Positions 1 through 64,000 of a stretch of 64,000 nucleotides of DNA are shown piece after piece. Within the stretch, counting starts at the first letter, position 1; each line of letters opens with the position of its first letter. The notes beneath the pieces are model-generated. The model did not search any database and had not been told where the DNA came from. It saw only the letters and a program-made list of their open reading frames with translations. Origin of the DNA: Candidatus Poribacteria bacterium (GTDB lineage Bacteria; Poribacteria; WGA-4E; WGA-3G); the NCBI GenBank assembly GCA_963665235.2, contig CAXXLX010000001.1, positions 2,496,001 to 2,560,000 of the forward strand. The letters are read 5' to 3'. The position numbers and the translations under genes were made by a program.

Positions 1-1273
1 GCAGGTAAGCAAAAAGGAGGTGTTGTCCGATGAATTCTTGTGGGGTTTCAGGGACCTGTAAGATCTTGAAACCAACGCGGGCAATAAAGTCGCGGAAGTT
101 ATCCAGGAGCCGTTCCATCTGAATCTGTCCAATAGACATGAGATAATGAGATACATCTGTATCGTCAGGAAAGTAGTCGCGCTCCAACCCGTTGACTACC
201 GGTTTGAAGGTTTGTAGAATGCAATACAGGTAAATTGGATTGGCAATCTTACACATCCGGTCAGTGCCTCTTGTAAGGACACCGTACGTTGCAAGTTCAT
301 TAATAAGTTCATTGCGTAGGTTGAAAAGCACCCCTTCATCGTCCAACATGATTCGCATCAGAAGATTTTCAAAGCGGGAGTTTCGGCGGATGTTGGTGGT
401 CAAATGTGTTAGGTTAGTGTTGTTTTCGTCCACAAGCTGGACATGTGCTGCTGAGAAGTGTGCCAACGTAATCGTTTCAGTTTTCGGAATGTCCAATTCC
501 TCGGTAAGTATCTGCGCGAATCGGTTGACAAGAAACGGCTGTCCATCAGTCTGTTTATGGATAAATTCGATAACTTCCGGGGCGAAAGCCTGTCCGACCT
601 CAGAGGTATATTGTCCAAATAACTCCTGCACTTGAGCGAGCGTAAAATTGGACAAAGCAAAATCATCATGGATATTGAACGGAGAAACAGAATGATCATA
701 GTTGAGTTGCGCGATGCTCTTGACCCCAACAATGCCAAGGCTGTAAGGACACCGAGGGACAGTTCGAGAAATGTAGATGCGGCGGAGTGCATACAAGAAA
801 TCATCCACGATTGCCGGAGGAATACCATCAAACTCATCAATAAGGATAACAACCTTCCGATTTTCTAACACTCTCGCCAATGTCCCGAAACCTCTGAGCA
901 TTGATATATTGTCGGTTAGGGTTGTGTTCTCTAAAAAGTCTCTTAGTGCCTCGGAGGGCACTTCTCCACGTTTATGGTAAAGTTGCTCGATTTCCTCGCG
1001 AATATCTTCGGTAAGATTGCTATAAAAATCCGGCAATGTAAGGTTTTTATATGCCTCAAAATCTAAGTGGATAGGGATATAAATCGGATCCTCAGCGGCA
1101 AGGATGTCCATGGCAGCGTAGAAAAAAGTCGTCTTACCTGTCTGCCGCGGCGCGAAGATGACGATGTAACGGCCCTCTTTGACGCGCATAATGAACTCGG
1201 CAAGTTCTTCAGTGCGAGCGACGACGTAGTGCTGTTCAGAGTTCACAGGTCCCTGTGTGCCAAACCTTCTCAT
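1..1273 (-). CDS. AAA-like P-loop ATPase, runs off the left edge of the window
   Basis: Not in the ORF track. Manual translation from ATG at 1273: MRRFGTQGPVNSEQHYVVARTEELAEF...FAPRQTGKTT (Walker A)...VVILIDEFDG (Walker B)...SPFNI. The start overlaps the PIN stop (ATGA). Confidence 0.85.
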   Translation of the reverse strand, partial: MRRFGTQGPVNSEQHYVVARTEELAEFIMRVKEGRYIVIFAPRQTGKTTFFYAAMDILAAEDPIYIPIHLDFEAYKNLTLPDFYSNLTEDIREEIEQLYHKRGEVPSEALRDFLENTTLTDNISMLRGFGTLARVLENRKVVILIDEFDGIPPAIVDDFLYALRRIYISRTVPRCPYSLGIVGVKSIAQLNYDHSVSPFNIHDDFALSNFTLAQVQELFGQYTSEVGQAFAPEVIEFIHKQTDGQPFLVNRFAQILTEELDIPKTETITLAHFSAAHVQLVDENNTNLTHLTTNIRRNSRFENLLMRIMLDDEGVLFNLRNELINELATYGVLTRGTDRMCKIANPIYLYCILQTFKPVVNGLERDYFPDDTDVSHYLMSIGQIQMERLLDNFRDFIARVGFKILQVPETPQEFIGQHLLFAYL

Positions 1274-1659
1274 GTCTGTTTTGCCTCATCTGTTGTGAGG
1301 AAAATGTCTGCGTTGCCACTTTCAGCACAAGCGAGGTGTAGGGCATCTAATCGCTCAAAACCAAATGCTTCAAGTTGTTCACTTCGCGCTATTTCTGCCT
1401 CACCAACCCAGATAATTCGATGTGCTAAAGATAACAACGTTTTGACCTTAGCGCGTTTGATAGGTTCCGTGATTCGGTCTATTTCATCAGCGTTGACACT
1501 GCTGGCAAGCCATTCCCAATAACCTATATCGAAATACTCAAGAATTATTTCAACAGCTTCGGCTTCACGGCGAACCCGAGTTTGTGTTTGGACATCAAAA
1601 GGGCGATTAAAACAACATGTATCGAAATAGATTTTCCTATTTTGTTGATAACTTTGCAC
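1270..1659 (-). CDS. PIN-domain (VapC-like) ribonuclease, possibly C-terminally truncated
   Basis: IYFDTCCFNRPFD...DALHLACA...FLTTD motifs; the ORF ends five residues after LTTD. Confidence 0.8.
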   Translation of the reverse strand: MQSYQQNRKIYFDTCCFNRPFDVQTQTRVRREAEAVEIILEYFDIGYWEWLASSVNADEIDRITEPIKRAKVKTLLSLAHRIIWVGEAEIARSEQLEAFGFERLDALHLACAESGNADIFLTTDEAKQT

Positions 1660-1809
1660 ACGCTAATCTCTTAGTTTTTTGGAAATTCCTTTTCTATCAT
1701 ACCTGAGTTAAGGATACCATAAGGTTTATTGTGGTGTCAAGTCTTTTCAAAAAAGACAGTGGGAGAATTACAAGTCTCCCACATACCAACAAAAACACAA
1801 AGAGAATGT

Positions 1810-2619
1810 TTAGAGCCCTTGCAGGAGGGAAACCCATCGCTCCCACGCAGCTTTGGTAGCAGCTTTCTGTGCTTCGTTTGCGGACTCCGCCATACCGCGT
1901 CTCAAAAACGCATGACCAACCCCTTCATAGATAACAGGTTCATAAGTGACCTTTGCAGCATCCGCAGCAGCTTTGGTAGCATCGATTGTCGCATTGATGC
2001 GGTTATCGCTCTCCCCATAAAACCCGTAAACAGGGGCAGAAATTTTGGGTATATCCTCTACAGGCGGGGCAGAACCGTAAAATACGAAAGCACCCGCTAT
2101 CTCATCAGAATGAACAGCATAACTAAATGTCTGTCTGCCACCCCAGCAGAAACCTGAAACTGCCACCTTTCTATTCGTTGCGGGGAGGTCACTGACATAT
2201 TTCCGCACGGCATCCAGTGCTGTCATGACGCGTTCAGGTGATAATCCCCGGATAGCGCGGCGCACTGCATCACCGGAATCAAAACTCTCTGTTCCGCCAC
2301 CGTCGGGTCCCATGCCAGACAGGAGGTCCGGACAAATCGCAACAAAACCTTCAGCAGCAAGTCTGTCAGCGACGAGCCGCACCCAATCGGTTAGTCCAAA
2401 AATTTCGTGAATAACAATAATCGAAGTCGCCGGCTCCTTCACCTCCGGGTACACAATAAAGGCACTAACAGCATCCCCATCCGGAACAGAAATTTTAACC
2501 CATTCTCCATGGCGTGGCGATTTTTCAAGTTCATCTTTTATATTGTCAGCGGCCACATTGCCTACTAGCAAAAGACTCATAGCAAAAATGCTTAGCAGCG
2601 AGATATTGAATACTTTCAT
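1810..2619 (-). CDS. Dienelactone hydrolase family protein with signal peptide
   Basis: IHEIFGL, GFCWGG nucleophile elbow, GHAF. Confidence 0.9.
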   Translation of the reverse strand: MKVFNISLLSIFAMSLLLVGNVAADNIKDELEKSPRHGEWVKISVPDGDAVSAFIVYPEVKEPATSIIVIHEIFGLTDWVRLVADRLAAEGFVAICPDLLSGMGPDGGGTESFDSGDAVRRAIRGLSPERVMTALDAVRKYVSDLPATNRKVAVSGFCWGGRQTFSYAVHSDEIAGAFVFYGSAPPVEDIPKISAPVYGFYGESDNRINATIDATKAAADAAKVTYEPVIYEGVGHAFLRRGMAESANEAQKAATKAAWERWVSLLQGL

Positions 2620-2640
2620 GGTATGCTCCTTAGGTTGGAA

Positions 2641-3699
2641 TTACTTCTTCCCAGCTTTGTGAATGATGGAGTGCACCACCTTCTCCATTTCAGCAGGGGG
2701 CATCGCACCGAATAGATGAAAATGGACACCCGCGCTCGACCAGATGAACGCATGCGTTGAACCACGTTGGTGTTTATGCACATCTGTCCCGTTAAGTTTA
2801 ACAACACTCCCCCCACGACGCGTTGGTTTGCCAGTCGTTTCAAATATGTAAAGATCTAAGAGGCCATCTGTGTAAATTAGATTAGCTGCTGTTCGTTCCC
2901 TATCTTTGATGATACGAACATCCTGGAGTTGGAATCCTGGGGGCAGATAGTCGGGTTGGATGAGTTTGGTTTTGAGAATCTCTTCGGCTTTTTCCAGTGA
3001 AACAGATTGACTTCGCCGGGGTTCCGGTTTAATCTCCTCTTGAAAAGTTTGCCATTTGGTCTCCACGTTTTTGGGATTGAGGTTAATTCGGGTATAGACG
3101 AACATTTTTCGGAGTACGCCTTCCGCGTCAAAATCTTCCACCCGCATGATAACCCCGTTTTGCCGAGCGAAGTAGATATGTTTCGTAGGTCTGCCAGGAA
3201 ATTTGGGCTTAATTATGAGGAGGTCAGTTTCATAGCCCGCGATTTTTTCACCCCAAGGGCGTACCTCTAGGTCATAGTTTTTGGCAATCAGCTGAATTTC
3301 TTTTGTGGAAAATTGATTTCTGTGGCGATGCCATCTAAATTCTCTATTTCTGCGGCGGCCGTCTCTCTGCTCTTTTTCGCGCTCGTTGTTCTGAACAGAT
3401 GCCTTGCGCTCCCCGACAACGGATAAAACCTTCCGATAGGAATACTCCGCGCTTTTCCGAATGACAATCTCCTCCATCGTGCGTGCACCACGAGATGTAC
3501 TGGATGTCTTGAGGCGAACCCCAACGTAGCTGATATTCTGCTCCGCCTCCGCTATACGGTCAAGTGCACCAACATCAGCAAAGAGCCAATTCAATGTCGA
3601 GGAGGTTTTTTGAACATCCGGCGAAAAATATGGAGAACTAAATAACAAAAAAGCAATTAGGACTGAGAAGCAAAATAGTCTTAACAATTTCATTGACAT
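2641..3699 (-). CDS. MucB/RseB-like periplasmic sigma-E regulator
   Basis: N-terminal hydrophobic segment, EKIAGYETD, PDYLPPGF and LIYTDGL motifs; third gene of the ECF operon. Confidence 0.7.
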   Translation of the reverse strand: MSMKLLRLFCFSVLIAFLLFSSPYFSPDVQKTSSTLNWLFADVGALDRIAEAEQNISYVGVRLKTSSTSRGARTMEEIVIRKSAEYSYRKVLSVVGERKASVQNNEREKEQRDGRRRNREFRWHRHRNQFSTKEIQLIAKNYDLEVRPWGEKIAGYETDLLIIKPKFPGRPTKHIYFARQNGVIMRVEDFDAEGVLRKMFVYTRINLNPKNVETKWQTFQEEIKPEPRRSQSVSLEKAEEILKTKLIQPDYLPPGFQLQDVRIIKDRERTAANLIYTDGLLDLYIFETTGKPTRRGGSVVKLNGTDVHKHQRGSTHAFIWSSAGVHFHLFGAMPPAEMEKVVHSIIHKAGKK

Positions 3700-3736
3700 A
3701 GGTTCACCTATTTTATGACTTCAACCGCCCAAGACA

Positions 3737-4267
3737 TTAGTCTCCTAAGTACAGGTTGAGGAACAGTTCTGTATCGTCTCCGATGTCCTCACCTTGAACT
3801 GGAGGACTGCTAACGGGTGTCACGACGTTTGATTTCAATGGGTTATCCGCGAGTTGTTCCATGTAAACTCCGAAGTAAAAATCGAGGGTTTCATCGGGTT
3901 GAGGGGCCGGTGAAGCATTGAAAAAGTACAAAAACGCGACGATAAGACAGAGCGTTGAAAAGGCAGTTGCACCGACAGTGAACGGACGAAATATCCACCG
4001 TCTGAAACCTGATAGAATTTGTTTCCGCGCAGTTGCCTCCTTTTCCCGAATCAATGCCAAAACAGCATTCTTCATAGGGGGCGCAGGATGTACAAGTCCA
4101 GCGATTCTCTGGCGGTTCTGCTTAAAATCGGACAGCATATCGGCACACCCCTGGCACTCCCGAAGGTGAGCGTCCACCTTCTGCCGCATTGCCGGGGACA
4201 ATTCATCATCCAGATATGCCGATAACTGTTTCTCAATACGTTGATGTTTCATATTTCTAAACCACAT
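3737..4267 (-). CDS. Zinc-finger anti-sigma factor with TM helix (true start may be 4252)
   Basis: LSAYLDDEL...HLRECQGC (HxxxCxxC) followed by a TM segment. Confidence 0.88.
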   Translation of the reverse strand: MWFRNMKHQRIEKQLSAYLDDELSPAMRQKVDAHLRECQGCADMLSDFKQNRQRIAGLVHPAPPMKNAVLALIREKEATARKQILSGFRRWIFRPFTVGATAFSTLCLIVAFLYFFNASPAPQPDETLDFYFGVYMEQLADNPLKSNVVTPVSSPPVQGEDIGDDTELFLNLYLGD

Positions 4268-4288
4268 TTCATAAAAAATTGGAAAACT

Positions 4289-4906
4289 TTACCAATTGAC
4301 CCGTTTGAGTTCTTCTCTCAACGCTTTTCGGGCTTCATGTAACCGAGATTTGACGCGCCCGAGCGTGCAACCGAGGACTTCCGAAATTTCCGCGTAAGAG
4401 AGCTCCTGTAGCTCCCGTAGGATTAAGATAGTTCTATAGCTCTCCTTGAGTTTCGCAAGGGCTGCATGGACGATTTCTCTGCGCTCAGCACGTAATAGCT
4501 CCTGTTCGGGGGTTACCGTGTAAACTGGCACCCAAGGTTGCGAATCGTCAATCTCCATAGGTTCCGTTTTTCTGCGTTTGCGTTGGTCAATAAGATTGAG
4601 GCATTTATTTTTCGTGATTTGGTAAAGCCAAGTAGAAAATCGGGAGCGGAACTTAAATTGACCGATATTCTCCCAAACAGAGAGAAATACGTCTTGTGCA
4701 ATATCTTCGGCATCTTCGCGATGGCCGAGAAATCCGTAAGCGATGTTGTAAACCCAATGTTGGTACTGAACGACTAACGTTCCCATCGCCGCGGTGTCCC
4801 GCTGCTGGCAGCGCAAAACAAGTTCGCGCTCCTGCTGACTGTCGAAATCTTCTACCTGAGCAATATCCGAATAGGTTTCCATATTAGCAGTAAGGGTAAC
4901 AGACAT
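4289..4906 (-). CDS. ECF RNA polymerase sigma factor (RpoE/SigW-like)
   Basis: DAEDIAQDVF, FSTWLYQI, LSYAEISEVLGCTLGRVKSRLHEAR. Confidence 0.93.
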   Translation of the reverse strand: MSVTLTANMETYSDIAQVEDFDSQQERELVLRCQQRDTAAMGTLVVQYQHWVYNIAYGFLGHREDAEDIAQDVFLSVWENIGQFKFRSRFSTWLYQITKNKCLNLIDQRKRRKTEPMEIDDSQPWVPVYTVTPEQELLRAERREIVHAALAKLKESYRTILILRELQELSYAEISEVLGCTLGRVKSRLHEARKALREELKRVNW

Positions 4907-5010
4907 TTTTTCCTCCTGAGGTCCTGTGCATTTCGCTAGAAGGCATCCCTATCAGATGCTATGTATGAGATAGATACCAGAAATTTTGTTTTGTTTCGTT
5001 TTCAATTCTA

Positions 5011-5037
5011 TTAGACAGGAAACGAACAAAAAAGTTC
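5011..5037 (-). promoter_or_regulatory. Putative autoregulatory sigma-E-type promoter
   Basis: Minus strand GAACTT-N16-TCTAA, about 105 bp upstream of the ECF sigma start. Confidence 0.65.
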
Positions 5038-5069
5038 ATTTTTTTCTGGAGATGTCTGTTAATTAATTT

Positions 5070-7544
5070 TCAATCCTTATTTAACCTGTTTTGCGTACCA
5101 GGGGTCATCTGCACACGTTGAAAATTACCGGTTGCATCCGGCCAGCGACCGATAGCACTATCTTTTTCCTGTTTTTCAAACGTAATCGCATCTAATACCT
5201 GATTGCCGCGAGAATCTACATCTACAAGCATGACCGTTTCACCACGGCTTGAGAGTTTGAAGTTCGCATGGAGCCCCTTTTCTGCTTTTCCATCCTCATC
5301 TAACCACACAATCAGATAACCGTGTGCTGGAATTGTCGTGTCTTTCGGAAATGCCCATTTTTTGGGGTTGTCCATTTTATCCGTAAGATACATTCCGTTG
5401 AGCAGCACCGGCTTATCTGTCCTGTTATGCAACTCAAGCCAATCCTCGTATTGCCCTTGTGGGTCAGCAATACTCTCGGTATTGACCGCCATAAGTTCGT
5501 TGATAACAACCGCCGTCGCTTCTGCTTGCGGCAGTGTGACTCGGTAATGAGCTGCCCCAAACGCTGCCCGTGCCGGCCAAAACGTTGTCGTACCGTGTGT
5601 CTTCACAGCACTTGCCTCGACATAGTAGTAAACGGTCGTCCCCGCTGGAAACGTTGGAACCTTACCGATAAATCCATCCCCATCTTTTGTCATCATCGCG
5701 TGTTTAAAAGCAGCGTGCCGGTCGGTCCCATAATACAACAGAAGTGCATCCGCGTCAACAGCTTTTTTCAACGTTACCTTAATGGCAACAGGTTGATTCG
5801 CCATCGGATTTTTGGGGGTAGAGACAGTGTCAATTGTCGGGGTCGGTTTGTTCAGTTCAGGATAAGTGCTTAGGTTTTCGCGTCTTTGGTCCACAAAATC
5901 CTTGAAACTCGGTGTCCTGCGTCCGCTGCTACTGCCGCTGCCACTTGCACTCGCCTGAAAGTCTTGATAGCTATAAAGTTTTTTACTGTCCCGCTTCACT
6001 TCAGCATCGATGTGTGCTTGGTAGTCGTTGATGATAGGCTTTAACACATCCCACCTAAGCCATTCATCCATGACGGTGCGGACATGTGCAAGATAGCGTG
6101 CTCTCCATTTCGGAATTCCGAGCAGGCGGCTAATGACCGGGCGCATTTCATTTTCGGTATGTGTCAGTGGCGACACCATGCCTGAGGTTAACTCCCCCCA
6201 CGACCAGCCACCGGGACCACCACCGCCAGGACCGCCACGACCCGCACGGCCAAATCTGAAAGTTTCGTTGTTATCGTGTGATATAAGGTGGAATCTGCGG
6301 TTGACATCTTGATAAATGGAAAAATCTCCCCCCTTGTGAATATAACTATCGTCATCCATGAAGACGTTTGAAACAGCAAGCTGCCACAAGGCACGGTCAA
6401 CGTTGAATACTGCTGGAAGCTTTTCCTCTAATTCCGAATCAGGGGTTGAACTGTCAAGCAGCTTGCACAGGGCAATGAGGTCTGCCCAAGGGTTCTCGAC
6501 ATTGCTCGTTTTGAGTTGGTAGGTGCGTTGATACGCCGCTACATCCTCCCCTGAATAGGTTAGCGCACCGCCTCTAGGACCGATTTTCCAACGAACACCA
6601 TCCCTTGTACCGAACCGCTCCGCCAGAAAATCTTTGTTATATTGCTGGAGGTTGATATAAACCCCCCAGTCTTCACCATTAATTACCACTTTAACAAAAT
6701 TGGTTTTCATGGCGGGAATATAGCTACGGGCAATCTGATTGTAGAGCACTTCCCGCAGGAAAGAGGCATCAACATGCCCATTGAGCAGGTTGAGCGTTTT
6801 ATAACCGTAAAGACGTTGACTGTCATCACCGTAGTCAATAGCGATATTAAACGACTTTTTCTCGGATTGTACAGTGAAATAGGAGGAGGTCCCCCGAAAT
6901 CGGACACCTATATCCGAATAAACTTTGCCATCAACAACTAATTCGGCGGGTACTTCAACATCTGTGCGATAGAAGGCGTTCAATTGGGCATACCAATCCT
7001 CATCGTGGAAACGGAGGTATAGAGTACGGAGCGTACCCGCGTCATATAGGTCAGGGGAATCAGCTGGGGCAGCAGCAAGACTCAACTTCACATCGTCCTG
7101 AATGTTCCCCGTCGGTGTACCTGCACGTAGGTCAGGTGAATAGGCATCCCCGCGGGCTGCAATTACCGCTTTCCGCTCGTCCCCTGTTAATTTTCCATCC
7201 TTATTCGTATCAAACTGTGCAACTAATTTTTCTGGCGGTCGAGGGCCACCTCTGCGCCTGCCAGCCCCCGGCGGATCTCCGCGAACGTCTCTGTTTCCAA
7301 CGCGACCCCCATGGGCCCTCTCAATCTCTTCTCGAGTCAGCTGTGTGCCTGTAAATGCCTCTAAACCTACGACGTGAAGCATGAGCTCATTCTCTTCCAA
7401 ACTCAATACGCCATTTCCATCAAGATCGAACCGCTTCTGCTCTTCTGAAAGTTTTGGCGATGTGTCATCCTCTTGAGCGTTTATATATGTTACGGAACTG
7501 ATGATTATCAACGCAATGAGTGCTATTCGTTTTATATATGTCAT
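5070..7544 (-). CDS. Secreted CotH kinase family protein with EF-hand-like motifs and a C-terminal lamin-tail domain
   Basis: Signal peptide; DLDGNGVL and FDTNKDGKL; GVRFRGTSS, KKSFNI, HDNNETF; VVINELMA...DWLELHN. Confidence 0.88.
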   Translation of the reverse strand: MTYIKRIALIALIIISSVTYINAQEDDTSPKLSEEQKRFDLDGNGVLSLEENELMLHVVGLEAFTGTQLTREEIERAHGGRVGNRDVRGDPPGAGRRRGGPRPPEKLVAQFDTNKDGKLTGDERKAVIAARGDAYSPDLRAGTPTGNIQDDVKLSLAAAPADSPDLYDAGTLRTLYLRFHDEDWYAQLNAFYRTDVEVPAELVVDGKVYSDIGVRFRGTSSYFTVQSEKKSFNIAIDYGDDSQRLYGYKTLNLLNGHVDASFLREVLYNQIARSYIPAMKTNFVKVVINGEDWGVYINLQQYNKDFLAERFGTRDGVRWKIGPRGGALTYSGEDVAAYQRTYQLKTSNVENPWADLIALCKLLDSSTPDSELEEKLPAVFNVDRALWQLAVSNVFMDDDSYIHKGGDFSIYQDVNRRFHLISHDNNETFRFGRAGRGGPGGGGPGGWSWGELTSGMVSPLTHTENEMRPVISRLLGIPKWRARYLAHVRTVMDEWLRWDVLKPIINDYQAHIDAEVKRDSKKLYSYQDFQASASGSGSSSGRRTPSFKDFVDQRRENLSTYPELNKPTPTIDTVSTPKNPMANQPVAIKVTLKKAVDADALLLYYGTDRHAAFKHAMMTKDGDGFIGKVPTFPAGTTVYYYVEASAVKTHGTTTFWPARAAFGAAHYRVTLPQAEATAVVINELMAVNTESIADPQGQYEDWLELHNRTDKPVLLNGMYLTDKMDNPKKWAFPKDTTIPAHGYLIVWLDEDGKAEKGLHANFKLSSRGETVMLVDVDSRGNQVLDAITFEKQEKDSAIGRWPDATGNFQRVQMTPGTQNRLNKD

Positions 7545-7607
7545 CGTTTACTCCTTTGTTCGTATTTTCAGTTTAGACATTTTAAGGCGGAAAGAGGTTC
7601 GCATTTT

Positions 7608-8261
7608 TTACCGCTTATCCAATTTTACTTCAGTGATATTTGCGTTGTTCGAGAGTTCATTAAAGAATGAAAGCCACTCGTCAGGCTTTGCTAACTTCAC
7701 ACGGAATTGCACCTCAAGCACCCCCGATTTTTTTATTCGTTTGTCCAATAGCCGGTCATGAATCAAATATCTCTGGAAAATAGAACGATAAACGGTTTCG
7801 GAGGGTCGGTCAGTAGGGAGGCACAGTTCGAGACTAAATTCGTTATCCTTCGCAAAGCGTTGATTCCAATGATACATGCCGAGGATAATGATACCGATGA
7901 GAAAGGTCGCCAAAATTGCAACAGCGGGACTTCCAGCACCGACTGCCATCCCAACCGCCAAAGCGTAAAACACAAAACCGATATCGCGTGGATCTTGGAT
8001 GGCTGTCCGAAAACGAATTATCGACAACGCACCCACAAGACTAAACGCCCTAGCAATGCTATCACCGATAACAACCATCACCACCGAAATTAACATACAC
8101 AGTATGATAAGCGTATCGGTAAACGATTTTTGTGGACCTCTTGTGTGTGTCCACTGATAAATCAGAACAATAAAAACACCTAAAGCAAATGCAAGTATTA
8201 ACCGGAGCGCATTCGCACCAAGCATAACAAGTGAGGGTAACGTTAGAAAGTCTAATGACAA
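7608..8261 (-). CDS. DUF4956 membrane protein
   Basis: AFSLVGALSIIRFRT and AVGMAVGAG motifs; adjacent to CotH as usual. Confidence 0.85.
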   Translation of the reverse strand: MSLDFLTLPSLVMLGANALRLILAFALGVFIVLIYQWTHTRGPQKSFTDTLIILCMLISVVMVVIGDSIARAFSLVGALSIIRFRTAIQDPRDIGFVFYALAVGMAVGAGSPAVAILATFLIGIIILGMYHWNQRFAKDNEFSLELCLPTDRPSETVYRSIFQRYLIHDRLLDKRIKKSGVLEVQFRVKLAKPDEWLSFFNELSNNANITEVKLDKR

Positions 8262-8336
8262 AATATGTATTCCGTTAATTCCAGCAATGGCTATTAGAAA
8301 CCGTTGGCTGACTGCTAATTCTGGTAGATTATGTTA

Positions 8337-8613
8337 TACCATTTCTAATTGAAAATGTCTCTTTCTTGTAGCATAAACTTCCAGTTTGTGCTTTCTTGTA
8401 GCATAAACTTCCAGTTTGTGCTTTCTTGTAGCATAAACTTCCAGTTTGTGCTTTCTTGTAGCATAAACTTCCAGTTTGTGCTTTCTTGTAGCATAAACTT
8501 CCAGTTTGTGCTTTCTTGTAGTCTTGCTTTCTTGTAGCATAAACTTCCGTTTCTTCCGTTCTCCGTTTCATTTCTAACAACCGGTAATGATAGAATAATT
8601 AATAAAAATGGTA
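8337..8613. mobile_element. MITE-like family A, copy 1, with an internal tandem GTAG-REP array (five full 30-bp units plus partials)
   Basis: Ends TACCATTT/AAATGGTA; unit GTAGCATAAACTTCCAGTTTGTGCT is a hairpin; the same flanks recur at 16578 and 34360. Confidence 0.75.
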
Positions 8614-8693
8614 TTACAAAGGTGGCAACTTAGGTTATTATACCAAGATTAGAAAAACTATACAAGAATTTGTGGCAAAATTGCAAAATTGTG

Positions 8694-10250
8694 TCATGCC
8701 TCCTCTTTACGGATGAGCGGTCCAATAAATATGGCGGAAAAAAGCAGAATTAAAAAAGCGTACGGGGCCGCTTCAGCGAACATCGCCTCCTCTGTGTAAT
8801 CATATACATTGAAGGCAAGCGTTTCGTAGCCCGGTGGTACTAAAAGCAGCATGAGCGGTAATTCCTTCATTGTCGCAAGGAAGACAAGTGCCATGGCGAT
8901 CAACATGCTGCGCTTAAGAAGCGGCAAGACGGTCCTGAGAAATGCCTGAATAGGGGAGCATCCGAGTGAACGGGCCGCCTCCTCCAAGTGTGGTGAAGCT
9001 TGATAGAGCGAACTTCGCACCGGCCCAACTGCTTCCGCCAAAAAGTGCAGGACACACGCATAGATTAGCGCAAGTACGGTCTGAGGACTTCCCAAAAAAA
9101 AGATAATTGATAGCGCAAAGGCAAGCGGCGGTATTGCATAAACGATATACGGAATACGCGCTAACATGTTCGAAAAACGGGAGGGATAACGCACACCAAT
9201 ATAGGCAAACGGCACCGCTAAAATCGCACAACATAACGCCGTTGGCACAGCAACCCCTACAGAACCGAGCAGCGATTCCAGAAGACCCTCTAACACCGAT
9301 ACCTCAAAACCTCTAAACATCCAGAGAAACACTGTCGCTGCTGGCACGCCGACACTTGCAAGAAATAGAACGCCCAAAAACAGATAACCCGCACCTTTCC
9401 AAGCCCGTAGTGACGTTAGTGCCCGAGCCCGGGAAGTACCGTGCCCGGCGCGATAAAGGGTTACCTTAGCTAACAAACGGGTTTCAAGGTAGAGAAGACA
9501 TCCTGTGAAGGTGAGAAGCATCAACGCAAGCCAGGAAGCATAGTTATGCTCAAAGGCAACCTTATATTCCGTATAAAGCGCGTAACTAAAGGTCTCATAA
9601 CGCATCAACGAAACAACACCGAAGTCGCCAAGCACATGTAAAACTATGAGCATGCCAGCTGCATAGAACGCGGGCCGAAGCTGTGGAAGTATGACCTGAA
9701 TGAAAACCTGCCACTGCCCACGGCCGAGGCTTCGCGCAGACTCCTCAAGACTGGGGTCAAGGCCCAGGAACGCTGCACGCAAATTGAGAAAAAGGTAGGG
9801 ACTCGTGTAAAAAGAGAGGGCAAGTAATGCCCCCCAATACCCGCTAAGGCGAGGAATGTTTTTCCCAAAAAATGCGGCAAGTATGCCGTTATTGCCGCCG
9901 AGTGCCAGCAACGCGTAGGCCATCACATACCCCGGAATGGCTAACGGTAAAGCGCATAAAACACTAAAAACCCGTTTACCTCGGAGGGTCGAACAGCTTG
10001 TCAACCATGCTGCCGGCGTTGCCAAACAGATAGTGAACACGAGAACACCGACCGCCAGCAGAAATGTGTTCAGGAGAAGCCTTGCATTTCGCCAGCGAAA
10101 TACTACTTCCACTAAGCTGGTGCTCTCTATAGCAAGTGCTTTAGCAATCAGATACCCTAATGGAATCAAGCCGCCGACGCTGACAAGCAGAGCGGGGATG
10201 AAGAAATACCATCGCTGCCCAACGTGAAAGAAGAGGCGTTGTCTATTGAT
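8694..10250 (-). CDS. fbpB: Fe(III) ABC transporter permease (FbpB-like); start extended from 10169 to a possible ATC
   Basis: Two EAA motifs (LEESARSLG, LEEAARSLG); the frame is open upstream to a GGAGG SD. Confidence 0.85.
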   Translation of the reverse strand: MNRQRLFFHVGQRWYFFIPALLVSVGGLIPLGYLIAKALAIESTSLVEVVFRWRNARLLLNTFLLAVGVLVFTICLATPAAWLTSCSTLRGKRVFSVLCALPLAIPGYVMAYALLALGGNNGILAAFFGKNIPRLSGYWGALLALSFYTSPYLFLNLRAAFLGLDPSLEESARSLGRGQWQVFIQVILPQLRPAFYAAGMLIVLHVLGDFGVVSLMRYETFSYALYTEYKVAFEHNYASWLALMLLTFTGCLLYLETRLLAKVTLYRAGHGTSRARALTSLRAWKGAGYLFLGVLFLASVGVPAATVFLWMFRGFEVSVLEGLLESLLGSVGVAVPTALCCAILAVPFAYIGVRYPSRFSNMLARIPYIVYAIPPLAFALSIIFFLGSPQTVLALIYACVLHFLAEAVGPVRSSLYQASPHLEEAARSLGCSPIQAFLRTVLPLLKRSMLIAMALVFLATMKELPLMLLLVPPGYETLAFNVYDYTEEAMFAEAAPYAFLILLFSAIFIGPLIRKEEA

Positions 10251-10331
10251 AATGCACCTCCACGCCGGAGCCTATAGTTTGTCCGCCGTGCTGAACGCAG
10301 AAAAACTCCACAAATGCCAGCCGACAATGCA

Positions 10332-11333
10332 CTAAATAATATCCGCGCGCCGAAGCAGCTTGAGCGTTCCTTCCACATCATCCATCTCATTTAAGTCAAA
10401 TGCTGGAACGATTTTAAGCAATTCCGCCAACGGCAACAAATTCGCATGTGGTTTCACACCTTCAATCACAGGGTATTCAAAAACCTCATTAACAAAGTAC
10501 TTTTGTGCTTCCGCTGTGAGGAGAAATTTGATGAACTTAAGTGCCATCTCCTTGTTATCGCTACTTTTCAATAATCCGATTCCTGCAACATTCACGAGAT
10601 TCCCCGGGTCTTTCGCTTTAAAGAGGGTCTGCGCCACCGGAAATTCTGCGTCCTTCTTTTTAAAACGGAAAAGATAGTAATGATTTGGCAAACCGAGGTC
10701 AATTTCACCGGCGGCGAGTGCTTCTATAATCGGTGTATTCTTTGGATAGACTTTCGCGCCGTTAGCTTTCATATCCCGCAGCCATTTTTCGGTGCGTTCC
10801 TCCCCGACCTGCTCACGCATAGCTGTGACAAACGCTTGGAATGAAGCGTTCGACGGTGCCCACCCGATTCTGTCGCGCCATGTCGGCTGCGTTAGTTCGA
10901 ACACACTTTTCGGCAGCTCCTCCATTTTAACCCGTTCCGGGGAATATGCAAGGACACGTGCCCGACCGCTCGTTGCGGCCCACAACCCTTCCGCATGCCG
11001 GAAAGCTTTCGGCACCTTTGTGAGTATTGCTTCCGGTAGTTTTTCAAATAACCCCGCTTTGCTAACAGCACCCAGCGCGCCAGCATCCTGTGCCCAAAAA
11101 AGTGATGCAGTGCTTTTGGCACCCTCGGTTCGGAGTTTCGCAGCTAACTGCATTGTATTGCCGTAACTCACCTTGACCTCAATACCGGTCGACTTTTCAA
11201 ACTTCTCAATAATCGGTTCAACGAGACTCTTACTCCGTCCGGAATAGAGCGTCATCGTCTCCGCGTGCCCCATCCCGATAAATGTGAATAGTAGCAAAAT
11301 AAGAATAAATAAAATCGGTCTGTTTTTAAACAT
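10332..11333 (-). CDS. fbpA: Fe(III) ABC transporter substrate-binding protein (FbpA/FutA-like)
   Basis: LYSGRS, SGRARV, NHYY iron-binding tyrosines; ATG at 11333 with RBS and signal peptide. Confidence 0.9.
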   Translation of the reverse strand: MFKNRPILFILILLLFTFIGMGHAETMTLYSGRSKSLVEPIIEKFEKSTGIEVKVSYGNTMQLAAKLRTEGAKSTASLFWAQDAGALGAVSKAGLFEKLPEAILTKVPKAFRHAEGLWAATSGRARVLAYSPERVKMEELPKSVFELTQPTWRDRIGWAPSNASFQAFVTAMREQVGEERTEKWLRDMKANGAKVYPKNTPIIEALAAGEIDLGLPNHYYLFRFKKKDAEFPVAQTLFKAKDPGNLVNVAGIGLLKSSDNKEMALKFIKFLLTAEAQKYFVNEVFEYPVIEGVKPHANLLPLAELLKIVPAFDLNEMDDVEGTLKLLRRADII

Positions 11334-11364
11334 AACTGTTTCCTTTAAATAGTTGACTTTAACC

Positions 11365-12189
11365 CTATGTTGAGGTTTCATCTTCAGTTGGACGGGGTAT
11401 GTGAACCCAATGTCCACTTGGGTCATGTCCCCTTGCAATAACAGCCCGTTGGTTCCAATTGTTTGCTGCGTGCACATCGGGCGGCACGAATCGCATTGTC
11501 AACCCACACCGTCTCCGTGTTGAGGTGTTCGGCTTTGACCCGTGCAACAGCAAATCGGAGTGAAGAGACATCTGCCCAGCTTTCATCTCAAACGCAACAG
11601 GTGCACCGCCATATTGTGTAGGGTCATGGACCGTCTGATTTAGCACATTCTTTTCTTCAGCGGCACTGCGTTCAAATGCAATTTGTCCATGCAGATGTGA
11701 CTTCGGAATAACCATCATTGCACCGTTTTCGACAGTCGCATCGTCAATAGCGAGCCACACAGTGACAGTTTTGCTCGGCGACAGGGGCCAATAGGAGGCA
11801 TCCTGATGCCAACTCACCTGTTTCTCTTCACCGGGAAGCTTGCAGAAGTAATGTGTCCCCCAACATATAAGATTTTTCCCAAGCAGATCCTGTAAATAAT
11901 CTAGTATTCTCTCCTCCGTTATCAGGTCATGGACACCAGCACGGCGGGTGTGCCATCCGTTAATAGAATAGCTATTCATCCCCGCGGCAGTTGCCTCTTC
12001 CATTAGGCGGTCAAAATAGGCGCGGTGTTCCGCAATTTCTGATTCCGAAAAAACATATAGTGGAGAAATAAATCCGTTCTCATTGAAGTGTGCAATTTGG
12101 GCGCGCGTCAACGTCGATGGATTTTCGTTTTCAACAGGAAAAAACTGTAATTTTCGATTGAGTTCGGGCATTGCATCCGTAATTGCCAT
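11365..12189 (-). CDS. Phytanoyl-CoA dioxygenase (PhyH) family Fe/2OG oxygenase
   Basis: WHQD, VWLAIDDA..ENG, LLHGS, R. Confidence 0.92.
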   Translation of the reverse strand: MAITDAMPELNRKLQFFPVENENPSTLTRAQIAHFNENGFISPLYVFSESEIAEHRAYFDRLMEEATAAGMNSYSINGWHTRRAGVHDLITEERILDYLQDLLGKNLICWGTHYFCKLPGEEKQVSWHQDASYWPLSPSKTVTVWLAIDDATVENGAMMVIPKSHLHGQIAFERSAAEEKNVLNQTVHDPTQYGGAPVAFEMKAGQMSLHSDLLLHGSKPNTSTRRRCGLTMRFVPPDVHAANNWNQRAVIARGHDPSGHWVHIPRPTEDETST

Positions 12190-12449
12190 CGGAACGTCCT
12201 TTACATCAGGAATTTATATCATAAATTTTATAATACCAGATTTAGCAGCAGTTGTCAACTTAAGTTTTAAGGAGGGGTGTGTAAAGTTTTTGTACTATGA
12301 TAGAGGGAAGGATGGAAGATTGGAAGATTGGAAGGGGGGAAGGATGGATTTCGCGCGTGTGTTGTCTGAATTGCGGATTTATCGGATTTATCGGATTTTA
12401 AGATGCGTAACAATAGAAGGTTTGTGATTATGAGCTAGTGTGTTGTGTT

Positions 12450-12991
12450 TTCTATAAAGATACTGCCCCGCTGGGGCTAGGTTGTGTTGTGTTTTTGTGT
12501 TTTCTATAAAGATACCGCCCCGCTGGGGCTAGCTTGTCTGGCACTTGTGCTTCTATAAAGATACCGCCCCGCTGGGGCTAGCTTGTCTGGCACTTGTGCT
12601 TCTATAAAGATACCGCCCCGCTGGGGCTAGCTTGTCTGGCACTTGTGCTTCTATAAAGATACCGCCCCGCTGGGGCTAGGTTGTGTTGTGTTTTTGTGTT
12701 TTCTATAAAGATACCGCCCCGCTGGGGCTAGCTTGTCTGGCCCTTGTGCTTCTATGATACCGCCCCGCTGGGGCTAGCTTGTCTGGCACTTGTGCTTCTA
12801 TAAAGATACCGCCCCGCTGGGGCTAGGTTGTGTTGTGTTTTTGTGTTTTCTATAAAGATACCGCCCCGCTGGGGCTAGCTTGTCTGGCACTTGTGCTTCT
12901 ATAAAGATACCGCCCCGCTGGGGCTGGGGCTGGGGCTAGCTTGTGTTGTGTTTTTGTGTTTTCTATAAAGATACCGCCCCGCTGGGGCTAG
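12450..12991 (+). repeat. Tandem array of 11 palindromic REP-like units with two recurring linkers
   Basis: Unit TTCTATAAAGATACCGCCCCGCTGGGGCTAG; linkers GTTGTGTTGTGTTTTTGTGTT or CTTGTCTGGCACTTGTGC. Confidence 0.9.
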
Positions 12992-13035
12992 CTTGTGTTT
13001 GTCTGGTGTTCACATTAAACATGTCGCCCCGATAG

Positions 13036-13571
13036 CTAGTCCCGTAGGGACTTGTGATATATCTATAGAAAGATGTTTCCCCCCCTAGTCCCGTATTGTC
13101 TGGCGTTCACATTAAACATGTCGCTCCGATACGCCTAGTCCCGTAGGGACGATATATTTATAGAAGCAGATGTTGACCCCTAAACATTAAACCGCTAGTC
13201 CCGTAGGGCGATATATTTATAGAAGCAGATGTTTCCCCAACCCCTAGTCCCGTATTGTCTGGCGTTCACATTAAACATGTCGCTCCCGATACGCACGCTA
13301 CCTAGTCCCGTAGGGACGATATATTTATAGAAGCAGATGTTTCGACAACCGCTAGTCCCGTAGGGACGATATATTTATAGAAGCAGATGTTTCAGAGACA
13401 ACCTTATGCTAGTCCCGTATTGTCTGGCGTTCATATGAAACAACCCGCTAGTCCCGTAGGGACGATATATTTATAGAAGCAGATGTTTCCCCAACCCCTA
13501 GTCCCGTATTGTCTGGCGTTCACATTAAACATGTCGCCCCGATAGTCCCGTAGGGACGATATATTTATAGA
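13036..13571 (-). repeat. Degenerate array of related REP-like units in opposite orientation
   Basis: CTAGTCCCGTAGGGACGATATATTTATAGAA (reverse complement resembles the first array) about 7 times, interleaved with TTGTCTGGCGTTCACATTAAACATGTCGC modules. Confidence 0.85.
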
Positions 13572-13626
13572 GAAAACGGACATTTATTTTCAAACTCACG
13601 TTTAAGTACAAAAATTTTACACACCC

Positions 13627-13655
13627 TTGACTTCACAACTTTCTAATGATATACT
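13627..13655 (+). promoter_or_regulatory. Sigma70-like promoter abutting the cassette end
   Basis: TTGACT-N17-TATACT. Confidence 0.55.
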
Positions 13656-13839
13656 AAACATTGGTATCCTCTCTTTTGAAAAAAGTTTATTTAGAAAGGA
13701 TACCATTTTTTTATTTCCCTGACAACAAGGCTTTGTACAAAAACTTTACACACCCCTTGTCAAAAAATAGAGTTGACAAATGCCTATATCTTTCGGTACA
13801 ATTAAGGTAAGACTATATTTTGACACATGGAGGCAAAAA

Positions 13840-14205
13840 ATGGCTGAAGAAAATGTTAACAACGAACTTACCGAAACAACAGATGAAGACTATACGGAAA
13901 GTGGGACTATCATCAACGTCGCTCAGATGCAGTCAATTGAAATTAACCAACGGTTCACTCGGGTTAAAATGGATAATGGCTGGATTATCCGGATGCTGGA
14001 ATCTGGACGCGTCACGGTCAACTTTATAACCAGTATGCGGAAATATGAGACAGCGTTAATGGTAGGTGATACGGTTGAACGCGATGGCGATGATCTTATC
14101 ATTAACCGCAACCAACCGGCTGATACCTATCGGGCCCAGCGGGGGACTTCACCGTTAGCACTAACCCGTGAGCAAACCGTGGGAGCAAAACCTGCGGACG
14201 AATAG
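13840..14205 (+). CDS. Hypothetical protein
   Basis: GGAGG RBS before ATG 13840; TTGACA-N18-TACAAT promoter at 13773-13802. Confidence 0.7.
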   Translation: MAEENVNNELTETTDEDYTESGTIINVAQMQSIEINQRFTRVKMDNGWIIRMLESGRVTVNFITSMRKYETALMVGDTVERDGDDLIINRNQPADTYRAQRGTSPLALTREQTVGAKPADE

Positions 14206-14229
14206 CCGTAAAACCCAACACCATCTAAG

Positions 14230-14760
14230 GTGTCTAGGAGGGGGTGTGAGCCCATTTTAGAACGAATTTATAGGCTTATCTCCAGTTTAAAGGGTGGGAC
14301 GATGGTTCCAACGTCGGTCGTGCTGAGTCCGGAAAGTTATGCGGCAGTGCAGCACGAGAAACGCGAGGCAGAAAACGATGCATCGTTGAGCCTGTCACAT
14401 CTGCTTGCCCTACCTGTTTCAGTGCGTCCGGAGAATACGGATATAGTCGTTGTGAAAGAGCTGGTCCCGAACCCGTGCCCGGTCTGTCATCATCGGCTTA
14501 GGTTTCTCCGGGAGATGATAGAACATTTTGAGCACGATGAGACGAACTTAATTCGCTGTCCGCTGGGGCACCGTTATCCGGGGCAGATGAAAATTTACCA
14601 TCTAAACATTTTTCAGGCAGAAGAAAATCCAGAAACGGAAAAGAACATTACCACTTGTCCAGTATGTAGTGGTGAAAGTATTCAGTATTTGGGGCCGGCG
14701 GAGATGTTTTGTCTGGATTGTGATTGGGATAGCGGCATGGCGCCTCGTTATAAAGACTGA
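14230..14760 (+). CDS. Hypothetical protein with zinc-ribbon motifs
   Basis: CPVC, CPLGH, CPVC, CLDC. Confidence 0.65.
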   Translation: MSRRGCEPILERIYRLISSLKGGTMVPTSVVLSPESYAAVQHEKREAENDASLSLSHLLALPVSVRPENTDIVVVKELVPNPCPVCHHRLRFLREMIEHFEHDETNLIRCPLGHRYPGQMKIYHLNIFQAEENPETEKNITTCPVCSGESIQYLGPAEMFCLDCDWDSGMAPRYKD

Positions 14761-14814
14761 GGTGCCATACCGTTCCGAAATGAGGCTGTGCTGTTCATTT
14801 GTGATTGATGGGAG

Positions 14815-16482
<1,668 letters not shown>

Positions 16483-16577
16483 CTATTTAAATTTATTTAT
16501 ATACGTAATTATAACATGCGCGAGGCATAAAGTCAACTTTTTTATCAGATTCTGTCTCTCTGAAATTTGCTATATAC

Positions 16578-16693
16578 TACCATTTTTATTAATTACTCTA
16601 TCATTACCGGTTGTTAGAAATGAAACGGAGAACGGAAGACCCAAACTGGAAGTTTATGCTACAAGAAAGAGACATTTTCAATTAGAAATGGTA
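16578..16693. mobile_element. MITE-like family A, copy 2 (inverted, single REP unit)
   Basis: Reverse complement of the 8337-8613 flanks with one internal unit. Confidence 0.75.
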
Positions 16694-17316
16694 TACAATG
16701 CGCGATTTGTGCTATACTATACTAAACTTTGGACAATTTTAGGGGTGGGTAACGTTCTGGTCAAAGGGATAGGTGGAAGGGTGGAGCGTGTGTTGTCAGA
16801 ATCGAGGATTATCGCGGAGGACACGGATTACGCGGATTTTAAGGTGTGTATGCGTCAAGGTTTTGGGATTAAGTGGTGTTGGTTTTTTTGTCTGAATGCA
16901 CGTCGCATTTGGGCGAATACGCCGCAAATCGCGGATTACACAGAGGACATAGAGAACGCGGAAAGAAGAGGGGTTTGGGTGAAATCTATAAACATATCGC
17001 CCCGATGAGGCTAGTTTGTGGGGTGGTTGCATTTTCTACAGAGCGGGGAGGTCGCGTGCACAGCACGCTCCTACAGAAGAGGGGTGTTGAACAAACGGCG
17101 AAAAATAGGGAGAAATAAAGACCCTCGCCCCAGATTATATTTTTTTCTGGAATATATATGAAAAAGCTGGTATAATACTCTGTAAGTAGTTTATTAAGGT
17201 TTATTTCAAAACCGAGGTAAGATTCTCAAACGATATAATCCCCCCCGGCAGGGCACGGTATTTTTAAAAACTGACCGACCCACCGAGGAATATCAATAAG
17301 GGAAGGAAATTTATCT

Positions 17317-17766
17317 ATGACAAATAATAAGGAGACACGCTCCGCGTTGTTCACTGTTCGAGATGGTGAGGACGCTCTAATTCGTCTCATATTCATTTTC
17401 TATTCAATATTAGGAGGGATCCTCCTCCATCAAAGAATACTTGAGGGGCGGACGTGGTCTGAGGCATTTTCCGTGATGCTAGAGCATGGCGGTGAAGCGT
17501 TGACCTGGGCTACAAGTCTCACCCTAACTATAGAAGGAGTTATGATTATGTTTTCACGTCTTCAAGACCATCGGGACAGACGGAAAAGACGCTTCGAGGA
17601 AGCACGAGCCGAAGGGATAACCCAAGGCAGAGCCGAAGGGATAACCCAAGGCAAAACCGAGGTTTACCAAGAAATCGCTGAATGGAATAAAAGGCGGCTT
17701 GACGCACAGGCACGCAATGAACCATTCACCGAACCGGTCCCCGAATCCCCCGACACTACTCATTAG
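17317..17766 (+). CDS. Small membrane protein with RAEGITQG repeats
   Basis: RBS GGAAGG; hydrophobic N-terminal half; the C-terminal half is duplicated downstream. Confidence 0.65.
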   Translation: MTNNKETRSALFTVRDGEDALIRLIFIFYSILGGILLHQRILEGRTWSEAFSVMLEHGGEALTWATSLTLTIEGVMIMFSRLQDHRDRRKRRFEEARAEGITQGRAEGITQGKTEVYQEIAEWNKRRLDAQARNEPFTEPVPESPDTTH

Positions 17767-17858
17767 CGATTAGCAAATGGCGATTGGCAAGAAATATAAG
17801 AGACCTCTTTCTCTTGCTAATTGCCACCTGCCACCTGCCAAATGCCAAATAAGGAGGT

Positions 17859-18095
17859 ATGATTATGCTTTCACGTCTTAAAGATCACCGGGAGAGACGG
17901 AAAAGACGATTCGAGGAAGCAAGAGCTGAAGGCAGAGCCATAGGCAGAGCCCAAGTCATAGCCGAAGCGAAAGCCAAAGCGGAAGCCGAGATTTACCAAG
18001 AAATCGCTGAATGGAATAAAAGGCGGCTTGACGCACAAGCACGCAATGAACCATTCACCGAACCGCTCCCCGAACCCCCTGATACCACTCATTAG
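17859..18095 (+). CDS. Small paralog of the C-terminal half of 17317-17766
   Basis: AAGGAGG RBS; near-identical YQEIAEWNKRRLDAQARNEPFTEP. Confidence 0.65.
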   Translation: MIMLSRLKDHRERRKRRFEEARAEGRAIGRAQVIAEAKAKAEAEIYQEIAEWNKRRLDAQARNEPFTEPLPEPPDTTH

Positions 18096-18197
18096 CGATT
18101 AGCTATTGGCTATTGGCAGAGGTTTGTGAGGCTAAAAGCATATCTGAAGCACGGTAGAGACCTCCTCCACTTGCTAATTGCCAACTGCCAATTGTTA

Positions 18198-18461
18198 TAC
18201 TAAACTTTGGACAATTTTAGGGGTGGGTAACGTTCTTGTCAGTGGTGTGGTTGCATTTTCTATAAACATATCGCCCCGATGGGGCTAGTTTGTGGTGTGG
18301 TTGCGTTTTCTATAAACATTCCGCCCCGATGGCGAAACCGCGCTTTTGCACATTGGAGGTTATTTTTCTCCTATTTGTCCTTGTGTGAGAAACATTGAGA
18401 AAAATCGGAAATGCTTTGAAAATCGGGCATCAGACTCACGGATATTGTCCAAACTATAGTA
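18198..18461. mobile_element. MITE-like family C, copy 1, with REP-like units inside
   Basis: Ends TACTAAACTTTGGACAAT / ATTGTCCAAACTATAGTA; second copy at 43065-43447; lone left end at 16720. Confidence 0.7.
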
Positions 18462-18502
18462 TACTATACTTTGGATTTTAACACTATTTGGAGGAGAATT
18501 AC

Positions 18503-19474
18503 ATGACTGCTCATGAAAGAAAGTGGGATGGCACAATTGTCCGTTATCCCGACCCGGCGATTGAAGTGCTTGACCCACGATTCGCGAAATATAAAATTGG
18601 CAATTCTGTCGTTGAACGTTTGTGGACAGGCGCGCGCTGGTCGGAAGGGCCTGTCTGGTTTGGCGATGGCGGTTATCTGCTCTGGAGCGACATTCCAAAC
18701 AACAGGATTTTGAAGTGGGAGGAAGCTACGGGGGATGTCAGCGTCTATCGAACACCGTCAAACTATAGCAACGGCCACACACGCGACCGACAGGGTAGAC
18801 TCATCAGTTGTGAGCACGGCGCACGGCGGGTGACGCGAACCGAGTACGATGGAACTATCACTATACTGATGGACAGCTTCGAGGGTAAACCGCTCAATGC
18901 CCCAAACGATGTCGCTGTCCACCCCGATGGACATATCTGGTTCACTGACCCAGGATACGGCATTATGCTCAACTACGAAGGGCACATAGCGGCGTTTGAA
19001 CTGCCAACCTGTGTGTATCGCCTCAATCCCGACACCGGTGAAGCGAAGATTGCAACAGATGCACTTGAGAAACCGAACGGGCTCTGCTTCTCACCGGATT
19101 ACGAAAAGCTCTATATTGTGGATACGGGTGTCACGCATACGCCGGGGACACCTCGGCATATTTACGTCTATGATGTAGTGGATAACGCGCGTCTGAACAA
19201 CGAACAGGTATTCTGTGATATGGCACCTGGCATTGCCGATGGCATCCGATGTGATGTTGATGGAAATCTCTGGGCAAGCGCGGGCTGGGTCGGAGATGGT
19301 TACGATGGTGTGCATGTCTTCGCACCGGATGGAACATGCATCGGAAAAATCCATCTTCCCGAAATCTGTGCAAACCTCTGCTTCGGCGGCGTGAAACGGA
19401 ATAGGTTGTTTATGACTGGAAGCCAATCGCTCTATTCCGTTTATGTGGAAGCACAAGGGCTCCCGCTTTTCTAA
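18503..19474 (+). CDS. SMP-30/gluconolactonase family protein
   Basis: WSEGPVW, LNAPND, PNGLCFSPD, ADGIRCD; ATG 18503 after GGAGG. Confidence 0.92.
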   Translation: MTAHERKWDGTIVRYPDPAIEVLDPRFAKYKIGNSVVERLWTGARWSEGPVWFGDGGYLLWSDIPNNRILKWEEATGDVSVYRTPSNYSNGHTRDRQGRLISCEHGARRVTRTEYDGTITILMDSFEGKPLNAPNDVAVHPDGHIWFTDPGYGIMLNYEGHIAAFELPTCVYRLNPDTGEAKIATDALEKPNGLCFSPDYEKLYIVDTGVTHTPGTPRHIYVYDVVDNARLNNEQVFCDMAPGIADGIRCDVDGNLWASAGWVGDGYDGVHVFAPDGTCIGKIHLPEICANLCFGGVKRNRLFMTGSQSLYSVYVEAQGLPLF

Positions 19475-19938
19475 CTGCCGGGGCTCTGATAGGAGAAGGT
19501 TTGAATCACATCGTTCATCAGGAGCCTCTGGGCGATAGTCTCAAGCAGTTCAGCGTTTAAGACACCTGTGAGCCAATACTTATACCCTGTTTGGACGCGG
19601 TTGACACCTGTAACCCCCAAATCTTTTATGCCTTTGACGGTACTATCGCCGACTGCATCGGTGACACCGGGTTTGAATTGAACCTCCAATGCCCAGGTTT
19701 CTGTGGAGTCGCTTTGGCGGTCAAACGCGTAAGTTTGTGTAATTGGGTCGGCGAGGAGTTCAGCGGCGATTCTGTCGACAGTTTGTGCATCTAATGCGCC
19801 TTCAATCCAATAGAGCGTGGCTGTTCGCACGGAATCAACGCCACTGATACCGAGGTCAGCGATATCTTCAAGGATACTCTGCCCGACGGTATCGGGGACC
19901 TCGGGTTTATAGTAGACTTCAACTTTCCAATTTTTCAT
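19471..19938 (-). CDS. purS: PurS subunit of FGAM synthase, tandem two-domain form
   Basis: Two repeats: VYYKPEVPDTVG...LLADPI and VQFKPGVTDAVG...LLMNDVI. Confidence 0.8.
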   Translation of the reverse strand: MKNWKVEVYYKPEVPDTVGQSILEDIADLGISGVDSVRTATLYWIEGALDAQTVDRIAAELLADPITQTYAFDRQSDSTETWALEVQFKPGVTDAVGDSTVKGIKDLGVTGVNRVQTGYKYWLTGVLNAELLETIAQRLLMNDVIQTFSYQSPGS

Positions 19939-20030
19939 GGTTTTTCGGTTGCATCCCAGTTTTTTTTAAGGTATTCTATATTTGGGCAATTGCCAATCTG
20001 ACCTACAAGAAGGAGTTTCGTTTTAGTCAC

Positions 20031-20288
20031 ATGCCAACAGAAGAAGCCAGTCCCAAGACGCTTATGATTATTGTCTGCGTTATCGGTCTTATTTTCGCTA
20101 TTGTTATGGTTATTCTCTTTTTCAATGCTGCGCCGGCTCGTTCTAATATTGAGGTGCATCGGCAGTCACCGGAGGCGGATGCATGTCTGAAGTGCCATTT
20201 GATAGGTGACGAAAAATCGCCGACGATGCCACATCTTAATTTGGGTGGATGTAATCTCTGCCACGGGTTAGCCGAGGAATCGCGCTAG
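20031..20288 (+). CDS. Small membrane-anchored dihaem c-type cytochrome
   Basis: TM helix, CLKCH and CNLCH. Confidence 0.7.
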   Translation: MPTEEASPKTLMIIVCVIGLIFAIVMVILFFNAAPARSNIEVHRQSPEADACLKCHLIGDEKSPTMPHLNLGGCNLCHGLAEESR

Positions 20289-21152
20289 AACTGCCACCCA
20301 TGTTATCCCGTTTTCTGCTTCACGCGCGATGTGGACGCATTCCAATCCGTTATCTGCCAAAACTTCTTGAACCTGTTCACGTTCTGTCTCCAAAATTCCA
20401 GAAAAAATGACATGCCCTTCGGGGTGCAAACGTGAAGGACAGTGCGGAATGATAGGCAGAATTACCTTTGTCAAGATGTTTGCCACAATAAGATGGTATG
20501 TCCCTTGCAAGTTTTTGATACCGTCCCCCTGGAACAAATTGATTTGCTGCGCGACACTGTTCGTTCGGAAATTTGATTCAGCCACAGGGATTGCTGTCTG
20601 GTCCAGTTCAGTTGCATCGACTTGTGCAGCCCTTAACTTCATGGCAGCGATGGCGAGTATACCGGAACCGGTGCCGATATCTGCAACATGTTGATGCGGT
20701 TTCACGTTTTGTTCCAAGAGTTCCAGCGATAGCCGGGTTGTCGGATGATACCCGGTACCGAATGCCATTCCTGGGTCAAGTCGGATGAGTATGTCTTTCT
20801 CATCAGGTATTGTCCTATCCCACGTTGGCACGATAAGCAGATGTTTCCCGATGCGCTGCGGGGTAAAATTGGCTTTCCATGTTTCCGCCCACTCCTGCGA
20901 TTCAACCCGTTTTAAGTCAATTTCAGCGGGGTGTGCCTGAATTCCCCAAGTTGGCAGTTTTTCAAGAAAATCGCGTAATTTCTGAACCCTTGCGCCGATG
21001 CGGTCGTCTAGCGGATAATAGGCGATAAGCTGCGTTGTTGAATCTGGACTTTCTTTGACCTCAACGCCAACAGCACTCATCTCGAAAAGATAATTTGCCA
21101 CCGCTTCAGAGGCTGTGTAAGCTGTCGTTACGGTGATTTTTGCCCAGTTCAT
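20268..21152 (-). CDS. prmA: Ribosomal protein L11 methyltransferase
   Basis: LDPGMAFGTGYHPTT, DIGTGSGILAI; downstream of dnaJ. Confidence 0.95.
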   Translation of the reverse strand: MNWAKITVTTAYTASEAVANYLFEMSAVGVEVKESPDSTTQLIAYYPLDDRIGARVQKLRDFLEKLPTWGIQAHPAEIDLKRVESQEWAETWKANFTPQRIGKHLLIVPTWDRTIPDEKDILIRLDPGMAFGTGYHPTTRLSLELLEQNVKPHQHVADIGTGSGILAIAAMKLRAAQVDATELDQTAIPVAESNFRTNSVAQQINLFQGDGIKNLQGTYHLIVANILTKVILPIIPHCPSRLHPEGHVIFSGILETEREQVQEVLADNGLECVHIAREAENGITWVAVLARFLG

Positions 21153-21170
21153 GCTTATGAATACACCGCG

Positions 21171-22289
21171 TTATGTAGTGTTCTCGTCGTCTCTATTCTG
21201 AAAGAGTCTATCCCAAAAGCCGCTCTGTTCGGTTTTGACGGTTTCGCCGTAGAGTTCAGCGAAATGTCCCAAAGCTTTACGTTGCTGCTCGTTGAGGTGT
21301 GTTGGCGTTTCAATCGCGATTTGTACGACGAGGTCTCCGCGGCCGGGATGTTTGTAATGGGGAATCCCTTTGCCTGGGATATGTAGTTTTTCGCCGTATT
21401 GAGTTCCGGGGGGTATTTGCAATTTTTCTGGTCCTTCAATCCCCTCAATTTCGATTGTGCCGCCGAGTGCTGCTTGTACAAATGAGATTTTTGCGCCGGT
21501 GATTAGCTCATATTGTTCTCGACTGAAACGTTTGTCCGGCGTGACGTGCACGACTACGTGCAGGTCCCCGGCAGGTCCGCCGTTGTAACCTGCTTCCCCT
21601 TGCCCGCTCAATTTATATTGAGTGCCGTTATCGACACCTTTATCGACCTTGAGTTTAATTTCCCGTTTGACTCTAATTCTGCCTTGTCCTTTACAGCTGC
21701 GGCATGCGTCTTTAATAATTTCGCCTTCCCCGCGGCAGCGCGGACAGGTTCGGGACATCGTAAAAAAACCGTGGGTTTGGATGACCTGTCCTCGTCCGTG
21801 GCACTGTGGGCATATTGAAGTTGTCGTTCCTTTTTCTGCGCCACTTCCCTCACATTCGGTGCAGGCTTCAACGCGCGGGACCTCAAGTGTGACATCTTTT
21901 CCGTGGAAGACATCCTCTAGGGTAATCTCTAGATTGTATTGTAAGCTCCTGCCCTGTTTCGGTCTGCTTTTCGAGGGGCCGAATCCACCGAAAAGGTCGC
22001 CGAAGACTTCGGTGAAAATATCGTCTAGGTTTCCGCTAAATCCGAAGCCGCTGCTACTGCCTTCTAGGCCTGCATGGCCGAATTGGTCGTACCGTCGTCG
22101 CTTTTCAGGGGTCCGCAAGACTTCATAAGCTTCGGTTGCTTCTTTGAATTTTTCTTCGGATTCCTTATCATCGGGGTTTTTATCGGGATGATATTTTATT
22201 GCGAGTTTCCGATAAGCCTTCTTAATTTCCTCTTCATCGGCATCGCGTGCGACGTTCAGAATTTCATAATAATCTCGTTTTTGTGCCAT
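21171..22289 (-). CDS. dnaJ: Chaperone DnaJ
   Basis: HPD J-domain, G/F region, four CxxCxGxG motifs. Confidence 0.97.
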
Positions 22290-22323
22290 CTGTACTCCTA
22301 CCTACATTCGGTTTAGGGGCCGC

Positions 22324-23058
22324 TTAGTTATTCGGCTCGTTTTCTGTATCTTGCTGCTCGGTATTTGGAGAGGGTTCGGGTTCTTCAGCAGGGCCCTTGG
22401 AAACGACAACTTGCGCTGCTCGGATTAACCGTTCGTGCAAGAGATAGCCGCCCCGGAATTCTTCAACGACATCACCTTCCGGAACATCTGTCGATTCTGT
22501 GGCGAACACCGCCTCATGCTGATTCGGGTCAAACGTTTTACCTACCGCTTCAATGGACGTTAGTCCGTGGGTTTTGAGAATATCCAAAAGTTGTTTATTG
22601 ACCAGTTGTACGCCTTCGCTGAAGGTTGAAAAATCTGAAGCAGTCCTGTCCGAATCAGTTTGCCCATCAGCACTTTTAATTGCTGCCTCAAGGCTATCTA
22701 GCACAGGAATTAGGTTTTCAATTAAGTTTTCATTTGCGTATTTAAGTCGCTTTTGTGCTTCGCTTTCCACACGTTTTTTTGTGTTTTCAGCGTCGGCGGC
22801 GGTCCGTAACAGAAGTTCGCGTTCCGCTTCATATTGCTCCCGTTCAGCTTGTGCGACGGCTTCTATTTTTTCTGCAAATTCCGCCTTGAGTGCTTCAAGT
22901 TCCGCCTCAAGGGTTTCTACTGTCCGTTCCGCTTGTGCGTCGTCGGTACCTGTAGGTTCATCAATCGTGTTTTCGCTGTCATTTGTTTCGGGTTCGGGAG
23001 TCTCTTCCGTTTCTGTTTCTGTTTCTATTTCTATCGGTGTCTCTTTAACTTCATCCAT
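22324..23058 (-). CDS. grpE: Nucleotide exchange factor GrpE
   Basis: LRTAADAEN, FDPNQHEAV, GYLLHERLIRAAQVVVS. Confidence 0.95.
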   Translation of the reverse strand: MDEVKETPIEIETETETEETPEPETNDSENTIDEPTGTDDAQAERTVETLEAELEALKAEFAEKIEAVAQAEREQYEAERELLLRTAADAENTKKRVESEAQKRLKYANENLIENLIPVLDSLEAAIKSADGQTDSDRTASDFSTFSEGVQLVNKQLLDILKTHGLTSIEAVGKTFDPNQHEAVFATESTDVPEGDVVEEFRGGYLLHERLIRAAQVVVSKGPAEEPEPSPNTEQQDTENEPNN

Positions 23059-23096
23059 TTATAAATCACCTTTATCCTTTCGGTGTCCAGGGGCAT

Positions 23097-23861
23097 TTAC
23101 AAAACTGACCGTTTTTGGGTGTGAACAGCGTCAGCAAATTGCTTCATAAGTTCGAGGGAGCCGCGTTTTTCAAGCACGTTCCCTGTGACGATGAAGTCTG
23201 CGCCTGCGTTTACCTTTTGTGCTGCGATTTCGGGGGTCCGAATGCCGCCTCCAACAATCAGTGGTATACTAATTTGTGCTTTCACTGTGGAAATCAGTGC
23301 ATCCGGGATGGGCAGCTCCGCGCCGCTTCCTGCTTCCAGATAGACCAATTGCATGCCGAGGTATTCAGCGGCAAGGGCATGCATACTGGCAATATCCGGC
23401 TTATCGCGTGGGATAGGCGTTGTCCCGCTCATAAATTCCACCGATGTTCGGTTACCGCCTTCAATCAGCATATACCCTGTTGGAATAGGTTCAAGGGCAT
23501 AACGTTGTATCCACGGGGCAGCTTTCACCTGCTCGCCGATAAGATAGTTGGCGTTTCTGCCACTGATGAGGCTCATATAGAGTACTGCATCGGCATGTGG
23601 CGTGAGATGCATTGAATCACCGGGGAAGAGCACGAGAGGTAAGGATGTTTCTTGCTTCAATGTTTCCGCAATCGGGTGCAAATCGTTCGTCAAAAAGCTG
23701 CCCCCGAGCAAAATTGCATCTGCGCCAGCCCGCTCAATTTCGCGCGCGAGTTTTCCGCACTTCTCAACCTCACACTGCTCCGGGTCAATTAAGACGAAAT
23801 AGCCTGCACACTGTTTATCTAATATCTCATGGAAGTAATTAAAAACCCAATTTGATGTCAA
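23097..23861 (-). CDS. Geranylgeranylglyceryl phosphate synthase family (group II-like)
   Basis: LIDP, GADAILLGGS, LFPG, LISGRN, YLEAGSGA, VGGGIR. Confidence 0.9.
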   Translation of the reverse strand: MTSNWVFNYFHEILDKQCAGYFVLIDPEQCEVEKCGKLAREIERAGADAILLGGSFLTNDLHPIAETLKQETSLPLVLFPGDSMHLTPHADAVLYMSLISGRNANYLIGEQVKAAPWIQRYALEPIPTGYMLIEGGNRTSVEFMSGTTPIPRDKPDIASMHALAAEYLGMQLVYLEAGSGAELPIPDALISTVKAQISIPLIVGGGIRTPEIAAQKVNAGADFIVTGNVLEKRGSLELMKQFADAVHTQKRSVL

Positions 23862-23899
23862 CCGTAAACGTCCCTATATTGGTTTATGAAAATTTTAAC

Positions 23900-23928
23900 A
23901 ATTTTAACATATTTTTGACGGTTTGTCA
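23900..23928 (-). promoter_or_regulatory. Sigma70 promoter for the GGGPS-grpE-dnaJ-prmA run
   Basis: Minus strand TTGACA-N17-TAAAAT. Confidence 0.6.
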
Positions 23929-23974
23929 AATTGATTTTTTTCTATGGGGTGTGTAAAGTTCTTGTACTTATGTT

Positions 23975-24580
23975 AACGTGAGCTTGATAATAAATATCCG
24001 TTTGCTCTAAACCTTTTTCATCGCGAAAAAAGCGGTATACTTGTAGCATAAACTTCCTAGTTTGTGCTGTTTTTTGCTAAAACTACCACAGAACGCTCTA
24101 GGTCAAAACTTTTTTCAAACTTGCATTATGTTACATCTTTTTTGTCTGAATGCACGTCGCATTTGGGCGAGTACGCCGCAAATCGCGGATTATCGCGGAG
24201 GACACGGATTTCGCGGATTTTAAGCTGTGTATGCCTCGAGGTTTTGTGATTAAGAGGGGGTGTTTTTTCAGTAGTGACGGACAGTTGGGTTGTCCGATGC
24301 CTTTCAATTCTTCTTTATCACGCGAGCTTGATAATAAATGCCCGTTCGCGCCAAACGCTTTTCATGGTAAAAAAAAGCGGTATACTTGTAGCATAAACTT
24401 CCTAGTTTGTGCCGTCTTCGCTTGTAGCATAAACTTCCTAGTTTGTGCTGTCTTCGCTTGTAGCATAAACTTCCTAGTTTGTGCCGTCTTCGCTTGTAGC
24501 ATAAACTTCCTAGTTTGTGCCGTCTTTTGATAAAACTACCGCAGAACACCGCAGGTGAAAACTTTTTTCAAACTCACGTC
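23975..24580. mobile_element. Two MITE-like family D copies carrying 1 and 4 GTAG-REP units (36-bp period)
   Basis: Ends ACG(T/C)GAGCTTGATAATAAA ... TTTTTCAAACTCACGT; the right end also occurs near 13590 and 46850. Confidence 0.65.
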
Positions 24581-24869
24581 TTTATACATAAAATTCTCTT
24601 TATACATAAAATTCTTCTAAAGTGAACGTGTTAGTCTACTGCCCGTGAAAATTTCTGAATGTATCACGAATTTTCATGGCTATAGATTCAATGGTTCCGA
24701 TATCAAGGGTCATTATATCAGTCTCTTCCAACTCAGTCCTGACGCTTTTTGACATCATGCCGTAGATGAAATTATGAGATGTGAACCAGTTATCTATTTC
24801 CATCTCAGGAATTTCGCGTTCAACTTCTACTACCCTCATCAAAATCTTCGGTGTGGAGACCCCGTTGCT

Positions 24870-25973
24870 TTAGCACGGGGAGGAAACACCGCTCCTATAT
24901 TGAAAGTTCAAGCGTGTGAGGACTTGAAAATCTGTGCGTTTCGCACCCGTTGTGAGGCGTTGACCTTCTAAGCTATAGATAGAAAACACCCCTTTTGCAT
25001 TAATACCCGTAATAGGATGTCCTCGGTGGGACCTCGGACGTGTGATCCCGTGTTTGCTGTGCTTTATCACCGTGTTTTTCACAAGTCCGTTGCCTAACAC
25101 AGTCCCGCCATATCTTGACCGTATTCCGCCCTTTGCTGGTTGTTCTCGGTGCAAGTTACGCCTTGCTACGGGTATCGGGGATATGCAAAACACGGCTGTA
25201 TTGTCGGGTTTGAGTGCCATCGCTTTCTTTGTGTCACCATTGACAACCGAATGTGCCATCACCCAACTATCAACGCAGTGTGCATAGAAGTCATCAGAGA
25301 GTTTGTCTTGGCTCTTCTCTAATCCTAATGCCTTCCTCCGCGCGGAAGTCCACCTGCCTTTATAGCAAAACACATTTCCAACGCCATAGCGTGCTATCAA
25401 CTCAGAGACAAACCAGCGTTTACCAACCTCCAACGGACTAAAAGCTGTGTTCCATCGCTTCTTACCCGGTTTTGTTCTTGCCTTGATGTCCTCCACACAG
25501 ATTTTTGTGACAGGATACAAGTCAGACAACCAATCCAGGATGCGGAGTTTCCAATCCCAACGGGCCCGGGTGCCTGCGGGGAGTTTCTGTCTGTTCGCAC
25601 CTTTGTTGGTGCGGTTCTTGCGGTTGGGACACTTCCGAGAACGTCCGAGGTCCCACCGAGGACATCCTCTCCCTCTGCGGAGTTCACGTCTTTTCTCAAC
25701 CTTCTTTCCAACTTTGTTATGTGCATCTGCCTGCACGTTCAGATACGTATGCGTCGCAGATTTGACGGTAAATCCCTCTTTCTTACTTCCAGGATCCACA
25801 CCGACAACAATGTCTTGTGTTTCTCTATCACTCGGTTCTTTGTTGAGACGGACACAATAGACACCGTTGTTCCAATAAGGTGTTGCTTCACCGCGTTTGA
25901 CAAGTTTCCTTGCACGTGCAGCATGCATCGGCATCAGCTGTTGTCCGTCGTTTGTTTTGACTGGCACAAACAT
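24870..25973 (-). CDS. isrB: IsrB-like RNA-guided nickase (RRXRR/PLMP, split RuvC, no HNH)
   Basis: QLMPMHAARARKL; RuvC-I VGVDPGSK; Arg-rich bridge helix; RuvC-II VEDI; RuvC-III HCVDS; 367 aa with no HNH motif. Confidence 0.85.
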   Translation of the reverse strand: MFVPVKTNDGQQLMPMHAARARKLVKRGEATPYWNNGVYCVRLNKEPSDRETQDIVVGVDPGSKKEGFTVKSATHTYLNVQADAHNKVGKKVEKRRELRRGRGCPRWDLGRSRKCPNRKNRTNKGANRQKLPAGTRARWDWKLRILDWLSDLYPVTKICVEDIKARTKPGKKRWNTAFSPLEVGKRWFVSELIARYGVGNVFCYKGRWTSARRKALGLEKSQDKLSDDFYAHCVDSWVMAHSVVNGDTKKAMALKPDNTAVFCISPIPVARRNLHREQPAKGGIRSRYGGTVLGNGLVKNTVIKHSKHGITRPRSHRGHPITGINAKGVFSIYSLEGQRLTTGAKRTDFQVLTRLNFQYRSGVSSPC

Positions 25974-25979
25974 AAGTTT

Positions 25980-26249
25980 GTTTTCTCCTTACGGAAGTAA
26001 AACGGATGTGAGAGAAAACGGATGACCGTAGGTCATTTGTTTTCCCTCTTTCCTTCCGTCGGGTATATATTGCCCCATCCAGATCAGGGGTTCGTAGTGG
26101 AATCAGACTTGGGGAGCATCCGAAACATACTTTAGGCTGCCACACCCAGAACCCCCGATATATTACTGTAGAAAGTAGTTTAACTTGTGGATTGACTGCT
26201 TGGCAGGCAGTTCGCACAAGCCCCCACGCTTTAGCGGGGGGTTACTGAC
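25980..26249 (-). ncRNA. Putative omega-RNA (HEARO-like) scaffold
   Basis: About 270 nt between the element end and isrB; contains the GTCA-led hairpin and GGATGCTCCCCAAGTCTG. 3' boundary approximate. Confidence 0.75.
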
Positions 26250-26596
26250 TCTAACCATGTATTCATCAAGTTTCATGGGTAGAGCCTGCATGAGTGTAAA
26301 GTGATAGCGTATGTATTTGATTTCGACTAATGACCAATCTATATCAAAACCTTTTGATTCTTCTTTCAAAACTTCTTCAAATTTTTCCTCAAACTTAACT
26401 TCCATGATTACCTCCCCTTATTCATTATTTTGCTGCTAACCCGCCTACTACGTGGACAGTTTTTACCGTGCAGCACTGGCATCCGTCGCCAGCAGTCGCG
26501 CTTAATTAACGCGATAATTTAATTTTACACTAGGAGTGTAACACATATTTTGCCACTTGTCAAGTGAAAATAGGTTCGCTCCACCCTTGCGCCGGG

Positions 26597-27677
26597 CTAA
26601 ACAGCGAGTGTTTGTATAGGGTGTTCAACGAGATGCGATAAAGAATATTCATCGGAACGCGGCTCATACTTACCATCGTAATCAGGAGCTGTCCAGGAAG
26701 TATGCCACTCCGTTGCACCATTTTGACCGACGTAAAGCGTGTTTCCAATAATTGCCCAGGCTGTTCCATCCGCTGCAAACTTAACGCTACTCGGGAGAAT
26801 CCGGCTGATAGAGGCTTTAGTGAGGTGCTTGTTTATTGGAGTCCACATCCTTCCGCCATCTTCTGAACGGCAGAGGTGTGCCTTCCCACCCCCTGGGACC
26901 ATTTTGCACCGCAGCAAGTAGGAGGTCAGGGTTTGTCGGATGCACGGCGATAGCAACGCCATAACGAAGCGGCAACCCTTCTACACGATGCTCCCACGAA
27001 TTTCCACGGTCAGTACTGATATAAACACCGCTGGCAGTGTTCGCATAAACGTTGTCATCCGCCGCAGGACACGTGGTAACCTGATGAACATCTTTATTTA
27101 GTTCCGGTGTGACAGGCTCCCACGAAACGCCTTCATCGGGGGAACGCATGATGCTTCCGACATGGACATCAGCGTAACAATAGCCATCTTGGGTTTTCGC
27201 AAGACTCCACACGGAGGGAGGACCACCCCACGGCGTGTACCACTCCTCCCGACAGGCTAATTCATCGAACGCAACGACCCGTTCTGCTGGACCCTCTCCC
27301 TCAGTGAAACGATAGAGATGTGCCCCCTGGTCGGTTCCGATGAGAAGTGTCAACGGCTCTTCGCGAATAAGCAGCAATGAGGCGATTGGTTCTTCTATGC
27401 CTGTTTCAATACGTTTATTATAATTTTCTTGATGAATTGTTATTGTTCCATTCCATAGCATGGCTGATACGGTTTCACTTGGGCCTTTTGCCAGAAGTAG
27501 GAGTTTTCCATCCAATAGCGGAACTACTACGGTTTGCTTTTCGGGTAGAACAGCCATTCCCCGGTGATTGCCTCTACCTCCCAGACACCGATGGTCTAGA
27601 ACAAAGTCAAGTTCGACAGGTTTACCACTCCCATCATCGTTAGCGGTATAGATACCGTTGTAAGTTGCAAAAAACAT
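26597..27677 (-). pseudogene. BNR/Asp-box beta-propeller protein with a +1 frameshift near 26890
   Basis: Asp-boxes RSPDEGVSW and ISTDRGNSW in one frame, RSEDGGRMW in the next; the shift is at AGGGGGT. Confidence 0.75.
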
Positions 27678-27879
27678 TATGTCCTCTCCTTTGTTGTGTA
27701 GTGGTTGAACGTTTTCGGACTGAATCGAATTTTTCAACCGTTTCTTGTTCCGTGTAGGTAGTCGTTGAAGAATCTCGGTCTACGTCATCCATGAGAAGAT
27801 AGGACTTACATCCCTCAAAATTGCCAGCAGGATAGAACAATTTTGCCATATTCTTGATGATTTGTCAAATTAATTTTTT

Positions 27880-28296
27880 CTATGGGGGTGTGTAAAGTTC
27901 TCCAAGTTTTGTGCCAATGGAGACAACACGGACAATTGCTGCATCCGTTGTCTCTTGCAAGATAGCTATCGCTTCTATTTTACTACCTACCGGAATATGG
28001 GTGCCAATGAGGCGATAGACCGGTGTGGGTTTTTTCGGTTTCCATCCGAGGGGTGCGAAAATGTTATTGTCAATAATCGTTTGAAAAAAGCGTTCCTCAT
28101 GGTCAATCGGTTTCGGTTTAAGGTGCGCATATGGTTTTTCGTTTCGTTTTACACCTATTTTGTGTTCAATTTTGGGAACTATATAGATTATTTCAGGTGT
28201 ATGTGTCTGAAATCTATGCAACATGGCGAGCACCAGAGCGAGACAGCAAAGCAGTATTATGCCAAGGAGGTAGATAGTTTTTAAAGCGCACCTCAT
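27880..28296 (-). pseudogene. Membrane-anchored hypothetical protein, apparently truncated by a family B repeat end
   Basis: TM helix, IIDNNIFAPLGW, YRLIGT; the last codons (ELYTPP) come from the GGGGTGTGTAAAGTT repeat. Confidence 0.5.
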
Positions 28297-28366
28297 TCTC
28301 TTCCCTTCCCTGGAGATGTTGCAAGGTATTTTGGGTTTTCTTCTATGTCCGGCGGATAGTGAATCT

Positions 28367-28660
28367 CTAGGCAACCGCATAAGGATAACCGTGCAGTGTC
28401 TCCTGTAGGTCCCTGCCAAGTGGTACCCAACGGTGCGTTTCAACTTTTGGGAGCGTTCCATCCTGCACAATAGTCTTGGCGTGTGAATAATAAAGATAGG
28501 CATCGTTGGAGGCAAACTGTCCGGTAGGAATATTGGAAAGACCTTGTAGACGGAACTTGCCTCCAACGCTTAGAATTAGAAGGAGAAATATGAACACACC
28601 AAAATGTTTGGCAACACGGTAAAATTTCTCAATTTTTTCGTTTTTGTCGTGTGAGGTCAT
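28367..28660 (-). pseudogene. N-terminal fragment resembling an STT3/AglB oligosaccharyltransferase
   Basis: TM helix then SNDAYLYY...HRWVPLGRD; only 97 aa. Confidence 0.45.
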
Positions 28661-28696
28661 TTTTACGATATAGGTTTCACTATTCGGTTTTATTTA

Positions 28697-29005
28697 TCAA
28701 AAACGCTCTGGTAGTGGCGTATGCATGTAAGGGTCACCTGCCCTGGAACGCCACAAATTGATGCTGTAAACAACGTCGTTTTTTAGCAGCATTTCCTCAT
28801 ACATGTCCCATGTTGCATCCGGGGGCACCCCTCGCCGTTCAAGATACGCCGACCTTTCTGCGACGCTCAGGGTATCCCAATACACCCGCGTAGAAAACAA
28901 CCAAATGTGTTGGTTAAGCAGGGCATGTTCGTAGTCCGAAAAATCAACGAAAGCCCCGCCTAATTCAAGCAGGCATGTGAGGTATGTATTCTGAGGATAA
29001 ACCAC
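28697..29005 (-). pseudogene. Fragment resembling the central part of the adjacent 538-aa protein
   Basis: YPQNTYLTCLLELGGAFVDFSDY...WDMYEE versus YSRAEWLQMLLDKGMHFENRDDY...FETYKN. Confidence 0.4.
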
Positions 29006-29028
29006 ATCCGCCTACGCCATCTCATGCT

Positions 29029-30645
29029 TCAATTTGTGCCCTTTTCAGGAGGGGTTGTCTGTGGGGGAGTTGGTGGTGCTGCTCGCTCTGATTTTTCCGG
29101 TTTTTCTGGCGGGGGCTGTAGGCGTTTCAACCCCAAGTAGCGTTCTAGCTGTGCAGCGAGTGCCGGACTATCTTGCCTTATCCTGCGGAATCCCTCCTCA
29201 AATCCGTGTTGATACAAGGTGCCCAATGCCTTCTCAAGCCGTTCTGGGGTGAGTTGTTCCACAGGGTGTTCCGGCAGGAATTGTTTCCGAAATTGTCTTT
29301 CAAGTGCCTTCTCAATTTCCGCATCGGACATCGTTGCGAACTCTTCAAGTTGGCGGAGCTCATCCTGAAATCGCTCAAATTCGGATTTTGCTGCTTTGTG
29401 CGCAGCGGCGCGGACCGCGTCCACATCAAATTCACTACGCCAAGATTCAGCACCATCACCGCGAAACTGCCCATCCGGAAATGCTGTCTTTTCTTCAACT
29501 ATTTCCAGCATTTTTTCAAACATTTCCAACTCTTCCAATTCTTCCGCTCGTTGTGCATCGGTCATGTGGGCCCGAAGAAAGGCATCCCGATCAAAAGTAG
29601 GCGGCATTTCTGAAAGGATATTGTAATCGTTATCAACATAAATGATATTTACCCCTTCCGGATGAATACCTTCTTCGATGAGGGCTGCCTCCTGTTCATC
29701 TGTAAGCCGCGCCTTCTTACCCATTCCCCAGAACCTTGTTGCCGGCCCATCTCTGTTCACGTAGAGCGTGTTAGGCCACATAACTAGATATTTATCCGGA
29801 CGGTCATCAAAGAACTGAACCCCGCCTGCTGTTGGGTCTTCTGTTGTCACCTGTTTATAAATTTGCTGCTGCCAAATCTGCCGGTCGATGTAGGCGTTTT
29901 TATACGTTTCAAAATTGTCGGTTGGTGTAATACCCCCATTTCCTGTAGACCACCACTCTGGCTTTGACTCTGCATTAATAACCCATCCCCGGATGTGTAG
30001 CAACACTGTGTAATCATCGCGGTTTTCAAAATGCATGCCTTTATCTAGGAGCATCTGGAGCCACTCGGCGCGCGAATAATAAGCATCATAGGCACTCGTT
30101 GCAGGATACAATTCCACGTATTTTGCATCAAACGCTTCCATAAGGCCTTCGACAGTCTGTGGACCTTCATACCGTTTAGGGGGCTTGAAAATCGGGGATG
30201 TTACCCCGGGCAATAGGTGCCAGGGCGGTTTTCCTCCAACTGTTGGTATTTCATCTGTCAAAGGCTTAAACAGCTCCGCTATATTTTTCACACCTTCCCG
30301 AATCTTCGGGCGCTCTGCCTTAATCTCTGCAGGTGTCTTTAAAACATCATGTAGGACCTGTACTCCCAGCCAAGCTTCGGTTCTAGCATCAATCCACTCT
30401 TCCCACGTCTCCACTGTTTGTGTCCGTGAAGCTTCAAGTGCAGCTTGTGATGCAAGTGGGTGTAAGCGCAAGCGCGCGGCCTCTGTTTCTCCTGCTAAGG
30501 ATGGGAAAACGCGTTTCACCAAAGCGATGCGGGAATCGGAACGGATGATGTGAAAAAGCACGCCCCCAAGCACAAGCAAGAGCGGGATTATAATGAAGAA
30601 ATGTTTCCGTGTCATCAGTCTTTCTCCTTCGATTATGATGGGCAA
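29029..30645 (-). CDS. Membrane-anchored hypothetical protein with a Pro-rich tail
   Basis: 538-aa ORF with an N-terminal TM helix. Confidence 0.8.
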   Translation of the reverse strand: MPIIIEGERLMTRKHFFIIIPLLLVLGGVLFHIIRSDSRIALVKRVFPSLAGETEAARLRLHPLASQAALEASRTQTVETWEEWIDARTEAWLGVQVLHDVLKTPAEIKAERPKIREGVKNIAELFKPLTDEIPTVGGKPPWHLLPGVTSPIFKPPKRYEGPQTVEGLMEAFDAKYVELYPATSAYDAYYSRAEWLQMLLDKGMHFENRDDYTVLLHIRGWVINAESKPEWWSTGNGGITPTDNFETYKNAYIDRQIWQQQIYKQVTTEDPTAGGVQFFDDRPDKYLVMWPNTLYVNRDGPATRFWGMGKKARLTDEQEAALIEEGIHPEGVNIIYVDNDYNILSEMPPTFDRDAFLRAHMTDAQRAEELEELEMFEKMLEIVEEKTAFPDGQFRGDGAESWRSEFDVDAVRAAAHKAAKSEFERFQDELRQLEEFATMSDAEIEKALERQFRKQFLPEHPVEQLTPERLEKALGTLYQHGFEEGFRRIRQDSPALAAQLERYLGLKRLQPPPEKPEKSERAAPPTPPQTTPPEKGTN

Positions 30646-30671
30646 GCAGCGTTGATAGCATCAACGCTGCT
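30645..30671. terminator. Perfect 12-bp hairpin
   Basis: AGCAGCGTTGAT-AGC-ATCAACGCTGCT; no U-tract. Confidence 0.4.
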
Positions 30672-31252
30672 CACTGATTTAATTATCGTACCCGTATTCG
30701 TATCCATCCACGGCTACCTTTAGTATACATGAAGTCAGGATTCCACGGCGGCACGTATTCTGCATATCCATCCGGATAGTCTTCCCTATTGCTTGTGTCA
30801 GAGACCTGCACGCCAGCAGCTATGGATTGTGTTCCAAACCAGAAATTCGTGCAAAACGAAGTTCGTGCGGGCGCGAAAATATCGCAGATTTCACATCCTG
30901 CGATAAGACCTTGTAAACAAGTAGAATAATTAACGAATATATAGGTGAGGGGGGGGGGTAGAAGTTAACTGAACGTAAATATGCAGACACATGCATCGTA
31001 CATGGGCACACGGTCGCTCACGTAACACGGGCGTGGGCGGTATCAATTTCTGGATTGCGGTCCCTACATGATGTCGGTTTTTCACTGTTAAATCCCCTAT
31101 TCTGTATCAGAAAATATGAGTGTGAAGTGTAATTTTCCGGTTTTGCTGCCAACTTTATACGGCTAACGTGGTCATTTATACCCTAAGTTCCGGTGAATGT
31201 CAAGTTTTTTCAAAAAATTTCCGAAATTTCCCAGCTTTATAGACCAATTCTG

Positions 31253-31351
31253 TTAGATTATACACACGAATCCAATTTTTGTCAAGCTTTTTTTTCAAAT
31301 TTCATTAGATTATACACACGAATCCAATTTTTGTCAAGCTTTTTTTTCAAA
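31253..31351 (-). promoter_or_regulatory. Tandem duplication (52-bp period) of a perfect sigma70 promoter
   Basis: Two copies of minus-strand TTGACA-N17-TATAAT; a third TTGACA-N17-TATAAA near 31175-31203. Confidence 0.7.
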
Positions 31352-31516
31352 AAATCAAATGCCGCGATATTCACCGCGTTTTGCAGAGACGACTGTCCCG
31401 CACCCAAAAATCAGCGCCTGATTTCCGGCAAGTTGAATCGGGAGAATTATCCAATCGGCGCGCATATTTGGCACAATTAAGCGACGCGCGCCGGATAGGT
31501 TAGTGGAGAAGTGAGA

Positions 31517-32800
31517 TTACAGCGCAAACGCCTTCTCATCGTCCAATTCCATCAGTGCGAACCAGGTGTTGATATCCGTGCGGTCCGGCGCGATTTTATT
31601 GCGTATTTTCGCCATCAGCGCCTTATGCTGTTCAGTCTCCGGCCCCAGGTGCGTCATCGTTTCATTAAACGCTTTGATGGCTGCTTCATGCTTTGGGTAA
31701 TGTGTTTTCAACCAGGCTTCAACGTCAGCATCGGTGGGCAATGTCTTCAGGGCTTCAGCGAACTCCGCAGCGGGTATACCGAGAAAGGAGAGTATCGCTC
31801 GGTCTATACCTGACCCCTCACCGTAAAAATATTCGCCTAACGTGCCGGCATTAAATGCTCTCCCCTTATCAATCAACCGGGCAATTTGAACCGTGCCGTA
31901 AACGTCGGTATTGTAAGGGCTTCGTGGGGCGTGACGTTGAAGGTCAACGATGCCGAAACTTAGCTCATCGTCCAGGTCTTGGAGTGCGACCCATGTCGTG
32001 ATGTCTGTGCGGTCAGGTGCGATGTCGTTTCGGCGTGCTTCAAACCGTTCCTGTGTCGTTTCATCGGGCCCACGATTTACCAGAGTGTGATTGAACGTGT
32101 CAATCTCTTCCTGTGATTTATCACAAGTTTCCTGCACCCATTCACCAAGCTCAATGTCATTTGGGTTGTTAACCGCGGCTTCCTGAAAATCATCGGCGGC
32201 GGTTCCGAGGAATGTTAGGATGCGGACATCCTGTCCTGAGGTATCGCCATATTTATAGTCGCCGATTTTCCCTGTGCGGTCCGCGCGAGCTTTATCTGCC
32301 ATGCGTGCAACACCACAGATGCCAGCAACATCCCTTGCCCGCGCACTGCGCGGCGGCCGGACGGTCAAATTGAGCTGCCAAAAACATCCCCAATCGTCTA
32401 ATTCTATAGACTGAATCACTGTCTTAATATCGGTGCGCTCGGGTGCGAACCGTTCGAGCCGTTCTTTCAACAGCTGTTGATGTTTTTTGTCGGTCGGCAA
32501 TTTCTCTAATTCCGTTCGATTAAATGTTGCGATTTCTTCAGCGGTCTTTTTGCCGTTTTCAAGCATCCAGTTGCTGAGTGTGGCATCGTCGTATTCGCCA
32601 GCGGCCTCCGCGAATGCGTCCGATGAAATATTCAAAAACGCTAAAATACGCAGATCTAATCCGGAATCGGCTCCGTAAACAAAATCGCCGAGGGTTTCGG
32701 CATTATGTGCGCGAGCTTTGTCTGTCATGCGTGCTGCCCCGACAATCCCTGCAACACCTAAGTTTGAGGGACGACGTGGGGGTTGACGTGTCAAATCCAT
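31517..32800 (-). CDS. Triple-repeat DUF5069-like protein
   Basis: Three repeats of PR.P...ARM.DKARA...G.Y.YG..SG.D..IL.FLG...ELDD. Confidence 0.8.
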   Translation of the reverse strand: MDLTRQPPRRPSNLGVAGIVGAARMTDKARAHNAETLGDFVYGADSGLDLRILAFLNISSDAFAEAAGEYDDATLSNWMLENGKKTAEEIATFNRTELEKLPTDKKHQQLLKERLERFAPERTDIKTVIQSIELDDWGCFWQLNLTVRPPRSARARDVAGICGVARMADKARADRTGKIGDYKYGDTSGQDVRILTFLGTAADDFQEAAVNNPNDIELGEWVQETCDKSQEEIDTFNHTLVNRGPDETTQERFEARRNDIAPDRTDITTWVALQDLDDELSFGIVDLQRHAPRSPYNTDVYGTVQIARLIDKGRAFNAGTLGEYFYGEGSGIDRAILSFLGIPAAEFAEALKTLPTDADVEAWLKTHYPKHEAAIKAFNETMTHLGPETEQHKALMAKIRNKIAPDRTDINTWFALMELDDEKAFAL

Positions 32801-32826
32801 AATGTTTCTCCTTTCAATTTATTCCA

Positions 32827-32868
32827 TAGGACTTATGCATTCCCCCCGGGGGAAATGCATAAGTCCTA
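32827..32868. repeat. Near-perfect 42-bp palindrome (terminator or minimal MITE)
   Basis: TAGGACTTATGCATT-CCCCCCGGGGGA-AATGCATAAGTCCTA. Confidence 0.7.
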
Positions 32869-32959
32869 ATATCATGTTTAATACTTGTGTCAACAGATGC
32901 CATACGCGCATTCGGCGTTGATTTGGTGTTTCCAAAGCGCGTGTCCAAAGAGAAAGCGG

Positions 32960-34033
32960 TTAGAAGGCATATAGTGCTGTTAACGAGACCAACGTCCCTA
33001 ACTCAAACGCATCGCTTTCCTCATACTTACCGTCTAAGAAAGCGGTGCTGTCATCATAAAGTGTCTCTTGTTGGATTGGCAGCATCAACGTAATAGATAG
33101 CGGCACGTTGTAAGGTGTCGCAAGGGACACGCCTATCGATGCCAGACTAAACCGGAGACCTGTATTGATGTCCTTCTCTCCTGCCCAATAGGCGTAGGAT
33201 TGATACAGTCCAAGATAACTCGTCTGTAGCGAAAGCCAATTGTTAACGCGATAATTCAACCCGGCGGTATAGGTAACATCCCATGAACCGCGATAGGTTT
33301 TACTGTTTTCATAGAATGGGAACTTCCCGCCAACACTTATGTTGCCAACTAACCCGCCGTAGATTGGAAGGCTGTAGTGCAAGTTAGCAGTAGGGTTAAA
33401 TGTCCCCGTACCGAATTGGATATGGAGATGTTCTAGGCCCATATCCCCGAGTTTCCATGGGTCTTCTTCGGTTTTACCGAACGGAATTGTTGTTCCCAAT
33501 TTTGCGGTTAGCTGGTCATGTTTTCGGAAAATTCCTTCTCTGTTATATGTCAACAAGAGGTTCATATCAGAGATACCGCGATAGGTTTCGTTTCGGTGGT
33601 GAATGTCCTGATTTCGTATTATCGCGTTTCTCTGTTCCGAGGTATCGATTGAATCGACCGGTTCAATGCTGGCATCTTGGCTTTTTATTTCATACGGCAG
33701 TGCTGCTTCTAATCGCCACTGTTCATTCAGTTGATATTTTAAGCCGATGTCGAACCGAAGAACGTTCAATTTGACCTTATGTCGGTGGACCGGTACCTCT
33801 ATTACGTTTCCGGTGGGAGAGATTCCCTTACTTTCGAGGTGGCCCCCTTCCGCGTTGAACCCGCGTGTATTAATAGACGCTTCAAATTTCTTTTGCTCTG
33901 AAGTTAAACTAACTTCACTTCCCCCACCTTGTGGGATTGTGGGGTTGCTTCACGCGCCTCAGCTCTCCTGTGCGAAGCCGAGGGGAATGAAGATGAATTG
34001 AACGGCAAAAATTGCCGCAAGTAGGATTTTCAT
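32960..34033 (-). CDS. Putative outer-membrane beta-barrel transporter, 357 aa, with two in-frame TGA codons (candidate UxxU selenoprotein)
   Basis: GGAGG RBS and ATG 34033; MKILLAAIFAVQFIFIPLGFAQES*GA*SNPTIP... in frame with ORF 32960-33769; IQFGTGTF; terminal YAF. Confidence 0.75.
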
Positions 34034-34359
34034 GATATTTTACCTCCATTATTGTAGTTCCCCGTGTTGTTTTTCTTCGGAAACGATATTCTCTATTTCT
34101 TCTGCGATTTCTTGGACTTAGGAGAACGGTGTCCAGTATTCGGGCAAACAACCCGCTCCTAGAATTTTGCACAAAACACAGTCATGGTTTCCATTATTAT
34201 AATCCGAGTTGCTACCTATAAGTTTTTAGACATGGACACTCCGTCTTTAGGCAAAAAATGATTATAATTCGCCAATATCTTGTGCCGTAAACTTCCAGTT
34301 TGCGACCTTATGGCACAAACTAGGAAGTTTGTGCTACTATGTGGCAACTTAGGTTATTA

Positions 34360-34539
34360 TACCATTTCTAATTGAAAATGTCTCTTTATTGTAGCATAAA
34401 CTTCCAGTTTGTGCTCTTTATTGTAGCATAAACTTCCAGTTTGTGCTCTTTATTGTAGCATAAACTTCCAGTTTGTGTCTTCCGTTCTCCGTTTGATTTC
34501 TAACAACCGGTAATGATAGAATAATTAATAAAAATGGTA
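34360..34539. mobile_element. MITE-like family A, copy 3 (three 32-bp REP units)
   Basis: Same ends and body as 8337-8613; an inverted REP pair lies just left (about 34282-34337). Confidence 0.75.
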
Positions 34540-34696
34540 TTATATCAAAAACAGTAGTATTTTGTCAAAAAAACACATAACTTTAGATTTTATGAAGTTC
34601 TTATAGGTTCAGGTTTTTATAGAAATTTCGTAACTGCAACTTACCCTTCTTCCGAAACACCTTTGCGAAAATAAAATAGGTTGGAACACCACAACC

Positions 34697-35983
34697 TCAA
34701 AGCAGCGGTGCCGACGTTTTGCCCAGCACCCGTGGCAACCAGAGACTCAACTCCGGAATATACGTCACCAATAGAAGCGCGATGAGAAGTAAACCTATAA
34801 AAAGCAGGACCGAACGGTAGAGCAGCACGACAGGTCGTTCGAACTTCAAGCTTGATATAAACAGATTCATGCCCACCGGTGGTGTGAGATAACCGATTTC
34901 AAGGTTTGTTAAGACGATGATGCCGAGGTGCACTTTGTCAATACCAAATTGTTCAGCGATTGGAATAAGCAGCGGGACGACGATGATTATCGCTGAAAAG
35001 ATGTCCATCAAACACCCAACGATGAGCAGAAAGATATTCAAGCCGATAAGGGTAATGATACGGTTCTCTGTTATTGATTGTATCCAATCCAGCACAACTG
35101 TTTGAACCTCGAGGGTAACAAGATAGTTTGTTAATCCTAACGCTATGCCGAGGATGATAAGAATTGCACCGACGAGCACCATGCTCTCTTTGACAAGGCG
35201 CGGTAACGTTTTCACAGAAATTGATTTGTGGATGCAGATTTCTACGAGGCAAACATATATGACAGTCAATGCTGCGATTTCATCAAGCGTAACAACGCCT
35301 GAAAGGAGACCGCCTAAAATGAGAACGGGTAAAAGGACTTCCCACTTCACATCCCATAACGTTCGTAGGAAAACCGATAAGCGAAATGGGGTTGTTTCTG
35401 TCCGTTTAAAGAGGCTCCATCCGCTACAGTAAAAACCGAGAATAGCGAGAATAATTATGCCGGGGATGATGCCTGCGAAGAGCATGCTATCAATCCGTAC
35501 TTTTGCGACAATAGCATAAAGAATAAGCGGAATACTCGGCGGAAATAGGAGGCCGATGCTGCCGGAGGCGGTCACCAACCCTAATGAAAATTGTTCACTG
35601 TAGCTTTGACGTAGAATTGGATAGAGCAAACCCCCGAGGGCGATAATCGTTATGCCGGAAGCCCCCGTAAAGGTGGTAAAGAACGCACAGGTGCCGAGGA
35701 CGACCACTGCAATCCCGCCCGGTAGCCATCCAACACTGGCGCGTGCAAATGCGACTAAACGTTGCGGTGCTTTTCCTTCCGCGATAATATATCCTGCCAA
35801 AGTGAAAAGTGGAATAATCAGAATAGTCTGATTTTTTGTGAGTCTATTGACATCAATTAGGATTGTTGAAATCGGGTCACCTGCTGTGGCGTATCCGATA
35901 ATTGACGCAGCTCCAAGTAGTACAAAGAGCGCGCCGCCTAAGAGTGCGAAACCTACTAAGCCTATACCGATTATTAATCCCAT
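34697..35983 (-). CDS. dctM: TRAP transporter large permease
   Basis: IPLFTLAG, GLLFPPSIPLI, IGYLTPPVGMNLF. Confidence 0.93.
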   Translation of the reverse strand: MGLIIGIGLVGFALLGGALFVLLGAASIIGYATAGDPISTILIDVNRLTKNQTILIIPLFTLAGYIIAEGKAPQRLVAFARASVGWLPGGIAVVVLGTCAFFTTFTGASGITIIALGGLLYPILRQSYSEQFSLGLVTASGSIGLLFPPSIPLILYAIVAKVRIDSMLFAGIIPGIIILAILGFYCSGWSLFKRTETTPFRLSVFLRTLWDVKWEVLLPVLILGGLLSGVVTLDEIAALTVIYVCLVEICIHKSISVKTLPRLVKESMVLVGAILIILGIALGLTNYLVTLEVQTVVLDWIQSITENRIITLIGLNIFLLIVGCLMDIFSAIIIVVPLLIPIAEQFGIDKVHLGIIVLTNLEIGYLTPPVGMNLFISSLKFERPVVLLYRSVLLFIGLLLIALLLVTYIPELSLWLPRVLGKTSAPLL

Positions 35984-36510
35984 TAATTCGATTCTCCTTC
36001 GGCCTCAGCAGGGGGGAGTTCAGGTGCTGCGAAACGCATACAAATCTGAAGTATCAAGTGAACAGCGATAAGGACAAACCCTATCGGGATGATGCTTTTC
36101 GCCCACCAGAGCGGGACTGTGCCGATAAGTGTAGCTGGACTTTGCTGTTCGTCTTTCAGGAAGACAAAACCGTAATAGGCTAAAATGCTCACGACACTTA
36201 GGCTGAGAACGTCAATGATATAGGCACTGAAACGCTTAACGTTTTCAGGCAAAATACGGTTGAGAACGTCAATGCTAATATGCCGCTTTTCTGCGGAGGC
36301 GAGTGCTGCGCCAAGGAAACATAACCAGAGCGTTAAGTGCTGAAGCATCACAGTTTTCCACAATAGGCTCGTCTTGAATCCGTAACGCATTATAATTTCC
36401 AGCAGCGCAAGTCCAATCATCAGGACGACGACTACGCATAACATGCCTGTTTCGATTTTACCAAGGAGGGTGTTTGCGCGCTGTAAGTAGTTCTGAACAG
36501 AAAATTTCAT
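35983..36510 (-). CDS. dctQ: TRAP transporter small permease
   Basis: FLGAALA...HISID; four TM helices; ATG 36510. Confidence 0.88.
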   Translation of the reverse strand: MKFSVQNYLQRANTLLGKIETGMLCVVVVLMIGLALLEIIMRYGFKTSLLWKTVMLQHLTLWLCFLGAALASAEKRHISIDVLNRILPENVKRFSAYIIDVLSLSVVSILAYYGFVFLKDEQQSPATLIGTVPLWWAKSIIPIGFVLIAVHLILQICMRFAAPELPPAEAEGESN

Positions 36511-36523
36511 GAGAGACCCTCCC

Positions 36524-37783
36524 CTATTTTTCCGCTGCGAGTACCTGAATACCTGCGGCCGGTAGGACCGCGACTTTGGCTTTTGCTGGAAGGGTTTCAG
36601 CGAAGAGTTGTATAAGTTGCTCAAGGTTGCGGAAAAGAATTCCGTTCGAGAGTTTTTTGCTAAAATCGTCTACAAGGAAATTCTCCGACCAGACGTGCAG
36701 TTGATTTCGGTTTCCGAGTTTCGGTTTGGGAAGTTCAGATGGCGTTCTCTCTGCTTGCTGTTCAAGAAATCGGGTATAATCAATTTCCTCAAACAGCCCG
36801 TGGTAGCAGATACCGTCGCTTGCGGGATTCAGGACCATCTTATATGCGTTTTCAAAATAGCGAGTCGCCCACAGTGCTTTTCCTGTTTGAAGGGGGTCGC
36901 TATCAAGGGGGTAACAGTTGAGCACAACGAGGTCCGTCTCTTTTCGGGATTGCATCGGTATTTCTGTGCCGTAGGTTTCTAGGGCGAACTGCGCGCCAGC
37001 GCGATGTGCCTGCACAAAATCTCCTACAAACACTCCACAAATTTCCCTCCGAGAATTAAGGACAACGTTAGCGATAACGTCAAGCCCGATGTGTGCTGCG
37101 GTCTCTTCGGCAAAATCACGATGATCGGCGGTGTCACCGCTTCTTTCAATGACTGCATGCCCACGGCTTGGTGAAAAGGTGTGGAAATAGAAGATTGTTT
37201 CAAAACCGGCGATACCGGGGACTATCAGCTTTGCGCCGCCGCCAAATCCGACAGCACCGTGCGGATAGATGCCTCCCAAGCAGATTTTGAAATCCGCATC
37301 TGCTACGGTTTCGTTTATATAGATAGGCATACCGTTGTCAAGGCTGCCGTGTCCACGTAGGTCACCGCTCATAAAGTCATGGCTTGTTACCTCATATTCT
37401 CTTGCGATGTCGGTGCCCACTTTTTTTGCGATTTCTTCATCCGTGAGCGGCCGGTGTGAGCCGCCACCTACAACAAATCGGGTCTCTGATTTGGGAACAC
37501 CTGCTGCGGTGAGCTCTTGTAATAGAAAGGGAATCACTTCATGTGCTGGGGTCGGCCGACTCAGGTCATCTACGATGATAGCAGCCCGTTTTTTGCCTTT
37601 TGCAAGCTCGGCAATACGGGGGGTGCCTATCGGTTGGGCGAACGCGTGTTCAATTTCCGCATCAGAGAGGCGTGGTGCATCCTTCGGGCCTAAGATCTCG
37701 ACCTCCCATCCCGTCGGAAAATTTAAAGTAAGTTCTTTATCGCCATACCAAGCGTGGGCGTACATTGTTGCTGTGTTCTTCAT
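36524..37783 (-). CDS. LarA-like nickel-pincer racemase/epimerase (DUF2088)
   Basis: IIVDDLSRPTP, GSHRP, PH..GFGGGAK..PGIAG. Confidence 0.85.
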   Translation of the reverse strand: MKNTATMYAHAWYGDKELTLNFPTGWEVEILGPKDAPRLSDAEIEHAFAQPIGTPRIAELAKGKKRAAIIVDDLSRPTPAHEVIPFLLQELTAAGVPKSETRFVVGGGSHRPLTDEEIAKKVGTDIAREYEVTSHDFMSGDLRGHGSLDNGMPIYINETVADADFKICLGGIYPHGAVGFGGGAKLIVPGIAGFETIFYFHTFSPSRGHAVIERSGDTADHRDFAEETAAHIGLDVIANVVLNSRREICGVFVGDFVQAHRAGAQFALETYGTEIPMQSRKETDLVVLNCYPLDSDPLQTGKALWATRYFENAYKMVLNPASDGICYHGLFEEIDYTRFLEQQAERTPSELPKPKLGNRNQLHVWSENFLVDDFSKKLSNGILFRNLEQLIQLFAETLPAKAKVAVLPAAGIQVLAAEK

Positions 37784-37953
37784 CTATCCGATTCCTTATA
37801 GAAAATTCGATGCGCGAGGATTTCGATTTTTTTACGTTCCTCTACATTATATCAGAAAAACGACCCTTCGTCAAGAAAAATGTAAATTTCCTTGACAACC
37901 GGTTACTGTTTCTGATAGGATATAGATTAACATGTTGATTAATTTTTTAAAGG

Positions 37954-39009
37954 ATGTCCATGAAATTACTGGTCACTGGCGGTGCTGGATTTATCGGCAC
38001 CAATTTTATCCGACATTGGCTTCGTGAGTATCCACAGGATACTGTGGTTAACCTTGATAGGTTGACGTACGCGGGGAATCTCTCTAATCTGACAGACGTG
38101 GTGGCGGCTTATCCGGAGCGATATACGTTTGTCCATGGTGATATTCTTGATGGTGCGTTTGTGTCGACGTTTTTCGAAACACATCGGCCGGATGTAATTG
38201 TCAATTTTGCTGCGGAATCTCACAATAGTCGTGCAATTTTACACCCGCGGCAATTCTTTGAAACGAACGTGATGGGGACTCAGGTTTTATTAGACGCTGC
38301 GCGGCAGTATGATATATCGCGGTTTCATCACATCTCGACGTGTGAGGTTTACGGGGAGCTGCCCTTAGATTCGCCTGATGCGTTTACTGAAACTTCTCCC
38401 TACCGCCCACAGACACCGTACAACGCCTCCAAAGCAGCAGCTGATCATCTCGTTAATGCCTATTTTCATAGTTTCGGGCTTCCGATAACGATTTCGAACA
38501 GTTCCAATAACTACGGGCCTTATCAACATCCGGAGAAATTGATTCCGCTTTTCACAACGAATGCTATACAGGATTTGCCTTTGACGCTCTACCGCAGTAG
38601 TCACAACCGTAGGGAATGGCTGCACGTTCACGATCACTGTTGTGCCATTGCTTCGGTTATCCACAACGGCAGAATCGGGGAGACGTATAACATCGGCAGT
38701 GGTGTTGAGAAAAGCATTGAGGAGATTAGCGATTTTATTTTGGAATTTCTCAATAAACCGCAACGTCTGAAAACCTATGTTCCCGATAGACCGGGGCACG
38801 ATTGTCGGTATCTCTTAGATTCCGAGAAGATTGAACGTGAGCTCGGTTGGCACCCGGTGATGCCGTTTGAGTCCGGGATGCAGCAGACGATTCAGTGGTA
38901 CGTTGACAATCAGGAGTGGTGGCAAAAAATTCAGCAGAACGCTGCTACAGCGAGCGTTCAGGAAGATAAATGGGAAACGTTCTCTCCTGCAAAGCAGGAA
39001 GATGTCTGA
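37954..39009 (+). CDS. rfbB: dTDP-glucose 4,6-dehydratase
   Basis: GGAGFIG, LTYAGN, FAAESH, YNASK, DRPGHD. Confidence 0.93.
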   Translation: MSMKLLVTGGAGFIGTNFIRHWLREYPQDTVVNLDRLTYAGNLSNLTDVVAAYPERYTFVHGDILDGAFVSTFFETHRPDVIVNFAAESHNSRAILHPRQFFETNVMGTQVLLDAARQYDISRFHHISTCEVYGELPLDSPDAFTETSPYRPQTPYNASKAAADHLVNAYFHSFGLPITISNSSNNYGPYQHPEKLIPLFTTNAIQDLPLTLYRSSHNRREWLHVHDHCCAIASVIHNGRIGETYNIGSGVEKSIEEISDFILEFLNKPQRLKTYVPDRPGHDCRYLLDSEKIERELGWHPVMPFESGMQQTIQWYVDNQEWWQKIQQNAATASVQEDKWETFSPAKQEDV

Positions 39010-39021
39010 TGCACCGGCGGT

Positions 39022-39732
39022 TTATTTCGGACACCATGCCATCACTGTGCCGAAACTGGCGAATATACTGTCTTCACCGCTTGTTAGGATGCGCGAGCCC
39101 TGGACCACAATTTTTGCATCGCGACTGGTGATTTTATAGCTGACAGGTGCGTCTTTGGCAATCAGCGGTGCGCCGTTAGCATCCTTCAGTTTATCCAAGC
39201 GATAATGCACCGAACGATGTGCGGGCACGTCAAATTCACAAGATACGTTTTTCATGGCAATGTCTTCATAAAGCACCTCTAGTTGGCATAGGGTATCAAT
39301 ATCGGCTGTGTTGGAGATGCATATAGATTCGTGTGAGAAATATCCGCCGCCCTGCTGTTCCCACACCTGCTCTGCTGGCGTTAGCGCTGCCATGTAGCCG
39401 TCCGGAATAACCCAGACGTAAGCTCCATCTCCCTCCGATGTGTAGGATTTGAGTGCATCTGATATTGCTTCCGAATTTGCTGTAGCTTCATCGAGTGAAA
39501 TCACAAGAAATCGGGAGTAGAGTTGAATACCTTTTGAAGGGTTGTGTTCCCTTAGGTGTCCTGTCACGTTCAGGCACAATCTATTTTCATTTAGCATTTC
39601 AAGATGGCTCACGCCTTGCGATGCAAGCCAAGGCCCGAACGTATCGTTAAGAAGGGACGTTAGGGTGTCTAAATCTGATATACCTGCTTGTCTGTATTCT
39701 CGAATCGTTGCGAATAATATTCCGAACGTCAT
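39022..39732 (-). CDS. Hypothetical protein
   Basis: AGGAG RBS before ATG 39732. Confidence 0.65.
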   Translation of the reverse strand: MTFGILFATIREYRQAGISDLDTLTSLLNDTFGPWLASQGVSHLEMLNENRLCLNVTGHLREHNPSKGIQLYSRFLVISLDEATANSEAISDALKSYTSEGDGAYVWVIPDGYMAALTPAEQVWEQQGGGYFSHESICISNTADIDTLCQLEVLYEDIAMKNVSCEFDVPAHRSVHYRLDKLKDANGAPLIAKDAPVSYKITSRDAKIVVQGSRILTSGEDSIFASFGTVMAWCPK

Positions 39733-39751
39733 GTAAATCTCCTTTCGGGTT

Positions 39752-40090
39752 TCAAACCATCCATCTTTCAGATATACCGAGTGCTGCGGACAGCACGTGT
39801 AAAAGCACAGTTTTGGCATCGCTGCCGACAAATTGGCGTTGTGTATCAATATAGGTACCGTAATCGGCTGCCCATTCGCGAAAGCAGGTTTGGTATACCC
39901 ACCCTTTGGCTGTGCGTCGAAAGACAGAGCGGTCGGGGTACGGGAGTTTTTGGATTAAGAGCGCGTGTAGTTGTTTACAGGTGGGCAGCCATTTATCTTC
40001 GCTCTTTTCGGTGTCTGGCTTCAGTGCCTGAATTTCAGGGTGCTGACATAGGTCCAAATATTCTGGGGTATGGTCTTTGGTATTTTTCAC
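39752..40090 (-). CDS. Hypothetical protein
   Basis: 112-aa ORF with GGAG RBS, co-oriented with the next gene. Confidence 0.6.
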   Translation of the reverse strand: MKNTKDHTPEYLDLCQHPEIQALKPDTEKSEDKWLPTCKQLHALLIQKLPYPDRSVFRRTAKGWVYQTCFREWAADYGTYIDTQRQFVGSDAKTVLLHVLSAALGISERWMV

Positions 40091-40270
40091 TGTTTAACAA
40101 ATCTCGCTCCTAAAGCGGGGGGAATGCATCCAGCCTAGTTGTTATAGACAGAATAATACCACATTTCATCAAAAAATGTCAAGGGAAAGAGTGCATATAA
40201 AAAAACGTTTGATTTTTGTTTCGGTTTTTGCTAAACTGTGTTCAAATTTCATATCAAACCAAAATAACAG

Positions 40271-40912
40271 ATGAAAACACGGATTAAAATTTGTGGCATT
40301 ACGAATCTTGCCGATGCAGAAATGGCTGTCGCAGCGGGGGCAGATGCACTCGGGTTTATCTTCGTCCCGAACACACCACGTTACATAACCCCCAAGGATA
40401 CGACAGAAATTGTTCGCACGTTGCCGCCTTTCGTCACAACGGTTGGCGTATTCCGGGACGCTGAAAGCAAGGAGGTTGCGGATATTGCTCGCCAGTGCGG
40501 CATAACAACTGTCCAGTTACATGGCAGAGAATCCCCCGAATTTTGTGAACAACTCTCACTGCCGGTCATTAAGGTCTTTGAGTTACAAAACGAGGCAGAT
40601 TTGGATGCCTTAGCTGCTTACGACGTGAGTGCGTCCCTTGTGGATAAACCGAAATCGATTGGCGCGGGAACAAGCAATTGGGAACTCGCTCGAAATGCCC
40701 GGCACCGCGTGAATCGGTTAATCCTTGCTGGCGGATTGACCCCTAATAATGTCGCTGATGCTATCAGGCACGTAACACCGGACGCTGTTGACGTATCCAG
40801 CGGTGTAGAAGCGGAAAAACGGCGGAAAGACCCTAGAAAGGTTAATGCTTTCATCAGAGCCGTCCGCAAAATGGACGAAGAATTAGGCGGCTTAAAGTCA
40901 AAACGGAAATAA
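40271..40912 (+). CDS. trpF: Phosphoribosylanthranilate isomerase
   Basis: IKICGIT, VQLHG, LAGGL.P.NV, VDVSSGVE. Confidence 0.96.
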   Translation: MKTRIKICGITNLADAEMAVAAGADALGFIFVPNTPRYITPKDTTEIVRTLPPFVTTVGVFRDAESKEVADIARQCGITTVQLHGRESPEFCEQLSLPVIKVFELQNEADLDALAAYDVSASLVDKPKSIGAGTSNWELARNARHRVNRLILAGGLTPNNVADAIRHVTPDAVDVSSGVEAEKRRKDPRKVNAFIRAVRKMDEELGGLKSKRK

Positions 40913-40915
40913 AAA

Positions 40916-41431
40916 ATGGAAACAGTAACGTTGACCTATAAAAGACTCCCGGACCGGGTTAATTATTTTCAACAGCGACTGCTTTATGAAGACGCTGATG
41001 TCATTGTCACGGCGCAGCGAATAAAACCGTCCTCCCCTATCGTTCTGAACGGCAAAACAGTATTGGCGGATGATTTTACGGCGGTCTGGTTCGTATTTAC
41101 AGGATTGTGGTACGATGTCGGCAAGATTTATAACCTGAAAAACGAGTGGACCGGTTATTACTGTGACATTATGATGCCTGTGAAACGGACCGAGACTCAA
41201 TTTGAAATTACCGACCTGTTTTTGGACCTGTGGATATCGCCTGATGGCAGTTATGAAATCCAAGATGAAGATGAGTTTGAGTCGGCAATTCGGCACGGCG
41301 TAATTGATACCGAATTGGCAAAGAAGGCGCAAAACGCTCTTGATGCCTTAATTGCTGACGTTGAATCGGGAAAATTCCCAAGACAATCTATAATTGTAGA
41401 ATTTGAGCATGCCCCTTCTCAACTTTTTTGA
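40916..41431 (+). CDS. DUF402 family protein
   Basis: GYYCDI, DLFLDLWI, DEDEF. Confidence 0.85.
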   Translation: METVTLTYKRLPDRVNYFQQRLLYEDADVIVTAQRIKPSSPIVLNGKTVLADDFTAVWFVFTGLWYDVGKIYNLKNEWTGYYCDIMMPVKRTETQFEITDLFLDLWISPDGSYEIQDEDEFESAIRHGVIDTELAKKAQNALDALIADVESGKFPRQSIIVEFEHAPSQLF

Positions 41432-41606
41432 AAAAATACATGACATGTTTTGAAATTCATGGTATTCTATTAAAAATGGCAGTCAGTTAAAAGATTTTCT
41501 TTTCACAATTCACGCGGTCTATGACAATAGAGGCATAATTGAACGATGGAACAAATTTTCATGGAAAATACGACACAAACCCTTTTGTTCAGGGTTTAGC
41601 AAAAAC

Positions 41607-42944
41607 ATGCGTAATCTTTTTTATCCGATTGGTGGCGGAAATGAAATTGGAGCGAGCTGTTATTTCATTGCATTAAACGGTGACAAGCTGCTCCTGGATT
41701 CCGGCATTCGGTTGCACTCAGATACAAATTATCCGCGTTTCGCTTCGCTTTACGCAGAAAACCTGCTTGATGGTTTATGGGAATTAGACACAATTCTACT
41801 GTCCCATGGGCATCTCGATCATGTGGGGTCGCTCCCTGCTGTCGTTGAGGAAGCATCGGATGTGCCAATTTATGCCACGGTTCCAACGCGGGATATTATG
41901 GAACTACAATTGAACCAACCGCTGCAAACGGATGAGGCGTTCATGGATTTTCATGAAGTGAAACTGTTTAATCAGGAAAGGGTGCAACGTGCTATTGATA
42001 AGGTGCTGCCGAAGGAATGGTATCAACCTATTCCGTTGAACAATTGTCTTGTGTCCTTCTTTCCTGCTGGTCACATTCTCGGAGCATCTATGATTTATAT
42101 TGCCTCCGAGGCGGGGAATGTCCTATTTACAGGCGATTTTACGCACTTCGATCAGAAAACTGTTGCGCGCTATCAACTTCCTGACAACCTGGAAGTTGAC
42201 CTACTGATTACGGAATCTACTTACGGCTATCAGGATGCCGCCTATGCTGAAAATGTGGATACAGAGCGCGAAATATTCGCTGACAAAATTGAGAAATGTT
42301 TAGAGAAAGGCGGAAGCGTGCTGATTCCGGCGTTTGCAATCGGGCGAAGCCAAGAACTTGCCCTCATTTTACAAGAATTAGTACAAGAGGAACGTTTAAA
42401 ACCTTTCCCAATTCGGATTGATGGTCTTGCACAAGTCGCCTGCGAAATCTACGAGGCGAACGGGGTTAAGGTCTTCGGACGTGATGTCGAAAAGGCACCA
42501 GCGGGTTTAGCTGAAACCATGGACGTTTTTAACGGGGTGATTATTGCCAGCTCTGGGATGCTACTAGACAACAGTGCCTCCGCACGTTATGCAGAGAAAT
42601 TGCTGCCGGACCCCCGCAACTCTCTCTTTTTTAGTGGTTACTTGGATGAAGAGAGTCCGGGCAAACGGCTCTCACATCTTTATCAAAATAGGAGCGAACG
42701 GTTTCATCTCAACAAAAAAACGGTCCCTGTTCACGCGGATGTGGATACCTATCGCCTCTCGGCACACACTAACTGCGGCGGTATCCTTGAACTTATTGAA
42801 AAAGTTAATCCCAAAAAGGTGGTGTTCGTCCACGGATATCCACAATATGGGACAGAAATTAACGTATATAGTCAAACGTCCCGGCAATTCCATGGAAAAA
42901 TAGAGGTATATCAAGCAAACAACGGCACCCCTATCTATTTTTGA
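41607..42944 (+). CDS. Metallo-beta-lactamase/beta-CASP nuclease
   Basis: GGGNEIGASC, SHGHLDHVG, AGHILGA, TGD, ESTYG, FAIGRSQE, LSAH, VHG. Confidence 0.92.
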   Translation: MRNLFYPIGGGNEIGASCYFIALNGDKLLLDSGIRLHSDTNYPRFASLYAENLLDGLWELDTILLSHGHLDHVGSLPAVVEEASDVPIYATVPTRDIMELQLNQPLQTDEAFMDFHEVKLFNQERVQRAIDKVLPKEWYQPIPLNNCLVSFFPAGHILGASMIYIASEAGNVLFTGDFTHFDQKTVARYQLPDNLEVDLLITESTYGYQDAAYAENVDTEREIFADKIEKCLEKGGSVLIPAFAIGRSQELALILQELVQEERLKPFPIRIDGLAQVACEIYEANGVKVFGRDVEKAPAGLAETMDVFNGVIIASSGMLLDNSASARYAEKLLPDPRNSLFFSGYLDEESPGKRLSHLYQNRSERFHLNKKTVPVHADVDTYRLSAHTNCGGILELIEKVNPKKVVFVHGYPQYGTEINVYSQTSRQFHGKIEVYQANNGTPIYF

Positions 42945-43064
42945 CGAAAAGCGGGATGGGCGCAAAATTCAATGAGAAACACGATAGGCACAAATCTCTG
43001 GCGTTGGCACGAATAGATAGAAAAACAGATAAATTTGCTTTTCATACACATTTATGTTATACTT

Positions 43065-43447
43065 TACTAAACTTTGGACAATTTTAGGGTGTGTAAAGTC
43101 AAAGGGATAGATGGAAGGGTGGAAGAGTGGAAGGGTGGATTTCACGTGTGTTGTCTGAATCACGGAAGGCACGGAGAACGCAGAGAACGCGGAATGGAAG
43201 GTGCGGAACAATCAAAGGTTTGTGGTTATAGATTAGGGTGTTGTTCTTTCTATAAACATACCGCCCCGCTGGGGCTATTTTGTGGTGTGGTTGCGTTTTC
43301 TATAAAGATACCGCCCCTACGGGGTTATGCTTTTGCACATTGGAGTCTCTTTTCTACTGTTTGTGTTTGTGTGAGAAACTTAGAGAAAAATCAGAAATGC
43401 TTTGAAAATCGGGCATCAGGCTCACTGATATTGTCCAAACTATAGTA
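43065..43447. mobile_element. MITE-like family C, copy 2
   Basis: Same ends and 3' body as 18198-18461, with extra internal short repeats. Confidence 0.7.
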
Positions 43448-43495
43448 TACTTTAGTAATGGCACTCAACTACCAAACCCTTCTGGGGCAAATTAT

Positions 43496-44008
43496 GTGAT
43501 AAAGGCGGTCGCTTGTAGGATGGACAATAATCCGCTTTCTACAGACACGGATTCTTACAAGCTCGTAGTCTGGAAGCCGGTGATAAGACAGGGTGTAGAT
43601 AGGATCGATGTTTATGGGTACGCAGAGCTCACAAAACAGTACTACGACAACGGCGTGATAACTACATCGCAGTATGTCCACGCTCGTGGCGGTTCCCGGG
43701 GTGGTGATCTTTTCTGGCGGTTCATGCATGAGGTCCGAGGGCCCAACGGCGGTCGAATCGGTTTTGAGCAGGAGGAATTAAAGGACGAGAATGGGGTCGC
43801 TGCACTTTTCAAGTTAGCCCCCGGTGCTTCGTATACTTCACCTACGGTAGACCTCTCCATTTCCCTACCAATGTTAGCAGGAGAATACACCTCAAAGGCG
43901 TATGTGAACCTCGAAGTCGAAGGGACTGAAATCAATGCGGAAGGCAAGAAACTTAAGGTAAAAGACAGCTGGCCCGTTACGAACGAAAAGAAGTTCAAAC
44001 AAGAATAA
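43496..44008 (+). CDS. Hypothetical protein, possibly a 5'-truncated remnant
   Basis: 170-aa ORF with a weak start immediately after the MITE. Confidence 0.55.
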   Translation: MIKAVACRMDNNPLSTDTDSYKLVVWKPVIRQGVDRIDVYGYAELTKQYYDNGVITTSQYVHARGGSRGGDLFWRFMHEVRGPNGGRIGFEQEELKDENGVAALFKLAPGASYTSPTVDLSISLPMLAGEYTSKAYVNLEVEGTEINAEGKKLKVKDSWPVTNEKKFKQE

Positions 44009-44012
44009 CCTT

Positions 44013-44040
44013 AGGGGGCGGGTGTCTTCACCCGCCCCCT
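44013..44040 (+). terminator. GC-rich hairpin
   Basis: AGGGGGCGGGTG-TCTT-CACCCGCCCCCT just after the stop codon. Confidence 0.55.
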
Positions 44041-44059
44041 TCCTAAAAGGAGTGGAGCA

Positions 44060-45202
44060 ATGCCTAGATGGACAGCAACCTTAGGGTTTCTCCTCTGTTT
44101 CGTATCTATTGTGAGTGCGAAAATCGTCTTTACGTCAAATCGCAATAGCGATGACAAAGACAATTACGACATCTATTTGATGGACGATGATGGTGGCAAC
44201 CTCCAGCAACTCACGCATACACAACTGAGCGAGCGGCATCCACGATGGTCCCCCGATGGCAGACAGATTGTTTTCAGACGGCAAGTGCATCCATTTGATT
44301 CGCAAAGATGGCACCTGTTCATCATGAATGCGGATGGCACAAATGAACGGCAACTCACGGAACCTCATAAGGATGGCAGAGATAATGTCCCCGTGTTTTT
44401 CCCGGATGGGAAGCGGCTTCTTTTTGTGCGGTATATGTCTCACGATGATGCCCCTGACGCGCACACCATCAATGTGATGAACCTCGCCACAGGAACTATC
44501 AAAAAAATCGCTGACTTTGGCGTAAACTTTCCCGATGTGTCCCCAGATGGTAAGCATATTGTCTACGGTGATATACATGGGGCGGGGGGCAACGGCGGAA
44601 GTAATATCGGATTGATGAACACAGATGGGGACGATGTGTCTGAACTCCTGCCATCCCCTCCAGAAAAACCCACGACACTGAGAGGGATGCCAAGATGGTC
44701 CCCGGATGGCAAGCAAATCCTATATACCGAAAGTCAGTATAACATTGTTCGCTTCAAGAACACGGTTGCCTACGAAGCAATAGGGCATCTATACCGGATA
44801 TGCAATCGGGATGGCACCCCCCATCGCAGATTGAATATCCCGAAGAATAGGACACCCGCCGGCTTAGCTTGGATGGATAACGGAAAGGCGATACTTTATA
44901 GCGTAGGTGAAGTGGAACTGAACAAAGCCCCGGAGAAAGTCGTGGGGAGTTATAATATCTATAAATATGAGATTGCCCCCGGTCAAAACACACCGCTGAC
45001 AACGCATCCCGCAAACGACAAGTATGCGGATTGGATAAGTGATAGGGTGTATTCGGTGTCGCCCGCAGAAAAAAAACTTATGCAATGGGGAGGACTCAAG
45101 TCGCTTTTACTGCCTATGTCCCGTGTGGGATTCGACGTGTTTTTGCGAGACGTGTGCCTTTTCCGCGTGTTCAGAACTTTCACCGGACTGTCCAGAAAAT
45201 AA
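44060..45202 (+). CDS. Secreted TolB-like PD40 beta-propeller protein
   Basis: Signal peptide, KIVFTSNR, repeated P.WSPDG motifs. Confidence 0.88.
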   Translation: MPRWTATLGFLLCFVSIVSAKIVFTSNRNSDDKDNYDIYLMDDDGGNLQQLTHTQLSERHPRWSPDGRQIVFRRQVHPFDSQRWHLFIMNADGTNERQLTEPHKDGRDNVPVFFPDGKRLLFVRYMSHDDAPDAHTINVMNLATGTIKKIADFGVNFPDVSPDGKHIVYGDIHGAGGNGGSNIGLMNTDGDDVSELLPSPPEKPTTLRGMPRWSPDGKQILYTESQYNIVRFKNTVAYEAIGHLYRICNRDGTPHRRLNIPKNRTPAGLAWMDNGKAILYSVGEVELNKAPEKVVGSYNIYKYEIAPGQNTPLTTHPANDKYADWISDRVYSVSPAEKKLMQWGGLKSLLLPMSRVGFDVFLRDVCLFRVFRTFTGLSRK

Positions 45203-45459
45203 ACAGTCGCGTCTCTCTACTTGAACACAGGATTTGCTATGGTTCTACACTGTGAGTGTGTTAAACGTGATAGGGTATTTCTGAAGGTTTGAACGGGCAA
45301 TGAATGGTATCTCTTACTAAACACTGCTCTGTACACAAAAACACAAAAACTACATAGTAAATATTATGCTTCAAGTTGCTACCTAGCTGTCCTTGTCCGT
45401 CCAAATCAACGCTGAATGCGCGTATGGCATTCAGCGGGTTGAAGAAGTCCAATCCGACA

Positions 45460-45612
45460 ATGGCTATTGACTTATGGCCTCGCTGGCTATTGGCTTATGG
45501 CTAATAGCAAGAGGAAGAAACAAAGAGAAAGAGAAATCTAACGCGCGGGATACCGCGTTCTGTAATCACAACATCTTGCCAATTGCTAATTGCTAATTGC
45601 CAATCGCCAATA
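45460..45612. repeat. Inverted degenerate 7-mer tracts
   Basis: TGGCTAT-type tract facing a TGCCAAT/TGCTAAT tract; similar pairs at 17765-17850 and 18095-18192. Confidence 0.6.
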
Positions 45613-45626
45613 ATAGGAGATATAAT

Positions 45627-46775
45627 GTGGAACTAGAGATTAACGAATTAATAGAGAGATATCGGCACAAATCCAAGAGCCAAACGAAAGACTTAGTCAA
45701 AGCGCAAATTCACAATTATGAATTGGTCCGCGTTGTTCTAGATGCCCCCGGACGGCAGCCTAACGAATTTGTGAAACAACTGGAAAAGGCGATGAACGTT
45801 AGCAGAATCCCTTTTCGCGTTACCCGGCAACTTGATAGGAACCAAATTGACCGACCGCAAAAACGTATCGTGTGGGCCCAGCATGTAGCAGAAGCCGCAC
45901 AGGACCTGTGGGAGTTCTCACTTGAAACGGCAATAAGTGTTGACTATAACGTTCTTTATGAACGTCTCACAGACATTGTGGCGGCCCAAGAAGACACACA
46001 AACCAAAATTGAACCGAAGGCAATCCTTTATCTCTTCAGTCTCGAGCTCGCGGACACGGTCATCTACAAACAGGCTCTAGAGGAAACGGTTCGGCTCGCC
46101 AATTTTGCACAGACAAAGGCCCTCTTGAAGGAACTCGTTGAACTCATTGCAACGGAACGCGGAGTTGTTGAGAGAAAGTCGGCGCATGAACGGGCAATCG
46201 GAGGTATCGCTGGGACTCAAGCACTCATCCAATCCCTAACCCGCGAAAGCGAACCGGTCGTACACGACAGTGAAACGGTAGATTCCGTGTGGCAGGAACG
46301 GCTTGCACATGAAAACGATGACCTTCGCGCCGCGGCAGAAATCGCACAACATCAACTAGAAGCGCTGCAAGAAGAATTGGAGCATATCCGGCATGAAGCG
46401 AAGCAGGAAGCTGTCATTACATTTTTTCAAGAGATGAATTCTGTCAAAAATAGTCATCTCCTTGACCAATTTCAAACCGCCGAGGTGCTCCTTAAAAAGC
46501 TGCGTCAACAAGGAATTGAGATTCCTAAAGAGGCTGAGCTCATTCCTGCGCTTATCGCAATGTTCAGCCGCTTCCTTAAAACGCAGGGAATCCATCCCAA
46601 AGCCTTAATCGGTGAGAAAAAGGAGATAACGCTCCAAGAATCAGACGAATACGAATACATCGGCACCGATTTTGAGAGCGATGTTGACCGGAAAACTGTT
46701 CAAGTCCAAACAGGAGGTTGGATATTTGGGGAAACGCTCATCTCTAAACCGAAGGCGACCGAAATTCAGGAGTAA
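45627..46775 (+). CDS. Helical/coiled-coil protein with a divergent GrpE-like C-terminus
   Basis: AGGAG RBS and GTG 45627; coiled coil then FLKTQGIHP..IGE...VQVQTGGWIFGETLISKPKA. Confidence 0.65.
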   Translation: MELEINELIERYRHKSKSQTKDLVKAQIHNYELVRVVLDAPGRQPNEFVKQLEKAMNVSRIPFRVTRQLDRNQIDRPQKRIVWAQHVAEAAQDLWEFSLETAISVDYNVLYERLTDIVAAQEDTQTKIEPKAILYLFSLELADTVIYKQALEETVRLANFAQTKALLKELVELIATERGVVERKSAHERAIGGIAGTQALIQSLTRESEPVVHDSETVDSVWQERLAHENDDLRAAAEIAQHQLEALQEELEHIRHEAKQEAVITFFQEMNSVKNSHLLDQFQTAEVLLKKLRQQGIEIPKEAELIPALIAMFSRFLKTQGIHPKALIGEKKEITLQESDEYEYIGTDFESDVDRKTVQVQTGGWIFGETLISKPKATEIQE

Positions 46776-46912
46776 AGCGATAGATTTTTCCATTTGTAGT
46801 TGTTCAACGAAACTACTAGAAAACGCTAGAGGTCAAAACTTTTTTTCAAACTCACGTTAAACAAAACAACTGACAACCTGAAATTTGTCAGCATCAAGAA
46901 AGGGGGCAAACA

Positions 46913-49900
46913 GTGAAATACTGGGTGATTGCACCAATGGAGTCTACGACTCCAGAAGAGCTGTTCACACATGCGTGGAATTACGACATCCAGAACGGCA
47001 CACTCGCTGTAGGGTGGCAGACCACGCAACCGAAATTGCAAGACATTTCTCAAATCGCCAATTTTGAAGACTTTTTAACCGAAATTGCAGCAGCTGACCC
47101 CGGATGGGGGGCCCGCGCGCCGAAAATGATATGGGACTTTCACGACACTATTGAGGAAGGCGATATCATCTTTGCAAGACGCGGTTTAAATCAGATACTC
47201 GGAATCGGGCTCGTGACCCAAAAAGCGTCCTACGATGCAGAAAAAGGCTACGAACGTATTGGCACTTCCGGGCCTCTCTCGGAAAGCCTTCAACAGCACT
47301 TTAGACCCCGGTTTATAGAAATCGCATGGCAGGTTACCGGAAGTTTTCCCGCTAAATTGGCATGGCGACGGACAGTTCAAGAAATTACTGATGTCCAATG
47401 CAGCCAGCTCATCACGGAACTCCAAGCGCATCTCACTGATGCACAATATCAAGAGATACAAGCAGCACTTACTGAGGAAACGACACCTTCACACGTAGAA
47501 GAACCAGCTCCACAGGAGGAGGCTACCCCCGCTACTAGCGAGGAAAGCGTGGCGGAAGACCAAAAGCTGCCTCCACTTGAATCTACAGATGCACCATTCC
47601 GTAGCTGGGAACAGTCCTCGGAAACGGCGGACCAAAAAGAGGTACCCGCTGAACCAACAACGATTCCAGCCGACACACCAAAGACTACGGTCCCAATACG
47701 CGACGTGCCGACACCTAAACCCGATACGTCAGCAGAGCCTAAAAAACCTAATTTTTATATCGGAATTGACCTCGGGACAACTAATTCGGTGATGGGATGG
47801 GGCACTATCAACCCACAGACAAATCAGATTGAACCGAAGATTGTTGAAATCAACATGATGATAGAACGCGGGGGGATAGGCAAACGTGAACTATTGCCCT
47901 CTTGTATCTATTTCAAAGAGGGGAGCCGTCCAATCGTCGGTGAGTATGCAAAAACGATGATCGGCCGGCAGACAGCACGCGTAGTCAAGTCTATCAAAAG
48001 CGAGATAGGCTCTCAAAAATATCACGATTTTGACAATACGCGCTATACCCCAGCAGAGATTTCAGCACAAATTCTCACACACTTAGCAACAAGCGCAAAA
48101 TCACACTTCGGGTTTATTCCTGACGATGTCGTTATCACGGTCCCCGCATCGTTTGATTCCGATATGCGTAACGCAACCATTGAAGCAGCAAAACTCACAG
48201 GTTTCCGAACGACAGAAGATGATGGCAGCCCACGCAACATCTTACTCGATGAACCGCGTGCTGCACTTTACGATTTTATCAACCGACAGAATAAAGGTGA
48301 AATTCCTGAGACGCTTATCAATTTTCACGAACCCAAACTGGTACTCGTTTTCGATCTCGGGGGCGGAACCCTTGACGTATCCCTACATCGGGTTTCGTAT
48401 CAACAGACGGAACACGGGTTGAATATCGAAGATTTAGCTATCTCCCGCTATACGAGAATTGGTGGAGATGATTTTGACCAGAAACTTGCTGACCACTTCC
48501 TCGCAGCTTATGAAAACAAAATTCCTGAAAATCTAGATGACTTCCAGAAAAACCTCCTCAGCAGCACTTTCCGAGAATACGCTGAACAGGCAAAAATCGA
48601 TATCAGCAGTGAAATCGAAAACGGAAAACTTCTGGGATATCTGGAGCTTGATACCGTCGAGACAACGATTATCCAAACGCCTTTCGAAAATCAGGTCTTC
48701 CAATATGACCTCTCCTTAACCGAATACGAGGAAATTGTAGAACCGCTGCTCGGTAATAAGCTCTCTTTGGAAGATGTGGAAAAGGTTGACACCCTGCAAT
48801 TTAACGATGATAACATCATTTATCCGATTCTGGATGTGTTGAAAAAGGCACAACTCAAAATTGGTGAATACCCGAAAGTTGATGCTGTCCTCTTAAACGG
48901 TGGAATGACCAAACTTCATACAATTCAGAATCGGTTGGAAACCTTTTTCGGATTTCCACCTATCGCGGCTGGCGACCCAGATAAAGCTGTTGCGCGCGGT
49001 GCAGTTGTTTATCACTACGACCTGCACCGAGGCATAAAACCCTCCCGGATTTTGAATGACACAATCGGCATCGAAATCACCGGCGGCACGGTCAAACACC
49101 TAGTGGAAGCTGGGACTATCCTCCCGTTATCGCAACCGAAACCTATCGAAGGATTACAGGTAAGCGTCGACGCGCATTACTTAAAACTCCCGTTCTATGT
49201 CGGAAGTCGAACAGACACGAAACCACCTAATCGACGTATCCTTGAGCGAAGAGTGAAATTCGAAAGCCAAAGACCTTTTCTGAAAGATGAACCTATCTTT
49301 ATCCAAGTACAGGTCGATGAAAGAGGTATTTTGAATGTTGAGGGATGGTCCAAAGATAATCCGGCTGACAAATTTACCGTTACCGTAGATGCGGCACAGT
49401 CGCCCGCAGAAACAACGCTCCTGAGACCCGACCAGGCAACCCCTGCGATTGGCACCGTTTCCACGGAATCGACACCTACACGGCAGGTCACCGCCCTCAA
49501 CTTGGACATCAGAGAAGAACTCATCGAAATGCGGAAGCATTATAGCAATTACATGCGAACACACCGCAAGGATGTAATTATGGCGCAGATTAAAAGGCAA
49601 AGCACTAAGGTTGCACGCGCTGAGAATGCCCAAGAGTTCATCAAACCTTTAATCGATACGGTCCAAACTGTCAATAATTTTGGGCGCTCGCGAATCATGA
49701 TTTTGCTCGGGGAACTCGCAGCACGGTGTGCAACGCCTGACCAACTTTATGATATTTGCGACGCTGCGACCTTCCTGAGCAACCCGATAGAGTTGAAATA
49801 TAAGCACCCAAAAGTTATCAACAGTGTTGTCAGATATGCTGTTGAAGCTATTGGAAAAACACAACTCTCGCTTGCTGAATCGCACCTCATTCAACTGCTG

Positions 49901-50425
49901 AATCAGGAGAAGGCGACCTCTATCCAATCAAGCGTTATCTATTCAATGGGGAAATGTTGTCATAGCCTCAACGCTATTGAACACTTAAAACCGCTGATTC
50001 AGGCGGCGAGTGATTCAACGCGTATCGCTGTCAATTGGACCTTCGGAAAAATCGGCAGCCGAGAACGGAAAAATCCCATTCCCATTAACCAGATGGACTC
50101 GGTTATCAGCGCACTTATCAAACAGCTGAAGACTGAACGACATGTCGATGTAAAACGGAACGGTATTTATGCCCTCGGCGAAATTTGTGATCGCCGCGAA
50201 TGCACAACCGATAGTGTAGGGGAAGAAACAGCAGCGTCTGTTATAACCCTCCTTGAAACTTTCACTAAACCTAGCAACTTCGGGACAAGCCTATCCGATT
50301 TAAGCTCCATGCAACAGTCGAAAACACTTCAGCGGTTCGCAGGTGTCTCTACACAGATGATAAAAGGTATCGAACTATCGCACGAACAACAATCCAGCCT
50401 ATTGACAATTCGGGAAGAAAATTAA
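46913..50425 (+). CDS. Multidomain Hsp70-family ATPase: McrB/Mrr-N-like domain, linker, Hsp70 NBD, HEAT-like repeats
   Basis: IGIDLGTTNS, ITVPASF, DEPRAA, FDLGGGTLD, GGDDFD, NGGMTK, PDKAVARGA; helical C-terminus (AVEAIGK, YALGEI). Confidence 0.88.
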   Translation: MKYWVIAPMESTTPEELFTHAWNYDIQNGTLAVGWQTTQPKLQDISQIANFEDFLTEIAAADPGWGARAPKMIWDFHDTIEEGDIIFARRGLNQILGIGLVTQKASYDAEKGYERIGTSGPLSESLQQHFRPRFIEIAWQVTGSFPAKLAWRRTVQEITDVQCSQLITELQAHLTDAQYQEIQAALTEETTPSHVEEPAPQEEATPATSEESVAEDQKLPPLESTDAPFRSWEQSSETADQKEVPAEPTTIPADTPKTTVPIRDVPTPKPDTSAEPKKPNFYIGIDLGTTNSVMGWGTINPQTNQIEPKIVEINMMIERGGIGKRELLPSCIYFKEGSRPIVGEYAKTMIGRQTARVVKSIKSEIGSQKYHDFDNTRYTPAEISAQILTHLATSAKSHFGFIPDDVVITVPASFDSDMRNATIEAAKLTGFRTTEDDGSPRNILLDEPRAALYDFINRQNKGEIPETLINFHEPKLVLVFDLGGGTLDVSLHRVSYQQTEHGLNIEDLAISRYTRIGGDDFDQKLADHFLAAYENKIPENLDDFQKNLLSSTFREYAEQAKIDISSEIENGKLLGYLELDTVETTIIQTPFENQVFQYDLSLTEYEEIVEPLLGNKLSLEDVEKVDTLQFNDDNIIYPILDVLKKAQLKIGEYPKVDAVLLNGGMTKLHTIQNRLETFFGFPPIAAGDPDKAVARGAVVYHYDLHRGIKPSRILNDTIGIEITGGTVKHLVEAGTILPLSQPKPIEGLQVSVDAHYLKLPFYVGSRTDTKPPNRRILERRVKFESQRPFLKDEPIFIQVQVDERGILNVEGWSKDNPADKFTVTVDAAQSPAETTLLRPDQATPAIGTVSTESTPTRQVTALNLDIREELIEMRKHYSNYMRTHRKDVIMAQIKRQSTKVARAENAQEFIKPLIDTVQTVNNFGRSRIMILLGELAARCATPDQLYDICDAATFLSNPIELKYKHPKVINSVVRYAVEAIGKTQLSLAESHLIQLLNQEKATSIQSSVIYSMGKCCHSLNAIEHLKPLIQAASDSTRIAVNWTFGKIGSRERKNPIPINQMDSVISALIKQLKTERHVDVKRNGIYALGEICDRRECTTDSVGEETAASVITLLETFTKPSNFGTSLSDLSSMQQSKTLQRFAGVSTQMIKGIELSHEQQSSLLTIREEN

Positions 50426-50452
50426 GCAGGTGTTTCTGAATGGAGGCTCAAA

Positions 50453-51661
50453 ATGGCAATTTTAGCAATAAATGGCGGAAAACCGGTACGTACGAGCCCT
50501 TTTCCTACATGGCCAGTGCTTGATCCCACCGACTTAGCAGAATTTGAGCACATATACAACAGTAGAAAGTGGGGGGTTGGCGGTACAAGGGTTCCAGAAT
50601 TTGAGAAACAGTTTGCTGAATTCCACGGGGCAAACTACGGTGTTTGTGTCAATAGTGGCACCTCGGCACTCTATATCGCCCTGAAAGCTGCCGGCATTTG
50701 CCCCGGCGATGAGGTCATTACCACGGCTTATACATTTCAAGCCACAGTCGTCGCTATTCTGATGACCCATGCTGTGCCAATTTTTGTGGACACTGCTCCT
50801 GATAGCTTTCTCTTAGATGTTACCAAAGTTGAAGCTGCGGTAACTGAAAAAACGAAAGCAATTTTGCCGGTTCACATTGCAGGGTATCCAGCTGATTTGG
50901 ATGGTCTCGTTAGTATTGCTACGGAGCATGACCTCAAGATTATTGAAGATTGTGCACAAGCACACGGGGCTGAATGGCGTGGACAAGGCGTGGGTAGCTG
51001 GGGACATTTCGGTTGCTTCAGCTTCCAATCATCCAAAAACCTTTGTGCAGGTGAAGGCGGTATCGTCCTGATGAACGACAGAGCGCTCTATGAACGCGCT
51101 TGGGCATTACACAACTGCGGCCGCACCACGCCTCACGCTGAATTCGGTAACTTGGAGCCGTTCGGCGGAAATTTCAGGATGACAGAGTGGCAGGCGGGTA
51201 TTCTCCTCTCACGTTTAACGCGGCTTGAAGCGGAAACAAATCACCGACACATGAATATGCGGTGGTTGGATGGTTGGTTCGGTGAGATTCCGGGCATTAA
51301 GGTCACCCCGATTGACCCGCGGGCAACACGAGGTGGCTGCCACGGGTATAAGGCTATCTTTGATTCCGAAGAGTTCGAAGGAATTTCACGCGAACAGTTT
51401 ATCAGCGCGATGCGCGCGGAAGGAATACCTATCGGATACTGGTACACTACACCGATGTATCGAGCAGCCTTTCTAAAATCTAACCTCTTTGGAGACACCC
51501 TGGATTATTCTGAAGTTCATTGCCCCGAAACCGAGAAACTGTGCCAAACAGGTATTGCCCTCGGTCAAAACGTGTTAATGGGGACAGAGGAAGATATGGA
51601 GGACATCATTAAAGCATCGATTAAAATCAGACGGAACGTGGCGGAACTAAAAGCGGATTGA
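50453..51661 (+). CDS. DegT/DnrJ/EryC1/StrS PLP aminotransferase
   Basis: NSGTSAL, EDCAQAHG, FSFQSSKNLCAGEGG. Confidence 0.93.
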   Translation: MAILAINGGKPVRTSPFPTWPVLDPTDLAEFEHIYNSRKWGVGGTRVPEFEKQFAEFHGANYGVCVNSGTSALYIALKAAGICPGDEVITTAYTFQATVVAILMTHAVPIFVDTAPDSFLLDVTKVEAAVTEKTKAILPVHIAGYPADLDGLVSIATEHDLKIIEDCAQAHGAEWRGQGVGSWGHFGCFSFQSSKNLCAGEGGIVLMNDRALYERAWALHNCGRTTPHAEFGNLEPFGGNFRMTEWQAGILLSRLTRLEAETNHRHMNMRWLDGWFGEIPGIKVTPIDPRATRGGCHGYKAIFDSEEFEGISREQFISAMRAEGIPIGYWYTTPMYRAAFLKSNLFGDTLDYSEVHCPETEKLCQTGIALGQNVLMGTEEDMEDIIKASIKIRRNVAELKAD

Positions 51662-51752
51662 TAAAAAAATGAATTGGACGAAATTTTTTACTATCCTTTT
51701 TAGGCTTGGAAGACTCTATAATATCAAACCCTATAAAAAGGAGATTTATCAA

Positions 51753-52322
51753 ATGTCTAATGAACGTGAAACGCAAAAAGAAATTCGGCGAATTGTCCGG
51801 GTGTTAGAGGCGACATCAAAGCTTCTTGAAAAATCTGCCCTGTTCGATAATTTTTTGGAGGGTGAAAAGCGATGCATCCAACAATTCAACAATGCCCTTT
51901 CACGCCTGAACGATTTAGGGGCACTGCCGGAAGGTTTGTTTGATCCGCTAGAGGAAGGGGCGACATTTGGAGACATCGGCTACTCGTATCACCAGCTCGC
52001 TACGTACCTCAAAGAGGGAATTTCGGTTGAATTCGATTTCGACATTAACCAAGCGAAGAAAACGATTGGTGAAGAGATGCGAAATGTTGGCGATGTTATA
52101 ACGCGCACCTTCTTCAAAGATACAAAAGAGGAAGACTCGGAAGCCGAAACGATTGAAGTCGTTGAGGAAGAAGAGGAAACATCCGATGTCCTCGAACCGC
52201 GCCTTGAAAAACTTGAAGAGCAGATGGGAACTATCGTCCAGATTCTTCAAGAACTCCGAGCAGACCAGGTACAAGAAGACCAGGTACAAGAAGACCAGGT
52301 ACAAGAGGACGAAGAGGCTTAG
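51753..52322 (+). CDS. Acidic hypothetical protein with a (QVQED)3 tail
   Basis: AGGAG RBS before ATG 51753; 15-bp tandem repeat at the 3' end. Confidence 0.65.
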   Translation: MSNERETQKEIRRIVRVLEATSKLLEKSALFDNFLEGEKRCIQQFNNALSRLNDLGALPEGLFDPLEEGATFGDIGYSYHQLATYLKEGISVEFDFDINQAKKTIGEEMRNVGDVITRTFFKDTKEEDSEAETIEVVEEEEETSDVLEPRLEKLEEQMGTIVQILQELRADQVQEDQVQEDQVQEDEEA

Positions 52323-52416
52323 CATAACCCTTGTTGCACGCTTCCTGACGTTTCAAAAAACTTTCGATAACAAACGTTTGTGAGGCGTGCACGCACAAGG
52401 GCGAAACTTCATTTTG

Positions 52417-52754
52417 TCGCGTGCGAAGCACGCTCCTACCGAGGATATAAACGGATTTTCGCGTGCGAAGCACGCTCCTACCGAGGATATAAACGGATTT
52501 TCGCGTGCGAAGCACGCTCCTACCGAGGATATAAACGGATTTTCGCGTGCGAAGCACGCTCCTACCGAGGATATAAACGGATTTTCGCGTGCGAAGCACG
52601 CTCCTACCGAGGATATAAACGGATTTTCGCGTGCGAAGCACGCTCCTACCGAGGATATAAACGGATTTTCGCGTGCGAAGCACGCTCCTACCGAGGATAT
52701 AAACGGATTTTCGCGTGCGAAGCACGCTCCTACCGAGGATATGAACGGATTTTT
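52417..52754 (-). repeat. Tandem array of eight 42-bp GTAG-REP units
   Basis: Minus-strand unit contains GTAGGAGCGTGCTTCGCACGCGA; a lone relative sits at 17051-17075. Confidence 0.92.
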
Positions 52755-54664
52755 CACCAGTGCTTGAAGGAATACATCCGCTGTTCTAGGAATAATCCCA
52801 AAGTCGCCCAGATGCTGCCCATGACAAATTCACCGAGCATTGCTCCGAAAAATAGGGGCAACGCGCGACGATACGCACCAATCCCACCGTGCCGAACGAG
52901 TAGGGATTTTATCGCCCACGCCAAAAATACAGGAAACCAGAGCCGACCGAAATTCCAATTGCCCGATAGCGGATAGGCGAGCGGGTGCAGCTGCCACCAG
53001 ATAAACCGCATCCGCATAAAAAGCGTAATGAATGTGAGAAACATGCCGAACCCGAAGAAGCTGAGCTGTCGCCACTCCGTATCACTCGGCAATGTTAACC
53101 AACGTTGGAGGTCACTAAATGCTTCCTGTCCGCGCCAGGTCCCCAGGCTTCCGTGCCTATACCCCGCATGCAGGAATGCCGTGAACCCGATAAGCAGTCC
53201 GATGACGGTTGCCCCCCACATGACCCAGAGCAGCTGCTGTGTGTTGATTGCCCCCTTTTCAGCCAATTTGAATCCCTCTAGTTGATTCGGCATCGGTTGT
53301 GAGCGGTAGTTGCGGGTAAACCCGTATAAGAAGGCGAATCCTGTTAGTGTCGGTGCGCCAATTTTTCTGGAGCCGAAAAGCGAAGTTAAGAAAAAGCTGG
53401 GGCCGGCACGGTAAAAATCCTGCGTCGGTGTGCCAAGTTCCGCCCGCATCCGTGTGAAGGCTAAGACTAAAATGAAGTGGATGCTAAAAAATCCTATAAT
53501 CCCCCACCACGACATGCCCGCCTTGAGGCAAAATCCGAAAATAACGGCAATGCTGAGCAGAAAACCGAGGACCGCGCCGCGATATCCCATCGGTTCGCCT
53601 TCGCCGGTAGCAGCGTTAACGTGTAACCCTAAAACGTTGCGTGCAACCTGCCACAAGTGTTTACGCGTTATCCAGAGCGCGAAGAAACAGAGCGCGAAAT
53701 ATGCCCCAAGCGATTGCATGTCAATATGAGGGTATCCCGGCACCTGTTCTAAGCCTGTAACCGCGCCAAAAACCCGTTGTCCCTTCCAGAAAAGATAGAA
53801 TAGCCAGCAAGAAAGCGATAGGTCCAGCGGCATCAAAAAACCTATACCGATAGCGTAAGGGTTCAGATGGATAGGCGTTGACCCGATAGCGTTGAACGGT
53901 TTCTCCGTAAACAGCTGCCCGATGTCGTGCCGAATAGGAATGTTCGGCAGATATGGATAGAGAAAACTCATGCCGTTGAGCAGGTCAAGTCCAAATCCGA
54001 TAGCAAAGCCGACCCAGAGAAGTCGGTTGCGATAGAAAGGCGCGCCTTTTGTCATCTCAAACGGAAGTAGGATAATCGGATAACTCAATTTTTCATGTGC
54101 AATCCACTGTTTACGCAGGATGACACTGAGCATAAGCATAGAGAAGGCAAGGGCAGCGAAGAAGAACGTCCACGATAGCACAGGTGTAAGCCACGCGCGG
54201 ATATGTGTCGCTTCAAATAGCGTTGAAGTGCCCTCATAATATCCGATTAAGGCGCGTCGGTTCATAACCGCAATCCAGTCGGGAATGTAATGGAAGAAGA
54301 GCGATTGCCATTCATTCTCCGGCGTAGCGAACCAGCTGGCGTGTCCAAGGATACACATTGTCGCCTGCAAAAGGTCATGCCCACAAACGACGCATGCAAG
54401 CGTCACCATAAGGTATACTGTCAACATTTCTCCTTGCGTCAGCTGCCATTTCGGAAAATATTGTGTTAAGAGTAGGTTAAAAATCGCGACGAGGAATAGG
54501 GTGAAGACAGCATTGAAGAAGATTGCCATCGTAGTGGGGTACTGTGTTGTCCAGACCGTCTCTGTCTGAACGACGAGGTAGATATTAAGTGGAAGCGACA
54601 GCAGGCCGAGCAATATAGCTCGCCATGTGATATTCTCAGTTGGGGAATGCGGTGGCTTCTCCAT
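52754..54664 (-). CDS. Polytopic membrane protein (DUF6785-like putative peptide transporter)
   Basis: TWRAILLG, W...EKLSYPI, RMRAELG, WWQLHPLAY; many TM helices. Confidence 0.75.
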   Translation of the reverse strand: MEKPPHSPTENITWRAILLGLLSLPLNIYLVVQTETVWTTQYPTTMAIFFNAVFTLFLVAIFNLLLTQYFPKWQLTQGEMLTVYLMVTLACVVCGHDLLQATMCILGHASWFATPENEWQSLFFHYIPDWIAVMNRRALIGYYEGTSTLFEATHIRAWLTPVLSWTFFFAALAFSMLMLSVILRKQWIAHEKLSYPIILLPFEMTKGAPFYRNRLLWVGFAIGFGLDLLNGMSFLYPYLPNIPIRHDIGQLFTEKPFNAIGSTPIHLNPYAIGIGFLMPLDLSLSCWLFYLFWKGQRVFGAVTGLEQVPGYPHIDMQSLGAYFALCFFALWITRKHLWQVARNVLGLHVNAATGEGEPMGYRGAVLGFLLSIAVIFGFCLKAGMSWWGIIGFFSIHFILVLAFTRMRAELGTPTQDFYRAGPSFFLTSLFGSRKIGAPTLTGFAFLYGFTRNYRSQPMPNQLEGFKLAEKGAINTQQLLWVMWGATVIGLLIGFTAFLHAGYRHGSLGTWRGQEAFSDLQRWLTLPSDTEWRQLSFFGFGMFLTFITLFMRMRFIWWQLHPLAYPLSGNWNFGRLWFPVFLAWAIKSLLVRHGGIGAYRRALPLFFGAMLGEFVMGSIWATLGLFLEQRMYSFKHW

Positions 54665-54904
54665 AACGGTGTCGTGTCCTGATAGTGTTAGCGGTTTTGT
54701 TCAAGCTTATAGGTCGGGTTGAACGCAGATGTGGCGTTGATGTGGAAAACGGAATGTCTCTGCCAATTATACGATTTCTCCTTCTCTATAGCAAGTTAAA
54801 AAATCGGATTTCGGGGGTAGGGGATTTTCGGTTGACATCTGGGGGTTGGATGTGGTATTATTTTTACATAAAACCAATTAGCATTCCAAAAGGAAATGTA
54901 ATAA

Positions 54905-56665
54905 ATGCAACACGTTTTTATATCCTATATGCCCGAAAATACGGCTATCATTGATAGGCTTCGCGAAGAACTAACCTCACGCGGCATAGAAGTCTGGATT
55001 GACCGAAATGAGATTAAACCGGAATCTCACTGGAAAGATGCCATTCGGGAAACTATTCGTGAAGGGACTTTTTTTATCGCGTGTTTCTCAAAGGAATATA
55101 GTAAACGCGATAAGACCGACATGAATCAGGAACTGACAATCGCAATTGATGAGCTGCGTCAGCAACCTACTAACAGAGCGTGGTTTATTCCTGTCAAGTT
55201 GAACAGCTGTAAGATACCTAATCGTAACATTGGTAGAGGTGAAACCCTCAACGCTCTTCACGATGTTAAACTCTATAAGGATTGGAATGCTGGTATTCAA
55301 AGCATAATTAAGGTTATTCAATCCGAATCGACGGAACCGACAAGAAATGAGAGCCCCAACTCAAAATCTTCGGAGGACTTTGTAGCTCAAGACAGTGTGG
55401 GCACAAAGAGTTCTGAAGTTAATAGGGACCGAAACAGAAAATTGACTGATTCGCTATTTCAACAAGTTGACGCGATGATGAAGCGCGGCGAAATAGACCC
55501 AGCAGTTACGGATTATGACACAGCGATTGCCTTAGAACCAAAAGATGCTAAAATCTACTATAGTAGCGGTAATGCTTACCGCAATGAAGGCGCGTTTGAA
55601 CTTGCTCCTGCGGATTATAATGAGGTAATAGAGTCGGATATAGAAAACGCCGGTTTCTACAACAGTCGCGGTGTTATCTACAGCAACGAAGGCGAAACAG
55701 ATAAGGCCATCAGAGATTTCAACAAGGCAATAGAACTGAATCCAAAATTTACCGAGGCTTATTACAATCGTGGCAATGTTTACGCAAACACAAGCGATTT
55801 TGATAACGCCATCAGCGACTATACCGAAGTAATAAAACGCAACCCAAATGATGCCCAGGCATATAACAATCGTGGCAATGTTTACGCAAACACAAGCGAT
55901 TTTGATAACGCCATCAGCGACTATACCGAAGCAATAAAACGCAACCCAAATGATGCCTAGGCATATTCCGGCCGGGGTTTTACTTACTACGATATAAATG
56001 AGTTTGATAACGCCATAGATGACTATACGGAAGCAATAAAACGCAACCCAAATGATGCCGAGATTTATTACAATCGGGGTCTTGCTTACGCCGAAACAGG
56101 TAATTTTGACAACGCCATCAACGACTATACGCAAGTAATAAAACGCAACCCAAATGATGCCGGTGCCTATTACGTCCGGGGCAATGCTTACTTGCACAAA
56201 GGTGAGTTTGATAACGCCATAGATGACTATACCGAAGCAATAAAACGCAACCCAAATGATGCCGATGCCTATTACGTCCGGGGCACTGCTTACCTCGCAA
56301 AAGGTGAGTTTGATAACGCCATAGATGACTATACCGAAGCAATAAAACGTAAAAAAGATTATGCCGGTGCCTATTACGTCCGGGGCACTGCTTACGTTGC
56401 CAAAGGTGATGTGTATAATGCCATCAGCGACTATAATACAACTATAAAATACAAACCCGATTTTGCCGGAGTGTATGTTGTCCGTGGGTTAGTCTGCTTA
56501 CATTTAAGGAAATGGAAAAGAGCAAAATCAGATCTGATGAAAGCCAGAAACCTGGGCGTGGATATCGGTGCTGCATTCCATGAGGACTACGCGAGCGTTG
56601 AAGATTTTGAGCAGGAAATGGGTATCCAGTTGCCAGAAGGCATCGCTGCACTATTGACTTCGTAG
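54905..56665 (+). pseudogene. TIR-domain + TPR protein interrupted by a single TAG at 55958-55960
   Basis: VFISY...VWID...QEL TIR; 34-aa TPRs; the frame stays open after TAG into ORF 56192-56665. Confidence 0.85.
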
Positions 56666-56698
56666 GTTGAGGTGATTTACAGTGATTCAATATAAATC

Positions 56699-58684
56699 TT
56701 AGAAGGCTTGTTCAAGGCCATAAAGTAGTTGTGGTCGGAGGGATTGGTTGAAAAGAGGGTCGAGCGGGAAAGCGATGCCGATGTGAAAGATGCCCGCTGC
56801 GCTTACCTGCGAAAAACTGCCGCGTAATTTGATACCTACGCTCCGTTTGGGTTCATTTAAATTGAACGTATGTAGGTCCTTCCAGATATAACCGATGTCG
56901 GCAAAGACGGTTGCGCCTAGGACAAGACCCAGCTTAACGGCACGTTTACTAAACGGCCGCACACAGAAGTTGATAGCGGAATCAGAGATTTCATCTAGTT
57001 TTTGAAAAAGCTCTCCCCCGAATATAGTCCTGGATTCAATGCTTAGGAGCAGCATTTTTTCGCCGCTGAATTCACGATATCCGTAGCCGCGTAGCCCGTT
57101 GAATGCGCCGAGGATAACCTGTCTTTGTCCACTCCATCCGAACAGCATTTGGGTTTTGATTTGTGCAACAAGTGTCTGATGGAAATCAAAAAGTCCGTTC
57201 CTACGAAATCCTTCGTTGACTTTATAAATATCACCTGTGTTGAATATATCTGTGTAAAACCATGCAGTTCTCGCTTGAAAAGTAGAGTGTTCAATTTCAT
57301 CGGTGAAATTTGTACTGAGCGCTAGGGTCGTTGTGCCCAAAAAACGGGGATGACCGACCCACCCAGATTTGAAAGCGATTGCGGCATAAGCCTCCGAACT
57401 GTCTGAACCGTACAGCGGGGAGGCATACCCAAGGGAGGCTTCATAGCGTGAGCCTCTAAAAAAATCCTCTTCACGGCCCATCTGTCTAAGAAACCGGGTT
57501 TGATGGTAGTTAACGGACTGTCGCCCCACTGTGAAACCGACACGATTGATAGTTCGGTTTGTGGGACACGCTACGGCTGCGGAACTCTTCCCAGTAGGGG
57601 TGTATATTGAACGTTGTCCAGTTGTCCAAACGCCGATGTAGTTCTGTCTATGCCGGTCGCCAAAGTATCGTTGTACGTTGCTGGACGCATGCTGTAGGTC
57701 CTGTATATATGTCCCTGTTCGCATGCCCTCCTCGTACCATGAGACTTCATCAATTGCCTCAGCGGCACTAAACGCGACGCTCCACCGGCTTTTTAATGTA
57801 TATTGTGGCAGTTCGAGGAGGACACCCCATGAATCTCCGACCCGTTTTTGTATATATTCTCCATTAAAGTTCCAGTGTGAGTTGAAAAGGCGGGGCATCT
57901 GGTACCCCCATTTAAAGAGGCTCCGCGTTTTTTCATCTATCTCGCTAATCCGTTCATAATGGAATTGTGTACCATGTCCGGTGCCGTTCAAATTGGATTC
58001 CCGTATTTTCAAGAGAAATTTTGAGCTCTGACTGCCTAAGGCGGGACTGATTGCACCTGTGATAGTTAACCAATCCTCTGTAATCGTGACATTAATTTTT
58101 ACCGTTTTCGTTTCCGCATCCCAATGTGCTGTAACCTTTGCTGCACTGATGTATTCCTTCTGGCGCAGAATGTGTTCACTCTCCTCCGCATCATCCTCCA
58201 TGTAAACATCCCCCACTTTGAACAGGAGTTCGCGGAGAATCACATCTGTGTCGGTTTTCTGGTAACCCTGAACGTTCAGTTTGATGTCACTAATAATGCC
58301 CTTGTCAATATGAATCCGGATATGAACGCCGTCCCCGATTTTTTTAACAGATTCGGTCGAAATGTGGACGAACGGAAACCCGATGTGCTGATAATAACGG
58401 AGGATAGTTTCGAAATCCTGCTTCAAAACTGTCTCTTTGTAAACGCCGCCCTTCTTTGTTCGCATGAGCTTATGAATCTGCTGCCGTTCAGTGTGGGGTA
58501 GGTCGAGCGTCTGTTGGCGAGGGAATGAGCGACTTTCCCGAATTGAGAGTCCGTGAATAACATCCCCCTCCGCTCCGAAGGCGGGTTGCATGCAAAGGCA
58601 TAGCAGTAATAAACTGATAGCAAAGGAGAGTCCGCGTCTCCGTACAAAAATATGTGAGAAGGAGGGAAGGTATAAATGTTTCAT
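56699..58684 (-). CDS. POTRA-containing Omp85/BamA-TamA family protein
   Basis: KTDTDVILREL POTRA, ESNLNGTG, GLRGY, terminal QAF. Confidence 0.85.
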   Translation of the reverse strand: MKHLYLPSFSHIFVRRRGLSFAISLLLLCLCMQPAFGAEGDVIHGLSIRESRSFPRQQTLDLPHTERQQIHKLMRTKKGGVYKETVLKQDFETILRYYQHIGFPFVHISTESVKKIGDGVHIRIHIDKGIISDIKLNVQGYQKTDTDVILRELLFKVGDVYMEDDAEESEHILRQKEYISAAKVTAHWDAETKTVKINVTITEDWLTITGAISPALGSQSSKFLLKIRESNLNGTGHGTQFHYERISEIDEKTRSLFKWGYQMPRLFNSHWNFNGEYIQKRVGDSWGVLLELPQYTLKSRWSVAFSAAEAIDEVSWYEEGMRTGTYIQDLQHASSNVQRYFGDRHRQNYIGVWTTGQRSIYTPTGKSSAAVACPTNRTINRVGFTVGRQSVNYHQTRFLRQMGREEDFFRGSRYEASLGYASPLYGSDSSEAYAAIAFKSGWVGHPRFLGTTTLALSTNFTDEIEHSTFQARTAWFYTDIFNTGDIYKVNEGFRRNGLFDFHQTLVAQIKTQMLFGWSGQRQVILGAFNGLRGYGYREFSGEKMLLLSIESRTIFGGELFQKLDEISDSAINFCVRPFSKRAVKLGLVLGATVFADIGYIWKDLHTFNLNEPKRSVGIKLRGSFSQVSAAGIFHIGIAFPLDPLFNQSLRPQLLYGLEQAF

Positions 58685-58687
58685 TCT

Positions 58688-60808
58688 CTAGTCCCCCGCG
58701 GGTGGGGTGGAAGTCTGTGTGTGTGTCCCCGCGGGCGGGGTGGAGGTCTGCGCGTGTTCCCGGTTTGAAAGAAACCCCTCAAGCAGCATAAGACACACAG
58801 CTAAAATCAGCAATTCTCCCCAGATTTCTCTACCGTGCCTTTTGATGTCCAGCGCAGCAGTATCCAGCTGTCCTGTTTCATCAACTTCTGTTGTTCGTGC
58901 GTCGATGCGTTCGGCTGCATGTTGCAATGAAATCGGTGTCAAATTCGCTTCGGGTGCGGGGGTGTTAACGGCGAAAAAGTCGCGTTGCAGTCTACCTTGC
59001 GTTTTCACGTCGACCTGATAGATACCGGGGTATTCTGTTGCCTTGAACTGCATAGTTCCATCTTCAGCAATTGGCACAGCTGTCGCTGCGTCTTCATCCG
59101 GCGCGGCTAGTCGTTTGATCCAAGCCCGTGCGCCGGCACTTTGCGGATACCTCGCGCTGTACGGTTCACCAACGTTCAAGTTTTTTACAGCTCGGGAGCG
59201 CGTTGCGTAAAGTACGCTCTGTTGAAGAAGCGGCAGGAAGTAAGGATTGACAAGCAACGTTGTCCTTTTCGTTTGCTGCTGGAGTCCACAGTTAAAGAAT
59301 AGAAGTACGCTTGTTCCTTCACGTTTTTCAATAAGGAATGGCGTGCTATCTTCGAAACGTGCGATAACATTTGCGTCTGGGGTGGGGGTTACCGTCAAAC
59401 CTTTGTAAAATTGAGGGCCGTATTGACCGGCGAGCACGTCCTCCGGAAAAATATCGAAGATAGGATGCTCCGCCTGATAAGGATTAATCTTTTTCGGGCT
59501 TTGCCATGTAAGCGGTGCCCCGAATTGTGCGGGGGCCCAGTGAAGGTTAACTTCAGCCGAAACAAACATGATAACACTTTTGCCGCGCCGGATGAACTCT
59601 CGGATTTGGGTTTCAGCACGGCGTGAAATCGTCGGTACATCTGCAAAAAGGAGAACGTCATACTGCTCAAGCGGAAACGTTTCAAAAGCTGTAGGCGTGC
59701 ATGTCGTCGGTTGAATCATTGGCATTCGGGACAGATTCCTCTCGGTCTGCGCGGCAGCTGCAGGGTTTAGCACTAAAGTTAGGTATTCCATCTGTTCACC
59801 GACACAAAGCACCTTAATTTCACCTAATGCGTCAAAGGCAAAATACCGCCGATTGTCTACATTCAGACGGTCCGCTGCTAGTTCAAAATAACCGGTATGC
59901 GTCCCCGGTGCTGAAAAGGTATGTGTTAAGGTCGTTCTAATTGACTCATCGGGGGTAGCGGAAAAACTCTGCGTTTTCCGTTTCTGTGCATTGACAAATA
60001 GTGTGAGGGTTGTTTGTTCCAGAGGCACATCCGAATGATTTCTGAGCGTAACGTTTAAGTGAAGCGGTAAATCAACACCTATTAGTTGATTGGAGGGCAG
60101 AATTTCTTCAATATTTGTATTGTATGGACTTTTTTCGTTAGTAGAAAGCAGGATAATGTCAGCCCCGGAGTGATTCGGAATTCGTCCCCAATTGCCCCAA
60201 CCGTTCTGTGTAAAATCTGAAATGAGATAGAGCTCCCTGTTCTGCTGTTCAGACTCGGCGAGGATTTCGTGTGCAAGTTCAAGGCTCGGTTGGACGTTTG
60301 TAGCGCGATAGGAGACTGTCGCGTCCTGAACCGCCGCTGTGACACTCTCAATATCGGGGGTTAGTTGCCGGAATACAGGCTGTGGGACATCAGACATTAA
60401 AATTAGGGCAGCGGTATCCCCATGACGAAGCGAGCGAAGCACATCGGTTGCCAACGTCTTGGCTTTGTCAAACCAAACGCCATCAACGTCCTGATACGCC
60501 ATACTGTAAGAGTTATCGAGAATAATGACGACATCGGTGTTCGCGCGTACGACGGCGGCTGGAAGACCGAGGGACAAGAAGGGACGTGCCATGGCAAACG
60601 CAATCAGGGCAACAATCGCCATACGGAGCAGCAGCAGTAGCAGCTGTTTGAACTGAAACCGCCGAACATTTTGGCGATGCGCCGCGAACAGGAACATCAA
60701 GCTGCTAAAATCTACTGTCACCGATTGACGACGACTCCAGAGATGAATAAGCAGTGGAATACCAGCGGCGAGAAGTCCGAGAAGAAATAATGGATTTAGA
60801 AAAGCCAA
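58688..60808 (-). CDS. BatA-domain/vWA membrane protein
   Basis: FLNP..L.GL..IPLLIHL, LDNSYSM MIDAS, ISDF. Confidence 0.88.
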   Translation of the reverse strand: MAFLNPLFLLGLLAAGIPLLIHLWSRRQSVTVDFSSLMFLFAAHRQNVRRFQFKQLLLLLLRMAIVALIAFAMARPFLSLGLPAAVVRANTDVVIILDNSYSMAYQDVDGVWFDKAKTLATDVLRSLRHGDTAALILMSDVPQPVFRQLTPDIESVTAAVQDATVSYRATNVQPSLELAHEILAESEQQNRELYLISDFTQNGWGNWGRIPNHSGADIILLSTNEKSPYNTNIEEILPSNQLIGVDLPLHLNVTLRNHSDVPLEQTTLTLFVNAQKRKTQSFSATPDESIRTTLTHTFSAPGTHTGYFELAADRLNVDNRRYFAFDALGEIKVLCVGEQMEYLTLVLNPAAAAQTERNLSRMPMIQPTTCTPTAFETFPLEQYDVLLFADVPTISRRAETQIREFIRRGKSVIMFVSAEVNLHWAPAQFGAPLTWQSPKKINPYQAEHPIFDIFPEDVLAGQYGPQFYKGLTVTPTPDANVIARFEDSTPFLIEKREGTSVLLFFNCGLQQQTKRTTLLVNPYFLPLLQQSVLYATRSRAVKNLNVGEPYSARYPQSAGARAWIKRLAAPDEDAATAVPIAEDGTMQFKATEYPGIYQVDVKTQGRLQRDFFAVNTPAPEANLTPISLQHAAERIDARTTEVDETGQLDTAALDIKRHGREIWGELLILAVCLMLLEGFLSNREHAQTSTPPAGTHTQTSTPPAGD

Positions 60809-60848
60809 GCGTAACGTGCTCCCGTTTTTAAGGGTTATCGGCAGTCAG

Positions 60849-62342
60849 TTATTCGATAATAACGATTTCAAGTTGATTGAGGGTGCGGAAAGCCCCCTCC
60901 GACAATTCCATCATCGTATCCGATTCCAAGGTGCTGCCGCCGAGTTGAATGTGATTGGCATCAGCAATGACCTGATTTAATGTAGGGTCCATCGGAATCC
61001 AGGTGCCGACATAGACCTCGGGCCAAAAATGATAATAGAACGCATCCTTTGCAAAAACTAGCCCTGAACAGATTCGGGCAGGAATTCCAACCGAACGCGC
61101 CAGTGCAATAAATAGGACAGTGTGTTCTGTACAGTCCCCTGAAAGCGTCTCCAAGGTCGTTAAGGATGTCCCGTAACCGCCGCTTAAATTTTTTTCGTCA
61201 ATAGATTTGTAAACCCATTGACATAAAAGTTTTGCGGCATGCCAGGAATTGGTTTCGCCTGCTAGAATTTCCTCCGCTTTTGTCGTGATAGCTGGATGGT
61301 CGGTTTGAATATAAGCAGTTGCCGAGAGGAAGGGGTGCAGCTCCTCCTGCTGGATGGGTAAACTCGGGCAATTTGTCTCGTCAACCTTTGGAACGTCAAT
61401 TGTGAGAGTGCCGGTTTGTTCATCGGCTCGTTCCATTTTCTGGTGGTTATTGGTCAGGAACGTTTCCTTGAGATTTCCGCTGGTGAGCCGTACGTTTGCG
61501 ACAAGTCGGGAAGCCCCGGTTTTCGGTCTCTCGCCTGTGGGAAGGAGGCGAGTTTGCAAAACGAGGTCAACCTCTTCAATACCGTCTAATGCGGTTTTCT
61601 TATCGGTTTTGGTAGCAGTTAGTGCTAATCCCATCATATCTGTCTCGGTTCGGTACAGTGTTGAATCATCGGTGGAAAGCCACATACGTGTCGTAATGCC
61701 CCCCATAATGTCCATCGTCAGTTCAAGCAGCCAGACAGGTTTTTCCTGATGTTGGTAGGTTACGGTCTCTTCAGAAACAACGTGTAGTTCTGTTTTTATA
61801 GGTTGAAGGAGGTCAAAATTGAATAGGTGAAAGGTGTGTGTATCGCCAACCTTCAGCGGGTTTTTGGATAGCAAAGAATCTATCATGAGTTCGGAAATCG
61901 TATCAGGTGGAATATCGGCCTCAGTTTCCGTTGTTTCGCCATTAAGGGTTGTTGTGATATAGGCGGTACCGTCTATAACTTTTCCTTCAACCTGTTTCAG
62001 ACCCGATTCATTGGAGGTCAATAGGAAGTAGCGGGGCATTAAATCGGGGCCTGCGTATTCAATGCGGGTCTGTTCGATTTTCAGGTCTGTGCCAATTGCT
62101 TTAAAGTGCATCACTAAATCGGTCCGGCTCCGAATAGCGGGTTCCCCTTGATAATCGGTTTTCTCAATATAATTGTATAGATACCCTATTTTTTTCCCCA
62201 TCAACGTAAAGTTGTACCAATGTTCTTGTGGCTGTTGTAGCATATTCTCAAATTCCCCGTTTTCTATTTCCACGGCGTGTGTGATTGTTGTCATAACCGT
62301 AAATAGGAGAACGAGTAGTGTGCAAAATTTTAAACGTTTCAC
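60849..62342 (-). CDS. Secreted transglutaminase-like protein
   Basis: GDCTEH, GIPAR, HFWPEV, DPT catalytic triad. Confidence 0.9.
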   Translation of the reverse strand: MKRLKFCTLLVLLFTVMTTITHAVEIENGEFENMLQQPQEHWYNFTLMGKKIGYLYNYIEKTDYQGEPAIRSRTDLVMHFKAIGTDLKIEQTRIEYAGPDLMPRYFLLTSNESGLKQVEGKVIDGTAYITTTLNGETTETEADIPPDTISELMIDSLLSKNPLKVGDTHTFHLFNFDLLQPIKTELHVVSEETVTYQHQEKPVWLLELTMDIMGGITTRMWLSTDDSTLYRTETDMMGLALTATKTDKKTALDGIEEVDLVLQTRLLPTGERPKTGASRLVANVRLTSGNLKETFLTNNHQKMERADEQTGTLTIDVPKVDETNCPSLPIQQEELHPFLSATAYIQTDHPAITTKAEEILAGETNSWHAAKLLCQWVYKSIDEKNLSGGYGTSLTTLETLSGDCTEHTVLFIALARSVGIPARICSGLVFAKDAFYYHFWPEVYVGTWIPMDPTLNQVIADANHIQLGGSTLESDTMMELSEGAFRTLNQLEIVIIE

Positions 62343-62380
62343 AGTTTAATCCCCTTGTAGTGTGTATGTATGAACCGTTC

Positions 62381-63340
62381 TCACCATTTAATTAAGACAC
62401 CGAGCGTATCCCCGGGGGCGTTCCAGAGCAAATCGAATGCTGCTTTCGCTTCCGTGTAATCGAAGCGGTGTGTAATCATATCAGATGCCCGGATGTCCCC
62501 GTTCTGTATCTTTTGTAACGCGCGCGCAGCGAGCTGTGAACGGGGTTCCGTTGTGAGGATACCCGCGACGAGACGTTTGCTCATCATCTTTGACGAATGT
62601 AGCGGTAGCGGTGCCTGCTGATAGAGTGCGATAAGTTGGATAATTCCGAACTGCCGGACCATATCCTGGGCCTGTTCAAACGATTTGACCCCGGCGTAAC
62701 CGCCGACACAATCTATCACGAGGTCCGCCCCTTTTCCATCGGTAAGGCGACGTACCGCCTGTATCGGGTCTTCCGCTTCAGCGTTTATTGCCATATCCGC
62801 GCCGAGGCGGGTTGACAGTTCACAGCGGAGTGGCAGTGCGTCAACCGTTATAACCTGCTTCGGGTTATAACTACGCATAACTTGCATCATCAAGCTGCCC
62901 ACTAAGCCCTGGCCCAAAACAACGATGGTATCCCCCGCTTTCACCCCGGACGAATCTGCCCAGGCGACTGCACTTGTGGCAAGCGGTAGGAAGGTGCCCT
63001 CCTCAAAAGAGACAGCATCGGAGAGCGGAACGAGGCGACCATCCGTTTCGTTTGGTTCAGCGACGACGTATTGGGCGTGAGGCGCAACCGCCATCACACG
63101 AGTGCCGAGCTCGTAGTTCGTTATATCTGCACCGATTGCATCTACGGTGCCTGTGAGAGAATAGCCCATGATTGATGGCGGGACCGCCTCTTCAAGGATG
63201 TATCGTCGAAAGAGTTCAGAGCCGCGGCTAATTAACGTTGTATCGGTTTTCACGCGAATCTGTTTCGGTGTTATTTCTGGTATCGGTACATCTTCTAATT
63301 GAATATTGCCGAATCCCTCCGGTTTGGTCACCCGTATCAT
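62381..63340 (-). CDS. MDR-family (zinc-binding type) dehydrogenase
   Basis: ISRGSE, MGYS, GQGLVG, GADLVID. Confidence 0.88.
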   Translation of the reverse strand: MIRVTKPEGFGNIQLEDVPIPEITPKQIRVKTDTTLISRGSELFRRYILEEAVPPSIMGYSLTGTVDAIGADITNYELGTRVMAVAPHAQYVVAEPNETDGRLVPLSDAVSFEEGTFLPLATSAVAWADSSGVKAGDTIVVLGQGLVGSLMMQVMRSYNPKQVITVDALPLRCELSTRLGADMAINAEAEDPIQAVRRLTDGKGADLVIDCVGGYAGVKSFEQAQDMVRQFGIIQLIALYQQAPLPLHSSKMMSKRLVAGILTTEPRSQLAARALQKIQNGDIRASDMITHRFDYTEAKAAFDLLWNAPGDTLGVLIKW

Positions 63341-63349
63341 TTTATTCTC

Positions 63350-64000
63350 CTATCTCTGTAAACGTTTGACTAAGTCAGCCCGCGTAACAGGTTTTTCGAA
63401 ATCCATGAGATAAATGTGAAACGACCCATCTCTATCAGAGACATACGCGAGGCTTCTGCTGTCCGGTGAAAACGTCGGTTGAATAGATACGCCGATGTCT
63501 CCGGTGAGTTTGCGTTCATTTTTCCCATCGGCATCGATGAGATAAATCTCCATGTCGCCATCCCTTGCGGAGACATACGCGATTGTTTTTCCATCCGGTG
63601 AGACGGCTGGCATATACGAGTCGTATCGTCCTGGTGTCAACTGCTTTTCGTTTTTTCCTTCTATGTCCATTGTATAGAGTTGATGGGCCTTCCCTCTTGA
63701 GGAGACGAAGGCAATCCGTTTTCCATCGGGAAAAAAGGTGGGGCTGCCGTCGTCGGTTTCGTTAGTGGTGAGTCGTTTTGGTGTGAGCTGTTCTGGCGTG
63801 ACTTTGGACAAATCAATCCGTGTAAAATCAAGCAGATATAATTCTAGGTTACCATCGGCATTTGATTCATAAATCACCTGATTTCCGGTCGGTGATGTGC
63901 GTGGCACGCGTGCGCCGAATTTAATTGGCAGTATTGCGTGCGTTGTTTTTCCGTAAATATGCGTCACGTTAAAACCGGCGAAAATTGGCGTTGACCCACT
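63350..64000 (-). CDS. TolB-like PD40 protein, 5' end probably beyond the window
   Basis: Repeated SPDG.IA.VS.RDG motifs. Confidence 0.85.
   Translation of the reverse strand, partial: SGSTPIFAGFNVTHIYGKTTHAILPIKFGARVPRTSPTGNQVIYESNADGNLELYLLDFTRIDLSKVTPEQLTPKRLTTNETDDGSPTFFPDGKRIAFVSSRGKAHQLYTMDIEGKNEKQLTPGRYDSYMPAVSPDGKTIAYVSARDGDMEIYLIDADGKNERKLTGDIGVSIQPTFSPDSRSLAYVSDRDGSFHIYLMDFEKPVTRADLVKRLQR

Follow-up and report, generated by a model that had tools for sequence, protein, structure and literature searches.

A highly probable IsrB-type IS200/IS605 insertion, with its guide, TAM and empty site readable, in a conserved gene of Candidatus Poribacteria

The window analysed is a stretch of 64,000 nucleotides of DNA from a Candidatus Poribacteria bacterium, and it holds a small gene of the minus strand that is split in two halves by an insertion of 1,410 bp. 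The N-terminal half of this host gene (26250..26405, minus strand) encodes 52 aa, the last residues being DEYMVR, and the C-terminal half (24636..24839, minus strand) encodes 67 aa and the stop codon, beginning with MRVV. Between them lies the whole element (24840..26249, minus strand), ISC1-like and of the non-autonomous IS200/IS605 type according to the evidence given below. Its top strand as a transposon is the plus strand of the window, so that 24840 is the left end and 26249 the right one. The element carries an isrB open reading frame (24870..25973, minus strand) of 367 aa plus stop, most relatives having 342 aa, and this is preceded by a predicted omega-RNA scaffold that extends through a Shine-Dalgarno hairpin up to the isrB start codon (25974..26249, minus strand), with a core from 26249 to around 26051 (about 210 nt) supported by a HEARO match, a family profile and covariation. 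A putative sigma-70-like promoter of the host gene is found at 26535..26563 (minus strand), in which TTGACA and TACACT are separated by 17 nt and TG precedes the second hexamer; 10 of the 12 positions match the consensus, and it is from this match that its function is presumed.

The only domain recognised by Pfam in the encoded protein was RRXRR (residues 3-165, E = 4.8e-26), and the NCBIfam model guided_IscB matched residues 5-164 only, with 70.7 bits versus a cutoff of 175. Among solved structures, the best match was DtIsrB from Desulfovirgula thermocuniculi (8dmb), both by sequence (E = 4.4e-22) and by fold (E = 4e-20, TM 0.63/0.70, around 25% identity). When 109 sequences were aligned, D60, E161 and D235 were invariant and H232 was kept in at least 90% of them, and all four residues were invariant in a smaller alignment of 14 sequences. 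In 8dmb these RuvC residues have their aligned counterparts in the VDPG, TED and H..D motifs, which we take to be the catalytic ones. The PLMP domain aligns to the N-terminus of DtIsrB, with M14 and P15 invariant and L13 present in at least 90% of the 109 sequences. The absence of HNH separates IsrB from IscB, and no HNH domain was detected between RuvC II and III with Pfam or NCBIfam, the best sequence and fold matches being IsrB and not IscB. An earlier sequence-only reading of this stretch had proposed an IsrB with the RuvC D/E/D residues intact, and these data support that assignment. The window protein keeps every residue invariant in the family. The C-terminal third of the structural model has moderate confidence and contains an 8-aa insert at residues 313-320, with pLDDT below 50 at 316-322. 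This copy may still be active as an RNA-guided nickase. It belongs to a large family of Poribacteria, a protein search at E <= 0.001 having given 3,382 homologues, and among the best matches in the literature searched no paper was found linking Poribacteria with IscB, IsrB, HEARO or RRXRR.

A search with the Rfam model HEARO (RF02033), which the sequence-only reading had put forward as a check, gave a full-length match. The match covers model positions 1-211 and begins at 26249, but its score of 27.1 bits (E = 0.0078) is far under the Rfam gathering score of 83. Scores of 28-31 bits were found in four of seven related loci tested, the other three having no match at E <= 0.1. The region shares with HEARO a first hairpin with a CUAAAG loop and a location directly upstream of the ORF; by contrast, its 5' strand is not paired as in the HEARO consensus, and a conserved CTTGTG/CACAAG stem is present instead. 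A homologous RNA region was found in 79 of the 80 related loci, and when the window was compared with 58 distinct Poribacteria relatives (n = 59), 31 of 43 pairs changed on both sides. Paired cells amounted to 93.9%, a percentage inflated because the structure was partly derived from the same 59 sequences, versus 29-39% in slid controls, and the observed values were reached in 0 of 500 shuffles. On the evidence of this covarying fold, of which the window sequence retains 40 of the 43 family pairs, a structured omega-RNA is shown to begin at base 1 of the element (26249), directly 5' of isrB.

The limits of the element were defined at both sides. In the minus strand, the 5' junction reads ...GAATACATGGTTAGA followed by GTCAGTAACC, element base 1 being 26249, and the 3' junction reads ...GAAGATTTTG followed by ATGAGGGTAG, the final element base being 24840. 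The tetranucleotide GTCA marks the exact onset of homology in 79 of the 80 related loci, and the 20 nt located 5' of it contain at most 0.39 bits per position, with 74 of 75 flanks distinct among these loci. At the other end, homology stops at a G that is kept in 75 of 76 ends and is followed by ATGA. A shift of both boundaries by one base to the left would still give V-R-M in the protein; this shift is disfavoured because the base preceding GTCA is variable among relatives and the G preceding ATGA is conserved. If this G is assigned to the host, the reading frame is lost. The element-family profiles gave one match each in the window, with E = 4.9e-51 for the omega-RNA and E = 1.8e-20 for the left end, and together with the full-length HEARO match this speaks against a chance resemblance.

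Both ends of the element have a subterminal imperfect hairpin, and terminal inverted repeats are absent, as in the architecture of the IS200/IS605 group. The right-end hairpin (26220..26242), whose stem is bulged and whose loop is TTTA (z = -2.0), doubles as the first stem-loop of the omega-RNA, in which helices 1 and 2 covary. The left-end hairpin (24860..24880), with a bulged T and a TTTA loop (z = -3.0), begins 20 nt inside the end and overlaps the isrB stop codon. There is no target-site duplication, and the insertion is located 3' of a short conserved motif adjoining the left end, as in IS200/IS605 targets. We consider it highly probable that this is an IsrB (ISC1)-type non-autonomous IS200/IS605 insertion, placed at codons 52/53 of a conserved 119-aa gene and in the orientation of the gene. 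The element is a member of an already described class and leaves the OMEGA model biologically unchanged.

When the two halves of the host gene are joined they encode 119 aa, the split falling between codons 52 and 53, and many homologues have exactly this length. Searches with the C-terminal half provided a set of 77 homologues (33 longer and 44 of near length). In all the 76 with an alignment of the N-terminal half, the pattern Y-x-V-R/[MILV]-R-V runs across the junction (marked by the slash) with neither gap nor duplication, and the remaining one, P0195, is truncated at the N-terminus and also shows an uninterrupted junction. The junctions proposed earlier, and the in-frame 119-aa gene expected after excision, are thus confirmed, as all 77 relatives read through and join seamlessly at the predicted point, these protein homologues being the basis on which the empty site at the DNA level is deduced. 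An apparent offset of -2 between the halves in 31 homologues of an ungapped alignment (44 were exact) was found to be an artefact of a 2-aa deletion located downstream.

The 20 nt directly 5' of the omega-RNA scaffold (26250..26269, minus strand) would encode the guide, its position being confirmed by the variable flank and the sharp onset of conservation, and its probable length given by analogy with DtIsrB, which is described with a 20-nt guide, an NTGA TAM and nicking of the non-target strand (PMC9581776). The putative TAM, ATGA, adjoins the left end (24836..24839, minus strand; TCAT on the top strand), and its ATG is the host codon M53. The motif past the left end was ATGA in 60 of 76 ends, ATGG in 6, ATAA in 6, ATAG in 2 and other in 2, and ATGA was followed by A in 49 of the 76. 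This fits the NTGA of DtIsrB and also the TAM of GstIscB, TTCAT, equivalent to ATGAA in the sense of the nuclease and common to TnpA and IscB according to that report (10.1101/2023.03.14.532601). The guide at 26269..26250 together with the TAM ATGA, both anticipated by the sequence-only reading, can be regarded as a sound reading of the sequence, with a flank that differs between copies on one side and a preferred motif on the other.

The closest characterised system is DtIsrB (PMC9581776), which shares a PLMP/RRXRR N-terminus, a split RuvC without HNH, an omega-RNA that is encoded immediately upstream of the ORF and carries the guide at its 5' end, a Shine-Dalgarno sequence in the terminal hairpin and an NTGA-type TAM, which ATGA fits; its C-terminal TAM-interacting domain may have a counterpart in the window protein. 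The scaffold of the Poribacteria family is shorter, around 210 nt versus 262 nt in DtIsrB, and the window copy differs in its length of 367 aa, in its two insertions of 8 aa and in an extra hairpin of around 67 nt in the Shine-Dalgarno stem. Similarity was also found with ISGst5, the IscB element of Geobacillus stearothermophilus (10.1101/2023.03.14.532601), which is a non-autonomous IS200/IS605 element with the TAM adjoining its left end, a guide taken from the flank outside its right end, a right-end motif two positions off the TAM, insertion in the same direction as the gene upstream and a donor-joint targeting model. By contrast, GstIscB has an HNH domain and produces double-strand breaks whereas IsrB is a nickase, and no cognate TnpA was found for our element among the ORFs of the window.

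Three insertions specific to this lineage, overlooked in the sequence-only reading, are present in the window copy and are relevant to its possible activity. The first is a palindrome of around 67 nt (-40.3 kcal/mol, z = -5.07) in the terminal Shine-Dalgarno hairpin (25994..26060, minus strand), with terminator-like hairpins on both strands, which is absent from all aligned relatives and has no second copy in the window by blastn-short. The other two are 24-nt inserts within isrB that, each beside a native ACGT, form the arms of a perfect 28-nt inverted repeat. Arm 1 (25641..25668, minus strand) contains an insert encoding GCPRWDLG (aa 104-111), and arm 2 (25014..25041, minus strand) contains the same 24 nt inverted, encoding PRSHRGHP (aa 313-320) in the region of the putative TAM-interacting domain. 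Both 8-aa insertions are located in predicted loops of low model confidence. The 24-nt insert was found in 0 of 80 related loci (allowing up to 4 substitutions), and in the window just the two arms were detected (up to 3 mismatches; blastn-short). A regular-expression scan of 120 homologues for both inserts left 13 sequences unparsed at the first site and 38 at the second, although their lengths of 329-353 aa would speak against the presence of an insert. An origin of the insert from the own ends of the element was rejected, the local alignment being not significant, with 73 of 300 shuffles scoring equally.

That the element is correctly identified but dead or dying, with nuclease and/or expression disabled by the insertions and the copy fixed in a disrupted gene, seems to us possible, somewhat on the unlikely side. 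Such a fate would fit the absence of the three insertions from all 80 related loci, the terminator-like hairpins between scaffold and ORF, the 28-bp duplex of the arms, which dominates the predicted mRNA fold, and the presence of a single copy and no TnpA in the window, and it would also fit the sister P0002, the closest relative (97% identical), which diverges, loses the frame and ends early near arm 2. The ORF, however, is open along its 367 codons and retains all the invariant residues, both peptide insertions are in frame, stop-free and in loops, the insertion of around 67 nt lengthens an existing stem and does not break one, and the omega-RNA keeps 40 of 43 pairs. Neither does the host gene show decay, its N- and C-terminal halves being 88% and 79% identical to the intact P0122. 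In DtIsrB, truncation of the equivalent stem-loops (SL7/8) lowered nicking, according to PMC9581776.

The two arms are complementary over their whole 28 nt, where 0 such pairs are expected by chance, each insert adjoins a native ACGT, with an equal relative orientation in the two cases, the arms are paired in the minimum-energy and centroid folds, and the arm-2 insert is common, in protein sequence, to two paralogues of the same genome (P0007 and P0031) that belong to another subclade. These features would be consistent with a functional device, be it an RNase III site, a translational brake on the isrB mRNA or a hairpin blocking single-strand transposition, a proposal that we consider quite unlikely given that there is no other copy in the window or the 80 loci, that the insert lacks similarity to the remainder of the element, and that the repeat could arise, with no function needed, from gene conversion and a single template switch. 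Equally speculative, and in our opinion improbable, would be that the 24-nt inserts are the trace of a tiny site-specific insertion or templated-copy process acting on isrB, with the 28-bp duplex as a brake on the nuclease. Rickettsia palindromic elements are selfish in-frame insertions in genes, and the inserts resemble them as a short repeat in frame in a coding gene that remains unbroken; they differ in being 24 nt long and in having two copies, both in isrB beside ACGT, with no genome-wide spread seen in the window and the 80 loci.

Regarding mobility, no Y1 transposase was found when the 57 ORFs of 90 aa or longer in the window were examined, and a crude screen of the 80 related loci for HUH motifs (HxH motif, ORFs of 105-200 aa) provided three candidates that all proved to be something other than a Y1 transposase. 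A rare proximity of iscB to tnpA, together with a bias towards the same orientation, is described in 10.1101/2023.03.14.532601. The IsrB paralogues of the source genome share just 73% and 66% identity with the window copy, and a recent burst is therefore not apparent in it. The genome of one relative holds 11 copies (1,265-1,267 nt) with 97.1-99.8% identity and unrelated flanks, and such near-identical multicopy relatives imply that the family is mobilised by a transposase of some kind.

By analogy with the characterised relatives, a mechanism can be proposed. Transcription from the host-gene promoter would run through the last 20 nt or so of the host into the scaffold, giving an omega-RNA with the guide 26269..26250. 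IsrB with this omega-RNA would recognise the empty allele, in which the guide match is followed by ATGA, and nick its non-target strand, which may favour the re-copying of the element after its excision by a Y1 TnpA encoded elsewhere. The occupied site would be protected, since there the guide match is followed by GTCA, different from ATGA at two positions.

The same codon boundary is interrupted in a second genome. The protein P0155 (74 aa) consists of the orthologous N-terminal half, with 39 of 52 residues identical to those of the window, joined after ...YTVR to the translated 5' end of an omega-RNA, and 21 of the 22 residues of its tail match the frame-1 translation of locus L028, which belongs to a different IsrB subfamily. 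L028 itself was rejected as a carrier of the same host-gene insertion as P0155, its translated flanks showing a different context. Each of the filled alleles (window and P0155) is 90-94% identical to intact alleles, and the two are closer to these than to each other (75%). These data would fit an old or recurrent site, either kept in the different lineages of Poribacteria by omega-RNA-guided homing of IsrB to this codon boundary, or left by an ancient insertion with precise losses elsewhere. We hold this reading as rather doubtful, considering that two filled alleles stand versus 77 intact homologue clusters, that P0155 is represented by a protein sequence, and that ATGA with an in-frame ATG could be merely a favoured target; split halves are possibly missed by gene callers, so that the frequency of filled alleles may differ from this count. 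Its narrower form, in which the shared boundary is a record of guided homing between lineages, appears to us improbable.

The highly probable IsrB insertion described here is a clean natural case that allows the guide and TAM of one element, together with its two transposon ends and its empty site, to be read in the sequence and checked with 77 intact alleles. The compact predicted nickase of the family, of 342 aa, and its short scaffold of around 210 nt may be of interest in the search for small RNA-guided nickases. Two oddities deserve attention, namely the pair of 24-nt inserts and the recurrence of the target site, and, if true, the presence of two IsrB subfamilies at an identical codon boundary would document in nature that omega-RNA-guided homing extends from one lineage to another.

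On the minus strand, the host sequence runs as ...GAATACATGGTTAGA up to position 26250, the element starts with GTCAGTAACC at 26249 and finishes with ...GAAGATTTTG at 24840, and the host sequence picks up as ATGAGGGTAG at 24839, so that both junctions placed by the sequence-only reading (26250/26249 and 24840/24839) were recovered. The host pieces translate into 52 aa ending in DEYMVR and 67 aa starting with MRVV. Searches with the C-half produced 33 homologues among longer proteins, many of them of exactly 119 aa, and a further 44 of near length (82-118 aa), and an independent and exhaustive search with the N-half found the same kind of proteins, including one also matched by the C-half (database protein P0130). 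In each of the 76 homologues whose N-half could be aligned, the pattern Y-x-V-R|[MILV]-R-V continued unbroken over the junction, with no gap or duplication, and 70 of them have Met at position 53; the 77th, P0195, is truncated at its N-terminus and still reads through the junction. An uninterrupted junction in 77 of 77 homologues supports the in-frame empty site proposed earlier: excision at these points restores a typical representative of a conserved family of genes. An offset of -2 between the host halves, found in 31 homologues versus 44 with an exact fit, was rejected as an artefact of ungapped alignment. The host family had no match in Pfam or NCBIfam. Directly past the stop codon of the host gene there are two repeats of an 18-nt unit (24579-24615), and an intact distant homologue of the small gene (42-50% identity) is found in the related locus L006 (7061-7420), where a different IsrB element lies around 2 kb upstream of it.

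The ends of the element were also compared with those of its relatives. Conservation at the left end extended through a hairpin overlapping the stop codon as far as ...GAAGAnnnG, and the four bases next to it were ATGA in 60 of 76 ends, ATGG and ATAA in six each, ATAG in two and others in the remaining two; the following base was A in 49 of the 76, and farther flanks were unrelated. In the window this ATGA belongs to the host (codons M53 and R54), and is therefore a target motif outside the element, which supports its earlier reading as the TAM and fits the NTGA described for IsrB (PMC9581776). When the ends were folded as single-stranded DNA (plus strand of the window), each gave a bulged hairpin whose loop is TTTA; the hairpin on the left starts 20 nt in from the left end, and the one on the right finishes 7 nt in from the right end. 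Neither terminal inverted repeats nor a target duplication were found at the element. In one relative genome there are 11 copies of 1,265-1,267 nt that share their termini and 97.1-99.8% of their sequence while their flanks are unrelated, so the family is mobile with exactly these boundaries. No Y1 transposase was detected among the 57 ORFs of the window or in a crude screen of related loci. Two full IsrB elements in the same orientation lie within around 3 kb in the related locus L065 (3791-5056 and 6952-8216). Another locus, L056, carries a 338-nt miniature derivative (2117-2454) bounded by GTCA... and ...G|ATGA. It retains the omega-RNA, the left end and the opening codons of isrB but lacks an ORF, and would need IsrB in trans.

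The Rfam HEARO model aligned at full length to 26249..26063 with 27.1 bits (E=0.0078), versus a gathering score of 83. Because this score was low, and the gathering score of any Rfam model was reached nowhere in the window, 80 related loci were fetched, all from Poribacteria MAGs. A homologous region of ~210 nt was found directly 5' of the ORF in 79 of them, its homology starting exactly at GTCA, and the 20 nt upstream of GTCA were close to random (no position above 0.39 bits, 74 distinct sequences in 75 flanks). RNAalifold on 59 sequences (the window and 58 distinct relatives) predicted 32 pairs, with compensatory changes in 24, and two more helices added by eye brought the structure to 43 pairs. 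Over the 59 sequences these were 93.9% paired, versus 29-39% with slid partners, and 31 of the 43 changed on both sides; none of 500 shuffles matched the observed values. The window RNA retains 40 of the 43 pairs, alignment effects of an extra hairpin explaining two of the three misses, and the HEARO scores of relatives were likewise just 28-31 bits in four of seven loci tested. The expected omega-RNA fold was detected, both as a sub-gathering HEARO match from 26249 and through covariation, and the Poribacteria RNA is a divergent HEARO-like omega-RNA class, not a failed fold.

The isrB ORF (25973..24870) encodes a protein of 367 aa in which Pfam found RRXRR at residues 3-165 (E=4.8e-26) and no HNH domain, and the NCBIfam IscB model matched only residues 5-164, under its cutoff. 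By sequence, its closest solved relative is DtIsrB (PDB 8dmb, E=4.4e-22), the IscB chains of solved structures matching just the N-terminal ~110-160 residues. An alignment of 109 sequences was used for an AlphaFold2 model (mean pLDDT 71.4), whose top structural match was again 8dmb (E=4e-20, TM 0.63/0.70), with IscBs behind. M14, P15, D60, E161 and D235 are invariant in that alignment, the last three in agreement with the intact RuvC D/E/D already noticed, and L13 and H232 are kept in at least 90%; in a 14-sequence alignment D60, E161, H232 and D235 are all invariant. There were 3,382 homologues at E<=0.001; among the best 120, most measure 339-343 aa, and the few named sources are Candidatus Poribacteria.

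With 1,410 bp, this element is longer than its relatives (~1,266 bp). Its Shine-Dalgarno hairpin carries a palindromic insertion of ~67 nt (26060..25994), in no aligned relative, that forms a strong stem extension (-40.3 kcal/mol, z=-5.07) and terminator-like hairpins on both strands. In addition, the ORF holds a perfect 28-nt inverted repeat (25668..25641 and 25041..25014, 599 nt apart), none being expected by chance. Each arm holds a copy of one and the same 24-nt sequence inserted in frame (GCPRWDLG, aa 104-111; PRSHRGHP, aa 313-320), followed immediately 3', in the insert's own orientation, by the native ACGT that relatives have at both sites. The 24-nt insert was in none of the 80 related loci. 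Among the best 120 homologues that could be parsed (13 could not at the first site and 38 at the second), the first insert was found only in P0001 and P0002, and the second only in P0001, P0007 and P0031. P0007 and P0031 share a 4.36-Mb contig with the window protein. They are only 73% and 66% identical to it and fall into the other indel subclade, so shared descent does not explain the second insert; site-specific insertion or gene conversion are possible origins. Derivation from the rest of the element was rejected, the similarity not being significant. The arms base-pair in the predicted isrB mRNA fold, and both 8-aa inserts lie within low-confidence loops of the AlphaFold2 model.

Other features were observed in the window. 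Intergenic repeats that share the core TTGTAGCATAAACTTCC(T)AGTTTGTG make up a dispersed family, with tandem arrays at 8361-8521, 24385-24526 and 34382-34481 (periods 30, 36 and 32 nt), one of them just downstream of the interrupted host gene, and single units at 24040-24076, 34312-34337, 16648-16665 and 8531-8548. A 42-nt unit repeated in tandem (52417-52753; eight copies, 99% match, a GC-rich hairpin per unit) overlaps the ORF 52380-52973, and a long array of ~49-nt units, each with a CCGCCCCGCTGGGGC hairpin, spans 12450-13174. Also encoded are a protein that joins a TIR domain to TPR repeats (54905-55957) and one of 1,170 aa that includes an Hsp70-like ATPase region (46913-50422).

The same target appears to have been used elsewhere. 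P0155 (74 aa), from another genome, is an orthologous host N-half, with 39 of 52 residues identical to that of the window, and past ...YTVR it is the translated 5' end of an omega-RNA from a different subfamily, 21 of 22 residues equalling the frame-1 translation of the related locus L028. This junction and the subfamily match argue that members of different IsrB subfamilies fill one codon boundary in two lineages. Each filled allele is 90-94% identical to intact alleles of other genomes. Homing could have produced this recurrence, as could a favoured target, or an old insertion with its interior replaced by sequence of the other subfamily; all three are possible.

IsrB is described as a protein of ~350 aa without HNH, with an ~300-nt omega-RNA that has a 20-nt 5' guide and a Shine-Dalgarno sequence within its terminal hairpin; the protein introduces its nick into the non-target strand, next to a TAM of the form 5'-NTGA-3' (TTGA at 60 °C) (PMC9581776). 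IS200/IS605 ends are hairpins, without target duplication (PMC13565253). For IscB elements, one preprint (10.1101/2023.03.14.532601) reports that TnpA and IscB recognise one motif abutting the left end (TTCAT for GstIscB), that the donor joint which remains after excision is cleaved by the nuclease, that the motif at the right end departs from the TAM in two positions, that elements are biased to the orientation of the upstream gene, and that tnpA is rarely near iscB genes (~1.5%). The ATGA(A) of the window is the complement of (T)TCAT, its occupied site reads GTCA after the guide match, with two differences from ATGA, and the element has the orientation of its host gene, with a promoter-like TTGACA-17-TACACT upstream of it in that orientation. 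The window thus fits each of these published points. By homology, 26269..26250 would serve as the guide, IsrB would nick the empty allele, and TnpA would be supplied in trans. The original observation is confirmed and its IsrB OMEGA interpretation supported: the element belongs to a well-described kind, and the chances that this particular copy is active seem about evenly balanced.

Follow-up and report, generated by a model that had tools for sequence, protein, structure and literature searches.

A 24-bp sequence inserted precisely at five or more unrelated sites, two of them within one IsrB gene, in a relative of Candidatus Poribacteria

Introduction

Mobile DNA of less than about 30 bp has, to our knowledge, essentially one precedent, the SDRs of the Nostocaceae, and the mechanism of these has been open since 2008. 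REP and REPIN sequences are hairpin-bearing units of about 20–35 nt that occur in many copies and have been proposed to be moved in trans by the Y1 enzyme RAYT (TnpA-REP). IS200/IS605 elements characteristically insert next to a fixed tetra- or pentanucleotide and duplicate no target, and the known derivatives of these (PATEs) have kept both subterminal hairpins and are 100 bp or longer. The Rickettsia palindromic elements (RPEs), which Ogata et al. are said to have described in 2000, are reportedly selfish palindromic repeats of about 100–150 bp that lie in frame in protein genes.

The families SDR1–8 of Nostoc/Anabaena, reportedly presented by Elhai et al. in 2008 (Genome Res 18:1484), are said to be 21–27 nt long. 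SDRs are characterized in a passage of PMC2884548 as units of some 20 bp that may be mobile and in places form tandem repeats. According to the passages of PMC5861425 dealing with them, the HIP1 palindrome may serve SDR5 as an insertion site, and SDR-like repeats were not seen outside the Nostocaceae among HIP1-rich cyanobacteria. Small dispersed repeats are also mentioned beside REP/RAYT systems, in parts of PMC3116915 and PMC6006769.

The 24-bp sequence treated here occurs in a window of 64,000 nucleotides (C1:2496001-2560000), located on the 4.36-Mb contig (C1) of a metagenome-type assembly with a total length of 5.31 Mb in 4 contigs and a contamination of 5.65%. The genome is described as that of a sponge symbiont. 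The GroEL encoded in the window shares 82–86% identity with those of Candidatus Poribacteria MAGs, and none of the other matches listed exceeds 64%; the organism is accordingly a relative of Candidatus Poribacteria and not a cyanobacterium. The 24-mer differs from the SDRs in its host, which is not a heterocystous cyanobacterium, and probably also in its sequence, and it is not placed among SDR1–8. Literature searches gave no report of SDR-like elements in Poribacteria.

Results

Two copies within one IsrB gene

The 24-mer, GGATGTCCTCGGTGGGACCTCGGA, is present twice in the window, both times in frame within an IsrB-like open reading frame of 367 aa (24870..25973, minus strand). Copy 1 (25015-25038, plus strand) is antisense to IsrB and adds the residues PRSHRGHP close to where the TAM-interacting domain begins, and copy 2 (25644-25667, minus strand) is sense to IsrB and adds GCPRWDLG within the arginine-rich bridge helix. 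The initial annotation had reported the two sites as an exact reverse-complement pair, and this holds for the 28-mer AGGATGTCCTCGGTGGGACCTCGGACGT at 25014-25041, of which 25641-25668 is the exact reverse complement. With up to three mismatches allowed, the 24-mer had two matches in the window, while 100 dinucleotide shuffles gave a mean of 0.00 and a maximum of 0. The two inserts named in the annotation, which it gave as free of stops, are present in the translated frame, and all six frames of the 24-mer proved open when read by eye (GCPRWDLG, DVLGGTS, MSSVGPR, SEVPPRTS, PRSHRGH and RGPTEDI). The annotation had further maintained that removal of the 24 nt leaves A^CGT at both sites and restores a clean bridge helix and KHGITRITG. 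Without the bridge-helix insert the protein reads RRELRRGRRSRKC, which is identical to the gapped stretch in 6 of 25 homologues and differs from the remaining 19 by 1–3 residues, and without the insert at the C-terminal site it reads ...GITRITG, so also this claim was correct.

The open reading frame was matched by the Pfam family RRXRR (PF14239; E 4.8e-26, 92 bits) and by the solved IsrB 8DMB (E 4.4e-22, query residues 3-309), and without both inserts it would be 343 aa long. An IsrB is characterized by a PLMP/RRXRR N-terminus, RuvC with a bridge helix, no HNH domain, a C-terminal TAM-interacting domain and an omega RNA upstream, and the frame was assigned to this group from the two matches, its length, a weak HEARO match and the ATGA flank. 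The candidate omega RNA is situated upstream of IsrB (26063..26249, minus strand), where the Rfam model HEARO (RF02033) was matched over its full length with 27.1 bits (E 0.0078), which is weak as the gathering score is 83.

The whole insertion sequence comprises 1410 bp (24840..26249, minus strand) and includes a left-end hairpin, the omega-RNA region, IsrB and a right-end hairpin. In an alignment of seven copies the homology starts with GTCA(A/G)TAACCCCC and ends with ...GATTTTG(ATGA); six of the seven copies end with ...TTTTGATGA and the seventh with ...TTTTGAGGA. The ends delimited from these paralogues agree with those given by the empty site, which was found in one contig each of sequencing runs X1 and X6 with position 24839 joined directly to 26250. 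The end of the insertion sequence is abutted by the flank ATGA as read on the IsrB strand (24836..24839, minus strand), likely both the TAM and the target of the transposase. For DtIsrB the TAM is given as NTGA/TTGA in the relevant part of PMC9581776, and ATGA fits NTGA.

Between the omega-RNA region and the start of IsrB the window copy includes an additional hairpin-forming insert of 68 bp (25991..26058, minus strand), which is distinct from the 24-mer. Among the seven aligned copies it was present only in the window copy and the copy at C1:3814700, and elsewhere in the genome just partial relatives of it were detected. Contigs in all 4 runs examined skipped it exactly (25990 to 26059).

The bridge helix of IsrB is formed by residues 92–112, and the mutation R104A lowers nicking, as stated in a part of PMC9581776. 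The alignment with 8DMB places the gap corresponding to the bridge-helix insert inside the arginine-rich RRxRR stretch. An AlphaFold2 model of the protein was mediocre (mean pLDDT 64.3, pTM 0.58), and therefore only the placement in loop or helix was taken from it. In the model a helix ends at residue 101, immediately ahead of the bridge-helix insert, and the C-terminal insert forms a low-confidence loop (313-324) between strands 309-313 and 330-333 of the C-terminal domain. The frame is uninterrupted in nine of the 11 IsrB copies with the C-terminal insert. The bridge-helix insert probably inactivates or cripples this copy of IsrB, and the C-terminal one, in its predicted loop, may be tolerated or neutral.

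Copies and contexts in the genome

The genome includes 20 copies of the 24-mer, 18 of them exact and two with one mismatch, distributed as nine forward and 11 reverse copies; a control search with the reversed pattern gave no matches. The initial annotation had proposed searching the genome and tabulating the flanks, and had regarded a 24-mer occurring nowhere else as speaking against its interpretation. That is not the case, and the copies were found in five unrelated flank contexts (A–E). Context A is the C-terminal site of IsrB, with 11 copies. Context B, with four copies, is a non-autonomous IS200/IS605-like element of 478 bp, which has sharp ends and end hairpins with CTTTAG loops, and context C, with three copies, is the 3' end of a TnpB-type element. 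Context D is a conserved single-copy host gene (C1:727688), in which one copy lies in frame. In context E, the bridge-helix site of IsrB, only the window copy was counted, and a version with a 3-nt deletion is present in a pseudogene at C1:3814700. At no fewer than five unrelated sites a precise copy of the 24-bp sequence has been inserted, and one IsrB gene has received two. With 24 nt and 20 dispersed copies at no more than one mismatch it resembles the SDRs, which occur in tens of copies.

Four of the five contexts are inside IS200/IS605-type elements, which supports the view of the initial annotation that the repeat is parasitizing another mobile element. Nesting in mobile elements, here the IsrB insertion sequence, the 478-bp element and the TnpB-type end, is a further feature shared with the SDRs. 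Against Rfam, contexts B and C gave no match at E ≤ 0.1, and they are termed guide-RNA ends because of the adjacent TnpB zinc-ribbon matches and the end hairpins of IS200/IS605 type. The gene of context D has a frame of 935 aa in one translation and an open frame of 1415 aa in another, and by our own reading of the repeats in the translation it would encode a beta-propeller-repeat protein. In three of the five contexts the insertion is in frame within an open reading frame.

One copy of context C has expanded in place to about 16 units of 18–19 nt (C1:892828-893141). Occasional tandem amplification is known also from the SDRs, as noted in the passage of PMC2884548 on their tandem repeats. The array likewise recalls repeated copying of a short template, and it could thus be taken to favour a templated origin, by reverse transcription of a small RNA or by oligonucleotide-like annealing at replication forks, in which case the 24-mer may be a device of the host or of a rival for disabling OMEGA nucleases and their guide RNAs. 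Such an origin would suit the four contexts of OMEGA type (IsrB twice, and the two guide-RNA-bearing ends) and the orientation of the 24-mer, which by our own reading is sense to transcription in four of the five contexts. However, this orientation bias is not significant, searches of the genome gave neither a template locus nor a longer parent, and the host-gene insertion is outside any mobile element, and writing-in from a template is accordingly considered quite improbable.

Target and structure of the 24-mer

An A precedes 19 of the 20 copies, the exception being the last unit of the tandem array, and CGT follows 19 of the 20, the exception being a diverged fragment at C2:317262; ACGT is therefore reconstituted in all five contexts. 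The 24-mer inserts precisely between A and CGT. As there is an A at both ends, the position is ambiguous by 1 nt, and the insertion can equally be described as taking place immediately downstream of 5'-ACGT-3' when the complementary strand is read. On that strand the unit follows 5'-ACGT-3', itself preceded by GA in three contexts, by AA in one and by AC in one. There is no target duplication beyond the ambiguous 1–2 nt: A alone is common to both junctions, or GA in two of the five contexts. A short palindrome in the insertion site is a further likeness to SDR5, for which it is HIP1 according to the passage in PMC5861425, although the target of the 24-mer is A|CGT and not GCGATCGC. Only a handful of the 17,745 ACGT sites of the genome are occupied. 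None of the resident IS families that were delimited abuts ACGT; instead they abut TCAT/ATGA, ATCAA or ...TGA.

The termini of the 24-mer (GGATG... and ...TCGGA) do not form inverted repeats, and the bases shared by the junctions are limited to A or GA. The 24-mer thus fails to match a MITE of DDE type, which has terminal inverted repeats and a target-site duplication of 2 bp or more. The sole hairpin, GTCC-TC-GGT-GGG-ACC-TC-GGAC, has a predicted energy of −3.6 to −3.8 kcal/mol, with z values of +0.15 to −1.05 compared with shuffled sequences, over which it has no advantage. The motif GTAG was seen on neither strand of the 24-mer when inspected by eye. A longer parent element was also considered and rejected, as half-sites of 12 to 15 nt were present only in full copies or in the array and the other matches with one mismatch were scattered. 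The same applies to a hairpin shared by the targets, since the five reconstructed empty sites had no common predicted single-strand structure. The GC skew was too weak and asymmetric for replication strands to be assigned.

Empty sites and homologues

The genome includes 22 complete or almost complete copies of IsrB, and the bridge-helix site was empty in 20 of them and filled in two, the window copy and the copy at C1:3814700 with its 3-nt deletion. The two IsrB copies closest to the window copy have a clean GAGA|CGTTC at this site, with nothing else changed. At the C-terminal site, 11 of the 22 copies include the complete 24-mer, one a degenerate remnant, and 10 are empty. Of context B, 11 sequences were aligned, four of them filled, six empty and one with an 11-nt remnant, and two of the empty ones are 100% identical to one filled copy across 243 bp of flank. 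The remnant is located on contig C3, which is an alternative version of C1:999-1033 kb with 99% identity, so that the full copy and the decayed one represent two alleles of the same locus. The gene of context D had a match in 23 relatives, which spans 1803 nt in 20 of them and 1797–1800 nt, with a slightly shorter query cover, in the other three; in the present genome the same 609 aa take up 1827 nt. A clean gap of 24 nt was present in all eight orthologues aligned. For context C no exact empty counterpart was found in the genome. Empty paralogues or orthologues are thus known for four of the five contexts, and presence or absence between otherwise conserved or identical sequences is one more trait in common with the SDRs.

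In other genomes, gaps of 8 aa were observed at both sites in all 25 IsrB homologues of the same family. Among the 120 best matches in a collection of 5.8 billion proteins, the bridge-helix insert was absent in 118 and the C-terminal insert in 116; carriers of an insert were the window protein itself, two paralogues on the same 4.36-Mb contig and one protein with 97% identity from a 36.5-kb contig. The alignment of homologues that the initial annotation had suggested therefore shows that the residues are not native, and the empty-site alleles it had pointed to as decisive exist among the IsrB paralogues, the context-B elements and the orthologues of the host gene.

Exact searches for the 24-mer in 185,579 species genomes and in JGI metagenome contigs were negative, and it was present in none of 40 relatives at up to two mismatches, although near-identical records may have been excluded from these searches. 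Being absent from the other genomes searched, it has its spread so far documented in one lineage only; otherwise little speaks against its mobility as such.

The read data consisted of Logan short contigs, which break at repeats. The inversion of some 600 bp that the initial annotation thought the pair could allow has gained no support so far; the sister copy at C1:3814700 is colinear, and within what such short contigs can show no strand-changing joint was listed. In run X1 the contigs branch from the 24-mer into the flanks of context B. Contigs of run X7, recorded as RNA and originating from another study, cover the IsrB C-terminal copy with six differences. One X7 contig lacks both the 24 nt of the bridge-helix site and the insert of 68 bp; it differs at 14 further letters and may represent a paralogue or another strain. 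The metagenome-type assembly with its contamination is the one circumstance that could favour regarding the repeats as an assembly or adapter artefact, or otherwise as native IsrB sequence. Such an explanation is refuted by the gaps in every one of the 25 homologues and in nearly all of the database matches, by independent contigs of other runs with the 24-mer in the same contexts, and by insertion points that are exact and in frame.

Recency and spread of the insertions

In the 11 filled IsrB copies, none of the 24 columns of the insert was polymorphic as opposed to 31 of the 96 flanking columns (48 nt on each side; Fisher one-sided p = 3e-4). The filled state of the C-terminal site was polyphyletic on the local flanks, and in at least four IsrB sub-lineages the nearest or second-nearest neighbour was empty, with an identity of 0.97–0.98. 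Also in context B the filled copies belong to two sub-types. In the 478-bp element, as at the C-terminal site of IsrB, several diverged sub-lineages have the same site filled with a 24-mer that is still letter-perfect. Its arrival at these sites has therefore been recent, whether through repeated insertion or through gene conversion of short tracts among the paralogues. All filled copies of the C-terminal site have CGT|ATT, as against CGCCTT in the empty ones. Either the alleles bearing ACGT were the only targets and all of them have been hit, or short-tract conversion has carried neighbouring bases along with the insert, the pattern agreeing equally well with both.

The window copy and the copy at C1:3814700, which is colinear with it, have both inserts and the 68-bp insert in common although their loci are different, so that the 24-mer is also carried along passively when its host insertion sequence moves. 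It is conceivable that all the spread has been of this kind, with one or very few original insertions later multiplied by recombination, gene conversion and transposition of the host elements, and no insertion machinery proper to the 24-mer. Fifteen of the 20 copies belong to repeated elements for which movement or recombination is to be expected in any case, the IsrB copies are mosaic with N- and C-terminal types reassorted, and the CGT|ATT beside every filled C-terminal site is what co-conversion would give. The five contexts, however, agree only in the A to the left and the CGT(T) to the right, which is far too little homology for recombination, and the left boundary is base-identical in all five. 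Furthermore, context D is a single-copy host gene without a paralogue. Spread by recombination and passive transport alone is thus thought improbable, if slightly less so than templated writing-in.

Other small repeats

A self-comparison of the genome revealed 65 loci with indels of 15–60 nt between paralogous stretches, and if tandem arrays with a shifted register are left aside, no family but the 24-mer recurred among them. The comparison also brought to light another small dispersed family, with a length of about 29 nt; its 21-nt core is present in 44 copies and at least six contexts, and the family occupies the hairpin loop in REP-like units, of which neighbouring ones are empty. A k-mer census of the genome for isolated short repeats gave no clear families, and one 24-nt candidate from it was rejected as a conserved motif of a paralogous gene family.

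Discussion

The 24-mer is very probably a tiny, non-coding, SDR-like insertion element whose mobility in this relative of the Poribacteria is either current or of the recent past. It is among the smallest insertion elements seen, and the first such element found here outside the cyanobacteria. The initial annotation had described it as sequence-targeted and frame-preserving, and both descriptions were confirmed, the former by insertion at A|CGT and the latter by the length of 24 nt together with six open frames. Likewise the analogy with SDRs drawn there was apt with respect to size, dispersal, nesting, tandem amplification and palindromic target, though the phylum is different. A further difference from the SDRs is the strong tie of the 24-mer to IS200/IS605-OMEGA elements, and in three of its five contexts it has been inserted in frame into open reading frames. 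Its length and the lack of stops in six frames allow it to survive within open reading frames as an insert of 8 aa. The RPEs are similar in this respect, as also the 24-mer keeps the frame open and adds a peptide segment, but for them neither a tetranucleotide target nor an association with IS200/IS605 elements is known.

With REP/RAYT systems the 24-mer shares its character of a short multi-copy unit, and the genome includes a RAYT-like open reading frame amid REP-like arrays. In contrast to REPs, it does not have the conserved 5' GTAG followed by an imperfect palindrome, and its hairpin is weak. It is found inside open reading frames and structured RNAs while REPs are extragenic, and it neither forms inverted doublets nor flanks the RAYT-like gene. 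To IS200/IS605 elements it is comparable in its position beside a fixed tetranucleotide without target duplication, in the presence of Y1 TnpA copies in the genome and in being nested in such elements. It has, however, at most one weak hairpin, whereas the resident elements have stems of 7–8 bp and CTTTAG loops. The 478-bp element is an example of such non-autonomous derivatives, and the 24-mer is 20 times smaller.

As to the mechanism, the 24-mer might be moved in trans by a single-strand DNA transposase of the Y1/HUH type, integrating into single-stranded targets, a proposal put forward tentatively. The catalyst would be either an IS200/IS605 TnpA or a RAYT-like protein, the unit would be moved as single-stranded DNA, and it would integrate next to ACGT in targets exposed at replication forks or in the single-stranded intermediates of IS200/IS605 elements. 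Integration into such intermediates would explain why four of the five contexts are inside these elements. The genome has 13 matches to the Y1 transposase family PF01797, 12 of them above the family cut-off and eight of them full TnpA matches, as well as 42 TnpB matches and 22 IsrB copies. One of the PF01797 matches is the RAYT-like frame (C1:831796-832125), which is flanked by REP-like arrays with a unit of 33–34 bp unlike the 24-mer. By a rough estimate, the IS200/IS605-type elements make up about 2% of the genome, and yet they include four of the five contexts. Mobilization in trans by a Y1/HUH enzyme is preferred to the other mechanisms considered on account of this enrichment, the presence of Y1 genes and the IS200/IS605-like insertion signature. 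Counting against it are the single weak hairpin, with no second one and no GTAG, the resident IS targets, which are not ACGT, the empty targets, which lack a common structure, and the small number of occupied ACGT sites. Also, no copy of the 24-mer flanks a Y1 gene.

A more specific and somewhat more doubtful version of the Y1/HUH proposal is that the 24-mer is the smallest self-contained transposable unit yet seen: a single-stranded DNA with one hairpin and its own guide to the cleavage site, moved in trans by a Y1/HUH enzyme to positions beside ACGT and preferring the single-stranded intermediates of IS200/IS605-OMEGA elements.

The 24-mer offers clean pairs of filled and empty sites and a defined target, A|CGT, in a phylum different from that of the SDRs, and its strong tie to the IS200/IS605-OMEGA elements suggests a particular class of enzymes, which can be put to the test in vitro. 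For users of OMEGA nucleases, the two sites in IsrB indicate a natural position that tolerates insertion, the loop in the TI domain, and one that probably does not, the bridge helix. IsrB and TnpB elements together with their guide-RNA regions can be parasitized, and host proteins can gain inserts of 8 aa. If the self-contained unit proposed above is real, the 24-mer would be a hyper-parasite of RNA-guided transposons that also writes peptides of eight residues into host proteins, and together with the 29-nt family it would give the SDR phenomenon a concrete and testable enzymology outside the cyanobacteria.

Polymorphism of the IsrB insertion sequence

The insertion sequence carrying isrB is polymorphic as an entire element (window 24840-26249). 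Window position 24839 was joined directly to 26250 in one contig from sequencing run X1 and in one from run X6. The element interrupts a small ORF, the fragments of which lie at 26163..26405 and 24636..24842, both on the minus strand.

A hairpin-forming insert of 68 bp is located between the IsrB start codon and the omega-RNA region (window 25991-26058). Among the seven aligned IsrB copies, it was common only to the window copy and the pseudogene copy at C1:3814700, and all four runs compared have contigs from which it is exactly absent. Partial relatives adjoin the IsrB copy at C1:3599021 and the TnpB-type end at C2:751088.

The 478-bp element and its alleles

A non-autonomous IS200/IS605-like element of 478 bp is present at C1:1772413-1772891 and in eight further copies. 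It has a hairpin at the left end, a right end reading ...GTATGTCAA| and, in the interior, a promoter-like site (TTGACT-17-TATAAT). The final ca. 45 nt match the stretch directly downstream of a 400-aa TnpB family, and the element may be a free-standing guide-RNA element.

This element contains one of the sites of the 24-bp insertion (24-mer), context B. Contig C3 (34,019 bp) is ca. 99% identical to C1:999349-1032654 and forms a second version of that region, as C4 does of C1:3774884-3794300. C1 and C3 carry different alleles of a single site at the context-B locus: the 24-mer is full-length with one substitution in C1 and reduced to an 11-nt remnant in C3.

Tandem arrays and other dispersed repeats

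At C1:892828-893141 the inner 18-19 nt of the 24-mer (GATGTCCTCGGTGGGACC) are tandemly expanded in situ to ca. 16 units, and the array keeps the normal 24-mer junctions, AAAA| on one edge and |CGTTC on the other. Also a 24-nt unit, GGACTAGGGGTTGT(T/G/C)GAAACATCT, is present in 59-67 copies; several arrays repeat it every 50 nt (C1:807898-808500, C1:1089710-1089903 and C1:3327755-3327906). An element of ca. 125 bp, often adjoined by tandem arrays, has well over 100 genome copies with 90-100% identity (e.g. C1:1771993-1772119).

REP-like tandem arrays, with units of 33-37 bp that include GTAG and a palindrome, are very frequent genome-wide (e.g. window 24400-24525 and C1:831100-833100). Since such arrays lie on either side of a divergent Y1/HUH ORF of 160 aa (C1:831796-832125), this locus is RAYT/REPtron-like.

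Another small dispersed family in the genome is ca. 29 nt long, AGTATTCGGGCAAGCAGCCCGCTCCTCA(A/T), with examples at C1:558326-559053, C1:203446 and C2:178298. Its 21-nt core was found 44 times in the genome with at most one mismatch, and the flanks of these copies represent six or more different contexts. Inside REP-like units it takes the place of the GTCCCA..GGAC hairpin loop, the neighbouring units being empty.

Follow-up and report, generated by a model that had tools for sequence, protein, structure and literature searches.

A conserved Poribacteria gene with two in-frame TGA codons is predicted to encode a UxxU selenoprotein barrel of the outer membrane

An open reading frame through two TGA codons

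The window analysed here, 64,000 nucleotides from a Candidatus Poribacteria genome (assembly GCA_963665235.2, contig CAXXLX010000001.1, forward-strand positions 2,496,001 to 2,560,000), carries on its minus strand the coding sequence of a putative selenoprotein precursor (32960..34033; 357 aa followed by TAA when TGA is read as Sec). A GGAGG ribosome-binding site (34043..34047) lies 9 nt 5′ of the ATG start codon (34033-34031), and both were read directly from the sequence. The ATG opens a hydrophobic signal peptide, M1–A21 (33971..34033), at whose end the residues G-F-A-Q are kept in relatives. Small residues occupy positions −3 and −1, so cleavage is predicted after G-F-A, which would give a mature N terminus of Q-E-S-U-G-A-U-S-N-P. 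The codons for Q-E-S precede the first TGA (33959..33961, Sec25), GGC and GCG separate it from the second (33950..33952, Sec28), and the frame then stays open into an ORF at 32960-33769, with a product ending in ...LYAF before the TAA. All of these elements, from GGAGG through the signal peptide and the paired TGAs to the in-frame run and YAF end, had been named in the original prediction and are present in the sequence; translation with TGA as U likewise reproduced its 357-aa read-through product, with U25 and U28.

Within the 660-bp gap 5′ of the gene, a consensus scan found a promoter-like site on the minus strand (34539..34568; TTGACA-18 nt-TATAAT with TG, 12/12), a pattern match only. Reading the same gap with TGA as U revealed no hidden partner gene. 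RNA-library contigs from three runs cover the gene in part, both TGAs included, and such contigs prove neither transcription, strand nor translation.

Both UGAs are conserved as sense codons

Relatives of the coding sequence match it in frame over its full length, each with one to three TGA codons. Codon 28 is TGA in 69/69 unique relatives; at codon 25, 51 of them have TGA and the remaining 18 TGT or TGC. The motif [U/C]-x-x-U-[S/T]-N-P follows the signal peptide in frame at 71/71 extracted related loci. Among the 69 unique sequences, codon differences on either side of the TGAs and between them fall mostly at the third position: the Gly codon between the TGAs is GGC in 23, GGT in 22, GGG in 5 and GGA in 2, and the Ala codon is GCG in 32, GCT in 17, GCC in 15 and GCA in 4. 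Distant homologs, in Bacteroidota and elsewhere, have Cys at both positions; CxxC-x-NP occurs in 14 of the 16 distant representatives with a covered N terminus, and CPACSNP in every one of the 19 Bacteroidota loci whose motif was recognised. The expectation that homologs would have TGA or Cys at these two positions was borne out, and neither Trp nor Arg was ever found there in the DNA of the homologs examined; two database proteins show W at these positions because TGA was rendered as Trp. Conservation of the TGA motif in these alignments is far beyond chance, and the alignments establish both UGAs as conserved sense codons that line up with Cys of homologs.

The gene occurs in 140 of the 176 genomes of the phylum, with 1–3 copies per genome, and in 54/61 related genomes; all 150 matches listed in the phylum have one to three in-frame TGAs. 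Because the TGAs recur across those 140 genomes, they are not assembly errors, an objection that the original prediction had raised against itself.

The Sec machinery on which decoding would depend was also found, with selA, selB, selC and selD all above curated cutoffs in the same genome. The tRNA-Sec gene (78.1 bits; cutoff 47 bits) is called tRNA-SeC (tca) by ARAGORN; selB (357 bits) adjoins it, selA scores 601 bits, and selD (359 bits) carries an in-frame TGA of its own. This gene content demonstrates a genome equipped to decode Sec. TGA closes 12 of the 48 long ORFs of the window, and the genetic code is therefore standard; together with the Cys residues of homologs, these stops ruled out a reassignment of TGA to Trp or Gly. 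Its reading frame, its relatives and its predicted fold (below) mark the locus as a genuine gene, predicted to encode a UxxU barrel selenoprotein of the outer membrane.

Two hairpins follow the UGAs in the mRNA

Hairpin 1 (33922..33944, minus strand) is supported by pairing in the alignment, by ribosome-masked folding and by the minimum-energy fold. The original prediction had described it as a TCCCAC-AAG-GTGGGG hairpin with an alternative CCCCAC arm, both of which are in the sequence, and had proposed that its two registers might serve two UGAs. The shared 3′ arm GTGGGG (33927-33922) can pair with CCCCAC (33944-33939) across an 11-nt loop, which is the minimum-energy structure in folding (register A), or with TCCCAC (33936-33931), 13 nt after the second TGA, across an AAG loop (register B). 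Registers A and B are each paired in 86.2% of cells (53 aligned sequences; slid-partner controls). The hairpin starts 6–14 nt after the second UGA, with the alternative 5′ arms 8–9 nt apart, and coding for the conserved peptide N-P-x-I-P-x-G-G, through its Pro and Gly codons, partly dictates the arms.

A second and stronger hairpin, absent from the original account, lies at 33917-33899 on the minus strand (TGAAGTTA-GTT-TAACTTCA; 8 bp, GUU triloop, +33 nt from the second TGA). Hairpin 2 has the best covariation: it is paired in 91.7% of cells, has changes on both sides in 5 of its 8 pairs and also appears in the RNAalifold structure; its start ranges from 27 to 41 nt after the second UGA. The usual UGA-to-loop range in bSECISearch is reportedly 16–37 nt. 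SECIS hairpins of the same genome's selD and HMA genes begin 6–16 nt past their UGA, nearer than hairpin 2; hairpin 1 lies at the customary distance. In bacterial SECIS elements the rule is that the first or second base of the apical loop is G (PMC13582414, partial text), a feature of hairpin 2 in 71/71 parsed Sec-form sequences and of hairpin 1 in 22/71. The idea of two registers is compatible with the pairing data; hairpin 2, which it overlooked, has the better SECIS signature.

Both hairpins form the same layout in 10/10 folded Sec forms (z −1.2 to −3.7), and ten folded Cys forms have no common layout (z +0.5 to −2.5). A search of Rfam around the UGAs at E ≤ 10 returned no family and two chance rows only. 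RNAalifold additionally drew a small helix of UGA1-GGN-GCN with AGC-AAY-CCC, which shows no compensatory change and was given no weight.

We rank first, at roughly even confidence, the reading in which hairpin 2 is the SelB site and hairpin 1 a structured spacer; that hairpin 1 alone is the SelB site is possible and ranks below it. A more speculative model, rather unlikely as a whole, has one SelB hairpin (hairpin 2) and a collapsible hairpin 1 spacer serving both UGAs, and makes the product the first outer-membrane part of a Se-based Hg/Cu relay. While UGA1 occupies the A site, hairpin 1 would have its 3′ arm paired with the upstream 5′ arm; three codons on, the ribosome would draw in this upstream arm and the 3′ arm would re-pair with a second 5′ arm 8–9 nt downstream. 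On this model the unpaired stretch leading from the A site to hairpin 2 would stay at about 17–19 nt for both UGAs. In the relay, the barrel would act with the same genome's UxxC HMA selenoproteins.

A predicted 12-stranded barrel with a Sec-bearing N-terminal segment

The outer-membrane barrel of the original prediction is supported by structure modelling. The AF2 model is a 12-stranded barrel (pLDDT 82.9), and VIA-align places it on the COG4313 channel 4RL8 with Z 25.9 and an rmsd of 2.6 Å over 251 of 268 residues. The model, the 4RL8 alignment and the invariant columns together delimit a β-barrel domain of residues ~50–357 (32963..33886, minus strand), with H65, H85, H145, H146, R147, E149, D156, H202 and H204 invariant and a C terminus in ...YAF. 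As modelled, the protein is a COG4313/FapF-fold barrel with a short segment before strand 1 that starts Q-E-S-Sec-Gly-Ala-Sec-Ser-Asn-Pro. This segment may lie inside the lumen, close to the conserved histidines: the N-terminal 14 residues of Pput2725 (4RL8) are in the lumen (PMC4493636, partial text), and both proteins have a segment before strand 1. Since pLDDT there is low in both AF2 models (<60 over residues 15–48 of the Sec form and <50 over residues 16–45 of the Cys form), lumen placement is an analogy only.

COG4313 / Phenol_MetA_deg (PF13557), with Pput2725, is the best structural match and a 12-stranded barrel of similar size, and the ESM-Atlas neighbours of one Cys-form homolog are PF13557 clusters. 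COG4313 differs in having no CxxC/UxxU motif and in its link to hydrophobic substrates, whereas the new family has the Cys/Sec pair, invariant His and metal-gene neighbours. The window protein matches no Pfam or NCBIfam model at cutoff, nor PF13557 or any NCBIfam family (0 families) at E ≤ 0.01, and a PDB search with the profile of a 16-row homolog alignment gave nothing at E < 0.7. Against the 22-bit cutoff of PF13557, homolog P0224 reaches 19.3 bits and homolog P0260 18.3 bits. Nine of ten Cys-form homologs have no NCBIfam match, and P0134 matches only HMA-type models, below cutoff, through a fused HMA domain.

Metal genes beside the Cys forms

At 12 Bacteroidota Cys-form loci, the gene directly upstream encodes an HMA plus thioredoxin protein in 10 cases and thioredoxin only in one. 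MerT is found at nine of these loci, a CsoR-like repressor at six, a MerA-like reductase at three, a P-type ATPase at two and a multicopper oxidase at one; MerP-like genes also stand beside Cys forms. The UxxU form at one Acidobacteriota locus (L124) adjoins the same HMA-Trx neighbour, and the fused domain of P0134 is a C-terminal HMA domain (43.3 bits versus a 24.8-bit cutoff). Some poribacterial copies adjoin a CDF transporter, or YHS-like/YtkA-like proteins and two OEP genes. Three of the four HMA domains of the window's genome are UxxC (GMT-U-G-G/S-C), that is, selenoproteins.

Around the window's own gene lie a TRAP transporter, LarA_N and a DUF5069 protein, and the second copy in the genome adjoins an aldo-keto reductase. 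There is no merT, merP or merA in the window neighbourhood; the genome search found no MerT, and its best MerA match scores 382 bits against a 454-bit cutoff. A candidate ortholog of the HMA-Trx partner in this genome was rejected, its best match (26 bits) being to thioredoxin only. The metal-binding transporter of the original prediction finds indirect backing in the neighbourhoods of Cys-form homologs and in the one HMA fusion, and none in the surroundings of the second copy or in the window gene's own neighbours, which are not metal genes.

We favour the Sec pair as a soft-metal site that would bind Hg(II) or Cu(I) in the way of the CxxC in MerP and HMA proteins, and the comparative evidence suggests that the protein handles thiophilic metal (Hg/Cu) at the outer membrane. 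The Sec pair, on its flexible N-terminal segment, would bind thiophilic metal ions; the barrel would take the metal at the outer membrane or through it; and the metal would be handed on to periplasmic HMA proteins, three of them selenoproteins in the same genome. The overall picture of a secreted UxxU selenoprotein barrel is one that we put forward with considerable confidence, the soft-metal role of its Sec pair as somewhat more likely than not.

Alternative readings

A real UxxU selenoprotein could instead use its Sec pair as a redox centre, in diselenide/selenol exchange, with a non-metal cargo such as a hydrophobic compound in the barrel and the thioredoxin neighbour of the Cys forms as reductant. 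The CxxC, CxxU and UxxC motifs of most predicted bacterial selenoproteins are interpreted as redox motifs (PMC13188914, partial text), the partner conserved just upstream of the Cys forms carries the thioredoxin active-site motif WCGPC, and the closest structure, Pput2725, is proposed for uptake of hydrophobic molecules (PMC4493636, partial text); the non-metal neighbours of the window gene and the second copy fit as well. However, that thioredoxin partner also bears an HMA metal-binding domain, the Cys forms are surrounded by MerT, MerP-like, MerA-like and CsoR-like proteins, P-type ATPases and a multicopper oxidase, one homolog carries a fused HMA domain, and the invariant histidines fit metal coordination. 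We judge a redox centre in place of a metal site to be improbable. The two roles are compatible, and thioredoxin may merely keep the Sec/Cys pair reduced.

Other doubts concern decoding. One or both UGAs might be read as Cys, by a tRNA-ReC-type tRNA with a SECIS or by near-cognate read-through, giving CxxC or CxxU in vivo. Genomes with UXXU hydrogenases are enriched in tRNA-ReC-like tRNAs, and their UGAs are perhaps read as Cys (PMC13582414, partial text), but the 48 tRNAs found here by ARAGORN include a single tRNA-SeC (tca), without any further tca tRNA, and a single ordinary tRNA-Cys (gca) of 75 nt, and the next Rfam tRNA-Sec matches are Leu and Ser tRNAs below cutoff. The genome is 92.6% complete, so a tRNA-ReC-type tRNA could be missing from the assembly; we give Cys decoding a very slim chance. 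It is harder still to credit the TGAs as true stops, in a pseudogene or in a 24-codon leader ORF followed by a separate barrel ORF from TTG 33769. Gene callers yield exactly such ORFs (the best 120 database proteins are 261–327 aa long and cover 75–91% of the read-through product), yet the shortened ORF would have no signal peptide and no first β-strand, the 60 codons from the second TGA to the TTG are conserved as protein, third-position variation runs on across both TGAs, and homologs have Cys at both positions.

Relation to known systems

Among selenoproteins, the predicted barrel has parallels in the HMA-fold heavy-metal proteins (NF041115 with UxxU, the MerT-type C/SxxU proteins and the NF045683 MerT/CopZ fusion), which share the x-x-spaced chalcogen pair, Cys homologs and an Hg/Cu context (PMC13188914, partial text). 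They differ entirely in fold and location, being either small ferredoxin-like domains or helical proteins of the inner membrane rather than an outer-membrane barrel, and the window protein matches none of their models. Predicted Sec-bearing outer-membrane barrels exist in GSU2204/MtrB-PioB (NF041027) and the FCYXU TonB-dependent receptor (NF049945) (PMC13188914, partial text); these are much larger, with one Sec each and other motifs, and the window protein matches neither.

The arrangement of the UGAs, two codons apart in a bacterial gene, recalls the UXXU Group 4 [NiFeSe] hydrogenases, in which one downstream SECIS with a loop G at position 1 or 2 is suggested to serve both UGAs (PMC13582414, partial text). 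Those are cytoplasmic Ni-binding enzymes, whereas the barrel gene has two conserved hairpins, of which the one with the G loop is unusually distal. In the MerP-MerT relay, paired Cys sites move Hg(II) inward, and Cys forms of the barrel family are encoded beside MerT, MerP-like and MerA-like proteins; the window's genome differs in having no MerT and no MerA above cutoff. The available part of a mer review shows the outer membrane being crossed by diffusion and mentions no component there (PMC8261052, partial text). The Cys forms and their periplasmic HMA-thioredoxin protein suggest an unrecognised outer-membrane partner in Bacteroidota Hg/Cu resistance operons.

A widespread family cut short by annotation

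The alignments define an uncharacterised family, marked by an N-terminal CxxC/UxxU-x-NP and an invariant His/Arg/Glu/Asp set. Databases store the selenoprotein only as a shortened hypothetical protein. Nothing similar appears among the 119 families of a 2026 inventory of prokaryotic selenoproteins, and the literature search found no description of the family, with selenoproteome supplementary tables, which could list a 'hypothetical protein', lying outside that search. The gene would add to known selenoproteins an abundant, deeply conserved family that automated annotation cuts at the first TGA, in a host phylum of sponge symbionts. Its product would stand among very few outer-membrane selenoproteins and among few bacterial proteins with a Sec pair two codons apart, and its many natural variants offer a test case for a coding-region SECIS serving two adjacent UGAs.

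A search for distant loci, with a 7-row alignment as query, found the UxxU form also at four loci titled Acidobacteriota (L119, L124, L127 and L133). A quick tree built from 99 rows places the 77 Sec rows, without exception, on one side of a branch with an SH-aLRT value of 94.

A translated frame across two TGA codons

The gene on the reverse strand of the window at 34033–32960 encodes a genuine, widely conserved outer-membrane barrel with two selenocysteines (Sec, U), of a previously undescribed family; the original prediction of such a barrel is supported by the conservation of the TGAs, the Cys homologues, the sel genes and the fold. On that strand, a GGAGG ribosome-binding site (34047–34043) lies 5′ of the ATG at 34033, which opens a 21-residue signal peptide ending in G-F-A. 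Translation continues through Q-E-S to a first TGA (33961–33959) and through GGC GCG to a second (33952–33950), directly followed by S-N-P-T-I-P-Q-G-G. The frame after the TGAs is open into an ORF whose mechanically listed start is a TTG at 33769, and it ends in LYAF-TAA at 32960. Reading TGA as Sec gives a product of 357 aa (P0001) with U25 and U28.

Six-frame searching found the gene in 54 of 61 related genomes, and a phylum search found it in 140 of 176: in 111/111 genomes of family f1, 11/11 of f2, 10/29 of f3, 7/7 of f4 and 0/17 of seven further families. Each of the 150 phylum matches listed, out of a set with 95 more, carries one to three in-frame TGAs; the few TGA-free matches in the 61-genome search are fragments that align just with the query’s C-terminal part. 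A [U/C]-x-x-U-[S/T]-N-P motif follows the signal peptide in 71 of 71 extracted loci. Codon 28 is TGA in all 69 unique sequences, and codon 25 is TGA in 51, TGT in 11 and TGC in 7; most changes in the flanking codons affect the third position (Gly: GGC 23, GGT 22, GGG 5, GGA 2; Ala: GCG 32, GCT 17, GCC 15, GCA 4; Gln: CAA 58, CAG 10). Such variation marks a translated frame that crosses both TGAs; both are sense codons.

The host genome (5.31 Mb, 4 contigs, 92.6% complete) holds all of the Sec machinery named for checking at the outset: a tRNA-Sec (selC; 78.1 bits against a 47-bit cutoff; called tRNA-SeC, anticodon tca, by ARAGORN), an adjoining selB, and selA and selD, the last itself with one in-frame TGA. 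TGA is also used as an ordinary stop, as in 12 of the window’s 48 long ORFs. An 80-nt tRNA at C1:1423749–1423828 of the host genome has an irregular anticodon loop (‘gt’), and ARAGORN assigned it no identity.

Some individual copies differ. The ortholog L044 (genome G024) has a third in-frame TGA (...MMR-U-FDAQ) at a position that is Trp in all others, which may reflect a mutation of TGG to TGA, an error in sequencing or a copy in decay. The L071 CPAU paralog (genome G030) stops short at 322 aa, has more in-frame TGAs and an unrelated C-terminus, and is possibly a decaying copy. At L118, a poribacterial locus, two copies lie 2.5 kb apart on the same (forward) strand (~5018 and ~7589), one with C-A-A-U and the other with U-G-A-U.

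Cysteine homologues

HMMER, run against the full set of 1.84 billion representatives, returned 387 relatives at E ≤ 0.001. Sixteen reach the N-terminus, and 14 of these have CxxC-x-NP (CPAC, CAAC, CAGC, CPGC or CPVC); the other two have W at sites that read TGA in the DNA of closely related sequences. Homologues thus carry TGA or Cys at codons 25 and 28, the outcome for which the original prediction had asked to look, and the W is a gene-calling artefact of the database entries. These entries, P0183 and P0164 (WGAW and CSLW), evidently come from contigs for which a TGA=Trp code was used. Columns invariant across Sec and Cys forms include C25, C28, N30, P31, H65, H85, H145, H146, R147, E149, G153, D156, H202 and H204.

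Scanning one genome per species gave 80 loci, 77 of them with the motif, in 78 instances: 19 CxxC, 36 CxxU and 23 UxxU. All 19 CxxC instances are in loci titled as Bacteroidota lineages, and the UxxU group takes in four loci titled Acidobacteriota (L119, L124, L127 and L133) and two titled uncultured bacteria. A quick maximum-likelihood tree (99 rows, with a midpoint root only and long branches flagged) has a branch with SH-aLRT 94 that places all 77 Sec-containing rows on the same side; within them CxxU requires at least three changes, and the second Sec is never lost.

Conserved mRNA hairpins

The original prediction described a hairpin, TCCCAC-AAG-GTGGGG, with an alternative 5′ arm, CCCCAC, and inspection of the sequence confirmed both, along with the gene coordinates. 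The two registers hold in an alignment of 53 sequences: this hairpin 1, starting about 6 nt after UGA2 (codon 28), has one 3′ arm and two possible 5′ arms 8–9 nt apart, each register being paired in 86.2% of cells. Evidence for it is weaker, as Pro and Gly codons account for part of its arm sequence. A further hairpin, hairpin 2 (33917–33899, reverse strand), is also conserved, with 91.7% of cells paired, changes on both sides in 5 of 8 pairs and a covariation score of 0.273, against 0.054–0.151 in slid-partner controls. One of its pairs joins the third positions of a Val and a Leu codon (C-G 33, U-A 16, G-U 4, unpaired 0), and RNAalifold recovers the hairpin independently.

Loops were counted in 75 unique Sec forms, six of them non-poribacterial (four titled Acidobacteriota, two unnamed); both hairpins were parsed in 71. 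The bacterial SECIS consensus, as given in PMC13582414, has G at loop position 1 or 2, which is found in hairpin 2 in 71/71 (GUU 55, GGU 4, CGGGUC 3, others) and in hairpin 1 in 22/71. Hairpin 2 starts 27–41 nt after UGA2 (mode +33). At the host’s other Sec sites, hairpins with G-first loops start 6–16 nt after the UGA, including AGCUCC-GGG-GGAGCU at +12 in selD and loops of AGUGC or GGA in HMA genes. In the region of hairpin 1, masking 11 nt past the A-site codon leaves a hairpin at the usual distance from UGA1 (codon 25) and, in 68 of 71 sequences, another 12–19 nt after UGA2. The two-hairpin layout was present in 10/10 folded Sec forms (z −1.2 to −3.7) and in none of 10 folded Cys forms (z +0.5 to −2.5). 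Either hairpin may bind SelB, and hairpin 1 may act as a register-shifting spacer.

Predicted fold

An AF2 model from 42 aligned Sec forms (pLDDT 82.9, pTM 0.79) has about twelve long strands. Its top structural match by Foldseek and VIA-align is the COG4313 channel Pput2725 (4RL8; Z 25.9, rmsd 2.6 Å over 251 residues), with FapF also in the first tier (Z about 24), autotransporter barrels next (Z 18–20) and FadL much lower. The N-terminal 14 residues of Pput2725 are described as filling its lumen (PMC4493636), and by analogy the Sec pair may lie inside the lumen; the placement is analogical because this segment is modelled at low confidence, in Sec and Cys forms alike.

Gene neighbourhoods and a possible metal role

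Pfam searches covered 113 of 168 ORFs around 12 Bacteroidota, two Acidobacteriota and one unnamed locus. Directly upstream of the barrel gene in the Bacteroidota loci is an HMA–thioredoxin fusion (10 loci; about 4200–5000, forward strand, in L093–L113), often overlapping the barrel start codon, or thioredoxin only (one); one locus lacks the gene. The fusion has a signal peptide, GM[TS]CxxC and WC[GAK]PC, and has the look of a periplasmic partner, so far undescribed, encoded in mer/cop operons. The same 12 loci hold MerT (9, often HMA-fused), a MerA-like pyridine-nucleotide disulfide reductase (3), ArsR-type (7) and CsoR-like (6) regulators, P-type ATPases (2) and a multicopper oxidase (1). Acidobacteriota locus L124, a UxxU form, has the same HMA–thioredoxin neighbour (4219–4992, forward strand) as the Cys forms.

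In poribacterial neighbourhoods (37 of 94 ORFs tested), the CPAU paralog precedes a YHS-like (29.5 bits against 30.3) or YtkA-like protein and two OEP genes. Two UxxU copies (L115 and L120) follow a CDF transporter, and one UxxU group has an aldo-keto reductase on one side and a family-5 ABC binding protein on the other. The window copy has a TRAP transporter, together with LarA_N, as one neighbour and a triple-DUF5069 protein as the other, and a second copy in the host genome adjoins an aldo-keto reductase.

These neighbourhoods, chiefly those of Cys forms, together with the C-terminal HMA domain of the homologue P0134 and host HMA domains with a UxxC motif, lead us to favour, with some reserve, a barrel that handles a thiophilic metal at the outer membrane. 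Three of four host HMA domains read GMT-U-G-G/S-C: two in small, tandem, secreted proteins (L181, 840–1217 and 1048–1707, forward strand) and one at the C-terminal end of a 541-aa protein (L183, 1480–3105, reverse strand), all three with only sub-cutoff matches to CopZ/MerP-type NCBIfam models. The metal-binding transporter originally proposed draws indirect support from the mer/cop context of Cys forms and from P0134; against it, a search of the host genome found no MerT or HMA–thioredoxin ortholog, and no MerA above cutoff. The main alternative to metal handling is a purely redox role.

Database status

The best 120 of 521 predicted proteins are 261–327 aa long and cover 75–91% of the read-through product; the few that bear a name are labelled ‘hypothetical protein [Candidatus Poribacteria bacterium]’ or, at JGI, ‘long-subunit fatty acid transport protein’. 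P0001 has only sub-threshold Pfam matches (OMP_b-brl, 23.8 bits against 28.7; DUF6850, 22.5 against 27) and none in NCBIfam release 20, where 9 of 10 Cys forms are also unmatched and P0134 reaches only HMA-type models, all under cutoff, through its fused domain. Table 1 of a 2026 review (PMC13188914) gives 119 prokaryotic selenoprotein families, including two at the outer membrane (the GSU2204/MtrB-PioB family and an FCYXU TonB-dependent receptor) and three with UxxU (a Prx-like protein, an HMA-type metal-binding protein and an FmdB-family protein). That table has no counterpart of the barrel, which might still appear in supplementary tables under a ‘hypothetical protein’ label.

Just 3′ of the selenoprotein gene, the 427-aa protein with three DUF5069 stretches (31517–32800, reverse strand) has no NCBIfam match. 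The gap upstream contains a 32-nt unit repeated 3.2 times (34382–34481), whose 20-nt core is present in 10 copies across the window at ≤3 mismatches, including those at 8371–8510 (five copies near 8400, spaced 30 nt), 16640–16659 and 34285–34304. With 825 exact matches genome-wide, the core represents a dispersed intergenic repeat family.
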